DNA of 64,000 nucleotides, taken from assembly GCA_030390025.1 (NCBI GenBank), contig CM059437.1, forward strand, positions 13,330,001 to 13,394,000, in the 5' to 3' direction. The notes under the pieces were generated by a model. It did no database searches. It was not told where the DNA came from and saw only the letters and a program-made list of their open reading frames with translations. Shown one piece after another: positions 1 to 64,000 of this stretch (position 1 is the stretch's first letter; each line of letters begins with the position of its first letter). A program made the translations under genes and the position numbers. Source of the DNA: Squalus acanthias. Its lineage: Eukaryota.

Positions 1-172
1 ACAGGCAGTACTTCCAGCCATCATTCTTCCCTCAACCAAAACCAATAAATGAACGGCTTAACTGATCATTCATCTCACTGTCTGTGGGATCTTGCAGTGT
101 GCCAAATGGCTGCCACACTTTGCTCCACACAACAGTTAATTTATTCTATGTGAGGTGCTTTGGAATATTTGA
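1..172 (+). mobile_element. Decayed Deu-domain SINE fragment (SacSINE1/AmnSINE1-like)
   Basis: ccctcaaccaaaacc...tcattcatctcactgtctgtgggatcttgcagtgtgccaaatggctgcc resembles the recalled Deu-domain core; similar to the copy at 48310-48690. Confidence 0.55.
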
Positions 173-174
173 GA

Positions 175-482
175 TCACAGAATCCCCACAGTGCAGATAG
201 AAGCCATTTCGGCCCATCGAGCCTGCACCGACACATATCCCACCCTATCCCCGTAACCCCACGTATTTAATCCCCCCTAACACTAAGGGTCAATTTATCA
301 TAGCCAAATTAACCTAACCCGCACATCTTTGGACTGTGGGAGGAAACCGGAGCACCCGGAGGAAATCCACGCAGACACGGGGAGAATGTGCAAACTCTAC
401 ACAGAGAGTCACCCGAGGCCGGATTCGAACCCGGGTCCCTGGTGCTGTGAGGCAACAGTGCTAACCACTATGCCACCGTGTT
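175..482 (-). mobile_element. tRNA-derived V-SINE (HE1-type elasmobranch SINE)
   Basis: Minus strand reads cacggtggcatagtggttagcactgttgcctcacagcaccagggacccgggttcgaatcc (A and B boxes), then the V-domain tttgcacattctccccgtgtctgcgtggatttcctccgggtgctccggtttcctcccacagtccaaagatgtgcgggttagg. Confidence 0.85.
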
Positions 483-1611
483 GCATAGTGATTAGATGTT
501 ATATATGTGCAAGTGTTCTTTCTTTACACAGGAAATGGTTTTGTGGCTCAAACTGGTTTCACAGATTTAGGAGCTTACTTTATATTTCTACATTTGTAAG
601 TCTGTGACCTCATGAAAGCAAACATGAGACTGGCAGTTAACTGTGTAGTCTTTTAATAGTAATGAAATATTTAAAAAAAGTTGACTGCCAGTTATTAAAT
701 AGTCACTAAATATTTGAAAACTTATTTTAAATACGAGTTGTGTACAGCTTCTTCCCAGACAGAAATGCCCTTCATTCAAGGCAATTCAAGGCCCAATTTG
801 CAAATGCACAGAGGCCAATTTAAGATAATACATCACACATACCGCACTCCAGACAAATTCCACAGATTTTATTTCTAAATACCAGAGAACTGCTGGTGGG
901 GGTGTGGAAGAGACTTTGGCCAGAAGGGTATCTCCTATACATATTCTGGTCATGTTCAACCATTCTGGATAGCAGTCCATCCAGTCCATCAAACCGCGAG
1001 GAGCATGACCAGTCTTGCAATCCCAGAAGACCCAGCTCAGTGCTTCTTGCGCCTGCTTATCGGAAAAGGAAGGGCCTTCTTACAATGTACCTCCACCTGA
1101 AACTGGATGAATACCAAGGAGTCTGGGGGCTGTTCTTAAAGGCTCACTCAGCATAAAACTGTCCCACCAGCACAGCAACCCACCTACCTACTGGTCACAT
1201 GAAGGGCAATGATCTCAACCAACATGATCATGAGCATTTAGGGACTTTTCAGCTGTCCCCAAGTGTAACTAATTCCCAGAAACCGTATCATAACTATTCC
1301 AGCTGATCTTTGTCAATGCTTCACAAATGTGGTATGTCCTGCCATGCATTTCACTTATTGCGGTTACTTAACAAAAAAAAATTCATGCTAACAAGGAGAT
1401 CCTGACTACCATTCCATTTAAAACTCAAGGGAAATTTTGCATTGTGCATACAGTATGGTCAGTCTCAGGCAGACTGCCATGTGAGACTTAGTGGTGAAGG
1501 CAAGGAGCCTTAGCATCTTTTGTCACCTTCCAATTTGAAGGAAGAATGTGTATAGACTGGCTGGTTTGGGGAGGAGCTAACAGAAAGCTAAACAATGTTA
1601 CTTTTGCTGGT

Positions 1612-1910
1612 ATCCTCCCCATCCCCTTCCCAAGGGTGCTGACTCTTGCTAGGATATAGCCCACAGAGGTACTGGCAGCCTGTGAGAGTCTTAGCAGTGA
1701 GTGTCAGTAGGTGATTCAATCATGAAAGCATCACACCAAAGCCAATTACTCTTCTCACTCACACATTGAGTCACTGGGCAGTGATTTGGGAGTGGGAACC
1801 CTGCCTCATTTTTCCTTCCTCATGCATAGTTGGCAGAAGGAAAGAGTAGCCCCAATTGGTGTCCTGGTTGAGATCAGCATTGACCAGGATGTAAACTTAG
1901 CCTGTGTGGC
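1612..1910 (-). mobile_element. Ancient SINE copy (AmnSINE2-like family, name tentative)
   Basis: Reverse complement of motifs shared with copies at 24470, 45040 and 50085 (gctgatctcaacc, gggttcccactcc..atcactgcccagtgac, gacactcactg, cagcaagagtcagcaccc). Confidence 0.55.
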
Positions 1911-2320
1911 TTAATATTAAACCAGACTACATCATCACAGGCCACAAGACTGCTGGGCAGCTAAGCTAACAAATGTTAATTTAAAAAGTATTTTCAACAA
2001 ATTGCAATATAAAAATATGCTGAAAACGTCAACAACCACCTTGAAAATCCACTCTAGAAACTATTCAACATAAAATGTTCAGATACCTATCAAGGCAAAT
2101 GGGAAAAATACATTCCTAAGCATTTGACAAGAACATTTAACTTTTATTTTGTCATGAAAGTAACAAGAGCAGCAGGCTTTGGCTTATCAGAATCCTCCAG
2201 TCCCGAGGGGCTGGTGGGGGGAACTTGCTATATCAGTGAGGAAAGAGATAGCAATAATGCCAGAAACTTAACACAATCATGTAAAATAAAAAGCCTACTC
2301 TAGGCAGTGTTAGAGTTATG

Positions 2321-2353
2321 GATTTAAAAATAAACTGATTTAAAAATAAACTG
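2321..2353. repeat. 16-bp tandem duplication (gatttaaaaataaact)x2
   Basis: Read directly from the sequence. Confidence 0.85.
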
Positions 2354-4834
2354 GTTCAAAAATCTGAAATCTTAATTTCTCATTCCTACTCAATCTTATA
2401 TTTCCCTAGGGGAAGTCTACCATATCACAGAATTTCTCAGTTTTTAATTTGACACATCTTGTTTGTACTTGGATTAACAAACTAGGATATCTTTCCAATG
2501 GGGAAGCCTTAAAGAAATACCAAACCCAACAAGCAGATGTAGATTTAAAAAAAAGTCTTTTTAACTGCAATGCACTTTGCAATTTTCTTTGAGCCGAGAG
2601 TTCCCTTTCAAAAAACAAAATGGTTCCTGGTTGCACACTGCTGCTGGGGACTGCAGACAGACCACGGATTTCAGACTTGATCTGGAACTGCACTAGTGGT
2701 ATTCCAGGTCTGCATTAAAGCAGCACACTGCAAACAGTCTGGGCATTCAGCGCTCCTCTCACCTTTTGGCAAAAATGCCTGGTTTGTTCTCCCAAACAGT
2801 TTCGTGGGAGAACTTGACAGTCAAGTTTCAAATCAGCAAGATGTTCTTATGGACAAAATGCAAGATCAACCTCGAGTGATGTTCATCTTCAAACTTTACA
2901 GCCTCGGTTCGGTAGCTTGTAGGTCAGGTAAAGCTGTCAATGGTTGCTTAGTCTCTCCCTATACTCAAGATAGCTTCCCTAAGGTGTGACCGTGACTGTT
3001 TAGGCAGAGGTGAATGTGGGGTAGATTTGATTGTTTTCTTCACTGAGGACAAGGATAGAAGTTTCTTCGGTGGGAGGGGGGGGGGGGGGGGGGAAGGAAA
3101 GAGAGAAAGGGCGAAAAATATAAATGGCAAGAACTTTTCACTGAAATTATACTGCTAGAGTTTTGGTCGACTATCCTTCAGCAAACTACAATTTAAAATG
3201 ACCGTAGTTAATCCCCAGTAGGGAACATTCACATGTAATAGTTTCTCTTCCAAACAAATTCCACTTCCTTTTCGAAAAAGGTTAGTTTTGTCATTTCCCA
3301 TACTAACATGGTTTCAAAGCTGGAAATAATGTGATCTTGCAGCTCTGCCACCTTATTTTATCAGGGCATTATAAAAATATAAGAACATCTTGTTCTAATT
3401 ATCCCTCTCCATTAACTTAAATGTCAAGTTTCCTTTAGAACAAATTTACAAGAAAATCATTTTATGCTCTCTAAACACAGTTGTCACTGCACATTAAATA
3501 TTACTATGATCAAATCTCCAGCAAAGTATTCACAAATTTACTCCTATGCAGAGCCCCTTACCACGCCACAATTTCACTACCATCACCTTTTCACTTCCCC
3601 CATTCAGCTTGTGCTCCAAGGCTAAATTTTCATGGTACCATTTTACCCCAAAATGGGCCGCATACATTTTGAATTATTTCTCCAAGAATCCTTCGTCAAT
3701 ACCAATGTGCCAACTTTCATCAACTTTTAGCAATGCAATGCTAGAACACATAACTCAAATAGAGGTTGTTTTTAAAAAGGCCCTAATTAGACCTGATGCC
3801 GAGCGAGAGAGAAAATTGGCTAAGAACAGTTGATTCCTAACTGGATAGACCGATCCTTTACTTGGAGGACAAAACAACCAGAAGGCAGAAGATGATCAGT
3901 TTAAAACTGAAATGGAGAACATGGTCCCTTGAATCAAGCAGAGCGGAGCAAGATCAAGTTTTAGACTGTATTTGATGCCAACTTGACAGAACCAGAGAGA
4001 AGCAAAATGCTGTAACCAGATGAGATTAGTGATCATAGCCCAGAAGCTTAACATTGAACTTGCAAAGAAAGACTGCAGACCCAGTCTTTCCCACTATATA
4101 TACCATTTCTGGCTCTAAGATTTTAATTATATACAGGAAAAATACAGTGCAAAAATAGGTTTGTACTCAACCTTAATTGTGATTTTAGAATTTATATTGC
4201 TTGCTGGTTTACATTTGATACATTCTCACCCTCGTCTACCTTTGACACTTAGTAGATATATTAAACGTCATCCTTTGATTATGCTAGACGTGTACACGCC
4301 TTACCAGCCAATATGCTGGGTGACCAACGAATAAATATACTAAAATCTAGATCTACAAACCTATAAGAAGTGTGCTGCAGATCACACATTATGCTGCCTA
4401 AATTATTCTTAAAAACTTAATTGCAAATCCCTAAACTTCATATGGCATAATTTAGTACGTACAATGTGAAAGCATGGCTTCTTTTACAGTACTTGTTTAT
4501 AGTCACAATATAGGATTTTCACACAAAATGTAATATGAACATTGCTGATGATGTAGTTTTACTATCAGAAATCATTTTAAAACATTCAGCAATACTCAGG
4601 GTCAATACCCTACATAAATGTATGCAAAATAATAAATCTAATTATAAATAAAAATGGGGTAAGCAACAAAAAATAGTGCATATTTTTCAAAGATGATCAC
4701 CAGTCGTAGCTCCGAACATCCTACTGACTTTTAGGCAGATTTCCATTGAAACAAGTAAATGTTTGGGAACACAGAAAAATACACACAGCAGATTCCCAAC
4801 GCGGTCTGCTCCAAATAAACTCATAGCTAATGTC

Positions 4835-4880
4835 ATCAGTTTGATCCAAGCACAGAATCAGTTTGATCCAAGCACAGAAT
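4835..4880. repeat. 22-bp tandem duplication (atcagtttgatccaagcacaga)x2
   Basis: Exact adjacent copies at 4835-4856 and 4857-4878. Confidence 0.9.
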
Positions 4881-6579
4881 TCTAATGTGCTAGGGTAGTC
4901 ACCAAGCAAGCCAACAAAAAATTTATTGGAAATACAAATTTTTCATTCAAGTACCAAATCTCCCACCCAATGACCTTCTTGTACCCAATATAATACTATG
5001 GCAAACTATACCTAGATACAGGCTACCTTCATCACTCATTGAAGAATATACCATTAAGTTTATATATTCTGCTTTGTTCACATTAAAATTTGAATAATTA
5101 CTTAAATATAACTTTTTAAGATGGAGTTACAGAAATCCTGATCTAAGCGTAAAGTTTTATTCTCAAACTGGGATTCAACTGTATAAAAACCATTAACACG
5201 GAGTTCCAATCTGTCCAAAGTACTGACATCATTATTTGGGTTATGGAAAAGTCTGCTTTGTGAGGTTTTGATCTATTCTGACTGATCTATTATGGCATGC
5301 CACAGGATTGTATTATTCTTCATTGCCATCAACCTAGCACTTAAAAGTGAAACTCCAAAAATAGTCATCTAACTTCCATCTCCAATGGGTATTGAAGGAA
5401 AAGCCCTCCTATTCTTCAGATTCATTCTGCACCCACTCCTGAAAATAAATCTTGATCCCTGAAGCCATTATTAGCCCATCAGTAAGGTCACCAACGAGCA
5501 TTTTCCTCACGTGTTTTATAAACAGTTTCATCCCATGTCACCCCAAGCACATAAATAAGAGGTGGTAAGCCTATCTATTTCCAAAAATACTGCTTTAAAC
5601 TGCCTCTAGAGTTTACTAGTTTTATTCATTTCTCATTTAATGGGAGGTTCAAATTTGTTTTTAGTGGAATTATACCAATGTTCAAATTACAACCAACCAG
5701 TTAATAAAGGTAAACAATGTGAAACATTAAAACGTGGTATCACATTTGACACCTGATCCAAATTGCATCTCTTCAAGCAGAACAGTACATTTGTTATTTG
5801 ATGTTTCTATTTTCAGAACAACCATTTAACAGTTACATGTTGTGCTGGATGGGAAATAAATTATGAGCAACACATGAAAAGGTTTTCTAAGCAGTGCTTA
5901 CTGCAAACTAGTAATTCAGTTTGCATAGTGTCAAATCTTGATCAAATTGCAGTTCTATAGTTACAGTTTTATAACTAGTTACCATGGTAGAAAAGCTCTT
6001 AATGTTAAAGTAAAAGTATATAGTAAACACAAACTGAAGCCGTAACTCCTATTTCTTTAATTTGCATTTTGTAATATTGATATGCATAACTCCACTTGGC
6101 TCTCAAATGTTCCTTTACAAGAATTTTTCCCACCTTCTGATATCTGGAAAACCCCTGAAATTTGTCGATATATTTTAGACACTGCAGCTTTCCACACTAT
6201 TGTTACACATCTATAAACCACCCCAGCTGAAAAACATCTAGGAATTGGGGTGCAGAGAGGTGTAGCCATCTATTTTAAATATAAGATTTAAGAAAAAAGT
6301 TTTGATTCAGAGGATACCAGTTTGAAGCTTTAAATGATTTACTTATACTGTATTTGAAGCTAAAAATCAGTGTTTGAAGTTTAAGACTTATTTCAAAGTT
6401 TTCTTATTTCAAAGTTTGGACTAAAAGTATCAAGAAAACTAAAAAAGATGAAGCTACAAACTAGATAAAAAGTTAATGCCAATTGTATCAAGAACAGGCA
6501 AATATACAAAGCCATTTGTAATGGGACATGCCAGAGTCGTCAGTATGTTTGATACATATTTTTGGGCTCATGAAGGTAG

Positions 6580-6810
6580 GGGGTGACAATGGAGAATGAG
6601 ACTTTTCCATTTTGGGCATTCAATGTCAACATCAAGCATTCTTAAATGCAGGGTAAAGCTCCCTCAATAACTTACTTAGCTTTAACCTCAGAAGAGTAAC
6701 CCTAGCTGCAACATTGTGATGTTTTCATTCCCACACTAGCTATCATTGTGGCTAAAGTGAGACTGCCAAATTGGGCTAAACTATGGGCAGTTTGGTGCTG
6801 TGTGCCTCCA
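6580..6810 (-). mobile_element. Decayed 3' half of an LF-SINE-like element
   Basis: Reverse complement aligns by eye to 37780-38000 (ttggcagtctc...gtgtgggaatgaaaacatcac...tgcttgat...tgcccaaaat). Confidence 0.45.
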
Positions 6811-6957
6811 GGATTGATTTCATCCAAGACTCAGGAGCAACCTGAAGTCAAACCGAGTTAGAGATGAAAGGGCATAGGGCTGACCCAGTGACAGCCAGCC
6901 TGCATGCACAATTAAAAAAAGTTATAATTTGTTACGGCACTGAATTTTGGTACTCAC

Positions 6958-7121
<164 letters not shown>

Positions 7122-7862
7122 TCATTTAGAAACAGAAGACCAGGTAAATATTAAGTTACTGTAGTTCAGTTATTGCCACTGAAACTGGTTAAAAACATAA
7201 TTGCCTTTTTGTAAAATATAGTGACCATTGAAAAAAATCTTACCGTATATCCAACCATATCCATTTCTTACTCAGATCAAAGCTACATACTCAACCTTAA
7301 CTGAGTTTTTGAATTTAGTTTCTGCAACTTTAAAATGCATGCATTCTGCCACAGACTGAATTTTGGGACTTGGTGACCGTGACCAGCTACCTGACCTGGT
7401 TAAACTCTAAATGCAATGTCCAAATTCATTCTCATTTAGCCACTTGTATGGTTGCAGTATTCAACTTCAAAATGGATAGCACAGGCCTCCAAAACCATGG
7501 TCAACAAAGTACCAAGTACCAAAAACAAATAATGGAACGAGAACACATTTATGAATTCACATAATATTTTTACAAACTAATCTGATCATGCGGCACTAAT
7601 TATGTTGCAAAAATATAACTACAATCTCAAATGGGATAACAATTCAGAAATCTACAAAAACCACCTGACATTCAGATCGTTGTATAAAATATATGTAATC
7701 ACTTTGCACTACTTATACAGCTATGATTGTCATCAGTGAAGCATCAAACGATTCATAACTACTAAACAATCTCGAGCTCTACTGCTGCACAAGGTTCGGT
7801 GCGTACAATAGGCTCAAATCATTAATATTTGTTGAGAACAGGCACTGTTCTAAAGATATCAT

Positions 7863-8767
7863 CTTTTCTTCTTCTTAGGCAGTTCCTGGGAACCGAGGAT
7901 GACTTGCTTCCACATTAAAAATGAGTTCTCAGGTGACTGATGAGTACAATGCAGGACCTACAGTCTCTGTCACAGGTGGGGCAGACGGTGGTTGAAGGAG
8001 CAGGTGGGTGGGGTGCTTGGGTTGACGTGTGCTCCTTGCGCTGCCTGCGCTTGGCTTCCGCTTGCTCCCGGCGAAGAGACTCGATGTGTTCAGCGCCTTC
8101 CCGGATGCTTCTCCTCCACTTTTGTGCGGTCTTGGGCCAGGGATTCCCAGGTGTCAGTGGGGATGTTTCACCTTTTCAAGGAGGCTTTGAGGGTGTCCTT
8201 GAAGTGTTTCCTCTGCCCACCTGGGGCTCTCTTGCCGTGCCGGAGCTCTGAGTAGAGCGCTTGTTTTGGGAGTCTCGTATCGGGCATGCGGACAATGCGA
8301 CCCGTCCATCGGAGCTGATGGAGCGTGGTCAAAGCTTCGATGCTGGGGATGTTGGCCTGAGCAAGAACACTGACGTTGGTGCACCTATCCTGCCAATGGA
8401 TTTGCAGGATCTTGCGGAGGCAGCGTTGGTGGTACCTCTCCAGTGCTTTGAGGTGCCTGCTGTACATGGTCCATGTCTCTGAGGCATACAGCAGGGCGGG
8501 TATCACTGCTGCTCTGTAGACCATGAGCTTAGTGCCGGGTTTGAGATCCTGGTCTTCAAACACTCTCTTCCTCAGGCGACCGAAGGCTGCACTGGCACAC
8601 TGAAGGCAGTGTTGGACTTCGTCGTCGACGTCTGCCCTTGTTGACAGTAGGCTCCCGAGGTATGGAAAGTGGTCCACGTTGTCCAAGGCCTTGTCGTGGA
8701 TTTTGATAATCGGGGGGCAGTACTGTGTGGCGGGGGCAGGTTGGTAGAGGACCTTTGTCTTACGGAC
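7863..8767 (-). mobile_element. 5'-truncated RTE-clade LINE (BovB-like), RT C-terminal part with 3' UTR and (GAA)n tail
   Basis: ORF 8168-8686 has FPYLGS, ASAAFGRLRKRVF, TKLMVYRAAVIPALLYASETW, QLRWTGRIVRMPDTRLPKQALYSEL, all typical of RTE; ttcttcttctt tail at about 7866; GC/CpG-rich relative to flanks. Confidence 0.9.
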
Positions 8768-9892
8768 AATTATAATACATACAATACATCAATGATTAAC
8801 AGACAAATAGCATAAAATATTTTTAGTTCAATATGCTTACAGCCTCGCTTCTCACAACTTGACCCTGGGAAAACATGCTACCAACTGAGCTTGTAATTTT
8901 CTTTGAACAGATGATTTGGCACCAGCAGCCAACCGGCAGAATGGGCGAAATTGTAATCCAAGACAAAAGGAAGTTAAATTGGGCACAGAAGCCTCCATCC
9001 CTAAATGGATGAAGAGGCAGCTACAATGTGGCTGGTGCATCTTTATGGGAGAGGTTTTGCAAACATTCCTTGCCCATCAGTCACACTCTAGCCAGTGAGT
9101 GAGAAGAGTTTATGTTCCGTTAAATACCAGATCTTGCTGGAGCATCAATATTCTTGTAGCGAGTCAGATCATGCTGAATTCTTAAGTGCTGATATTCGAG
9201 TCGGCCGTACAATTTTCTTTTAAATAGCCATGCAACAATGGACAATAGGTGTCCTACTTGAAAAAACTTGTGGTATTTTCAACACAAATTTTAAAACTGG
9301 TGTCAGCTAGTAGCCATGGCAGGCCAATAATCAACGTGGGCTGCAGTGGGCCATTACGTAAAATTACGTTATGAGTTTCCCAAGTTTTGTTCGCTCAAAT
9401 CTGCAATCAAACTGCAAAGGAAACTGCTATCTAAGCGCCTCAGGACGATAACCATCAGCAACAATGAAGCATCACAACTTCTACCCCTCAAGCACCATAT
9501 CTATTCTTTCTTAGCAAAAGTCCAGTTCGAGTTAAAATGCAAATGATCGATACCAGCGAATCAATAAAAGTGTAAAGGAATCAGAACTTCAAAATGCATC
9601 AAGTAGGGAAAATTTCTGTATTATAACATTTTAATGTGACCAGGTAGAACATACAATGTGCATTAAATAGTTCTATTGTCTTGGCACCACGAGGTAACAG
9701 ATACACAAAATGTGTAGAAATATTCAGTTTTGATAAGAGATGCCACTACCTGCAATCAGAATCTTTGAAGTAACACTGAATGAGTTTGAAGATTGAGGGA
9801 AGTAGGCAAATTCAACATCTCTAATGGCTGAACCCTCAAATTATCCATTGTTTAAAAGTACTGAAATGCATAGGAGAACTAAACAAGATGAT

Positions 9893-10595
9893 GGCCCATA
9901 ATTTGCGGCCCCTACGGGCTCGTAAGGGCTGTGCAGATTCTGGGTATTCGCGTACGAAAACCCGGAACTTACAATCTGTCAAGAATTTTCTTGACAGAGC
10001 CAATGCATCCCCGGGAAAAGGGCATCCACGGGCGGAGAGTTGGGCTATTTGCCCAACTACTGCTCTGCGAATGCCTGTGAAATTCTTACGCCTGCTTTTA
10101 TTCGCGTAAGTTTAAATAACCAAAAATAATTTTTTTTCAATTTATACATTAAAAAACCTGTGCAACAAGATAAGTTTATTTTAGCCCCTTTAAAACATTT
10201 AAATTAATTTTTCAAAAAATAAAATTTTTGTTTTAAATATTTCATTAAATGGCTTTAAATTAATTTTAAATATGTAATTTAAATTTTTTTTATTTGATGT
10301 GCAAATGTATTTTTGGGGGTATTCCCATTCATGCTTATGAGGTTTCCGCACTTACGGAATCCCCATAAGTATGAATGGGGATTCCCTTCTTTCATTTGTT
10401 GAGCCGGCCCACATGATCCCAGGGGCGCTTGTGAATCGCATGCGCCCCTGGGATACGTGGGCCTCTACCCGCGGGTACCCGGAGGGGCCCAGGACCTGCG
10501 AGTCTCCGTACCTCCCGGACCACCAGGTACGCGGGCATTTTATTTGCGATCGGAGGCATTTCCCCGCGGGAAGCCTCCGACCGCAAATTCAAGCC
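9893..10595. mobile_element. Non-autonomous DNA transposon (PIF/Harbinger-type MITE), copy 1
   Basis: Ends ggcccataatttgcgg ... ccgcaaattcaagcc (imperfect TIRs); GC-rich ends, AT-rich core; colinear with 13614-14337. Confidence 0.8.
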
Positions 10596-11616
10596 AATAA
10601 TGTCTAACAACAGCTGGGTGCGATGAGCACAGGAACCACCAGATGGCCCAAAGTATGTCTGTTCACCCATTTATCTAAAGTGTTAGAAATGGTTAGTAAT
10701 TGTTTGTATTTGAAGTTGTAGCAGGTTCATTTAAAAGATCTAATATATAACTAGGAAGCAGCACTTAGGTCTCAAGTTCCTGCTTCACATTGCCTATTCT
10801 GCATGAGGTGGCTAAGAAGGACTTTTTGAAGTCATCACCCATATAACATTTAATCAGAGAATTAGTCAGAAGAACTGCTAAGATTTCAGACTTTTGCTGA
10901 TTTGGAACAGTTTAACTATGAAGTAAAGTATTGTATTACTAGTCTCTTGCTATATTCTACTTGTGTGTAATTATCTTACTTGGAAATAAATTTAACTATC
11001 AGTTTTAGCCTGAATATTGCACACTACCCCATTCACCCTCAGCATAAGGGTGCAAGTCTAGGTTTCGGGGATGGGATGGGGTGAGGTAGGGTGGTCAGTT
11101 TGCTTACGGGAGCTGTCTTTTTTCTGCGAAAGCAAATTAGAAGTATTGGCAGCAATTTCATATTTTAATAGAAGGTACAACTGATGTCTACCAACTATGA
11201 TGCAACAAAGATGCGCATAGAATAGGATTCCATTAAAAACACCCGTGTTAAGGGAACAAGGATTAGCTTCAAAATGCAATAAACCGTCAGTCTCGTTTCC
11301 TTTCAATCAGATTTCTGCACCAATAGATGGCTATTCAAGTAATCAGCATCAAACTAATGAAGCAAATTACAAATATATGGTAATAGCCATACATTTTTGA
11401 AAGAAAGTAGGCATACAAGAATGTTTTGAGGATTTTGTCGTTATCTTAAATCACAAAACTGAATTTGAGTCACCATTCCAATTGAAAAAAACTACTGTAA
11501 AAGCAAAATCTGCGTATGATCCAAAGACCTCACTATGACAGATTGGGAACCATTTCCTACATATCAAAATATATTTCTGCATTATATTTTGCTCAAATGA
11601 AACTGGGGCTCTTTTC

Positions 11617-11985
11617 TAGAGAAAAGAGAAGGTCAAGGGCGACACGTTAGAGGTCTTTAAGATAACGAAAGAGTTTGATAGGGCAAACATGGAGAAAATG
11701 TTGCCACTTGTGGGGAGCCCAAAACTAAAGGCCATAAATATAAAAATGTCACTAATAAATCCAATAAAGGAATTCAGAAGAAACTTCTTTACCCCAAGAG
11801 TGGGACTCGCTACCACAAGGAGTAGTTGAGGCAAATAGCATCGATGCATTTAAGGGGAAGCTAGATAAACACATGTGGGAGAAGGGTATGCTGATAGGGT
11901 TAGATGAAGAGGCTCGTGTGGCACATAAACACCAGCACAGACCAGTTGGGTTGAATGGCCTATTTCTGTGCTGTAGACTCAAGGT
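11617..11985 (+). mobile_element. CR1 LINE 3' fragment
   Basis: ctagagaaaagagaaggtcaagggcgac..gaggtctttaagat (LEKRR..GD..EVFKI-like) and a CR1-like 3' end gaatggcctatttctgtgctgta. Confidence 0.8.
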
Positions 11986-12722
11986 AACTCAATGTAAACT
12001 GAAGCTATGTACTCTGACTAAGATGGAGCTTGGTTAGCTGCTTTTGAAAGAAAATGGTTTGTCTCTCGAGGGCTTGCATGTAAACACACAATTTTATCTG
12101 GAGTTAACCAAGTTTCAATGGACAGCGGCTCACAGTTTATAAAAAAGACCCACACCAGGTCAAGATTATTTGCAAATACATCAGATAATGTATACAAGTT
12201 TTCTATTGTGATAAAATAACAGTCGTCAGTTGTAACCGCTGACCCATCAGGGAATATGAGAGGAAGGTAGTTGAGATCTCAAAATTAACACCCATTACAT
12301 GAAGATTTGCTTTGATCTTAGGTGTCATAAGCAGGCATGGCGTGATATATTTGCAGCCTGCTCTCTCTACTCTGCAGTACACAGTTTATCTTCAAGCCAC
12401 AGTAGTGAGAGCGAACTCCATGGGGACAGTGGGACATTGTACATAAAGCATCAAAAGACTCAATTAAAGCATGCATAAAACGACATGGCCATTGAACACA
12501 TTTTCAAGTCAGGCTAAATAGCACGCAAGCATAGCATTGTGTTCTTCTCTGCGGTTTCCATTTTGCTTCTGTGCAAATTTCTTACTTGTAATACATTCAA
12601 CTGCTAGATTTAGTCTAAACTATATGGTCTGACGGTTATATTTTTTGACGTATTATGTGTTAGAAATGTGTTAGGCATGAGACTTCTGATGTAAAATCTC
12701 AGTAAAGAATTGTTAATTGACG

Positions 12723-13179
12723 TTTTTAAAAAAAAATTCATTCCTGGGATGTGGGCGTCGCTAACAAGGCCAGCATTTATTGCCCACCTTGAGAAGGTGG
12801 TGGTGAGCCGCCTTCTTGAACCGCTGCAATCCGTGTGGTGTTCTTTGTAGCGGTTTGGTACAACTGAGTGGCTTGCTGGGCCATTTCAGAGGGCAGTTAA
12901 GAGTCAACCACATTGCTGTGGGTCTGGAGTCACAGACCAGGGTAAGGACGGCAGATTTCCTTCCCTAAAAGGACATCAGTGGACCAGATGGGTTTTTACG
13001 ACAATCCGGTAGTTTCATGGTCACCATCACTGATGATAGCTTTTTATTCCAGATTTATTTAATTAACTGAATTTAAATTCCCCAGCTGCCGTGGTGGGAT
13101 TTGAACTCATGTCTCCGGATCATTAGTCCAGGCCTCTGGATTACTCGTCCAGTAACATAACCACAATGCTACCGTTACT
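12723..13179 (-). mobile_element. tRNA-head SINE with a LINE-derived 3' tail
   Basis: Minus-strand head ggtagcattgtggttatgttactggac...gagttcaaatcccaccacggc (A/B boxes); tail matches the 3' end of the LINE at 58410; second copy at 27775-28169. Confidence 0.85.
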
Positions 13180-13613
13180 GTTAATCATGACACTGCTAAG
13201 ATGATAATTTTCAGATCACAGGGATGTGGGTCTGCTCATAGAAATTGCAATTTGATGTGGATATGAAGAGAGCTTGAATTGTAACACACATGTCGTCTCG
13301 TATTCAGTTCCTCTGAATTTCACATTAATATTTGCACTGCTGTCACTTTCAGAAACCAGGCTTCCTGGGTCAGCTAGACTATGGCACTGAACAAAAAAGA
13401 AACACTATTACTGTGCTAAAGCTACTGAAACATAAGGATTAGCTTTATTACTGAGAGATGAACCATACACTGCTAAACACCTAAAAACACAATTTTACAT
13501 AAAAATACATTTTATTTTAAATCTGTGCTCACCTTCCCATTCCTCCTATTTTCTCTTCCCTAATCATTCTAGCTTTGTTGCAATTTTTCAATTTAATTTT
13601 TTTAATAATTATT

Positions 13614-14337
13614 GGCCCGTAATTTGTGGCCCCCTACGGGCGCATACATGGTGTGTACGCGCCCGTAAGGGCCGCGCAAGTTCCGGGTTTTTGCGTGCGA
13701 AGCTTCTTGACAGATCCATTGCATCCCTGGGAAAGGGGCATCCGTGGGCGGAGAGTTGGGCTATTTGCCCAACTTCTGCCCAGCAAATACCTGTAAAATT
13801 CTTACGCCTGGTAAAAGCAGGCCTTAGCAGGCATAAGGCCTGCTTTTTACCAGTGTAAGAGTTTAAATAACCATAAAATTAATTTTTTTCAATCTTTTAA
13901 ACATTAAAAACCTGTACAATAGCAAGGCTATTTTTAGCCCCTTTAAAATATTTAAATTTATTTTTCAAAACATTTAATTTGTTTTAAGTATTTAATTAAA
14001 TGGACATTTTAAATATTTAATTGTTTTAAATATATTTGATGTGCACATGTATTTTTTGGGGTATTCCCATTCATGCTTATGGGGTTGCTGTACATACAGA
14101 ATCTCCATAAGCATGAATGGGGATTCCCTTCTTGCATTCATTGGGCCGGCTCATGTGATCCCAGGGGCGCTTGTGAAATGCCTGCGCCCCGGGATACGTG
14201 GGCCTCTACCCGCGGATACCCGGAGAGGCCCAGGACTGCGAGTCTCCGCACCTCCTGGACCACCAGGTACTCGGGCATTTTATTTGCAGATCGGAGGCAT
14301 TTCCCTGCGGGGAGCCTCTGACTGCAAATTCAGGGCC
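13614..14337. mobile_element. PIF/Harbinger-type MITE, copy 2
   Basis: att|ggcccgtaatttgtgg ... ctgcaaattcagggcc|aat; internal hairpins; same family and orientation as 9893-10595. Confidence 0.85.
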
Positions 14338-15043
14338 AATACATCATCTTTCCTAAGCTTCCCTCCCACCTATTTTTTCCTCATTTTAAAATATTCCACT
14401 TAATTTTATTTTCACTTTAACCTCTTGTATCCTCACCATTTATTTTGAAGATGGGAACAATTTTAAGAAAATTGCCATTTCATTGGCTAACACTAGCTAC
14501 AAAGGCTTGATTTTTTTTTAAAGTCAAATAGAAAATATTTTAAGGTTGACAGTGTCTTATTGTGGAATGTAAGCAGAGAATCTTTGATTTTTTTTTTTTA
14601 AGTGTCAAAACCAGAAAGGGAGGGGGCAATGTGCAGATTAATTAGCGGCTTCCACAATCCAACAACTAAGCGAGTAAATTCATCCTACAACCGTGGTTAT
14701 GCTAGGTCAGGAACCAGCGGTGATTACTGTACTAAACAAAACAAAATTATTAGTATCACAAATTGTGAATCCATCATCTGGGTTCTTCAGACCCAGACAG
14801 TTTCGCATAACCCTATCTTCTTCAGAATTGTATCAAGGAAGTAATTTACCGTACTTAATGGCTGGAGGTAATCATTAAAAAGGACAGAAATTTTAATTGG
14901 TAATGCACCAGTCTGAATTGGCATTACTTGGTAGTAATACAAGGAGAGAAGATTGAAACATCAAGTTCAAGGAAATGGCTGAAGAAATTTTAAACAGAAA
15001 GTAAACGTGATGCTAATTTAACCCTAAACCCAAATGCAATATA

Positions 15044-15468
15044 CAGGAAACTTTCGTTTATCCGGCATCGACGGGACCGGCGTGGTGCCGGTTTATCGAA
15101 AGTACCGGATAACAGAGAGTTATATCTACCGAGGCTATTTTTAACAAAGAGACTCCAAGCAGCACAGGAGAATCTACTCATGCTACTGCAATGTTTCGGA
15201 CTTGCGACAGCGCCAGGAGGCCGAGTAGTGGCACTTTTGAAAAGTACCCCTACTGACTAAATCGGCGTTCGCGGACTCAGACTCGGACTCGGGATCGGCA
15301 ACATTGCCGGTTATTTGAGAGGATTTTTCGGAGCACTCGGCGTTCGCGGAGACTCGACTGCGACTCGGCAACATTGCCGGTTATTTGAGAGGAGTTTTCG
15401 GAGGATGATTTTTGCCGGTTAAGCGAGAATTCCGGATATTTGGGTGCCGGATAAACGAAAGTTTCCTG
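15044..15468. mobile_element. Tc1/mariner-superfamily (pogo/Tigger-like) MITE, 425 bp
   Basis: Perfect 24-bp TIR CAGGAAACTTTCGTTTATCCGGCA, TA on both flanks (15042-43, 15469-70), internal ~70-bp tandem duplication at 15262-15405. Confidence 0.92.
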
Positions 15469-15706
15469 TATTTAGATACCAACCTCCCCTTCAGACGAGT
15501 AGTATACTGCAAGCTATAAATTGTAATAATCAGAGCTGCTCAATAATTTTATCGACAAGAGAAAAATGTGCATGGTTGACACAAACAGAATGACAAGTTG
15601 GCGGCTGCGTTTTTTGAGACAGAAAGCATTTTTAAGATGCAAACATGGGGTTCACAAAGAAATTGAGCATGAAGTGTTTTGTGCAAAAAATAAATCAAAG
15701 TTAAAT

Positions 15707-17292
15707 CACAGAAACATGCCATTTGTCCCAACCAGTCCATATCGGCATTTATTCTCCATGCAAAAGCCCTAATCACATTTCCCTTTATTCACCTATCCAA
15801 TCTGATCCTTAAAGCTGATATTGTTTCTTCCTCAACTACTAACCCTGGAAGTGAATTCCACAGTCTAACTCTCTGTAAAAAGATGTTTCACCAGCTCTCT
15901 GTTCTAAATCCCTTAAATTCAATCTTGTATCTATGGCCCTTCTCTGGAAAAAGAGTCTGCTTCTATTACCCTGTCCCGTCCCTTCATAATTTTAAACACT
16001 TCTATCATATTGCCCTGTAATCTGTGTTGTTCTAATGAGAAAAGATCCAATTTTTCAAGTCTTTTCTCATATGTATTTCCTCACACCAGGTACCATCCGA
16101 CCGAGTGAATCCAAGCTACGCTCTCTCTAAAGCCTCAATATCTGTACTGCAGCGTGCAGCCCAATACTGCAGAAAGTACTCTAATGGAGGTCCTATTAAG
16201 GCTTTATATAGGCTCATCATTACCTCTTGGCATTCATATTCTATACCTTGTGATAAAATCTAGAATTTCATTAGCTTTTTTTAAAAAAACTCATCAACTT
16301 GAAGTACTGCCTTGAATGTTCTGTGAGCATGTACCCTCAAGTCCCTCTGCTCTTCCACAGCACTGAGCCTATTTCCATTCAGAACAGAATAGCTGCTGGT
16401 ATTTTTTTTTTTCTTAAATCAAAATGTATCACCTTACACTTACCGACATTGAATTCTATCTCCTACTTTTTAAACCCATTCCCCTAATCCTATCAATTTT
16501 ACTTTACAGTTCCCTTTGGTCTTCTAAAGAATCAACTATGCCTCCTATTTTTAAATACATCTCCCGCCTCTCCCTCTTAGCTAATATCTTAGATCACTGA
16601 AACGGTGAACGGAAGTGTTTCCGGGCTGACTCCCGAGGGACCCCACGACCCATCACGCTCGAAAAAATGCCTTAACTGTTTTGTCCCTTTAATCCAGTTT
16701 GTTATCCTCCCCCTAATTTCATACCAATTAATCTTCTGTAAGAATCTCCCATGCGGTACCTTGTCAAAGTCCATGAACATTACATCCAATGCATTTCCCC
16801 CCATCTACCATGCCTGTTACCGCCTCAAAAGAGATCCATGAGGTTGGTTAAGCACGACCATCCTTTTTGAAATCCATGCTGGCTATTTCTAACTATTCTC
16901 TCTTTAGATATGTGCTAATTTCATTCTTAAATGAAAAACTCAAAAATGTTCTCTACCACCGATGTGAAGCCAACTGACCTGGATTAACTCTGCCTCCCTT
17001 TTTAAAAATGGATATGACATTGGCTACTCTTCAGTCTTCCACACACATCAACACTCAGAGCCTAAATTCTAATTTCTTGAGCCTCAGCAATTTTCTCCCT
17101 CAGGATTCTTGATGTATTCCATCAGGCCCTGGCGCTTTTGTCTTCCTTTAGCGTAACATCTAAAATATGTTCTTTTACCCCCATAATATTGTTCATCTCG
17201 CTTTCAACCACTTCGGGATTCAGCTCCTCTCCGATATCCTTTCCTTTAGGAAAGACTGATGCAAAGTATTTACTAAATATCTCTGCCATTTA
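15707..17292 (-). mobile_element. Old, degraded CR1 LINE
   Basis: Minus-strand remnants such as DVMFMDFDKVPHGRFLQK (RT motif DF.KAFDKVPH) and CR1-like 3' sequence; many stops and indels. Confidence 0.75.
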
Positions 17293-17511
17293 TTGATCAT
17301 TTAAAAATACTAAAAGGCTACGTATTGATGATTGAACCACGGACAACAGCCGAGAACAAAAATACCCCCGATGACACGTTCAAAGTGAACCAAGGATAAG
17401 TGTATCCTTTTATGAAGTGTACCTTTGCAGTACAATGGCATACAGCAATCAGTCATTGCTTGCTTGTCTACTAAGGCAAAGCTGGGATAGTAGCAGTGCT
17501 GAATAAACTAT

Positions 17512-18253
17512 CCCTATAAACTAAAGGGTACAATCCTAAAGGGGTGCATGAACAGAGAAACCTGGGGGTATATGTGCACAAATCATTGAAGGTGGCAGGG
17601 CAGGTTGAGAAAGTGGTTAAAAAAGCATACGGGAGCCTGGGCTTCATAAATAGAAGCATAGAGCACAAAAGCAAGGCAGATGAATCTTTATAAAACACTG
17701 GTTCGGCCTCAAATGGAGTATTGTGTCCAGTTCTGGGCACCACACTTTAGGAAGGATGTGAAGGCCTTAGAGAGGGTGCAGAAAAGATTTACGAGAATGA
17801 TTCCAGGGATGAGGGACTTCAATTACGTGGATAGACTAGAGAAGCTGGGGTTGTTCTCCGTAGAGCAGAGAAGGTTGAGACGAGATTTGATAGAGGTGTT
17901 CAAAATCATGAGGGATCTAGACAGAGTAGATAAAGAGAAACTGTTCCCATTGGTGGAAGGGTCAAGAACCAGAGGACACCGATTTAAGGTGATTGGCAAA
18001 AGAACCAAAGGGGACATGAGGGAAAACTTTTTTACGCAGCGAGTGGTTATGATCTGGAATGCACTGCCTGAGGCAGATTCAATCATGGATTTCAAAAGGG
18101 AATTGGATAAGTACCTGAAGGAAAAAAAATTGCAGGGCTACGGGGAAAGGGCAGGGGAGTGGGACGAGCTGAAGTGCTCTTGCAGAGAGCTGGCACGGGC
18201 TAGACGGGCCGAATGGCCTCCTTCTGTGCTGGAACCATTCTATGATTCTATGA
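17512..18253 (+). mobile_element. Relatively young CR1 LINE 3' fragment
   Basis: ORF 17680-18270 LYKTLVRPQMEYCVQFWAPHFRKDVKALERVQKRFTRMIPG...; ends in an (attctatg)n tail. Confidence 0.93.
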
Positions 18254-18519
18254 ATCACAAAAGTGGTTAAGCACTTTGATCATCTGTTAGGCATAACGGG
18301 CAAACTCTTGTTATGCCTAACAATACCATGATGAATAAAAGGGAAATCTCTATTTTTGATAGATAGACAAAAATGGATGGACAGCAGAAAGTTATCCTCC
18401 TTTATAATACTGAAAAAATACTACCCTAAGAATGAAAATCTACCTGGCAAATGTGTTACGGTCTCAGGAAAAGGGTTGGGTGATATAGGTTTTAATGCAG
18501 GGAGGGATAAAAACAATTT

Positions 18520-19070
18520 ACATTACTATAATGCTCATCAAGTACAAAAATGTCTGAGCATTTGAGGGGGTAGAGGATAGCAAGGGGATACCTAGCAGAG
18601 GGAAACAGGTTAGGGGGAGACAGAAGGACAGTCAAAGCAGAGGGCTTTAAAGAGATTTTTTGAAGGCAGCAAGGGAGAAGACGAAGCAGAGATTTTGAAG
18701 GAGGTAGGAACTAGGTGGCTTAGGGAGCAGACAGAGATAATGGAACAAAGAATGAAAAGTGTACCTGTGTTGGAGGACCAGAGAATGTGTGCAGGGAGAT
18801 AGGTTTGAGGAGATTATAAAAGGTAAAGGAGGGGGATGTAAAAGACCCTGAAAGGATTTGAAGAGGAGCACAAAAATAAAGTCAACTCTCTGGGATAAAG
18901 GAAGGCAGAAGAGCTTGGCAAAGATTGAGGTGACAGGGATGAGAGTCCAGATGAGAACACGATCCATGGCTTTCTGGATGATGGAAGTGGGAAGGCTGGT
19001 ACGGGAAGTATTTGAGCTCAAGTGGTCTGAACAGTATGAAACTGAAGGTCAGGAGCTATGCTATATAAAT
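18520..19070 (-). mobile_element. Old L2-like LINE 3' remnant
   Basis: Minus-strand translation LPLSQRVDFIFVLLFKSFQGL...FKKSL resembles the L2 C-terminus (LHWLP...RI.FK...L.FK.L.GL...FK..LK). Confidence 0.55.
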
Positions 19071-19079
19071 ATACTTTAA

Positions 19080-19400
19080 TGATCGATGTTTTTCATGGTG
19101 ATTTAACGTTTAACGTTGACTATTAAGCACCTCATTTGTTGGTGCAACATTGATTGGATCATAACACTGGGTGAGATACAAGTCATGGACATGACTATGA
19201 ACAAACCATTCAACTAGCACCACAACTGGACTACAGGGACAATCATGAACTGACACCAACAAGTAATCTGATGAAACCTGGATTGCTTCAGATGCTGCAG
19301 TGGATACTGGGTGCATGGCAAGATGTTAAACCAAGACTCCGTTTTCCTAGGATTTAAAAAAATGCTGGAGCTCAAACAGCATGAAAGAAGGGAGGATTGC
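19080..19400 (+). mobile_element. Degraded pogo-family (POGK/Passer-like) DDE transposase fragment
   Basis: Plus-strand pieces IDVFHGDLT, EIQVMDMTMNKPFN, HELTPTSNLMKPGLLQMLQWILGAWQDV and GFKK match pogo motifs DxFxGH, LQxLDxxxNKPFK, TPTGN.KKP..W...AW and GFKKC; frameshifted. Confidence 0.75.
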
Positions 19401-19592
19401 CCACAGCAACTCCGAATCAACCTCCAATGATAAATAAAGCCAGAACTACAAACTTTGCTTTTGTTTTGGGGGTAGGTACAGATGCCCGAAGTGAATAACT
19501 ACCAGTACTCTAATTTCAATGTCATTTAAACCCATACTGTTCCCTCGTTAAATACTGGCCAACTCTGGTATTTTTCCATCCTCCCTTCTCAC

Positions 19593-19715
19593 CTTATCAG
19601 CAGCTGCAAGCAAGTCATCTGCCATTTTGTCAAGATTTGGCGCCTTTCCCGTATAAATAAAGCACATCATCTCCTTAAAGACTTCAGGCTCCACGTCATT
19701 AATTTCCACTCGGTT
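19593..19715 (-). CDS. SPOP: SPOP coding exon 7 (BTB): [41 protein letters not shown]
   Basis: 123 nt; tacag|AAC ... AAG|gtgag; phase 0 to 0. Confidence 0.97.
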
Positions 19716-20471
19716 CTGTAGAAAATTAGGGGGAAAATATTTTTAAGTTAAATCCTGCAATGAGCTGCTCATTGCCTACATTTCTTTTATGACAAATCTA
19801 AAGAACGAATACTGAAAATCAACTTAGTCTTTATAATTACAGCTTTTACAGGAGGAATACTGTACATAAATATCTTGCTGGTCCAGAATTTTTCCCGATT
19901 GCACTTTATCACATTTAACACTAGAAACACAGAATTCTGCTGGATAAAATATACAAATTCTTTTGTGCATTTTGATTATTAGAAGCTGCAAAGGACATGT
20001 TGCACTTCGTGTTAATTCCTCTCAACGTCCAACCCTCCACAAATGTTGATAGAAGTGATGGAGAAGAAATACTTTGAATGCATCATGTAATCTTGGGTGA
20101 GTGAGGCTATTCAGCATACCAGTCCATAGCATATTTTCCCAGGGCCATGCAGCTCCAGGTCCGCACAAAGGCTACTCTGAGGTCAGAGACCCAGTTAAAG
20201 CAAAAGTGGCCACTCCAGGGCACAAGCTCTCCCCAGTTACTGATGTCACCAGAGCAGCCTGGAGAGAAGACCACTCAACATGGTAAGTCACCAATGGGTG
20301 GGAAATCTTGCGTTTTCACTCACATCTTATTTAAGAAGTGGCGACTCAGGAAGTGCGTCACACAAAAGTACTCCACCTAGATTTTTCTTTCCCATGGAGG
20401 GGACATTTTGTGAGCACCATAGAAAAAGTACAGTGTATATTATTTCTGATTACAAATCACATATGCATTAC

Positions 20472-20527
20472 CTTTTTGCTTTCTTCCATTTCATGCTCAA
20501 ACATAGCACTGAAGACTGGGGAACGAG
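20472..20527 (-). CDS. SPOP: SPOP coding exon 6 (BTB): (A)RSPVFSAMFEHEMEESKK
   Basis: 56 nt; tttag|CT ... AAG|gtaatg; phase 1 to 0. Confidence 0.96.
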
Positions 20528-22089
20528 CTAAAGATAAAGAGATTTTTCTTAATTTAACGATTATAATTCAAGTGTTCAGGCTCCAATTAACCACCAATGA
20601 TTGATTGCACTTAATGTTACATTAGTAGTTTAAACATTTACGATGAAGGTAGTGAACATAAAATGCAGCTCTTATCTAAACTAGCTTATGCATGTTCATT
20701 TTGTGCAATTTTTAAGTCTAAAACCTGAAAGGAGACTCAAACTGCCACTGGCATTTAATAGGTCATACCATATTTGAACACCTGAATTTTGCTATAATTA
20801 ATTTGCAAGTATCTTCATATCACTGATCACACCACAATCACAAAAGCATATATATGGGTCAAAATGTTAAATAGTTTTAAGCATAAATTCAAACTGAAGG
20901 AACAATGACAACCAAGAACCATAGCAGAGACATTATAGAATCAAGCCTATGGCCTTCACAGATTTCTGCCTTTCAGTCTCAGTGCCTGAATTTGGGTGCC
21001 ATAATAGGTTTAAGTTTTTAGCCTTCAATCTAAATAAATCTGGTGGGGCTCAGCCAGAACAGATTTACTGTAATATTGCATAGCAGTAACCCACCACATA
21101 CACAACAATATTCCATTTATTCAATGGTCATTTTTTTGGGTAAAAGGGAAAACTCCAGGCAATTCACGTAACACTCCTCCAGTAACTGCTCCCTAACACT
21201 AATTCATCGTTTATCATTTTATCTATACTCAAAATTATGTTTGGAAATGAATGTTTTCTGCTTACTGCAGCCACCAATTCCTATGGAGAGATCAGTAGAC
21301 TTACGTCACCAGATGCAACATCACACTGCTTGCTGCTGGCTCAAATTAATTGAAATCTAGAAGCCCTGCAACATTTTAAATTCATTTTTCTTCTTCCACA
21401 GTGCAGAATGGCCATCAACTACTCTTCTGTTTAAATCACTAGTAAATAAACTATTACAAAAGCCCTCCTTTGCTCACATTTATAGTTTCCCTATACCGAC
21501 TACCCAGCAATAGAACAGAGTGACACTTGGTTAAAAAAATGCTGACCATCTCTCCAAAGCAGTAAATGAGTGCTACACAAGGAGATTGCTCACGTTCAGC
21601 TGTATAAATGAACTAATTAAAAGAGCCCATAAATCTACATATTAGAGGAAGATTCTATATAAATTAAATATAAAAGTTAATGCAAAGCTCCAGGATCCAA
21701 AATAAATCACTCAGATAGGAGACAATATAGTGTCCAATAGCAAGTGGCCAATCCCACACTAATTTCCCACTTCACTGTCTGTATTAGTAGCAATAAAAAC
21801 ACCACAATATATCACTGGTATGTGAGGATAAGGCTGGTAAGTGCATTTTTATTTCAGGTCATCATCTGCACTGTTTAAGGACTGGGATCACTTTCTGATA
21901 TAACTCAGCCTCCAAAACCACTTCAGCCAATGCTCAAAAAGTAATATCTATAGGCTTTAGCTACATTTCCATCTTGGACTCCTTGTAAATATAATATTTG
22001 TTACAGTCTAGTTGAGAAGGAACTGATTACCAATAGCACTACTACAAGCCAGCACAGATGAAAAATTTATATTCAGGACTCCAAAAAAG

Positions 22090-22540
22090 AGAGCTGGAAA
22101 TATAAATTAGCTCCATCAAATTAAGATGCACAGTGGTTGAACTTGTCGCTCATCAAAAGCATCTGGAAAGAGGTGAACGTAGCTTCACTTAAAAGCATAG
22201 TGGGTTGAATGTTCTTTGACTAACACCATTTGTTATTCTAAATATTACTGCATACCACTCTTGCGATAAACAGAATTCTCAGTGGCAACATACTGAATAT
22301 GACATTTATCTAGCTCACGAGTTGGACCCACACAACTTATTTGTAACTTTGGCGCTCCCTTTATTGAGAGATAAATTCTGGATTCCATCTCATCATTGAA
22401 ATAAAGGGGTTCTGTAACCCAAAGCCAATTCTGACGAACTGACACACCCAAAATATGAATTCATTGTTCTCTTTCAGATGCTGATCAATCTTCTAGGAAT
22501 TGACACATTTTGTTTTTACTTCAGATTTCTAGCATCCCTG
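22090..22540. repeat. Decayed inverted-repeat element, related to 38560 and 42404
   Basis: Left gctggaaat...agcatctggaaagag and right ctctttcagatgct...atttctagc are complementary arms. Confidence 0.45.
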
Positions 22541-22721
22541 GTTTCCTTTGGAATATATATAATTTTTTTAAATGGTGGAAAATCAGAAATAAACGATAAT
22601 GCACTAGGTTAAAACACTATTCTACTTTGGTACACTCTGTATTAAAAGAAATTTATCAATTCTGAAATATGGTTTGATACATTCCTTGGAGATATGCCTA
22701 GTAAAAATCTATATGGGTTCA

Positions 22722-22913
<192 letters not shown>

Positions 22914-24469
22914 CTAGAGCGTAAAGAAAACACAAACACAGTAGGGTTACACCAAAACACATTATTGATACTAAATCCTTAATTTTCCAATCAGCATTAT
23001 TTAAAATAAATGCACCACCACCAGTATTAAAATAATGCCGATTGGAAAGTCCAGGCTTAAAGTCTTTTTGTGCATAAACTTTGTACAAAGCCATTGTAGT
23101 CAGACTGCGGAAACATAATACAGGTTAAAAGGGCACGGGGAAATCATTACAATGCATTTCCGACTTTGATAATCTATTGATTCGTTGAAATGCCACTTTC
23201 CTTATAAATTCAAATGTCAATACACGAATATCCCCCAAAGCTTGACCGACATGGTCTGCAAAATTTATTCATTTTGAAAGCAACTGAAACAGCAATTCGT
23301 GAATTAAGAGACCAGTATGATTTTTCAAAGTTCTTTCCAATCAAAATCACTAATAGCTTTTGCTGCCTTTCCAAAACATTTCTGCTTTCCTAATTGTCTG
23401 CAGCATAATTTCTGGCAGGTTTGCTAATGCACATACTAGTTTAAACAGCTTGCGAATGAACAACATTCAAAATGGCGGCGGTAAGAAAACAGTGAACACA
23501 GAAGATATATAAAATTATAACTTATGAATACAGAGCAACATATAATTTTATTCCGGCATTTCTTAACTACTAATGGGAGACACGTTATATACTGATGCAC
23601 ATATTTAATAGCCAATCTATATAAAGAACAGAACACAGAGTTTAAAGTAATTACTTCCAAATTTGTAGATATGTTAAGCAATCCATCTTTATCTATGAAA
23701 ATAAATCACAGGCTCATTAGCACCTATGAACACTCAGGCACACTCATTCCTTATCACAGAAGGTTCATTACATTATGTGCAGTGATTATATAAAGCCTGG
23801 TTCAATGTAGACATTACAGGAGTACTGATTTTACCTCGTTAGCTACTGGACATTGATTATAGTTGGTTAGGGAAATAACTAACAATGAACTCACTGTAGT
23901 CAGGTGAACTGATGGAATAGGTGCAGAAACTAAGCCAAGCTAAGTGGTGGAATTTTAGAAAAATATGACCATGTCAGTGCCACAGCAAAGCTTCTTTCAC
24001 TTTAATATAGCCGCAATATTTGGCTTCAACTCTTTATACTCTGAATTGTGTAAAATATGGCCTTGGACATCTTCCCACAAACTGCCTAGAATCGGATCGC
24101 AGATTGAGAAATAGTTGTGGAAGGCATGTCCTTCTCATAGAACTGAATGGAGAGACTAATTTTTGATTTAGATCAACAGACCTTCAAAACATGCAAAAAA
24201 AATATAAATGCACGAGGCATCGCTACAAGGCTGTCATGAGGAGCCATATAACAGTGCATTAGTGGGTGACAGAGGCTATTTTAAAGAATTTATTAAGTAA
24301 TTAAAGTTACTTGGGAATTTAAGATTAGTGATCATTTATATTGTAATCACATACTTCGGTAATCACTATTTCAAAAGCAGGTAATTATAATCTTTATTAT
24401 AAATGGAAGTGAGCAACAAAGAAATGAGCTAAAAAATACTGAAATACAAATTCCATTACACATTTTTCT

Positions 24470-24720
24470 AATGCAACCAGGAAAATCCAGGTTTGACCTC
24501 AGTCTGTGCTGAGTTCCTGTAGTTAGTGCTACAGTTCTCCTCAGTGGTGGGGGGAGGTGGAAATAATCAGCCATTATTGCTATCTAGTGACACCTGCTAT
24601 AAAGTGTTCATGTGTAGACATCAGCTGAGAACAGGATTGGACTTATCTAGAATACCTCTCCTCCCCCTCCACCACAGTCAAATAGCCTGCCAACCCTCCA
24701 GACTCGCATGCTCCCAGCTA
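24470..24720 (+). mobile_element. Ancient SINE copy (AmnSINE2-like, tentative)
   Basis: ccaggtttgacctcagtctgtgctgagtt...ctatctagtgacacctgct...tgtagacatcagctgagaacaggattgg...cacagtcaaatagcctgcc is shared with other copies in the window. Confidence 0.6.
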
Positions 24721-26228
24721 AGCAACCCGAGGCAACAAACCCTACAAAATATTAAAAAATCCTTCTCAATTCAAAGCTGGAATTCATCTGTCTACATCAA
24801 AAGCATATACACGCCCCATACACAAGCGAGTGTTGAAGCAAAAGGATTAAAAACAAAACCAAAGTTTTTAAAAAAAAAGTAGCTCTTCATTATTTCTTCC
24901 AAATAATGATGAAAGACTCCCGACCATTCATCGTATAAAAGTTAGCCACAAAACATACTCAATCCTCTGTAGGAACAGCCTTAATCATGTCTGCATCACT
25001 TCATTATTTCCCAAATGTTGCTTGTTTTGCATTATTACAGTAAGAGACTTCCACCTCATCAGATTAAACTGTTTTCTGGAGTTCCCACGAGACTCCTTCA
25101 AGCTCCCAGATATTCTACACGATCAAGCAACTTTCAAAGGCCTCATTTATATAAGAACTACATCAAATAGAATTTGATGCAGGATCCCGCAGGGATTTTT
25201 TTTTTAAAATCCATTTTTATCTAACTTACAATACAATTAGGTCATTATCTCTTGGAGGACAAGACTTGGGACACTGTCCTATTGATACATTTCATGCCAT
25301 TGGCAGTGAGGTAATCTTCTCCATTCTGCATAATCGTAGAATTGATGAGGCAGACCTTAATTTCTCCGCCTGGAGGAGGCAACAGTGAAACTTAAGGAAC
25401 CATTAAGAGCACTGAAGCATTATAATAAAATTGGTACCAACAAAATATTTAGAGTATATAATAATAAGAGGGGCCAGAAGAAATGATGAGGGACAGGCCA
25501 GGAAGCAACTTCATACGGAGAGGTCAAATTATTTTTGAACGATCAAGACAGACTGAGGTCAGTAATCTACCTACCTCATTTAATATTCACACAAGATTAG
25601 AAAGTACGTCAAAACAATACAAAAATGGGCTAGGGCTGAGGACCTACACCTGCAATTCATCATGGAGAACAAAAGTGCACATGTTGTTTTGAGTTAAGTG
25701 AAGATAATAATGCTTAATGAAAATGTGTGTGATTGCGCCAAGGAATTTGTCTTGCCTCGGTCCTCAAAAGCATCTCTGTGCAAGTTAGTTTAAGAAATAA
25801 GTAACAAATCAGAAGCTCTTTCTCTGGTGGGTCCTGTCCGACTAATGAGTAACAAAGGAGATGCACTACACTACCCAATTTGTCAACTGCTGCTAAGTTT
25901 TCAAAAGTCCCATGTTCCCAAATAAATAAATTAGGTCCTTTGTCCGATGTGTGCATAACAACCAAGTGAAGGGACACTTTCTTTGAATGGAAGAAATGCT
26001 AGGTGGTGGATAAAACTACCGAGACAGACTAAATTGAAACAACTTTAGGCAGAAAGGATAGGCTTGACAAATTGTCCGATCCGCATGCTAAAAGATGATA
26101 GGCAATTAGCAAAATAACAGCCATAAAAAGAAAAAGTCAATTATGGAGACCAGTGGTTTCAAACTGGATACCATGTTAAGTTCCCCCATCACAGTGCCTG
26201 CCAGAGGTGGGTGGGGAAAAAAAAACTT

Positions 26229-27052
26229 GGGCCGGAATTTTGCGGAGGGTCAGCAGGCACGATTGGTGGCGGGCCAGGTGGGAAAGTCCCCCCCCCCCCC
26301 CGCGGTGGGTCGGGATCCCGCTGCGAACCCGCCGCCACGCACCTTTCCCAATGTCGGGTCTGTCAGCGCTGAGCAGACCCGACACGCAGCAGTGGGGGAC
26401 CCAATTCAGCTAATTAGTGGTTTGTTTAGAGCCACTTGAGAATGATTTTCAGCTCACCTTTTGCATTTGACAGCTCGCCCACAGGGTCCACACTGGTCGT
26501 TGACCATGTCCGTCAAGCTGAGGCGGGAGTTCAGTGGCCATTGAATCAGCTGTCGATTTGACAGCTTCAAATGTAAAGTAAAAGCTCCCACCTTACAGAA
26601 ATATCTTCCCTCAGCCACAAGCTCTTCCTCACTGCATTTCCACAACAGATTCACCATGCTGCGAGTCTTTACACAAGTCTCCATCCAGTCTGACCTCATT
26701 ACCTCTCTCACCATTGACAGATCACTTCGGTCACCTCTATTTCACCTGCCATCTATTCCACCAGCATGGGTGCCCTTTATACTCTCTCACCTTGGTCCTC
26801 AGAATCCCACCACAATCAGCCCCAACACCACCAACCTTCTCCACAATCAACTGATGCTGCACAGAACAGAGGGCATCAGCACCCAACCACACTGCTGCCC
26901 GGGAGGCCTCACCATGGCCAGATTTACTTCACTTGATGCTATACACCCTAGCTGCCACATGATGCGCCAGGTTGGCACCACCCCACACCAACATGCATCC
27001 CTACAATGCCCAAGCAATTCCTTTCACACTCATCACCATTGCGGGGGGTACC
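26229..27052. mobile_element. Truncated Harbinger-type DNA transposon remnant
   Basis: Begins with gggccggaattttgc (same TIR type as the MITEs) and GC-rich subterminal sequence; no matching right TIR seen. Confidence 0.5.
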
Positions 27053-27055
27053 ATT

Positions 27056-27759
27056 GGGCCGGATATTCCGTAGGGACATTGGAAATGCCGGTTTCAGGCA
27101 TGCACTGGAAACCGGCATTTCCGATCTGTCAAGAAAGCTCGACAGATCCTCCGGCTGCCAGGGAGAAGGGCCTCTGCGGGCAGATAGTTCTGCTTTTTGG
27201 AGACCCTCCCCCCGCAGAAAACCCTTACAATTCTTGCGCCTGGTAAAAGCAGGCATAAAGCCTGCTTTTACCAGGATAAGAGTTGAAAAAAAGTTTTTTA
27301 AAAATTTCCACTGATTTATCATTTAAAAATACTTTAAAGAAAGTTAAGTTTATTTTTAGCCCCGTTAAAAACTTTAATTATTTTTTTCAAAAATTTAAAT
27401 TTGTTTAAAAGTTAATTTATGTAATTTCAAGTTATTTTAAAAATGTGATGTTTAAAAAAAAATTTATTTGAAGTTTTACTATGTTCTGGGGGTGATCTCC
27501 ATTCATATAATTGACAGGTCTTCCTGTCAAATATATGAAGGGAGATTCCCTTCTCTGATTAGCTCCCCATGGCCCACGTGATCCCAGGGACGCTGCGAAC
27601 TACCTGCGCCTCTGGGATACGTGGGCCCTGCACACCGGCAGTTTGGAGAGGCCCAGCAGTGGAACTGTGCGCCTCCTGGGAGCCCTCAGGTAAGGGCGCA
27701 GATTTTTCCAGATCGTAGGCCTCCGCCCGCAGGAGGCCTGCGATCGGAAAATACGGGCC
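27056..27759. mobile_element. PIF/Harbinger-type MITE, related subfamily
   Basis: ATT|gggccggatattccg ... cggaaaatacgggcc|ATT: 15-bp imperfect TIR and perfect 3-bp TSD; internal similarity to the 9893 and 13614 copies. Confidence 0.88.
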
Positions 27760-27774
27760 ATTATGTCTCACTAT

Positions 27775-28169
27775 TCTTTTTTTTTTTCTTCGTTCATGGG
27801 ATGTGGGCAAGGATAGCATTTATTGCCCATCCCTAATTGCCCTTGAGTAGCTTGCTGGGCCATTTCAGAGGGCAGTTAAGAGTCAAGCACATTGCTGTGG
27901 GTCTGGAGTCACATAGGCCAGACCAGGTAAGAATGGCAGATTTCCTGCCCTAAAAGGACATCAGTGAACCAGATGGGTTTTTACGACAATCTGGTAGTTT
28001 CATAGTCACCATTACTGATACTGGCTTTTTTTTAAATTCCAGATTTATTTAATTAACTGAATTTAAATTCCCCAGCTGCCGTGGTGGGATTTGAATTCTT
28101 GTCACCAGATTATTAGTCCAGGCCTTTGGATTACTAGTCCAGTAGCATTACCACTATACTACCGTTCCC
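27775..28169 (-). mobile_element. tRNA-head SINE with LINE-derived tail, copy 2
   Basis: Colinear with 12723-13179; poly-T on the plus strand at the tail end. Confidence 0.85.
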
Positions 28170-30444
28170 GATACACCACATCCCTGTAGGTCGAAGTGAG
28201 AGTCATGACATTCATAGTTACTTGTTACAAGTCTTCAGAATATAGGCCTTCCTGGGGGCCAGTATGGTCATTACTGCAAATTGCTGGAATCCCAGTTGTT
28301 TTAACCAGCTCTTTCAAAAGGCATAAAAGTAAATTGAGATCGACAGATCATCCATTACTACTGCCCTAATACTGGAGCAGAACAATGGCAGCCTCTTGTT
28401 CAAGAGCATAGTAATGTCATCAAGTAGCTACATCTACAGAACATAGCACCCACTGCCTTCAAGTGATAATTGGCTGGAACATGTCTGCCATAAATGTTTA
28501 CTGCTCTTTCGATGCCACAAGAGTGTGGATTGACTGTTCCAATGAGTTCAGTTTGCACCAACATTAGATCTGTTGTGTGCTGAGACATAGGGATGAATAA
28601 GTTCCAGTTTATATACCACACCACCGTAATGTTGTCAGTCATGACCTCCCCTGTGCCACTGTGCATTTTGTTCCTGAAAAATTACTCTCAGCCAAGTCTG
28701 ATTACATCCTATGCATCAGAAAGGAGATCTCACTTTCTTCTGGACAGGTTTTTCCTAGATGGGCTCTGTATCCTCAGTACCATCTGGTAAGGGCGAGGAA
28801 AGGATTCCTCTTCCTGATCTCCATCTAATGTCTCGCATGGTCGTTAAAACAACACAAGACCAGATTGGGCTGCAATTACCCATCGTCAAATAACCTGCAA
28901 CGTTGTCTAGACTCTCATACCTGGGTGAGGAAACAGTGGGCTATTGTTATCCATGGAACCATAACCTAACAATGAGTCATCTTTAGAAGAGATGGGGAGA
29001 AAACTGGAAAAATAAAATCTGGACCAAAAATTTTCCAGATACACATTATGGGAAGGGAATTGTGAACGGTTATCAAAAGAAAAATCAGTGAGAGCTTCCT
29101 CGGGTTCTGTACAACAGGTCTGCTATATACAACTAAAAAGGAAATAAAGGTTTGCCTCAGATCATTGCTGCCACCATCTTCGAGCAGAATGCAGAGAGAT
29201 TGCTTCTTCACCAGGGACAGAGTTTCTTGAGGACTCAATCCCTGGTGATTTTTTAACTCCCCTCACATGCATCTCCCCCACCCTCATACATAGTCGACAA
29301 ATACCCAACTGCATATGGAAGCTGAATGAACAGTTTTCAAAAATAAAACTCAACACACAAATTTAGTCTCGAAATACACATTCTGGATCCCTAAACTGCC
29401 AATTACAGGAATTTTCAAGTATTTCCGCTGGTGTTTCATGGGTAAAGAAAGAAGTACTGGCAAATACAGACAAATGCTATAAAATCAAAATACCAAATTT
29501 AAATAAACAAGGCCTTATTTCCCCTCAACTCCAAGAACAGCAGTTGCATTTTTAAATCAGTTATGTAGCTTACTGGCAGCATACTAGGAGTTAAAGGGAA
29601 ATGTAATCAAACGTACAGGATTCCACACAAAACTTGCCCTCTTCAGCAGTTTTAAAGCATAAAACATAGAAACTAAAATCGAGATCCCAAAACTGTATAG
29701 CTACCCCCTTTATAACAATTAGGATTATGAGACAATTTAGGGTGCTACAAAGTTATCAGTGGGTAGAGTTTCTGGCTTTGCACCAACGTTAAACTTGTGT
29801 AGTGTAAATCAGGTGTGAAGGCTCTGAAGCAAAGTGGAGTGAGGCCCACTTCTCCAGGGTGGTCGCACTCCGCTTCCTTGGATGTCAAGACTCTAGATTC
29901 AGGCTGCATGCACATTCTAATTGCAGCATCAGTATATAAAGCGAAAATGCTTTGCCCCTGTGATAAAATTGAAGTATAAATGCATGCTTAGGTAAACACA
30001 GTTCCAGTAATGCCAAACCCACAGTCTCATAAATCACGAGACAAACTCTTAAAAAAATCATGAGATTTGGTAAGAACTCATGAGTTGCTATTTTTTCCTG
30101 ACCCCTCGCTGACCTTTGCCCCTGGACAGGAAACACATTCCGCGACCTTTGCTCCCAGAAAGGAAGCGCATTCGGCCATCATTAAAGACATTTTGGCTGT
30201 CACGACAAAAGTTGACATTTTTCCCCTGCAAAATCTTCCTCCACAGCCAATGCTTTAGGTACACAAGAAACCAGCTCAGTCATCCACTCATGCTACACCA
30301 GCTAACTGTCAAATGGTACACTAGATTGAACCAATTCTGCCTTTCAACTTCATTTACCACCTTACATAGTTCATTTGAGCGAACAATTGTTCCAATGTGT
30401 TTTACAGGAGATCTGGAAATGTTGGACAGGAACCAAGAGAGAAG

Positions 30445-30790
30445 TCATAGTAAGTGATCAAAGGCAAAGCCAGTGCTGGGTTGAGGCTTTTGAAAGTACA
30501 AAATAGGCAATGAGGTAGAACAGTTTGGGGGGGATCCCCCAGAGAGCCGTGGCATGGTGGCTGAACGCTCTGCCACCAATGGTAGTGTAGAGTGGGACGA
30601 CAAACAGGAACTTAAAGTGAAAAGAGAAGATGGATTCTGGAAGGGAGAGCGGTTGGAGATTGCAGAAGTAGCACGGAACAAAGCCATGGGAAGAGCTGTA
30701 AAGGAGAGCAATTTTTAACTTGTGCTGGAGGTTAGGGAGCCAATGCACGTCGACAAGAACAAGAGTGAATGCATCCTTAACTGGGGTAAA
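30445..30790 (-). mobile_element. Old L2-like LINE 3' remnant
   Basis: Minus ORF MHWLPNLQHKLKIALL...TTIGGRAFSHHATALW matches L2 motifs LHWLP and GGRAFS..AP.LWN. Confidence 0.7.
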
Positions 30791-31048
30791 ACAACCATGA
30801 CTAAATAAAATTTGAAGTAATTCTTAATAGAAATGGAAAACTGAAATAAAGCAATTCATTTTTTTTTAAATGTAATATGACAATGTATAGTGCTCCTTTG
30901 AAAACTCCTGAAGCGGATACTTATAAATAAAAAAAGGGCGAAAGTCTCAGCATAGATGAAACGAAACAAGTACTGCGTCTGACACTTATGGCAACTAGAG
31001 GCCCAGCCCCTCTGGCTTAGCAAGAATGTACTTCTGCCCATTACTTAC

Positions 31049-31200
31049 CGGTCAACTTTAAACCGCTCATGTTTGGCTTTTAGGGCATCTATGTTCGCCT
31101 CTTTGTCGGTGAGGAGCTTCTCGAGCTTGGTCATAGTATTTTTGGGAAGTTTGGCAAGTTCAGCACAATCCAGCAGCTGCTGCAACACAGCCGCCGCCAT
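31049..31200 (-). pseudogene. TPR: Orphan exon 1 of nucleoprotein TPR (gene fragment nested in a SPOP intron)
   Basis: ATG at 31200 (aacATGG) gives MAAAVLQQLLDCAELAKLPKNTMTKLEKLLTDKEANIDALKAKHERFKVD + CG|gtaagt. Aligns with the recalled human TPR N-terminus [50 protein letters not shown] and ends where TPR exon 1 is recalled to end. No convincing TPR exon 2 found. Pseudogene status is inferred. Confidence 0.85.
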
Positions 31201-31540
31201 GTTACCACCTGCGTCTGCAACACCCGCCCGTCCGCCAACATAACAAGGCGCTTGTTAAACACGCATGTGACACAAGCCGTGCAGCGCCCTCTGGAAGTTA
31301 GAGTCCTTTGTAGGTTTAGGTTCCTTTCTTTAAAGAGAACAAACAACATCTCCCAGCATGCCTCGCAAGTTGGACTCCTCTGCATAGTGTATGGCGGATC
31401 GCGCACTTCCGGTTTGCTCAGCTGTCTACAATATTTCAGAAGTTTAAAATTTAGAGTTTTGAGGTGAATCGCAAGATCGCGAGTTGGGCTGAATTTTCAT
31501 TACAAATTATGTGTCTTGCTATTAAATCGCAAGAGTTGGC
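31201..31540. promoter_or_regulatory. CpG-enriched housekeeping/bidirectional-type promoter upstream of the TPR exon
   Basis: CTCF-like cagcgccctctgg (31282-31294), ZNF143/SBS-like acaacatctcccagcatgcc (~31343-31362), YY1-like atggcgg (31391-31397), ETS cacttccggt (31404-31413), TCGCGA-type gatcgcgag (31475-31483). Confidence 0.65.
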
Positions 31541-32457
31541 ATTACTGCAGTTCCACTTTGGGTTAACATTTCATGGTTGAGTATATTTTCAAACTTATTC
31601 CTCCCTAGAGTATTTAAAAAGAAAAGCTGCACATTTTGAAAATTATTCTTCAGTACTTAAAGGGTTATTTTTATACCACCAAATTTACATGAATCAGAGG
31701 GGTAGGTATTTCAACCCATATATTAATGGTTTTTCCATCAAGCAGATCAGGATTTTGATCTAGAAAAATAGAAAAAAGTAAAACCTGCACCACTTGTTTT
31801 GGCAAATATTTCTGCAAAAGTTGTTTCAAGGAAGGCACAAGCTACATACTTCTGCCACTGGTCTTGGTTCATCAATCCAGGGATCTTACCAATTGTACTT
31901 GCAATTCAGTGAACTCTACAGATCACGGGCATCCATGCACAAGTTTCTAAAATCGACTTCTGTTGCAAAATATTTCCAGAAAATGCATACGGAAAAAGTA
32001 TATTGCAATTTAAAAAAAAAATCTACTACATTCCCTGAAAATATTTCTACCAGGACTGTTCAGCCAAATCAAATAGTATCACAGGCTCAATTGGAGATTT
32101 TCAGACAGCTCCAAACAACTGTTTTAAAGTCCTTTACTTAAGCTTCTACCCAAGTTTTTTTTTTAATGGGTGTGGGGCTAGAGGGGGAAAAAGGGAAGAC
32201 GAGGATAGTAAGATCATAGCAACTGTGAGGCACTGCAGCTTTAACAGCAAATCTGTGCTGGTATCCATTATCTATGCAGTATTCTGTGGTCTAAAAAGTA
32301 TGCAATATATGCAACAATGCTTTTAGGGATTTACAAGGCACTAATTTAGTAGTTCTGATGAAAGCCCTAAATCACGAGGATGCAGCCTACCAGGAGAAAG
32401 AATTGCTACCTCAACCTGACATTTATTACTCCTGTATTACATAGTCTGCAATTAATT

Positions 32458-32822
32458 TAGAATCATGGAATGGTTACAGCACAGTAGGAGGCCATTTGGC
32501 CCGTCGAGCCCGTGCCGGCTCTCTGCAAGAGCACTTCAACTAATCCTAATCCCCCGCCCTTCCTCCGTAGCCCTGCAATTTTTTTCTCTTTCAGGTACTT
32601 AACTAATTCCCTTTTGAAAGCCACAATTGAATCTGCCTCCACCACACTTTCAGGCAGCAGCGCATTCCAGATCCTAACCACTCGCTGAGTAAGAAAGTTT
32701 TTCCTCATGTCGCCTTTGGACCTTCTGCCAGTCACCTTAAATCCGTGTCCTCTGGTTCTCGACCCTTCCGCTAACGGCAACAATTTCTCTCTATCAACTC
32801 TGTCTAGACCCATCATAGTGAT
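32458..32822 (-). mobile_element. Young CR1 LINE 3' fragment
   Basis: MMGLDRVDREKLLPLAEGSRTRGHGFKV...; reverse complement closely matches 17900-18250. Confidence 0.92.
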
Positions 32823-32939
32823 CTGAACATGAAAATTTGAAAGAAAATATTTTCCCACTATTATGATACAAACTAACCATGCAACTGGCTGCATAAAATA
32901 GGTGAAAGAGTGAGAATAGGATCTGAAGGCATTAATTTA

Positions 32940-33300
32940 GTGAATGCAGACTCAAGCACATCATTCCAGCCATCATCAGCACAAACATGCAGTGTGCAGG
33001 CCACCAGATCATTGATTCAATGATGTAGGATGTGGTTTCTACTTGTCCGCAAGGACATTTGTTGTCAGCATAAAGGCTCCACAGGAGAAAATTTTTCTCC
33101 TTGTTCAGTTTGAAAGCGGTTGAGATGCGCCCAACTATGAGGTAGCCAGTTGAATGCTGTTTGACGGTCTGTAGAGTCGCAGAAGATATGGCGATTTATA
33201 GGAGCATCTGCTACCCACTCCACATCAGCGAGTTGGTAGGCATGTAGCATCCATATGAAATATTTTATTTCCACGCACCAAGTATATTGGCATTACCTTC
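32940..33300 (-). mobile_element. Old Ingi/Vingi-like non-LTR retrotransposon C-terminal remnant
   Basis: Minus strand gives RQTAFNWLPHSWAHLNRFQTEQG, then KCPCGQVETTSYIIE: the LNRxRTG plus CxCG..T..HI zinc-knuckle signature. Confidence 0.55.
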
Positions 33301-33319
33301 GACATTGATTCCTTGCTAT

Positions 33320-33630
33320 GGTAGAGTTCCACAGGCATCAGTTCCTCTCTGGCACCTAACCCAAGGGGCCTTGGCAGCCAATATTCATGAACCTTGACAG
33401 CTATTGTTGGAAAGCTGCTTTTACCACAAGGAGCGTCAAAACCAAGCATGATGTTGCCCTTACAGGTATAATTCCAGCAAATCTTTGTTGGATAGCAATA
33501 AGGAGAATGAACTGTGGCCAGCTTTCTTGTTCCAAATCTAGGGTGCAAAGCCCAACTGTAATGGTCCACAGATCATTTAAGTCAGCAGAGACTGGGAGAT
33601 GAACCTGGGATATCCTGGTCTGTATTGAAA
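33320..33630 (-). mobile_element. Ancient SINE copy (AmnSINE2-like, tentative)
   Basis: Reverse complement of accaggatatcccaggttcatc... through gctgccaagg..tgtggaactctaccatagcaaggaatc. Confidence 0.5.
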
Positions 33631-36600
33631 AAGCCATCAAGGGAGCCTCTGAAACTGGCTACATACCGTAATTAAAACACTGATAAAATTGAATTCTACA
33701 CTAAAATGGTGTTTAGATTTAGCATTCTAGTATGAGTTTATTTTAACATGGAATGCTATGCACGTGATACCTTCTGAATATAAATAGTGAAGAATTTAAA
33801 CAGGTGGCAGCTGGAAGCTCCAATCATTACTGAGGGGACCACTAGATTCCCCCTTGATCTCTGTGGTTATTCGATTTATAGAATAAATACACCTTGGAGA
33901 TCTCTCTTTACAGGCCACGTTCACTCGAATTATGCCAAAAGATTGCTGTGGCACCTGTGTCTACTATGGAGGCAGGCAAACAGCATATGGTTGAAATAGT
34001 GTAAATGATGAGCACTGTCAACAGTAAGTCACTTAAAATTCCACACAGAAGTGTTTTTTAAGAGCAAAAATGATTCTTAGATCTTCCTTTACAGATAATT
34101 GAAATTACAACTGCTATGATCAAGTTAAGGTTGATAAAGCAGTACAATTTTGACCAAACCTTTTAATACTACAATAGACAGATTGATCCCTGAATGTTTT
34201 AATCAGTTATTTATGCACTGATGCCTCACTACTATATCCAGGGTTCAAACAAAGCTATTTTCTTTCTTTTGTTTGTCTGTGCTCAGACTGAGTGATGAGA
34301 ACCCTGAGAAACTAAAGTATTTTTCCACTTTATGATATTCAGAAGTCCCACATCAGATACATTCCCTCGATAATGCCTCAATTCCAACTTCATACCAACT
34401 CACCACCTCCTGCCAATTAGAACAAAACTACATTTTTCACAACTGCCAGCTTACTCTAAAATTCAAGGGCAATTTGAGCATTGGGGTCTCAACTCAACCA
34501 AAGAGACGTTTTCAGACCTTCTCTGCATTATATTCAGACTAAATTCTGAAAACGCCCAAGGACAATGTACCACCAAGCTCTTAAAGTCATAGTTCACCAC
34601 AGCTGCCATTACAGCTGGGTCAACTGACTAATAGTACACAAATGGATTGGTCAATCCATAATACCTGCTCTGAAATATACAACGATTTAACTGGGCTGCT
34701 CTACACTTTCACTAAGGATTTAGACAATTGTTTAAACCCATTTTCAGAACTTCCCACTTCTGCAATTTTGTGCTTTAAAAGCCAAAATGGGTATCTCCAT
34801 ATTCCACCGCACAAAACAAAAAAGCCACAAGGAAAGTACGTTGAGTTACAAGCATCAGTAAAGATAGGATTAAAAATGACCCGCACTAATATTACTGAAC
34901 GAAACTGGACATCAACCATATCCATTACATTTATCCATCACTATTTACACACAATGTTGCCACAAAGGCAAATACGGATCAAACTGAATAGCCCCATTAT
35001 CCAACTCATTGTTGGTTAAGAATAAAACCTGAATGAGGATGCTCATACTAAATAGCTAGTTTAACCAGCTCCCACTGAGACTAAGAAGAGTGCACCAGCC
35101 TGCAAGTGATATTAACATTTATACCAATATGCCCTTTCTACTAGAAATCCCAGTGAATAAACCAATGTTGCTGTGAGAGTGTCTGAGAACCTGCTGACTT
35201 TCCACTTCCGAGCAACCTCGAGGCAGCACTGGGGTAGAATAAACAGGTTTCGCCTATTCAATACTTTCTGTATTGGAAGCACAAATATTACAGAAACTGG
35301 CCAGGAGCAATATCCATGTTCAAGCAAGTGTGGACTTTTTTTTATAAAGATCCAGAGTTGCTGGACAAACTTGCATGGATGTGATTAAATCTGAAGTACC
35401 CCACCAGATTGTAATGGGAGCAGGGACATCTGCAGGCTTTGAGGATACCTGAATTTTAGAATGCGGCCAAGAGCTGAAGTTAAGGGCGGACTAAAGATCA
35501 GACTCAGTGCAGTTCCTGTGTTATCCTTGAGCTCTATCAGTAGTAAAATGTAATGCCGGTTCGAAGTCAAGGGTTAATTGCAACAGCTGCACATATACCT
35601 GTTAGCTAACAAAGAAAAGCACTACTAGTGCATAAAGCACAAAAAAAATCTCAATTTAATTGTACAAATCAATAAGAGAACAGTTGGCTTATCTAGCATG
35701 TAATTGAGCTTGGCAGTTTTGATTTATAATGTACACCAGGCTCTTAATTTCCTTCTAAATTTGTGCCACAACTGCAAATTAGTTTCCTTAATATACCATT
35801 GTGAAAATCATGACATCATTATTCTGCTGCAATAAAGTCACAATAGTTTCTCAAATACTGAACCTATACAGCCCGGATATAGCTTGTTCTGCTATTTAAA
35901 TTAGTGAGTTTAATATACTTTATAAAATAATTTAAATGGCAGTGAGTACAATACTGTAATTTAATTTTAGCCATTGAGATGACATCCATAAGCTGCCTGA
36001 TACATAATCTTATGATTTACAACATCTAAACTCCTTGGTTAATTGATGCCAATGTTATTCAATATTCTATCTTGTATATTTTCAGTTAGGTTTATCCAAG
36101 ACATCTGCTTGCATAATTCAGTATAACATTGAATATTTGGGAACATAACTGATTTTTGATGCAATTTTCCAAGACTGATCACCTTGTAATTTAAGATCCT
36201 GAATACAGCAAATCGACCATAACACAATCCTTCTTCTACAGTTCCAAAGAGATAGATGTACACTCTGCATTGAATCTATCTGAGGACCTTCCAGTCACCT
36301 CTTTCAGCAACTCATCAAACCATCTGAAAAAGGCAAGGGCTCCAATATAGCAGAGTGGCTCACAGTAGAGATCTAACAATCACAAATTGATTACAGCCAG
36401 AAGTAAAAAGCACAATTGTTACATAATTATTTGCAGGGAGTGATCAGACAGTAATTGAAAATGCACTATTTCCTCATAATGACCAAGATGTTTACCATCA
36501 TTATTGTGCACAGTAATTTGCAGAATACTTCTCAAAGTACATTAACTTGAGATCAGTACTTCTTTCTCATTTATCTCTCAACAACAGCACTTTGTTACCA

Positions 36601-36688
36601 GTCTGTTACCCCATGGGACGAATTCTGCTAGTTGTCTCTTATAATGCAGTAAACATCTTAGAACAGTCCAAGTCAATCATGCTGGTTA

Positions 36689-36838
<150 letters not shown>

Positions 36839-37599
36839 TTAGATCCGTTCTACTTAGCTCAAGTTGTAACACTGCAAAATAGATCAATCCTAGAAAGAGA
36901 CTGCCAGCCTTCTACTATTTACATCCATCAACTTGGATTTCAGCAGAACAATTTTAGCCACCTAGACAATATCCTGTACCTGGGTTTGGTCACGTGATAC
37001 AAGACATTATATACATGGATTCTAGGTGAAGGAAAAATGGGTAGACTCAAAGACATCAGCTTATTATACTATGAAGCTGATAAAATTCAAGTATGGCCTT
37101 TAACATTAAGCATTTTAAAATTATTACAACTTTTGGTTCATCAGTAAACCCACCTCTACAAATAACATGGGTCTACTTTGTACCTGATTTACAGAAAGAA
37201 AAATTCAGCTAAAAAGCTAACACCATAAACATACTGTAATAGCTCAACAGGACAGTGATGCAAATAGTGATTTAAAAAAAAAAATTCAATTTGGTATTTA
37301 TATGTCTACAGATTTTTAAAATTCTGCTATATGAATTACAATCTACTCATAGAAGCTTGTTATATGCTATAACCTTATTTTCCAATTAAGAGTTTAACAA
37401 AGTCTGTATCCGAGCTGACCTACCAAAATATGCAAATTAAATATGAAAGTAATCCTGTAAGTTGATTAATTAAATCTTTGTGGTAATCAAAATGCCCATT
37501 TCAGATCATGTTTCAGACCGTTGTCATGCCTGCAGCTGATGGTTAATCATGATAAGCTATAGGTTTTGCTTAATTATAGCAAATTATTGATGAATATTA

Positions 37600-38025
37600 G
37601 CGTTGTAAAGAATCAGTTAACACAAATGCCTTTCACTTCTGGAACCTAGTTTCAAGTCCAGCCCAAAGCGATAGAATGAAAGTCAATTTTGCTACAGGCT
37701 ATAAAAGGTCCTATGTGAAATGAATTGAGGCAGTCTGAACCCAGTCCCTAGTGAGCATGGACTCAGTATCACTTAATGCCAAAGTGGTGGCAGTTTTGCA
37801 CTAAGAGACAACAACATGGCTGGTGTAGAAAATGAGAAGTATCAAGATTGATGGAGGAGGAGCCCTCTTGTAAAGTAAAACTGAGGCACATTACTGAAGC
37901 AAGGTAAAGTGGTTTACTCTACTGCTAAAGAGAGTTATGCCAGAGCTGGAGTGCTTGATACCAATACTGGGTGCCCCAAATCAAAGTGTTCCATTTCTCA
38001 GTCCCAACAACTCCCACCTTAATGC
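37600..38025 (+). mobile_element. LF-SINE-like element
   Basis: gcctttcacttctggaacctagtttcaagtccagccca...cctatgtgaaatgaattgaggcagtctgaacccagtccctagtg...ctgaggcacatt follows the recalled LF-SINE consensus blocks in order. Confidence 0.65.
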
Positions 38026-38559
38026 CAAAAAACCCCCCACTAATTTTCCCTAGGTAATGGAAAACTTGAGAATACTGGGGAAGTGAGGAAATGAAAGTGT
38101 AAGTTTCAGTCTTGTTAAAGAAATACTAACCAAGGTGCACTGCATAAGACAGCATGTGTTTTTTAAAAAAAAAACAATGAGACCCAAGCCATAAGGCCTC
38201 AATGAAATATTTACAACTGTGATGTAGTATTATAGGAATGAAGTTAATGCAAATCTTGTGCATGGTGTAAAAACAGGGGAAACTTTATTCAGGGGTGAAT
38301 GTCTAGAGTAATTAAGCTGCAGTAACAGCCTGTTCAACAAAACTGGCTGTTGAATGCATCAATAATGCACACTACTAAATCATGATACTGTATGGAGATG
38401 TGAAATCTTGGGGATGAGTTAAGTGGGTCGACTCTCCATACAAGAATGAGCTTTCATTAAACATTGAATTTCTCTTAAAATGTCATGATTTTAAAATGTG
38501 ATTGCCTGATAGCTCAAATGACAACTGGTTCTCACTCCCAAATAGAAATGATGGAAATC

Positions 38560-38733
38560 AAATAAAAAGTGAAATGTTGAAAATTTACAATAGGTTCTTC
38601 AGCATCTGAGAAAAGACAAATTAATCTTTTGGGTGAAGAATTTTTATTAGTTCTCCACCTAAAATTCTAACTTGTCTTTTCCTTTTTCAGATAGTGACAG
38701 ATCATCCACTGCTTATTTTTCAGCATTTTCTAT
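38560..38733. repeat. Decayed palindromic (hairpin) repeat
   Basis: aaatgttgaaaat...agcatctgagaaaagacaa / ttgtctttttcctttttcagat...ttttcagcatttt are complementary arms. Confidence 0.5.
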
Positions 38734-40307
38734 TAAAAGGTTAGAGCTGTTTGACTCTCAGGATTGCCAATCACTTGAACTGTTCAATTGTGCAATTTTT
38801 GTCAGGCACTGATGGCTTACAAGACAAATCATCCTGTGAAAACGAGGTGTTCCAGAGCGCAACTTGTCCACTCTAACCTCTTTGCCTGCAAGCCAACCAT
38901 GAAGCTTACACTGAAGTCCATGGTTCAGCCCTTCCACTCTCCCAGTAGGAGACAGCCTGGCAAAAGAATCAAATTGAGAGATTTCTCCCGCTCTCAAAGA
39001 GGGCTGATTTTGTTTTGTTATGTTTTTAAGTTACTGAGATGCAAGCTTTCCTCCTCAAAGTAAATTTTAAAAAGTGAGCAATACTCAAAGATCTCCACCT
39101 CTTCGGTGTTGATGGGTAGTTCTGAAAATAATTAATATAATTCAAATGGGATGAGAAGTAAAGTACATGTAAACATGCTATAAAGAACAAAAGCGCTACA
39201 TTTCTTTTATGCTTAGCTCTTACAACAGGTGAGGATGTCTTTCTCTAACCTTCCTTCTAACCTTTATATTGAAAACCAAAATGGTTGGGGGTAGCCCGCC
39301 CTCAGTTTGGCTGGTCCTGTAGCATTTAGTGGGTGCCTTTGTCAGTGCAGTAGCAGACTTGGTATTGACCAGAGCCTTTGCTATGTCACACAATACAGAA
39401 CCAGGATGAGGCTACAGGAAGCACCAAACTTGCAGCTTCCTCCCCAACATAGCAGCTGAAGTTGGAAGCCTAGTCAAACAGTGGTGGTTCTTCTCTACAA
39501 TTTTTATTTGAAGAGGCTGTAAAACAGTGCTGCCAGCAGCAGAATCATTATGCAGCCAGTGATTTCTTCTAACAACTGAATCTAGGCAGGATTCCTCATT
39601 AATATAAACTTCAGCTAGAGCCACATTTTCCTGGCTCAGCAATTTCTATGCTATTACAGAACGAAGGCTAATGGAGTGTTGTGGCTTTCTTGCCTTTTTA
39701 TTGCAGTTGTGAGCACTGTGTATTTGCTGAAACTTCCAGGTCTCAAGTGACAAAAGTGTTTTAACTTGGACACAAATGCATGATTTCAGTAAATCTATTT
39801 TCAAAAAGGAAGAAAATCAGATGATGACAGAAAGCCTTATTTTTGATAGGGGGGAGGGGGGGGGGGGGGGGGGAGAAGCATATTTTCCTGTTGACAGTAG
39901 ATGCACACTGATATGAAAACAATCCTTGGATAAGAAATTTATTCAAAGGAATCAAGTCTGATGAGAGTAAGTGAATTGCAAATTTAATATATCATGCCAT
40001 TTTTAAAAAGTAATACATTACTCTGCAACAAATTGTAGATCTGATAGGGGGCATTAAAACTGTTTTTGGCAAACCATCTTTTGCAAGGACGCCAGTCTCA
40101 AACAAAAGGTAATCTGGACAATCCCAAATTTCCAGCTTGCAGCCGATAGGTTTCTTTTTTAAAAATAGGGGCTGGCTGGTGAGTGGAGAAAAAGACAGGG
40201 ATGGGGAAACATTGGTCATAAATAGTTGTTCCTTTAGACCAGTTTGCACAACTGAATAGAACTGCATTTAAATGCTGAGCCTGTATCTGAAGCATACTGT
40301 CACTTCA

Positions 40308-40523
<216 letters not shown>

Positions 40524-42403
40524 CTAAAAAAAATTAAAAGAGCATTTAGATGCAGGATTGGCCTGTCCCATTTTTTTCTCTTCAGCATGGCTTTACCATA
40601 ACTACATCTAGTTATTGTATATGAAAGAACAGCTCATTTTTAAAAAGGATGGTCTCTTTCTTTCTCTCTCACACATTACTACTACTGTTCAACAATTGCT
40701 GTGCTGTACTTCAGGCCATGACTTATCTGCTACCTTTTAACTACACTTTCCAAACCATTTGAATGCAGCAACTATCCCCAGTACTGCTACTAAAATAAGA
40801 GAAGCTAACAAATGTTCCTATGTCTAAAGTCATATTTAAATATAAATATATTCAGAATGTCTCCAGTTCCCTCCTTTCTTCAACTTATAATTTATAGCAT
40901 TTTACAATGAATTTGTCATACTTACCATTTTCCCCTGTAATTATCGCACAGCACTTGGAGACATTTAATCACTTTGGATGAGGCAAGTTGCTTTTCAGCT
41001 CAGGTGAACGGAAAAGCATAGCAACTCTCCTCCTTTGTGACCATTTTTATCCGATTTATCCCTGCAGTTCTAAGCCTTAATGCCAATTAGTTTTCTGTCT
41101 ATTGCCACTCATTTCACCTCCTCCCCAACCCTGCTCTAGTTCGTCATCTATTACAAAATAATTGCTTTTAAGTACTCATATGCTATTGTTAAAGTTACTA
41201 GCAAGTGAAAAGCTTAATGGGTGAATTCAAAGAAAAAAAATCTAGTTTGCCAAGTGCAAACTTAAAATAAAATAAAAATCTGGTAAGCACTTTAATGCCA
41301 TGAAAACAGAACTGCTCACAATACTGTTCTATGTGCCTCCACTTGCCCTTGAGTATAGTCACTCGAGTTGGCAGGATGTATGAACAATACTAAAATTTAT
41401 ATTAAACAAAGTAGAGGATACTCACATCACCATGTAAATTTGTAAGCATCTTAAAGTGAAATATCTATAAAGCAGGTTCAGAACACAGCTAAAATTCTCA
41501 AACATTTACCTGTCTACAGTGCAGTAGAGCAACTTGCAAAGCTTTAGGACTTCAGTGTGGTGAGCTTTTATAGTTTTATTGAACAGTGTTAAGATGTTGG
41601 CATGTTGAATAGAACAGTTGGAAATTCTTATAAAATGAGTGTTGAGTCTTAGTATATTTGCATCAAATTACATTTCCACTTAATAGGCTTATGAAGACAA
41701 TTGATGATGGATGACCTGTTACAATATAATTACTCCAGTTTCTTCTAATTAGTTACAGGTCCACTTGGAAATTCCTGCAGCTTTGTCAGAACCTTTGACT
41801 GCTTGGAATTAAATGTTGCATTAATAATGGTTTTAATATACATCACTGTAGGTGACAGATCATGTCTACAAGCAATGCAATGATTGAAGATAATCTCTAG
41901 GTCAAGATATCATGACACTGGTCAAGCCAAACGAATGCAAATACTTTTCCCACCAAGATTATGGAGACAGTGTGGTCTTTAACTGTACAGAATCACTAAT
42001 AATGTCGTTGCACCTCCAACCTGTCAATTTCTCCCTTTTTTCCTGCCCTTATTTAAGCAGCAACTGCCACTAACCTACCAAGCCCACCATTTTGAAGCTC
42101 CCCAGACGAAAGGAGCTACACCTGTGCATTTTCATTCGCCTGCACATTTGGCTGTGCTTTGCAAGTAGCATATCGCAGAGTGGAAAGTGATTGTCTTGAA
42201 CACAATAGTAAGCCTGACCCAGAGAAAGGGTCAGGACAACAATAAATGGTTTAGGGATGTGCTAGACCAATTCTTGTAATTTAAAAAGTTTGACGGGCTG
42301 AGGGTTCATTCTTGATGTTCAAAAAAATGGTACACTGCTCCATCATATTTTAAATTTATAAAGAGAGGGAGGAAAAGTTAAAATTTCAATTGCTGGAAAT
42401 CTG

Positions 42404-42581
42404 AAATAAACAGAAAATATTGGAAATGCACAGCAAGTCCATTAGCATTTGGAAAGAGAAGAGATGCATTGTTTCGGGTTCCAGTTCTGACAAAGGGTCT
42501 ACATTCAAAACATTAATCCACCTTTTCTCTTTCTAAATACTAATAGACGTCCTGTGTATTTCCAGTGTTTTGGTTTTATTT
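42404..42581. repeat. Palindromic (hairpin) repeat with ~65-bp imperfect arms
   Basis: aaataaacagaaaatattggaaatgcacag...tagcatttggaaagagaa versus ttctctttctaaatacta...ctgtgtatttccagtgttttggttttattt. Confidence 0.6.
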
Positions 42582-42623
42582 TATATTCTATTTATTCCAT
42601 TTTCCATAGAGGGAGGAGGGAAG

Positions 42624-42655
<32 letters not shown>

Positions 42656-44369
42656 GAGAAAGAGGAAAGAAAGGGAGAATGTGGAATCATTTTCACTCTC
42701 GGGAGATTGCAGTGAAGGCGGCAATCTGCTCCATTTCAAATACACCATTCCAAATCAGCACCATCATTGGACAGCAATCTCATGACTAGATTGTATTGTG
42801 GCTGCTTTCCTGCCGTGCTTCACAACTGGTATGGGTACTGCTTAGCGTCCCAAAACTGATTATCTTATGGGTAGGGTGCATCACGAAAACCTCAACCTAA
42901 TCACAAATTCATTGATGGGGAGTATTTTTAATTTCAAGAATTTTGTATTCATGCTTTCCAATTTGCTGAATTCAACTGTCAGTAGTCTCCCCCAAGATTC
43001 AGGATCACCTCAGACTCCACTAGTACCAGAAATAAAGAGCTCTCTTTACTATAACTTTAAGCTCAAAAGTTTTAAAATATTGTTGCAAAATGGAAGAAGA
43101 CCATCACCTGGAAAGACTAAAGCTACAAGATCCAATAGAATGCATTTCATCACTTTGTTTGGCGGGAGGAGAGCGGGAGGGCGCTGAGGGAAGTAATTTC
43201 ATTATGCTTTTTTTAAAAAAAACATTTTTCTTTCATCAGTAAGTACTGACGATATTGGGAAAGGAGCTATCAAGCCTCGAGAAAGCTGAATTAACAATCA
43301 ACATGCGGCATGTTTGTGTATATTATTTAGGTGCATTACACCATGATCTTCAATGACTCCCTTGAGCTCCTTACCCCAAAGACTTCAGTACATAACATTC
43401 TCTGAAGTTAATATTTTTAAAACATTGACAGAAACAAAAGGGGGAAAAAAAAGGAAATAATGTCTGGTTTGTAAAGTGACCAATAGTGACGCGCACTCTT
43501 CAAAGATCATGTTTCCACATCAGGATCTTGGTTTTTTTTTAAAATCCAAAGTGAATAAGTTAAACAGATGTTCTTCGCAAATCTTTACAACTTTAAAAGC
43601 AGAGCGCTGATAATACAATTGATGGTTTAAGGTTAAAGGAATGATTTAACCAACATAGGTGATGCTCATTCGGTTCTCTCATCTTGCTAGGCTCAGTAAC
43701 TTTTCCAAACTAGTACCTCCAATTATGTCATCAACATAGTTTAACTTTTCTTAAATAGAACCAAAGTGGACAGAAAAAAAATATAAATTCTCTGTAACCA
43801 TTTCTTTTCATGCCTGATTTCAAAACAGTACAAATTGGGTTTCCAACACAAATTATACAAAAAATATTATTCTGGTAATAGTATATAAAATGGCTGCAAC
43901 ATCACTTAATTTTTCAATTTTGTATATGCAAAGTAACCAGTTGGCATAATCCAATATATTCCTGCGTATATGCAGCACATATTTCCTTTAGATAAGACAT
44001 AGTGAAAACAAAATTTTCATAATTGTGCATCTAGAAATTAAGTCTAGTGAGCATAAAATATTTAATACCATGATACAGAATTTACCCTCCAATTTCACCA
44101 AATTTTGACTTTGCAGTTTGAGATAAAAGAACATTGCTACATTTGAAGCACTATCAATACAGGGATTGCTCTCGCTTCACACATTAAAAAAAAAATTAGG
44201 GAGGAAAGAAATCTTCTTTATGGTAGAATAGATGGTGTTCCCGATATATAATAAAAACTTCCGAGCTTCCGCCATGGCTCAGAGTTTATTCAGTCAGGAC
44301 CTGGAAGGTCAGGTCGAGATCTATCAGACCCGATAATAACTTGAAACCAGGAAAAGAGCGGGAGGAAAG

Positions 44370-44966
44370 GAAGAATTTCGGATGGGAAAGGAGGATTTTC
44401 GGATGGGAAACCCGGAATTATGAGTTTCCCCGCAGATCCTGTTGAAATGAACAGCAGGACCTGTTGTAGATTTTAAAACAGGTTTCCCGCCCGACAGCCA
44501 GCCAGATTAACAGGCTCTGTCTGTCTGCCGGGCTGGAAAGCAGCCGGGGAGCAGATGTCAGGTAAGTCCAACATCACTGGAGGGCGGGGGGGCTCGACTG
44601 ATCGCGGGACGTTTTAGTGGTAAGCTTGATGGGCTGGGGGAAGCACTTCCTGCTCTTCCTGGCCTACAAACAGTGTAATAAAGGCACTTACCTGTTGGAT
44701 CTGGCCCTTCACGCCTTCTTTCCTCTGCTGGGATTCCCGAGGCCCGGGAATCACAGCCTGCAGGTGTTAATAAAACGAGTTAAAATGGAGGCACGCGGCC
44801 TCCTTAAAAGATTTTATTGGCTGACCCGCCTCCTGAGAGCAGGTTGGTCACCTGCCTCCCGACCCGTCTCCGTTAAAACCGGAAGTGGGCGAGTTGGAGT
44901 CTGGTTTCCCGCATTTTTTTTATTTGTTATCACCCCCACCCGCCTTGGGAGGTTAAAATTACCCCC
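44370..44966. mobile_element. GC-rich non-autonomous DNA transposon remnant (Harbinger-type right end)
   Basis: GC/CpG-rich island ending sharply in ggttaaaattaccccc, the same GGG..AATTTT TIR class; left TIR not seen. Confidence 0.55.
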
Positions 44967-45039
44967 GAAGTGTTTGTTGAATTAACAGGTCTAAGCTACA
45001 CTGTGGTGACAAGCTACAATTGATCCAAGTACCCCTTAT

Positions 45040-45200
45040 TTAGGGAATGGAAAATCAGCAGAGTTTTCCCCTCCTGATCACTATCCAGCAATCCCTGCTG
45101 GAACTGAGTGTGTGTGGACATCAGGTAAGAACTGGATTTGGATCATTTGTGATGCCTGCACAGTGAAATTGTTTACCAGAACCACCCAGACTTGCATCCA
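45040..45200 (+). mobile_element. Ancient SINE copy (AmnSINE2-like, tentative)
   Basis: aaaatcagcagagttttcccctcctgatcactatccagcaatccctgctggaactgagtgtgtgtggacatcagg, the core shared with other copies. Confidence 0.55.
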
Positions 45201-47777
45201 GTTGGGATACTATTCAGTTGGGAGGATGTACTGGACGACACCCAGCATCCATAGAACCGTACGTACCCTGTCAAAGTGCCGATACCTTCAGGCGGATGGG
45301 AGAAAAATTGTTTAAAAATATGAATTTTAAAAATAAAACGTTGTTCTTCTCCCTCCCCAAATACACCCCCATCAGGTCACTGAGACTGCTCCAGGATTGG
45401 TCATGTATTTTAGGTCAGTACTAAGATTGGCCAGCTTGAGTCCGTTTTGCCGAGAAGAGATTTTACCTATGGTCTCATCACTGATGCCCTCGAAGTGGTT
45501 TCCAGCTGTGCATGATGTACCAAACTTCAAGTCTCTATTCTTGGCGGGTGGGAAGAGGCAGAATATGTACCACTAGGCAATTTATTTTATATTAAATAGA
45601 TATATAATGAAAGCACTATGACTTCCTGCCAGTTTACAGAAATGCTCCCCTTTGTTTTCTTAGTTATTTTGAGGCTTACAGAGTAATAAACATGCTGATT
45701 ATAGTATCTTCCCTGTAAATGGACAGTTACTAAAATTACATTTTTACAACATATTCCTAAAGTAAGAGGGGTCTCATTTTTGTGTTATATATGTGTTAAA
45801 TTGAGATGGATTCCCACCGAAAACTCTTAGAAACTGCCAACTTAGCTATTGTGTGGAGAACATTATATGGAAACGAATCTGAAAGGGAGGAACAGGGAAG
45901 AGGAGGAAAGAACTGTGAATGCAGACTCACATTAGACAAGCTTTTCTTCTATGAATGCAACCTGGTAGATCGAAGTTAGGACAGCACCCTTTCTGATGTG
46001 TTATTATATCAGTTACCCAAATACATAACAGCCAAACTAATCTTCCAGGAACTTGCATTGCAGAAATGAAAGTCAGAGTCAAGTATAACTGTTGCACCCT
46101 GCCTTTATCTCCAAGTTTCACTGAAAAAAATAATACAAATATAGGATAACTCTCTTGCCTCACATGGAGAGATTTAACGAAGTCCAGTCTCAATCCATTC
46201 AGAGTTGGCATATTGTAGCAGTATGCTCTTCTGAAGCACACTGTTGAGGCAGTATGCTTTACTGTACATTTAAAAGTGCTATCATCTGACCTGGGAGCGT
46301 TTGGTGCCATCATTGGGAACCCAATAATCGAAAATGTTCCATCTCTTTCAAAATTGTAACAACAACAACTCTGGAATAGGCAACCATAAATACTATGCTG
46401 TACTAAGAATTTCTGCATTACTGACTATGCAAAGTGCTGAAGTACTTATTGCCTCTCACCACCACCCTCGCCCCCCCCCACCCACTTCTGTCACCTCGCA
46501 ATTAAATTAAATCCAATATATTGAATCAGTTTGGAGCACAAAAATACCACTGGCAAGTGCAACAGCCAAAGCAAGTGATAACATATGATTCTTAAGAAAA
46601 CTCTCAGAAATATTTAATGCTTCCAAGGTGTCAAAGTCCTTCACCAATTTATTAATCATTTGGTGGTCTGTACAATTCAAGTGAAAGACCTATTAATACT
46701 GTCTATCTTGAAAAAAAATATTCTCTTGCCTTCTCCCACTGGAGAGCAGCAGGGGGGGGGGGGGGGGGGGGGGAAGAAAGAGAAAGCGATGAATAACTGC
46801 ACTAACAAATCTCACACCAAAGAACTCTGAGCAGAAGGTAAAGAGAAGGGCAAGAAAATTAAACATCAAGTACCAACAGTATCTTCGTATGTAGACTAAT
46901 ATTTGGAAGGAAAAACAAAAGGAATATTTACAGAAAATTAAACAAGGCAGGTACCAGCTATCCCAGATTTTAGCTCTTTGGTCCTGATTAAGAGGTTACA
47001 TCCAACATTCCATGGGTTCTTTCTGTAGAGCTGCTTAATTCATTCCAATTAATACTCATTCCACAAACTTACACTTAGAGCCCTAAAGAGATTTCCAGCA
47101 CATCTGGGCTACATTTAAGCACAAATTCCAAGGAGAAAAGAACAGTGTTTTAACTCAGTGCCAACACTGCATCATAGGTACATGATTACTCAGCGTCTAT
47201 TAGACGACAAAGATGGCCAGTGAACATAAAACAACCAAGTGCTGCACAAATGCTGTTCAACTAATCCAAATAATTAAACGGCCAGCTTGGAGCTGAAAGA
47301 TAGCTGAATACTTGCTCACAGGTATGTAGCAAAACAGGCTAATACTGAGCCTTGAGCCAGTTTGTTGGGTTTTAAATTTGTAACAACTGCGTGTCTGATC
47401 TCATAATCCTACCTACAGTATAAATATGTTCTTTTGATTTAAATGGTTGCAGGTTACCACAGGGTTGTCATGGAGGATTACACGCAAGGGTTCAAAGAAG
47501 ATTCTGAAATATGGATTATGCACTGTACCCGATCCATTGCATGGAAATTTTAAATTAGGTGCCAGGGCTTCCACGGCCTTGCAAAGGAACTGCTGGTTCT
47601 CGGGCAATATAGTGATTAGGTCAAATGCATTAAACCACAATATAAATCCATTTCTCTACATGCTTCACTAAGCCTTTCCGGCAATCATTCTGCTTTTCCC
47701 AAAACTACTCATAAGCAAAAACTTATTTGAACCCCTGCTTATAAATGCAAAAGTTATCGGACTGAGCTCCACACTCA

Positions 47778-47900
<123 letters not shown>

Positions 47901-48309
47901 CTAGCAAAGAGGGGAAGAAAAAAATTGGAAAAGCAAATAAATAAATACTTGAATATTAAAATAAACTGCAATTATACAACTATAAAAAACAGTAGATCCT
48001 TGCTTTACTTAATTACAAAATTAATGGGCAGGAAAAGACCAGCTTGTCCATCAAGCCAAATTTCCCAATGGCAGTTCACCTCTGAGTAAATGAGAATTCA
48101 TGTTTAGATTCCAACTCCATGGCAGATAATACAATGAACTCATAACACCATTAAATAACAAATAAATTGACAACAAATACAGATCATAAAGAATTCCTGG
48201 ATACTACCGAGCTGCTTTATTGACCACAACTTCGTGTCCTTGCATCCTGAATTGTGCTAGGTTATTAATTCTCCTATGCAATTTATTTCAGATGACTATA
48301 GAAGATACA

Positions 48310-48690
48310 GCTCAGCTCAGTTGGCAGCTCTAACTACTGGGTCAGAGGTTACGGGTCTGAGCTCATAATTTAGGCTGGGAATTCCAGTGCAATGATTAGC
48401 GATTTCTACATACTGTGCTTCGGAACAGACATTAAACTGAGGTCCAGATGGACATTAAATATCCCATAGCACTATTTAATGAAGAATAGAGACTCTTTTG
48501 CAAATCTTGCTAATATTCCTTCCTCAACCAATACCACCAAAAGTAATTAATTGGTCATTTATCATCTTGCTGTTTGGGTAATGTTGCTGGTGCAGAATGC
48601 TTTTGTCTACATAATTGTTATTGCACTTCAAAAGTAATTCAATGTGTGAAGCATCTTGAAATTTTGTGATGTGATATGGCGCTATAGAAA
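48310..48690 (+). mobile_element. Decayed Deu-domain SINE (SacSINE1-like)
   Basis: gctcagttggcagc head; gacattaaactgaggtcc...cctcaaccaataccaccaaa...ggtcatttatcatcttgctgtttg Deu core; L2-like tail ggcgctataga. Confidence 0.6.
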
Positions 48691-50084
48691 AGCAAGAGGT
48701 GATCGCCTCATACTGCTCTTAAGGATTTAGCGGTTCAGTAATGGGAGTTAATGAAAGATATCAACAATTTATATGCAAGGCCTTGTATTTCTCTCCGCTA
48801 GCACACTAAAAATACTCATGGCATTGGTCGTCTCATAGAACTTGCTACACTTGACATTTCACCATCAACCCTACAATACCCTCTTCAGAGATTCTACGGA
48901 CTAAAAAAGCCTTCAGGAAATTTAATTTGTTGCAGTTAAAATTTCACAAACAGAGAAGGGACTGTGAATTTTAGACTCCACTGCATATAATTTCATAGCT
49001 GTTTGAGGAAGAATAAAATTTGTATTTAGATTTGTTTTGGCACTGGCAATGACTGTACACACAATCCATTCCCTGGATGCTACAGGACATTCACACAAAA
49101 GGATTAATACTGTTGTCTAGTCACCAATTGGCAGCTCTAACTACTGGGTCAGAGGTTACAGGTCTGGGCTCCTAATTTAGACTGGAATTCCAGAGGAGAG
49201 ATTTCTGGCTTTATCAGAGATACTGAGCTTCGGAACAGGATCCAGCCAAGGCAGTTTTAATTTAGAAATAACCTAATGATTACTGAGAAATTCTATATTT
49301 GGTAAATAAGGTTATATTATCTGCAATTTTCTTTTAATGTGTCCTCTACATGATAATAGATTGGCTCAATCGTTTACAGGGGAAAAACTAGGAGGATCAA
49401 ATCCAAGGGAACTTTAAACATTGGCTTAACAAAACGGCCACAGCTCTAGTAGAATGCATTTTAACTTCACTAGGCAGTTTTCTACCTGCCAATAGGTAAA
49501 GGAAAACCTCAATAAATCACCTAGCTACAAAAAGGGCACGGGTGTCCAAACTGGGGCATTGGCTCCTGAGCCCTGGCAATCCAGCCAAGGAAGCTGAGGC
49601 AATTCAGTCCTATTAGCACTTCTTTCTGATTTTCTGTTTTGTGAATCTTGTAGCCCTGAAGATTTGGGAAGGGCTGTACTAGACCTGCTTGGCTCACTGG
49701 CAGATAAATCCTAAATCAAAACATCAACATTTGTTATTATTAGCAACTGGAGACATTCAAATTAACGAGAGCATGGATTTAAACTTCCTGTGTGTCCTTC
49801 ATGGCTCCACGGGTATGCACTTATGTGGTCCACAAAGTCAAAATGCTTGGACACCCTGCAGCATGGGTTGTAATTTGGATTCGTTATAGTTCTGTCAGCT
49901 GGTGTATAGTCAAAAATGCTCAACTTCCAACCTTCAATGTGCTCTGCACAACATGGTCAGGCACATGACAGAACCAGAATTTGAAAAGTTGTATCCACGA
50001 TACTATATTCCAATTTAGAAAGAGAGTCAGGCTCCCCAGATGATTAATTTGCAAATAGGCCTCATGATATGGTAGCAAATGAGT

Positions 50085-50345
50085 CACTAGGACCAGGAAG
50101 GTCCCAGATACAATACCCAATCAGCATTAAGTTATCCAGTCTTTATCCCCCGATCGCTATCCAAGTCACCCAGGATCAAGCTTGGCGGCAATACCTTCTC
50201 ACAGTCAAATATCTTACAAACATTTATTAATTGGGCTCACACATGAAGAACGACAAGCTACTGGAAGGTTGCTAGTGCCCATGGAACAGTACCCCAGACA
50301 TGAGTCACCACCTCCAGGAAATGAGGGGAGATATTGAGAAAAAAA
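50085..50345 (+). mobile_element. Ancient SINE copy (AmnSINE2-like, tentative)
   Basis: accaggaaggtcccag...gatcgctatcca...cacagtcaaata...ggctcacacatgaagaa...cccatggaacagtaccccag...aggggaga. Confidence 0.6.
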
Positions 50346-50518
50346 TGATACAGCTGAACTTTAAAAAGTAACCCACTAGCCAGCAAGATGAAGTTCAATT
50401 TACAGACCAGATAAAGCTTTCTAAAAATGGGCATAAGAAGCTAGATAGTGCCAACATACATTTCTTCATCCATCTCCCACACCCAAGGAATGTGGGAAAG
50501 GACTATTTAAAAGGACTA

Positions 50519-50674
<156 letters not shown>

Positions 50675-51870
50675 CTGTAAAAAGGTGAACACATTAGTTA
50701 TTTAAAGGGGGCAGTTTGTGGTTTTTGGCCATTTTGTGTAAGGTAATCAAAATATCTATCTGGCTCCCTTTAAATTCAATTTAGAGGATGGTGAAGGAAT
50801 TTTATTACCTTCTAATAGAAAACTATAGTTTACGATATTAAGTGCTTAAATGTGTAATACCAGTTATTGTATTTTGCTGGAAATAAGATACCAAATATAT
50901 TTACTAGATGCCTTTCATCAGCTTAGAAATCCTACAACATTCAATAATCCGATAACAGATCGACAGCATCAAGCATTAGGCCAAGCCTGCTGGAATTTAA
51001 TTCAACTCAATTCACCTTTAACAGACAAACTAGCCCATTCTTCTTAATTTCCAGAGCTGGATTTGAACCAGAGTTTCCAATTGTTGGATGCCTAAGCCTG
51101 TGCTACCCAACTACAGTCAAGTCATCCAGGTAGGAGAGCAGCCCTAAACTAAACCTATTTGTTCAACATCAGAATTTGGGGCAGAAAGAGGAGAAATATA
51201 TTACCAATACTGGGTGTACAGTAAAACCTGATAACGTTACAGATCCACATCCTACTTACCATAACCAAAATGGTTTATAAATCGTGTTGTCATTATAATG
51301 TGTCAAGATTCTTTTGAAATCAGCTTTAAATGTTTACCATTTGATTCAGCAAAAATATTTTCAACTGGAAAGTTTCATTTAATACAATAAAACATCTTTT
51401 CACTTTGTCAAAGAAGAAAATAGCTATATACTACATTTAATCTCGGTTGCTCTTAGTCAACATTCTTTATGCTTCAAAGCTGGCTAAAGGTAGCTTGGAA
51501 AGAGATATTGTGGAGAACTTTGTCTGATGTGATACCATGATAAAGTGCCCCCCAACAACCCACCAATCCTATTCATGTCATCACCAAGTGCTGTTTCAGG
51601 TTAACAAAAAGTCCAACTAAAACATATGCTAGCATGTTTCCATGCTACACACACACACTTGCCCCTCCAAAACAATCAGCACAGACAATGCGTCGATACC
51701 TGTGCTGCTCAGGCCAGATGCCGGTGTACCAATACAACTTTTCCACTAACATGAGATCAGCTCATTTGAATATGTATTGCTCATGATGCAACAGGCCTGC
51801 AGTTTTGGGTGACAGTAACTAGTGAAGAGTTGACTATTGTGCACTGGAAGGTTTTGTTTGGAGGGGGTGG

Positions 51871-51871
<1 letters not shown>

Positions 51872-51915
<44 letters not shown>

Positions 51916-51951
51916 AGGGAGAGGGAGAGGGAGAGGGAGAGGGAGGGAGAG
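51872..51951. repeat. (GA)n/(GGGAGA)n polypurine microsatellite
   Basis: Read directly from the sequence. Confidence 0.95.
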
Positions 51952-52429
51952 ACGAGCAGAAGAATTTTTTCGCTGTTGCTGGGGTCTCTCCACCAGGTGC
52001 TGTGCGCCTAGAACACTGCTAAGGCATTTGCAATTGTATTATGGAAAAGGCCGTCATTTCTATGTCTCTATTGAGCCCTGTCTCTTAGTGCCGTCATTCT
52101 AGTTGGCCATATTGGGCTTTGCAGAGGCCACTGAGCACATTGAAGACTTCGAGCTTATTTGCCTAATGATACAGGAAACAGACACCCAATGTGTTACAGT
52201 GCAGACAGCTGTCATTACGTGCCTGCAAAGGTACAGTGAGCGAACCACAACACTCTGCAGGATGAGTGTATCCCAGCTGCTACAAAATAGGCAATATTAT
52301 TTAATGTGTTGAAGTATAATTAAAATAAATATTTCAGCACCAATAATTGTGTTATTAGTGTGGGTCATCAGGATTGCTATTCCAATGAGAATAAGTCATT
52401 AACACCTCACTGAAATGTTTGTTTTCTTT

Positions 52430-52740
52430 TTCTTCCCCCTCCCTGTGCCAATGATAGTATTGACTCCTGGGTTTGGACACCTTCCAGTCTCACCCCACTA
52501 TTCATGCAAAAGCCTCAACAGTACTGGCAGGCTAAAGAGCATCATAACCAAGCCCACTTTCATCACCTGATGTTCAGATGTCACTGTGTTGCAATAAAGA
52601 GAAAGACCTCAGCCAAATGTCCCCCCTCGAACCCATGTGCATGAAGGTCAACGGTCGTATCCCTACTGCTCATCCAGCCAAGGTCAGCAGAAAATCAGGG
52701 ACTGAACCTTGGACATCCCGGTTTATGGGGTTCAGGCACT
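52430..52740 (-). mobile_element. Ancient SINE copy (AmnSINE2-like, tentative), highly decayed
   Basis: ttgactcctggg, tattcatgcaaaagcct, tggcaggcta, catcacctgatgttca and gggactgaaccttggac are reverse complements of family motifs. Confidence 0.45.
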
Positions 52741-54004
52741 CAAAAAGGTTAAACTCAGGTATTGCAGGAGCCCGAGAGATGCTTCCAAGCAAGTTCAGGC
52801 AGGTGAAGCCTGTTCTGAAGACTCCCATTATAACCACCCCATGTTGGTTACTCGGGTGTTATGATAGCTGCAATCACTGATGCAATGTGAAAATTTTGCT
52901 ATGTGGCTTCTGCATCATTGAAGCTGCAGACATAATGACATCCTTTAACATACTCGCAATTGTTAACTCAGCAAATTGTTTTGAAAGGAAGTTTACCAGA
53001 CACCAATGCCCTTTAAAATAGATTTTCCTGTGGCTAGAGAAAGTTCTAATTCTTTTTGGATACGTGCACTAATCTCTGAAGAGACTCTCTGTAAGCAGCA
53101 GAATGGTAGGTTATGATCATCAGAAATTGCATGCACACTTCAAACTTAGCTGTCAAGGTTTCATTCTCTATATCAAATTCTGCTGAACTACAGGTTGGTA
53201 TTCTGACAAATTCTGTTTGTGACTAATTTGTTGCAAGTCTGGAGAAGTGGCAAAAAAAACCACCAACATGCTGCAGACTGCGATGCAGTACAGCTGTCAA
53301 AAAGGCATCAAAGTAGGCTGCAGAATTCTCCCTTATCTCACTCATGGAGATTGAGGCACCACAAGACCAGATAATCCAAAATGAGGTCATAACACCAAGC
53401 TAGAGAATTCATTCTTTAAACAGTGCATTTAAGTTAACTTTTAACATTTGAAGAGGCTGCTAAGCCAAGATAGGACATGGTTGCAATGTGTTCCTCATGC
53501 CAGCATGCGTCAAAAGCTACCTGCAAACTACTAGTGCCCAACATACAGCACATTCATGAAGAAAGCTTTCCATCTCAAATACACAAATGTTAAAAAGGAA
53601 CAAACGTGCAAGTGTATGCACATTATTAAAGCACATAAATGCACTGCAATATATTTTAAATGTAGCCACAGGGTGCTGTGGCCAACACAAACAGCTGCTG
53701 CGATTGCTACAACCCTGCCCCCTTTTAAAAGTTGCAGCCTACATATAGATTGGAGGTGACCTGATTCTTTTCAAAGGGAAAACGTTTTGCTTTTCTAAAT
53801 TGACAGAGCGCTACGCAATAATGACACCAACTATAATACCGAAGAACCTTTGTTAAATGTTAACCTCGCCAAATAAGTCATTGAGAAGTAAAGTTCAAAG
53901 AAATAAAATAGGACTTAGAAAACTAACAAGACTGTCAAGGCTTATATGTTGAAAAATGGCCACTCAGGTAAGTTACCAGAGTGATACTGACAACTGTGGA
54001 ACTA

Positions 54005-54273
54005 CAGTAATCCCTCCCCAACCGCAGGGGGATACGTCCCTGAAAACCCCCGTGGTTAGTAAAACCGCGGTTGGCAAATACAGTATAAATGTTCAAATAA
54101 CACAATTAAAAAAATATAAAAGCAATAAAATCATATTATTTACCTTAATCCTAAATTAAAAACCGCGTATACGCAAAATTCACTGCCGCGGTTGGCAAAA
54201 GTTGTCGCAGAGAGGAAACCGTGTATACTTGAAATCCGCGTATGGCAAAACCACGGTTGGGGCAGGATTCCTG
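54005..54273. mobile_element. Tigger/pogo-like MITE, 269 bp
   Basis: TA|cagtaatccctccccaaccgc ... acggttggggcaggattcctg|TA: imperfect ~21-bp TIR with TA TSD; repeated accgcg/cgcggtt subterminal motifs. Confidence 0.85.
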
Positions 54274-56017
54274 TATACTCAAGAGCAAGTTACTGCCTTC
54301 AGGATAGGTTCGAAGAAAATGGAGGGGGAATATAAAATTTGAGCAATATTGTTACTGACCAAAAGGCAAACAATTAACCAGTTTTAAAAAAAATATATTA
54401 TAGCTTCGCACCATGAATTTTCGCAAAGTGGCTAGCACCTTTTAAAAATGAAATACACTTGATGTTAGGCTGGAGCAATGTTGACAAAGACAGCTTGCAA
54501 AGTATTAAAATTCAAGAAAGCAGATGGCTAACGAGAAAATGCAACACTTTGTAAAATTCACTAAACGTAAACTCCTTGCAAAGGGACGGGGAGCCTGTTC
54601 ACAAGCCTTCACCAATGCCTCTGTGAAGACAGCTACAGGGAGGTGCAGAGCAGCACATGTTGAGAACTAGACCGTTTTTTTCCCCATCCTTTGTAAAGAA
54701 GCGCTTGACCTAAAGCCAGGACTTCCCCGCAAAGATTACAAATAGTGCTGAAGGTCGTGGGCATTAACCTGCACCTCTCGGTCCATACTGCTTCAACATA
54801 CGGCACCACTCTCGCACAACTATTTATTCACTCCAGTGGAAAGAAGGCCTTCATCCATCAGCAATACCAAGCCAAACACAGCAGCACCATCAGGGCAAAG
54901 TCAGAAATAGCTAGTACTGTACAAAATCTAGATCAGTTCAGTGAGTGTTCAAATCCATAGCTAGATAATATGGGTACCACTCCAAATATGGAATAATCTA
55001 TTAAAAAAAAACTTAGCTCACCAAAAAAAAGGCCAATACAGAGAGACAAGCTGCACTGAATTAAATTAGAGATCTCAATTACATAAACTGCATCATCACC
55101 AACTATCTCCTCAGCAAATTGGCTGCACCAACTGTTTGCCAATGCACTGACTAATCCTGATCCAGGTCATGAAATTCATCTTTGAACAACCTGGATACGT
55201 TTCATTCTTAAAGTGCAGACCATTCCACTGAAGTGAACGCTTGCGTTAAGAGTATCATGACTGAATAATGTTGGTGGTGATAGAATGATTAAGATTGTGA
55301 TGTTATTGCTTGTGGTTGTGCAGGCTCATATACAGTCTGACCCCATCTAGTAGATACCCTGTTGTATAGAAGTACATATAGCCTAGAGCTGATCACATGG
55401 CACTATACCACAGCCAGAAACCTAGAGGAAGACATGAACATCTAGATGGAGTGCAAAATATCTTTAAAAGGATTAAACCGCAACAAGAAAAGATGCATTC
55501 AAACCGCAGCTTCCTCTGGAACAAAGCATATACATATACCAAGCTCAATCTTTCATTATTTAGCACCTAAATGCCTTTTCCAAAGTTTCAGTAAATCAGC
55601 TCAAACTGAATACAGTTGTATCGTATTACTTTCTCTATTCACCAATAGCTCTGCTCAATGACTTCAGATTATATTTAAATAAACTCGAGTGTAAGAACCA
55701 GATTTCATTATGTTGTGCAGAGCAGAACTAACTGCTGTAAAATCCAAACCAATGCTTTGATGAAATTTGCATACTGTACACACAATGAAGATATAGGGGA
55801 GGACTAGTCTCAAAGCTCATCTGTGCAACCCACCCTATCAAACATTTTGCATTGAAATTATAAAATTTGGCCCTGGAGCCAAATAACAAACTGTGCAACA
55901 AGTAGTCGCCCATACATCTATCAAGCCAAAATTTCCAATTGCAAAAGAAGATTGAGAGGCCAATAGAAAAGCCCTCACTACCTAGTGTTCCAGTAACACA
56001 CCCAAACAAAATAAATT

Positions 56018-56063
56018 TAGATTATGCTAAACTATCAATACACTAGATTATGCTAAACTATCA
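56018..56063. repeat. 20-bp direct repeat tagattatgctaaactatca, period 26
   Basis: Copies at 56018-56037 and 56044-56063. Confidence 0.85.
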
Positions 56064-56689
56064 CAAGTATTCCAAATATTTGTTCTGAGTGTTTGAAAAT
56101 TGGCAGACTATTTAAAAATAATCCAATGTACAAATACTAAAAGGGATAAGGGAAGTGGGTTTTTGAAATAATTTAATGTCAGTTACGACAGAAAACCCAA
56201 TGCTCCCTTAACCTTTACGTTCTCAACTCAATACAAATCCATACAAAGCAGTGGACTAGATGAGGAAAGCCTACTTCACATCTTATGAAATTTGAGAGAG
56301 ACGTTGCCAGACTGTTAGTTCACAGCTAAGGCAGAATAGTTACTAGTACTTAAGCCACACCTCACCATGTTTTGTGCCAAGAGCAGAGCTGTTGCAGCTG
56401 CCCCTCAACATTTATCAATCTTAAAAAGTCTGTGTGAAGTACTCATGGAATTCCTGCAGTGAAGCTTCACCCTGCTCCTTCTGCAGATGGCACTTAATCC
56501 CATTGTTAACACATGGAATTCTGTCCCTTTATGCTCAAGTCCAAACACACCATCACCAATCAAACCAAGGTTATTGCAGCATGCACTGGGAAAGCCACAA
56601 GGACAGAACACAATCATGGGGTACAAATGAGTTGATCTCGAGCACCGGCTTAACCCCACCTAGAGTACCGTGTATAATTGTGGTACTAC

Positions 56690-57066
56690 AGTGGGAACTA
56701 CTAACTTTGGAAGGGTGCAGAGGAGGGCAACTAAACTGATACGAGATTATGCATGACAAGGAATCAATGAATATTTTCATTGGAGGAAAGATGGTTTAGG
56801 CGGACCTTGAAGATTCTAAGCGGTACAGATAACCAAACCCCAATACATTGCTTGGTATAACCACACACTAACCAGTGGTTGCAGATTCAAGCTCAGAAAA
56901 TAAAGGGTGAACAAACGACTTCACACAAAGGGTTATGAATTTCTGTAATTTAGCGTCAGTAAATTTAACAGGGAGCGAGACATTGTTATTTCGCCAAAAG
57001 ACGTAGCTGATAACAAGAAATGCAAAGTGTGGTATTTTTGAACCAGCTAGATGGACTGATTCCCAC
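56690..57066 (+). mobile_element. Old CR1 3' remnant
   Basis: ttggaagggtgcagaggagggcaactaaactgata (LE.VQRRATKLI) and ttcacacaaagggttatgaatttctg (FTQRV.N.W). Confidence 0.6.
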
Positions 57067-57525
57067 AGAAACCTGAAATTCAAGTCTATTTTGCTCACAG
57101 CAATTACCAATGGAGTAGGCTATTCAGCCCCGAGTCTGCGCCACCATTCAATCAGATCATGGCTAATCTGTACCTCAACTTAATTTACCCGCTTCAGCTC
57201 CATATCTCTCTCAATGCCCTTACTTAACAAAAATTTATTGCTCTCAAGTCTTGAAAGCTCCGATTTTCCCAGCATCCAGCCTTTTGGGAGAGATAATTCC
57301 AAATGTGTCCGTAACATTTCTCAAAGTGCTTCCTGATTTCATTCCTAAATGGCCTAGCTCTAAATTTAAGATTATATCCTCGTTCTTGATTCCCCTATCA
57401 GAGGTTATAGTTTCTCTGTATCTACCCTATCGAATCCTTTTAACATTTTCAACACCTCAATCAGATCACCCCTCAGGTCTTCTATACTCAAGGGAATAAG
57501 CGCCAAATTTATGCAGTCTGTCCTC

Positions 57526-57641
57526 CAATGTTTCCCCTCATTTTTGGACGCGTGCCCAAAATTTAACATTAGAAAAGCCGGTCCTGGGCCGCTCGGGACT
57601 GGCAGAGAGTTGCGCGGCCGCGCAGCTTAGAGGGAACATTG
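57526..57641. mobile_element. hAT-type MITE, 116 bp
   Basis: TIR caatgtttccc... / ...agagggaacattg with a perfect 8-bp TSD ctgtcctc (57518-25, 57642-49). Confidence 0.9.
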
Positions 57642-58409
57642 CTGTCCTCATAAATTAACTCTATAAGCCCTGGTCTCATTCTGCACTGCACCCCCTCCAA
57701 GATCAATATATCCTTCCTGAGGTGTGGTGCCCAAACTGAATGCAGTATTCCAGATGGGGTCTGACTAACTCTCTATAACTGAAACATAACTTCCTCCCTT
57801 TTGTATTCCAGTCCCCTTGAGAAAGGCCAACATTCCATTAGCCTTTTTGATTGATTTCAGTACCTGTCTACTAGCTTTAAATGGTGTGTGTACTGGGACT
57901 CCCAAATCTTTTTGCTCCTCTACAGTTCCTATTTTCTCACCATTTTGAAAATACTGATTTATCGTTCATAGGTCCAAAGTGGATGACCTCACACTTGCCC
58001 ACATTAAACTTCATCAGTCATAGTTTTGCTCTCACACTTAAGCTATCTATGTCCCTTTGCAACTGCCTGCTCCCATCTGCACTACTTACTGTCTCTCCTA
58101 ATTTAGTGTAATCTGCAAATTTGGATATATAACGCTCTAATCCTTCATCCAAGTCATTAATAAATATGGTGAAAAGTTGAGGCCCCAGAACAGATCCCTG
58201 GGGAACACCACTTGTCTTATCCTGCTAATCTGAACACATACCCTTTATTCCCACTCTGTCTCCTACCTCCCAACCAATTTCTGACCCAAGTCAAAAGACT
58301 ATATCCAATTCCATATGCTCCCATTTTTGCCAATAATCTTTTGTGTGGAACCCTATCAATTACCTTTTGGAAGTCCATACAGATAACATCCATAGCCACT
58401 TTCTTAAAA

Positions 58410-59205
58410 TATTCGTTCATGGGATGTGGGCGTCGCTGGCAAGGCCAGCATTTATTGCCCACCCCTAGTTGCCCTCGAGAAGGTAGTGTTGAGCCGCCTT
58501 CTTGAACCGCTGCAGTCCGTGGGGTGAAGGTACTCCCACAGTGCTGTAAAGGAGGGAGTTCCAGGATTTTGACCCAGCAATGATGAAAGATCGGTGATAT
58601 ACTTCCAAGTCAGGATGGTGTGTAACTCGGAGGGGAACTTGGAGGTGGTGGTGTTCCCATGCGCCTGTTGCCCTGGTCCTTCTCGGTGGTAGAGGTCGCG
58701 GGTTTGGGAGGTGCTGCCGAAAGAGCCTTGGCGAGTTGCTGCACTGCATCTTGCAGATGGTACACACTGCAGCCACAGTACGCCGGTGGTGGAGGGAGTG
58801 AATGTTTAAGGTAGTGGATGGGGTGCCAATCAAGCAGGCTGCTGTGTCCTGAATGGTGTCGAGCTTCTTGAGTGTTGCTGGAGCTGCAGTCATCCAGGCA
58901 AGTGGAGAGTATTCCATCACACTCCTGACTTGTGCCTTGTAGATGGTGGAAGGGCATTGGGGAGTAAGGAGATGAGACACTTGCCACAGAATACCTAGCC
59001 TCTGACCTGCTCTTGTTGCCACAGTATTTATGTGGCTGGTCCAGTTAAGTTTCTGGTCAATGGTGACACCCAGGATATTGATGGTGGGGGATTCGGCGAT
59101 GGTAATGCAGTTGAATGTCAAGGGGTGGTGGTTAGACACTCGCTTGTTGGAGATAGTCATTGCCTGACACTTGTGTGGCGTGAATGTTACCTGCCACTTA
59201 TCAGC
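58410..59205 (-). mobile_element. CR1-group LINE 3' fragment (distinct family; apparent partner of the 12723/27775 SINE)
   Basis: ORF 58465-59160: ILGVTIDQKLNWTSHIN...IYKAQVRSVMEYSPLAW...SLHHRRTVAA; 3' UTR shared with the SINE tails. Confidence 0.88.
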
Positions 59206-59599
59206 CTATGTCTACCTTATTAATGACCTGCTCAAAAAATTCAACTAGATTAGTCAGACATAACTTACCGTTAACAAAGCCATACTGGCTCTCTATGATC
59301 AGCTCATATTTGCTCAAGTGCTCAGTCATTCTATCCGTAATTACAGATTCTAGTAGCTCCCCCACAACTGACAAACTAACAGGCCTGTAGTTACCTGGTT
59401 TCTCTCTCAATAAGATCACCTCTCATTCTTCTAAACTCTAGGGAATATAGGCCTAATCTACTCAATCTCTCCTCATAGGATAATCCCCTCATCCCATGGA
59501 TCAGTCTAGTGAACCTTCGTTGCACTCCCTCTAAGGCAAGTATATCCTTCCTTAGGTAAAGAGACCAAAACTGAACACAGTACTCCAGGTATGGACACA

Positions 59600-61702
59600 T
59601 TCCTATAAAAGGGGGAAAGGAAGGGCATCCAAAGCTAGAGCTCCCTGCGTGACTAAAGATAGAGGTTAAAATGAAACAGTAAAAGGAGGCTTAAAGGACC
59701 AAGCTGAATATAGAAAGTACAAAGGAGATCTAAAAAAAGGCAATAAGAGGGTCAGAGAGAGTATGAGAATAAATTAGCAGCTAACATAAAAGGGAAGTCA
59801 AAGGAAGGAAGGAAGGAAGGAAGGAAGGGGCCGATTGGAGACCAAAAAGGAGATCTTGCGGAGGCAGAGGGCTTGGATGAGGTACTAAATGAGTACTTTG
59901 CATCTGTCCTCACTAGAGAAGAGGATACTGCCAATGTAGCAGTAAAAGAGGCAGTAGTGATATTGGATAGGATAAAAACAGATAAAGAGGAAGCACTTAA
60001 AAAGGTGGCAGTCCTCAAAAGTAGAAAAGTCACCTAGTCCAGATGAGATGCAAGGGTGGAAATTGCAGAGGCTCTGGCCACAATCATCCAATCCTCCTTG
60101 GATATGGGAGTGGTGCCAGAGGACTGGAGGATTGCAAATGTTACAAAAAGTAGAGAGGGATAAACCTGGCAACTACAGGCCAGTCAGCCCAATGTTGTTG
60201 GTGGGGAAACTTTTAGCGACAATAATCTGGGACAAAATTAATTGGCATTTAGAAAAGTATGGGCTAATAAATGAAAGTCAGCACAGATTTGTTTAAGTCA
60301 AATCATGTTTGACTAACTTGATAGAGTTCTTTGCTGTAGTAATGGAGAGAGTTAATGAAGGTAGTGCAGTTGATGTGTCTATGGACTAGCAAAAGGCATT
60401 TGATAAAGTACCACACAATAGACTTATTAGCAAAATTAAAGCCCATGGAATTAAAGGGACAGTGGCAGCATGGATACAAAATTGGCCAATGGACAGAAAG
60501 CAGAGAGTAGTGGTGAATGGCTGTTTATCAGACTGGAAGGAAGTGTTCAGTGGTGTTCCCCAGAGGTCGGTATTAGGTCCAATGTTCGCTTTAAGCTGCG
60601 CGGCTACGTGGCGCTTGAGGTCCCACGCAGCCAGTGAGCCAGCTTTTAATTAGAAAAAATGCTCATGCGCGGAATTTTGAATGGCCTGCACAGCCCGTGA
60701 AAGGGGCCGGCCGCACAGGCCCAAAAAGATTAGAGGGAACATTGATTAAGATCACTGCTCTTTTTGATATATTAATGACGTGTACTTGGGTATACAGGGC
60801 ATAATTTCAAAGTTTGCAGATGATACAAAACTCAGAAATGTCGTAAATAATGAGGAGGATAGTAACAGACTTCAGGAGAACAGACAGACTGGTAAAATGA
60901 GCAGACACGTGGCAGATGAAATTTAATGCAGTGTGAAGTGATACATTTTTATAGGAAGAATGAAGAGAGGCAATAGAAACTAAAGGGTACAATTTTGAAG
61001 GGGGTGCAGGAACAGAGAGACCAGGGGATGTATATACACAAATCTTTGAAGGTGGCAGGATAAGTTGAGAAGGCTGTTAAAAAAGCATGTGGGATCCTTG
61101 ACTTTATTAAGAGGCATAAAGTACAAAAACAAGGAAGTTATGCTAAATCTTTATAAAACACTGGTTTGACCTCAGCTGGAGTACTGTGTTCATTTCTGGG
61201 CACCACACTTTAGGAAGGATGTCAAGGCCTTGGAGAGGATGCAGAAGAGATTTACTAGAATGGTACTAGGGATGACAGACTTCAGTTATGTGGAGAGACA
61301 GGAGGAGCTGGGGCTGTTCTCCTTCGAACAGAGAAGGTTAAAGAAATTTGATAGGTGTTCAAAATTATAAATGGTTTGGATAGCAAATAAAAACTGTTTC
61401 CAGTGGCAGAAGGGTTGGTAACCAGAGGACATAGATTTAAGGTTATTGGCAAACGAACTAGAGGAAACATTTTTTTTTTTTTTTTTAAACACAGCAAGTT
61501 GTGATCTGAAAGGGTGGTGGTGGAGCAGATTCAATAGTAACATTCAAAAAAGAGAATTGGAGAAATACTTGAAGGGAAAAGATTTACAGGGCTATGGAGA
61601 AAGAGCAACGGGGTGGGATTAATTGGATAGTTCTACCAGAGCGCCGACACAGGCACGATGGACTGAATGGCCTCCTTCTATGCTGTATTGTTCTATGATT
61701 CT
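59600..61702 (+). mobile_element. Long degraded CR1 LINE (RT domain to 3' tail)
   Basis: [41 protein letters not shown] and EYCVHFWAPHFRKD motifs; ends ttctatgattcta. Confidence 0.9.
60580..60744. mobile_element. hAT-type MITE, 165 bp, same family as 57526
   Basis: caatgttcgctttaagctgcgc ... ttagagggaacattg; degenerate TSD attaggtc/attaagatc; interrupts the CR1 VLGP.LF motif. Confidence 0.85.
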
Positions 61703-64000
61703 AAACCCATAAATATTCTAAAAACCAATGTACTTTTTATTGCACAGATTTTCCATTACTATTCCCTCCAACTCTCTCCTTACAGCCTCTTTTAAGCATG
61801 TTGCAGATTGGAAAGTACAGAAACATTCCCACTATAATCACAATGAGGGCACTGTAATACAGGGATATCCAACCTTTTAAAGCTGTGGGGCCAGATACAT
61901 TAAAACCAATAAATGGCCAAATACGATTATGCAATAATACGAGCTCCCATCCACAAAAATAAATACCCCTGCACAGTGTATGACACTCAGAAGTGAGATC
62001 TCCATATAAACAAAACAACCGCACCCCTTTACACACAAAAAGCACCTCCTCCCATGCACACAAAGTGAGACCCTCCCCATACACAAAAAGATAGCCCTCC
62101 CATCCTCCCTTTCAGAAGCATTTTTCCAACCTTCCAGACCCAGTAATTTCAAAGAGCTGAAGCCGAAAGCTGATGGTCAGCTTTGCGCACAATTGCAAAA
62201 AAGATAGGAATCAGCAAGAGCTTCATAAGTGTGTTCAAAGGAGTTCACGGGCTGTGTCATGGACTTCCCCGCTGTAATAGGTCAGAAATTCTCTCAGGTC
62301 GGGAACAGAAGGGAAGGATGGACAAATGGACCCAAAAATAAACTATTTGGGGTACTCATGTTCTCCTAGATAGGCTAAAAAGTAATGTGTCACCAGTTTT
62401 CCTGTTTAGTGCATACATGATATTTAATTCTATTTGAAAACTGACCTTGATATTTCTCCCATATGCTGGAGAGATATGGAGAGGTCAGGTGCATCAGTGC
62501 AGTCAGCATCCTGTTGTGCTGACTAGTGATAATGGTTGTTGAATGATAATCTGATTTGGATAAAATTATTAGACTGCTAAAAGCAAAGTCCAAAGACACA
62601 GCCTGGAATTCAGCACAATTCATGTGCTACCAACCTGACCAATGTATAATCTGAAGCAGCAAGCCTCTGGAAAAACCTGTACAAAGCTGGGATGCAGTCA
62701 AGACACAATCTGCATGTCACACGTTGGATCTAATCCTGCTAATGTTCAGTTGCCTGACATTCAGTCAGATGACATTTACTACAGTCTGTAAATGTCTGTC
62801 TGCATAAACCTATTTCCCAGTAAATGCTCTGGAATTTTGTTGGATTGGGTGATCAAATAGCATTGCAATTCTATTACAAAGTCTAGAGCAATTACTTCTA
62901 CCAGCAACCTTACTCAAAAATATTTAGGTCCATAGGTTTTCAAATCTCTCAGACTTGACACACTAGCTGTGAAGCTCTTATAATCAATTTATAACAATGG
63001 GTACATTTCAAACAGTGCAATATCAAAACATATTATGGAGGTCTTGGTCTAGCTGGGACAACTGGACAAGCAAGCTCAAAATGACAGAGGACTTCATAAT
63101 AAACTTTTAGTTCTAGATTTCACAAGATCGTGGCTCAACTCTAGCAATAAAGTAATGGATATTTAAACAGATTTTTATTAATCTTTGACAAATGAATTCC
63201 TCTAAAACGGACAGGAACAATTCTTCTAAACAAGTGCAATTTTATCATAAAGAGCCAAAATTCCTTCCAGCGAGAACCCCTTATTGTCTTGGGTTTCTGT
63301 TGTGTAGCGGTCATCATGTTCGCCTCACACACGAAAAGTCCCTCCTTCAAAACTAGAACCCCTTAGTCTACATGAAAAGTTTCTTCAATACTTATAACAA
63401 AAATATCATTTTAACCTGAAGACAACGTTTTGTACGAAGAATTAGGGCATCTAATTTTGTTATTCACTGTCCACTTTCCGAAATGTGCAGGTTGCACAAA
63501 ACTCAGGTAAATTAAAACCAATTTTTTTTAAACCACTACCTTTGGAGAGAGTTTTTATTCACCAAAAAATAAAATGGTCCTTTTTTTTTGCCGAGGTCTG
63601 CAATGGGCTTCGATATGATCCGCAATAACCAACCTGGCTCAGAGGCCAAGTAAAGGGCTAGCCAAGTCAAATTAGTTTTCTAAGCTGGTGATAATGTAGT
63701 CTAATGACAGACTCTAAATTCTTGACTACATAGAATCTGGTTCATGTTACAACTTGTGATAGTACAGGTGGCCCTCACAACTCTGCCATCAGTATGATGA
63801 CATTTCAGAGTACGTCAATGAACCGTCCCCTCTTGCAGCACTTCCAGTCAGTGACCTCACATCCCCCATGAACTAGAATCTGCAGTCTTCCGCCTCTGCA
63901 GTGACCTTGTATAGGTTTCTCAATTCTAGACTACTCGTGCCCACTGCATTGGATTTCTCTCTAACCTCCTCCAGAAGATGGTATCATCAACACACCACAT

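Follow-up and report, generated by a model that had tools for sequence, protein, structure and literature searches.

The closest described counterparts of the element analysed here are transposons that carry pieces of host genes. In 100 animal genomes, Tan et al. (2021) reported four multicopy Pack-TIR cases, in frog and alligator, with a median cargo of 224 bp, and the main text of that study models multicopy Pack-TIRs as the outcome of template switching followed by transposition (FoSTeST; PMC8277862). One frog Pack-TIR in the same account is a hAT element with a piece of the CAPSL 5' UTR, and it has spread to three chromosomes. Similarly, bat Helitrons are described as carrying a promoter, a first exon and a partial intron (PMC4224331). 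At the locus studied here, we conclude with good confidence that a non-autonomous transposon copied the start of the shark TPR gene and spread to eight places, and that the copy in an intron of SPOP is likely decaying. The word 'shark' is absent from the main text of PMC8277862, and our literature search found no description of the element or of Pack-TIRs in sharks; the family may already be catalogued in Repbase or Dfam.

The window, that is, the whole 64,000-nt stretch of Squalus acanthias DNA that was analysed (G000:C13:13330001-13394000, from a genome of 3.7 Gb), contains eight coding exons of SPOP between 50602 and 6960, with 86-100% protein identity to bird SPOP fragments. On the same strand, within a 13.8 kb phase 0 intron (36697-22914) that separates the last MATH exon from the first BTB exon, lies a 152-nt ATG-to-donor stretch of 50 codons plus 2 nt. 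It has no stop and stands directly 5' of a gtaagt donor (31048-31043), just as the initial annotation had read it. In a homologue search with 58 candidates, the translation hit just two proteins, both from Callorhinchus milii and both bearing the name Nucleoprotein TPR, at 73% identity along 96% of its length (E 3.5e-9 and 3.8e-9), so that its recognition as the N-terminus of TPR was correct. This identity derives from the homologue search and not from Pfam, where a scan with the exon alone gave no family match. The annotation had recognised no further TPR exons, and tblastn of the window with both TPR proteins likewise returned only the exon and one match at E 7.8. The same intron also holds high-copy repeats (26416-28323 and 32140-33093), which dominate the depth of RNA-type contigs and which, judged by their frames, are ordinary LINE and MITE-like pieces.

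The true TPR gene lies on another contig, C15, in keeping with the earlier remark that TPR and SPOP are unlinked in human. Its exon 1 is at 59635839, nine further exon matches follow within 24 kb and a TPR_MLP1_2 domain is found 39 kb downstream of exon 1. That domain family (PF07926) gave one match genome-wide among the 150 of 180 candidates that were scored. The parental exon 1 has 154 nt and ends in phase 1, which bears out the 2-nt loss that had been suspected from the human exon; the loss is common to the window copy and its orthologue in a related species (organism C) and is not seen in the other aligned copies. The annotation had itself named mis-assembly and an interleaved, real TPR gene as alternatives. 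Neither was found, and together we give them practically no weight: both junctions are bridged by contigs from an independent DNA study of the same organism and from two other organisms, while the full TPR gene, with the single PF07926 match, is on C15. A bidirectional TPR/ODR4 promoter, with the two genes head to head as in human, is unsupported, as the ODR4-like exons (G000:C15:57528341-57563171) are 2.1 Mb away and on the same strand as TPR.

The exon is almost certainly the cargo of a transposon (Table 1). The element has 12-nt inverted repeats starting with CAGT and an exact 6-bp duplication outside them, and its TPR cargo of about 1.2 kb consists of promoter, exon 1 and the start of intron 1; the region 30180-31365 (about 1.19 kb) matches the parent at 81-84%. 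An interior-only DNA search, in which all 12 candidates were scored, had 13 matches. Most of them are accounted for by eight copies and by the parent, itself split into two pieces; two short hits, of 35 and 61 bp, were set aside from the copy count. The eight TPR-carrying copies lie on seven contigs (C13, C2 twice, C8, C12, C5, C20 and C3, the last in two pieces). Four of them are complete with both ends and have four different 6-mer duplications (three exact, one with 5/6 matching), and the other four are partial within the 9.9 kb fetched.

Table 1. Positions of the TPR-carrying element, its parts and its surroundings (window coordinates unless a locus is given)
Feature	Position	Strand	Basis or remark
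SPOP exon upstream of host intron, end of MATH domain	36698..36825	-	protein alignment; intron phase 0
Right target-site duplication copy, 6 bp	31548..31553	+	identical to 29999-30004
Whole non-autonomous TIR element, 1,543 bp, carrying TPR fragment	30005..31547	-	sharp ends common with C8, C2 and C12 copies
Transposon 5' end, ~200 bp, TIR at 31536-31547	31346..31547	-	family-end search
5' capture breakpoint, ACTACANNTCCCA-type motif, 1 mismatch in this copy	31342..31361	+	shared by transposon end and TPR promoter, 17/20 nt
Captured TPR 5' leader and proximal promoter, second THAP11/ZNF143-type motif degraded	31201..31341	-	parent alignment
Captured coding part of TPR exon 1, 152 nt (parent 154 nt)	31049..31200	-	homologue search, parent alignment
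Captured start of TPR intron 1	30186..31048	-	~84-86% identical to C15 parent
Transposon 3' end, ~180 bp, TIR at 30005-30016	30005..30185	-	high-copy family end; 40/40 scored candidates matched
Left target-site duplication copy, 6 bp (cagttc)	29999..30004	+	identical to 31548-31553
SPOP exon downstream of host intron, start of BTB region	22736..22913	-	protein alignment
NSMCE4A-carrying elements	L079:2273-3995; L094:498-2774; L093:475-2063		donor candidates L092 (C7), L095 (C14)

The initial annotation had proposed an orphan gene-start module, translocated into SPOP, and had advised a search of the same genome for the parent and the breakpoints. The parent was located on C15, and DNA searches revealed the sharp element ends, which make the module the cargo of a TIR transposon present in eight copies. 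Had the TPR start reached SPOP in a single segmental duplication or translocation, and come to lie next to transposon ends by chance, promoter, exon and intron would equally have been copied at the DNA level. Against this reading stand eight copies on seven contigs, whose two breakpoints agree and whose target-site duplications are individual; on these grounds it is refuted, and we regard it as extremely improbable. The annotation's argument for duplication at the DNA level rather than retrocopying holds, since the promoter and 860 bp of intron 1 came along with the exon, and a processed pseudogene is ruled out for the same reason.

The element belongs to a large family whose members have many different interiors. 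For the 3' end there were 1023 first-look candidates, of which 40 were scored and all 40 matched; for the 5' end there were 504, with 40 scored. Both ends are present in 25 elements, and 19 of these are flanked by a 6-bp duplication with no more than one mismatch. As five of the 25 had been preselected for such a duplication, the unselected set is 20, and here the count is 14 (11 exact, three with one mismatch). None of the 25 has an exact duplication of 4, 5, 7 or 8 bp. Families of hAT elements with 6-bp duplications have been named hAT6 (PMC12730594, citing Kapitonov and Jurka, 2007), a name also mentioned in passing in PMC3942097. The shark element resembles them, under the definition given in PMC12730594, in its 6-bp target-site duplication and short TIRs, and differs in that no transposase with these ends was found among the loci searched, which leaves membership unproven. 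We therefore use hAT6 as a provisional label, somewhat more likely than not to be correct. The IS3EU superfamily also makes 6-bp duplications, with ends TAYGG..CCRTA (PMC12730594), and is ruled out by the CAGT..ACTG ends of the shark element. The start of the TIR resembles Blackjack/Tip100-type hAT ends. Helitrons have neither TIRs nor target-site duplications, and both are present here, which rules them out.

The search for an autonomous partner covered three sets. No family ends were found beside hATC loci in 30 fetched of 150 hATC-domain matches (from 639 candidates), and no hAT domain occurred in 313 interior frames scanned, part of which were 99 frames picked from 165, plus two of L094. 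In 20 extended family loci there was no autonomous partner, the only transposases being Harbinger-type DDE_Tnp_4 frames at two loci, inside or beside family members (L076:42-5016 and L071:162-1424), which we read as nested or neighbouring elements. At L076 both family ends and an exact 6-bp duplication surround such a frame. Many G000 contigs contain copies of a different hAT family; dozens of these score identically and have open frames of up to 660 aa, which suggests that this family has been active recently.

How the element acquired the TPR fragment is best approached from the breakpoints. The element agrees with the TPR promoter at 17 of 20 nt across the 5' breakpoint, with seven exact at the switch point, and the parent and the three element-only ends scanned all have ACTACANNTCCCA there without a mismatch. 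This sequence is described as a THAP11 site overlapping the ZNF143 SBS2 motif (PMC3627581). In 29 of 30 loci the motif belongs to the element, whose own sequence continues after it (in two of the 29 only past a short deletion or nested insert); at the remaining locus, which carries TPR, the sequence switches to TPR exactly at the end of the motif. As a control, 30 pieces of TPR intron share at most 16 of 20 nt with the element end, a thin margin from the 17 observed; for capture guided by the motif, more weight rests on where the switch falls. At the 3' breakpoint there is a 3-nt microhomology near 30183-30185. The 40 kb fetched around TPR on C15 contained no element ends, which argues against end bypass. 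Capture by template switching at the shared THAP11/ZNF143-type motif is thus the mechanism that we consider likely, and it agrees with the model put forward for multicopy Pack-TIRs in PMC8277862.

From the element ends, TIRs, duplications, copy number, donor locus and breakpoints observed, three steps may be reconstructed. First, synthesis on an empty element under repair or replication would have left that element at its THAP11/ZNF143-type motif and resumed at the matching one in the TPR promoter; having copied the promoter, exon 1 and 860 bp of intron, it would have come back to the element through the 3-nt match. Secondly, a transposase acting in trans, probably hAT6-like, would have mobilised the TPR chimera. 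Finally, one copy would have landed in SPOP before the split from the related species sampled, lost 2 nt and drifted neutrally since. Intron 1 of the parent has an extra stretch of about 270 bp that is missing from all aligned copies, and this insertion most likely took place after the capture. It is palindromic-looking (L050, about 59636215-59636484) and could serve as a marker for dating the capture across species.

A second cargo bears on the mechanism. One family member (L079) matches Nse4_C at E 2.2e-15, and elements on C1 (two) and C3 carry NSMCE4A exons joined, while an intron-containing NSMCE4A gene lies on C14 (L095). There are three clear copies and two deleted-looking relatives (L026 and L049); L094 has nearly the whole NSMCE4A coding region and an exact 6-bp duplication. 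The spliced sequence in the same family raises the question of whether the TPR cargo arose from RNA, with an unspliced TPR transcript reverse-transcribed into the element, rather than from DNA template switching, and retroposition into DNA transposons has been described for bat Helitrons (PMC4224331). However, the TPR piece reaches about 165 bp beyond the ATG on its upstream side and starts in the promoter motifs (although transcription may begin still further upstream), has no poly(A) and no inner duplication, and shows microhomology with the element at both cargo ends. Furthermore, the NSMCE4A elements also carry 460 bp of genomic flank, which on C7 follows the poly(A) of an NSMCE4A retrocopy, so that this cargo, too, looks like DNA capture. 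No element ends were found in 17 kb at that retrocopy, and capture, as DNA, of the existing retrocopy with its flank would be the simplest reading. Origin of the TPR cargo from RNA is accordingly most improbable, and DNA template switching remains the preferred route. The TPR and NSMCE4A cargos have the same orientation relative to the element.

A search for further coding cargo in the 313 interior frames gave nothing beyond NSMCE4A domains, fragments of reverse transcriptase, Harbinger matches and a single low-complexity frame. A GC-rich interior without a Pfam match (L157:1950-2700 and relatives) is common to about 15 or more members, and 355 bp of it match two C27 loci without element ends (L167 and L168); it is possibly a third capture. 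Three more interior groups, some of them CpG-rich, lie behind the same 5' end (L146/L153/L161; L152/L160; L138/L141/L143/L145).

The initial annotation had left the fate of the SPOP-intron copy as either decay or co-option, and here the evidence favours decay. Of the changes counted in the exons of seven copies against the column majority (two of the 50 codons had none and were omitted), 33 are nonsynonymous and 12 synonymous (pN/pS 0.79; binomial P 0.48 in the neutrality test); the parent exon has six and seven (pN/pS 0.25). The window copy alone has four and two (pN/pS 0.58), too few to judge; its exon differs at 7/147 sites, the intron part at 57/856. It retains 10 of the 21 parental CpG sites in promoter and exon, with TG/CA at six. 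The first THAP11/ZNF143-type motif has one mismatch, compared with none in the parent and in the C8 copy, and the second is no longer found at two mismatches. The upstream promoter claimed earlier is therefore present but not intact, with both motif copies degraded. The window frame is still open, with ATG and GT donor, and in four of the eight copies start codon and frame have likewise survived. This speaks against complete decay, yet is plausible at such low divergence.

The insertion is retained in organisms A, B, C and E, which is a further point against decay. Contigs span the two junctions in a second study of organism A (X5, with 0 and 1 differences) and in organisms C and E, and the right junction is bridged in organism B; no empty or pre-insertion site was seen in organisms C and E, which have both junctions. 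The exon itself is also present in organism C, with at least seven differences (four nonsynonymous and three synonymous among those listed), about 5%, as in the whole contig (54 differences over 1,069 nt). The donor there keeps its GT and has a 1-nt deletion and one substitution. Over the exon in organism E there was no cover, to which we attach no weight. Since the insertion is found in related organisms and differs at the contig-wide rate, it is old, real and not visibly constrained. We found no purifying selection on exon, donor or promoter, at low power for a single copy.

The RNA evidence consists of assembled contigs from four runs guessed to be RNA, in which the SPOP exons have no cover. 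Each run has a deep contig across the exon, and in every case its letters are those of the parent (depth 40-602, one contig of 6.5 kb). Among the contigs listed, those with the window copy's letters have a depth of 2-6, like the flanking intron; one of 175 nt, in X6, runs unspliced across the donor. No copy-specific transcript spliced to SPOP was seen among the contigs listed, which is weak evidence, as rare or tissue-specific splicing would be beyond its reach. With either exon length, joining the TPR donor to the first BTB exon is predicted to shift the reading out of frame, with a stop after 58 codons, or after 52 with the ancestral length. An in-frame fusion was thus never on offer, and a TPR-SPOP fusion protein is rejected by frame for the next exon, the only one computed.

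A functional alternative is co-option as an internal SPOP promoter. Transcription would start in the captured promoter, and the TPR donor would be spliced to the first BTB exon; translation would stop at the end of an upstream frame of 58 codons and, taken up again at either of two methionines, would give SPOP without its substrate-binding MATH domain. The position is suggestive: the copy is on the SPOP strand exactly between the MATH and BTB exons, keeps ATG, open frame and donor, and is common to related species, and the upstream frame ends before two in-frame methionines early in the BTB exon. Pack-TIRs are, moreover, often transcribed with their hosts, according to the main text of PMC8277862. 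However, the promoter motifs and CpGs are eroded, the donor is weakened in organism C, the exon is no better conserved than its surroundings, and no copy-specific contig rises above intron depth, one being unspliced across the donor. We consider co-option very unlikely. Given the pN/pS of 0.79, the eroded motifs, the out-of-frame splice, the weakened donor in organism C and the deep contigs of the parent only, the copy is very probably decaying and not working, and for SPOP itself the insertion is probably without consequence.

Beyond SPOP, such copies can lead the annotation of TPR, and the mapping of its reads, astray. A breakpoint on a motif shared by transposon and host promoter offers a concrete, testable way in which promoters might be picked up by transposons. 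Furthermore, with the TPR start in eight copies and the NSMCE4A retrocopy, at least two amplified cargos occur in one family, where multicopy capture has been reported as rare in animals.

Several known systems share parts of this picture. Like the bat Helitrons described in PMC4224331, the shark family combines a gene-start module as cargo with amplification of retrogene pieces by a DNA transposon; the Helitrons differ in being rolling-circle elements without TIRs or duplications, with copy numbers of up to a thousand. Plant Pack-MULEs, as summarized in PMC8277862, are similar in that one family has many interiors, interchromosomal donors and GC-rich gene starts, but they belong to the plant Mutator superfamily, whereas the shark element is a vertebrate one with short TIRs and 6-bp duplications. 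It is conceivable, though we think it unlikely, that the family is a vertebrate counterpart of Pack-MULEs, which would use its own THAP11/ZNF143 motif as landing homology for capturing housekeeping-gene promoters and scatter modules of promoter, first exon and donor, some of which, possibly including the SPOP MATH-BTB copy, might start truncated host transcripts.

The nearest relatives are the animal Pack-TIRs. As in these, host DNA lies between the ends of one TIR family, the parent is on another chromosome (C15) and is not flanked by the element within the 40 kb fetched, the target-site duplications are distinct (four different 6-mers in the four complete copies), and the breakpoints show microhomology (17/20 nt, seven exact, at the 5' end and 3 nt at the 3' end). 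Compared with the cases in the main text of PMC8277862, the shark element is set apart by a cargo of about 1.2 kb that includes promoter, coding exon and donor, by its eight copies, its 6-bp duplication and a breakpoint that is a transcription-factor motif, and by a family with at least two multicopy cargos. Judged by the sequence features compared, the element is a multicopy Pack-TIR, of a kind that is known but rarely documented, in which the motif at the breakpoint is a notable detail.
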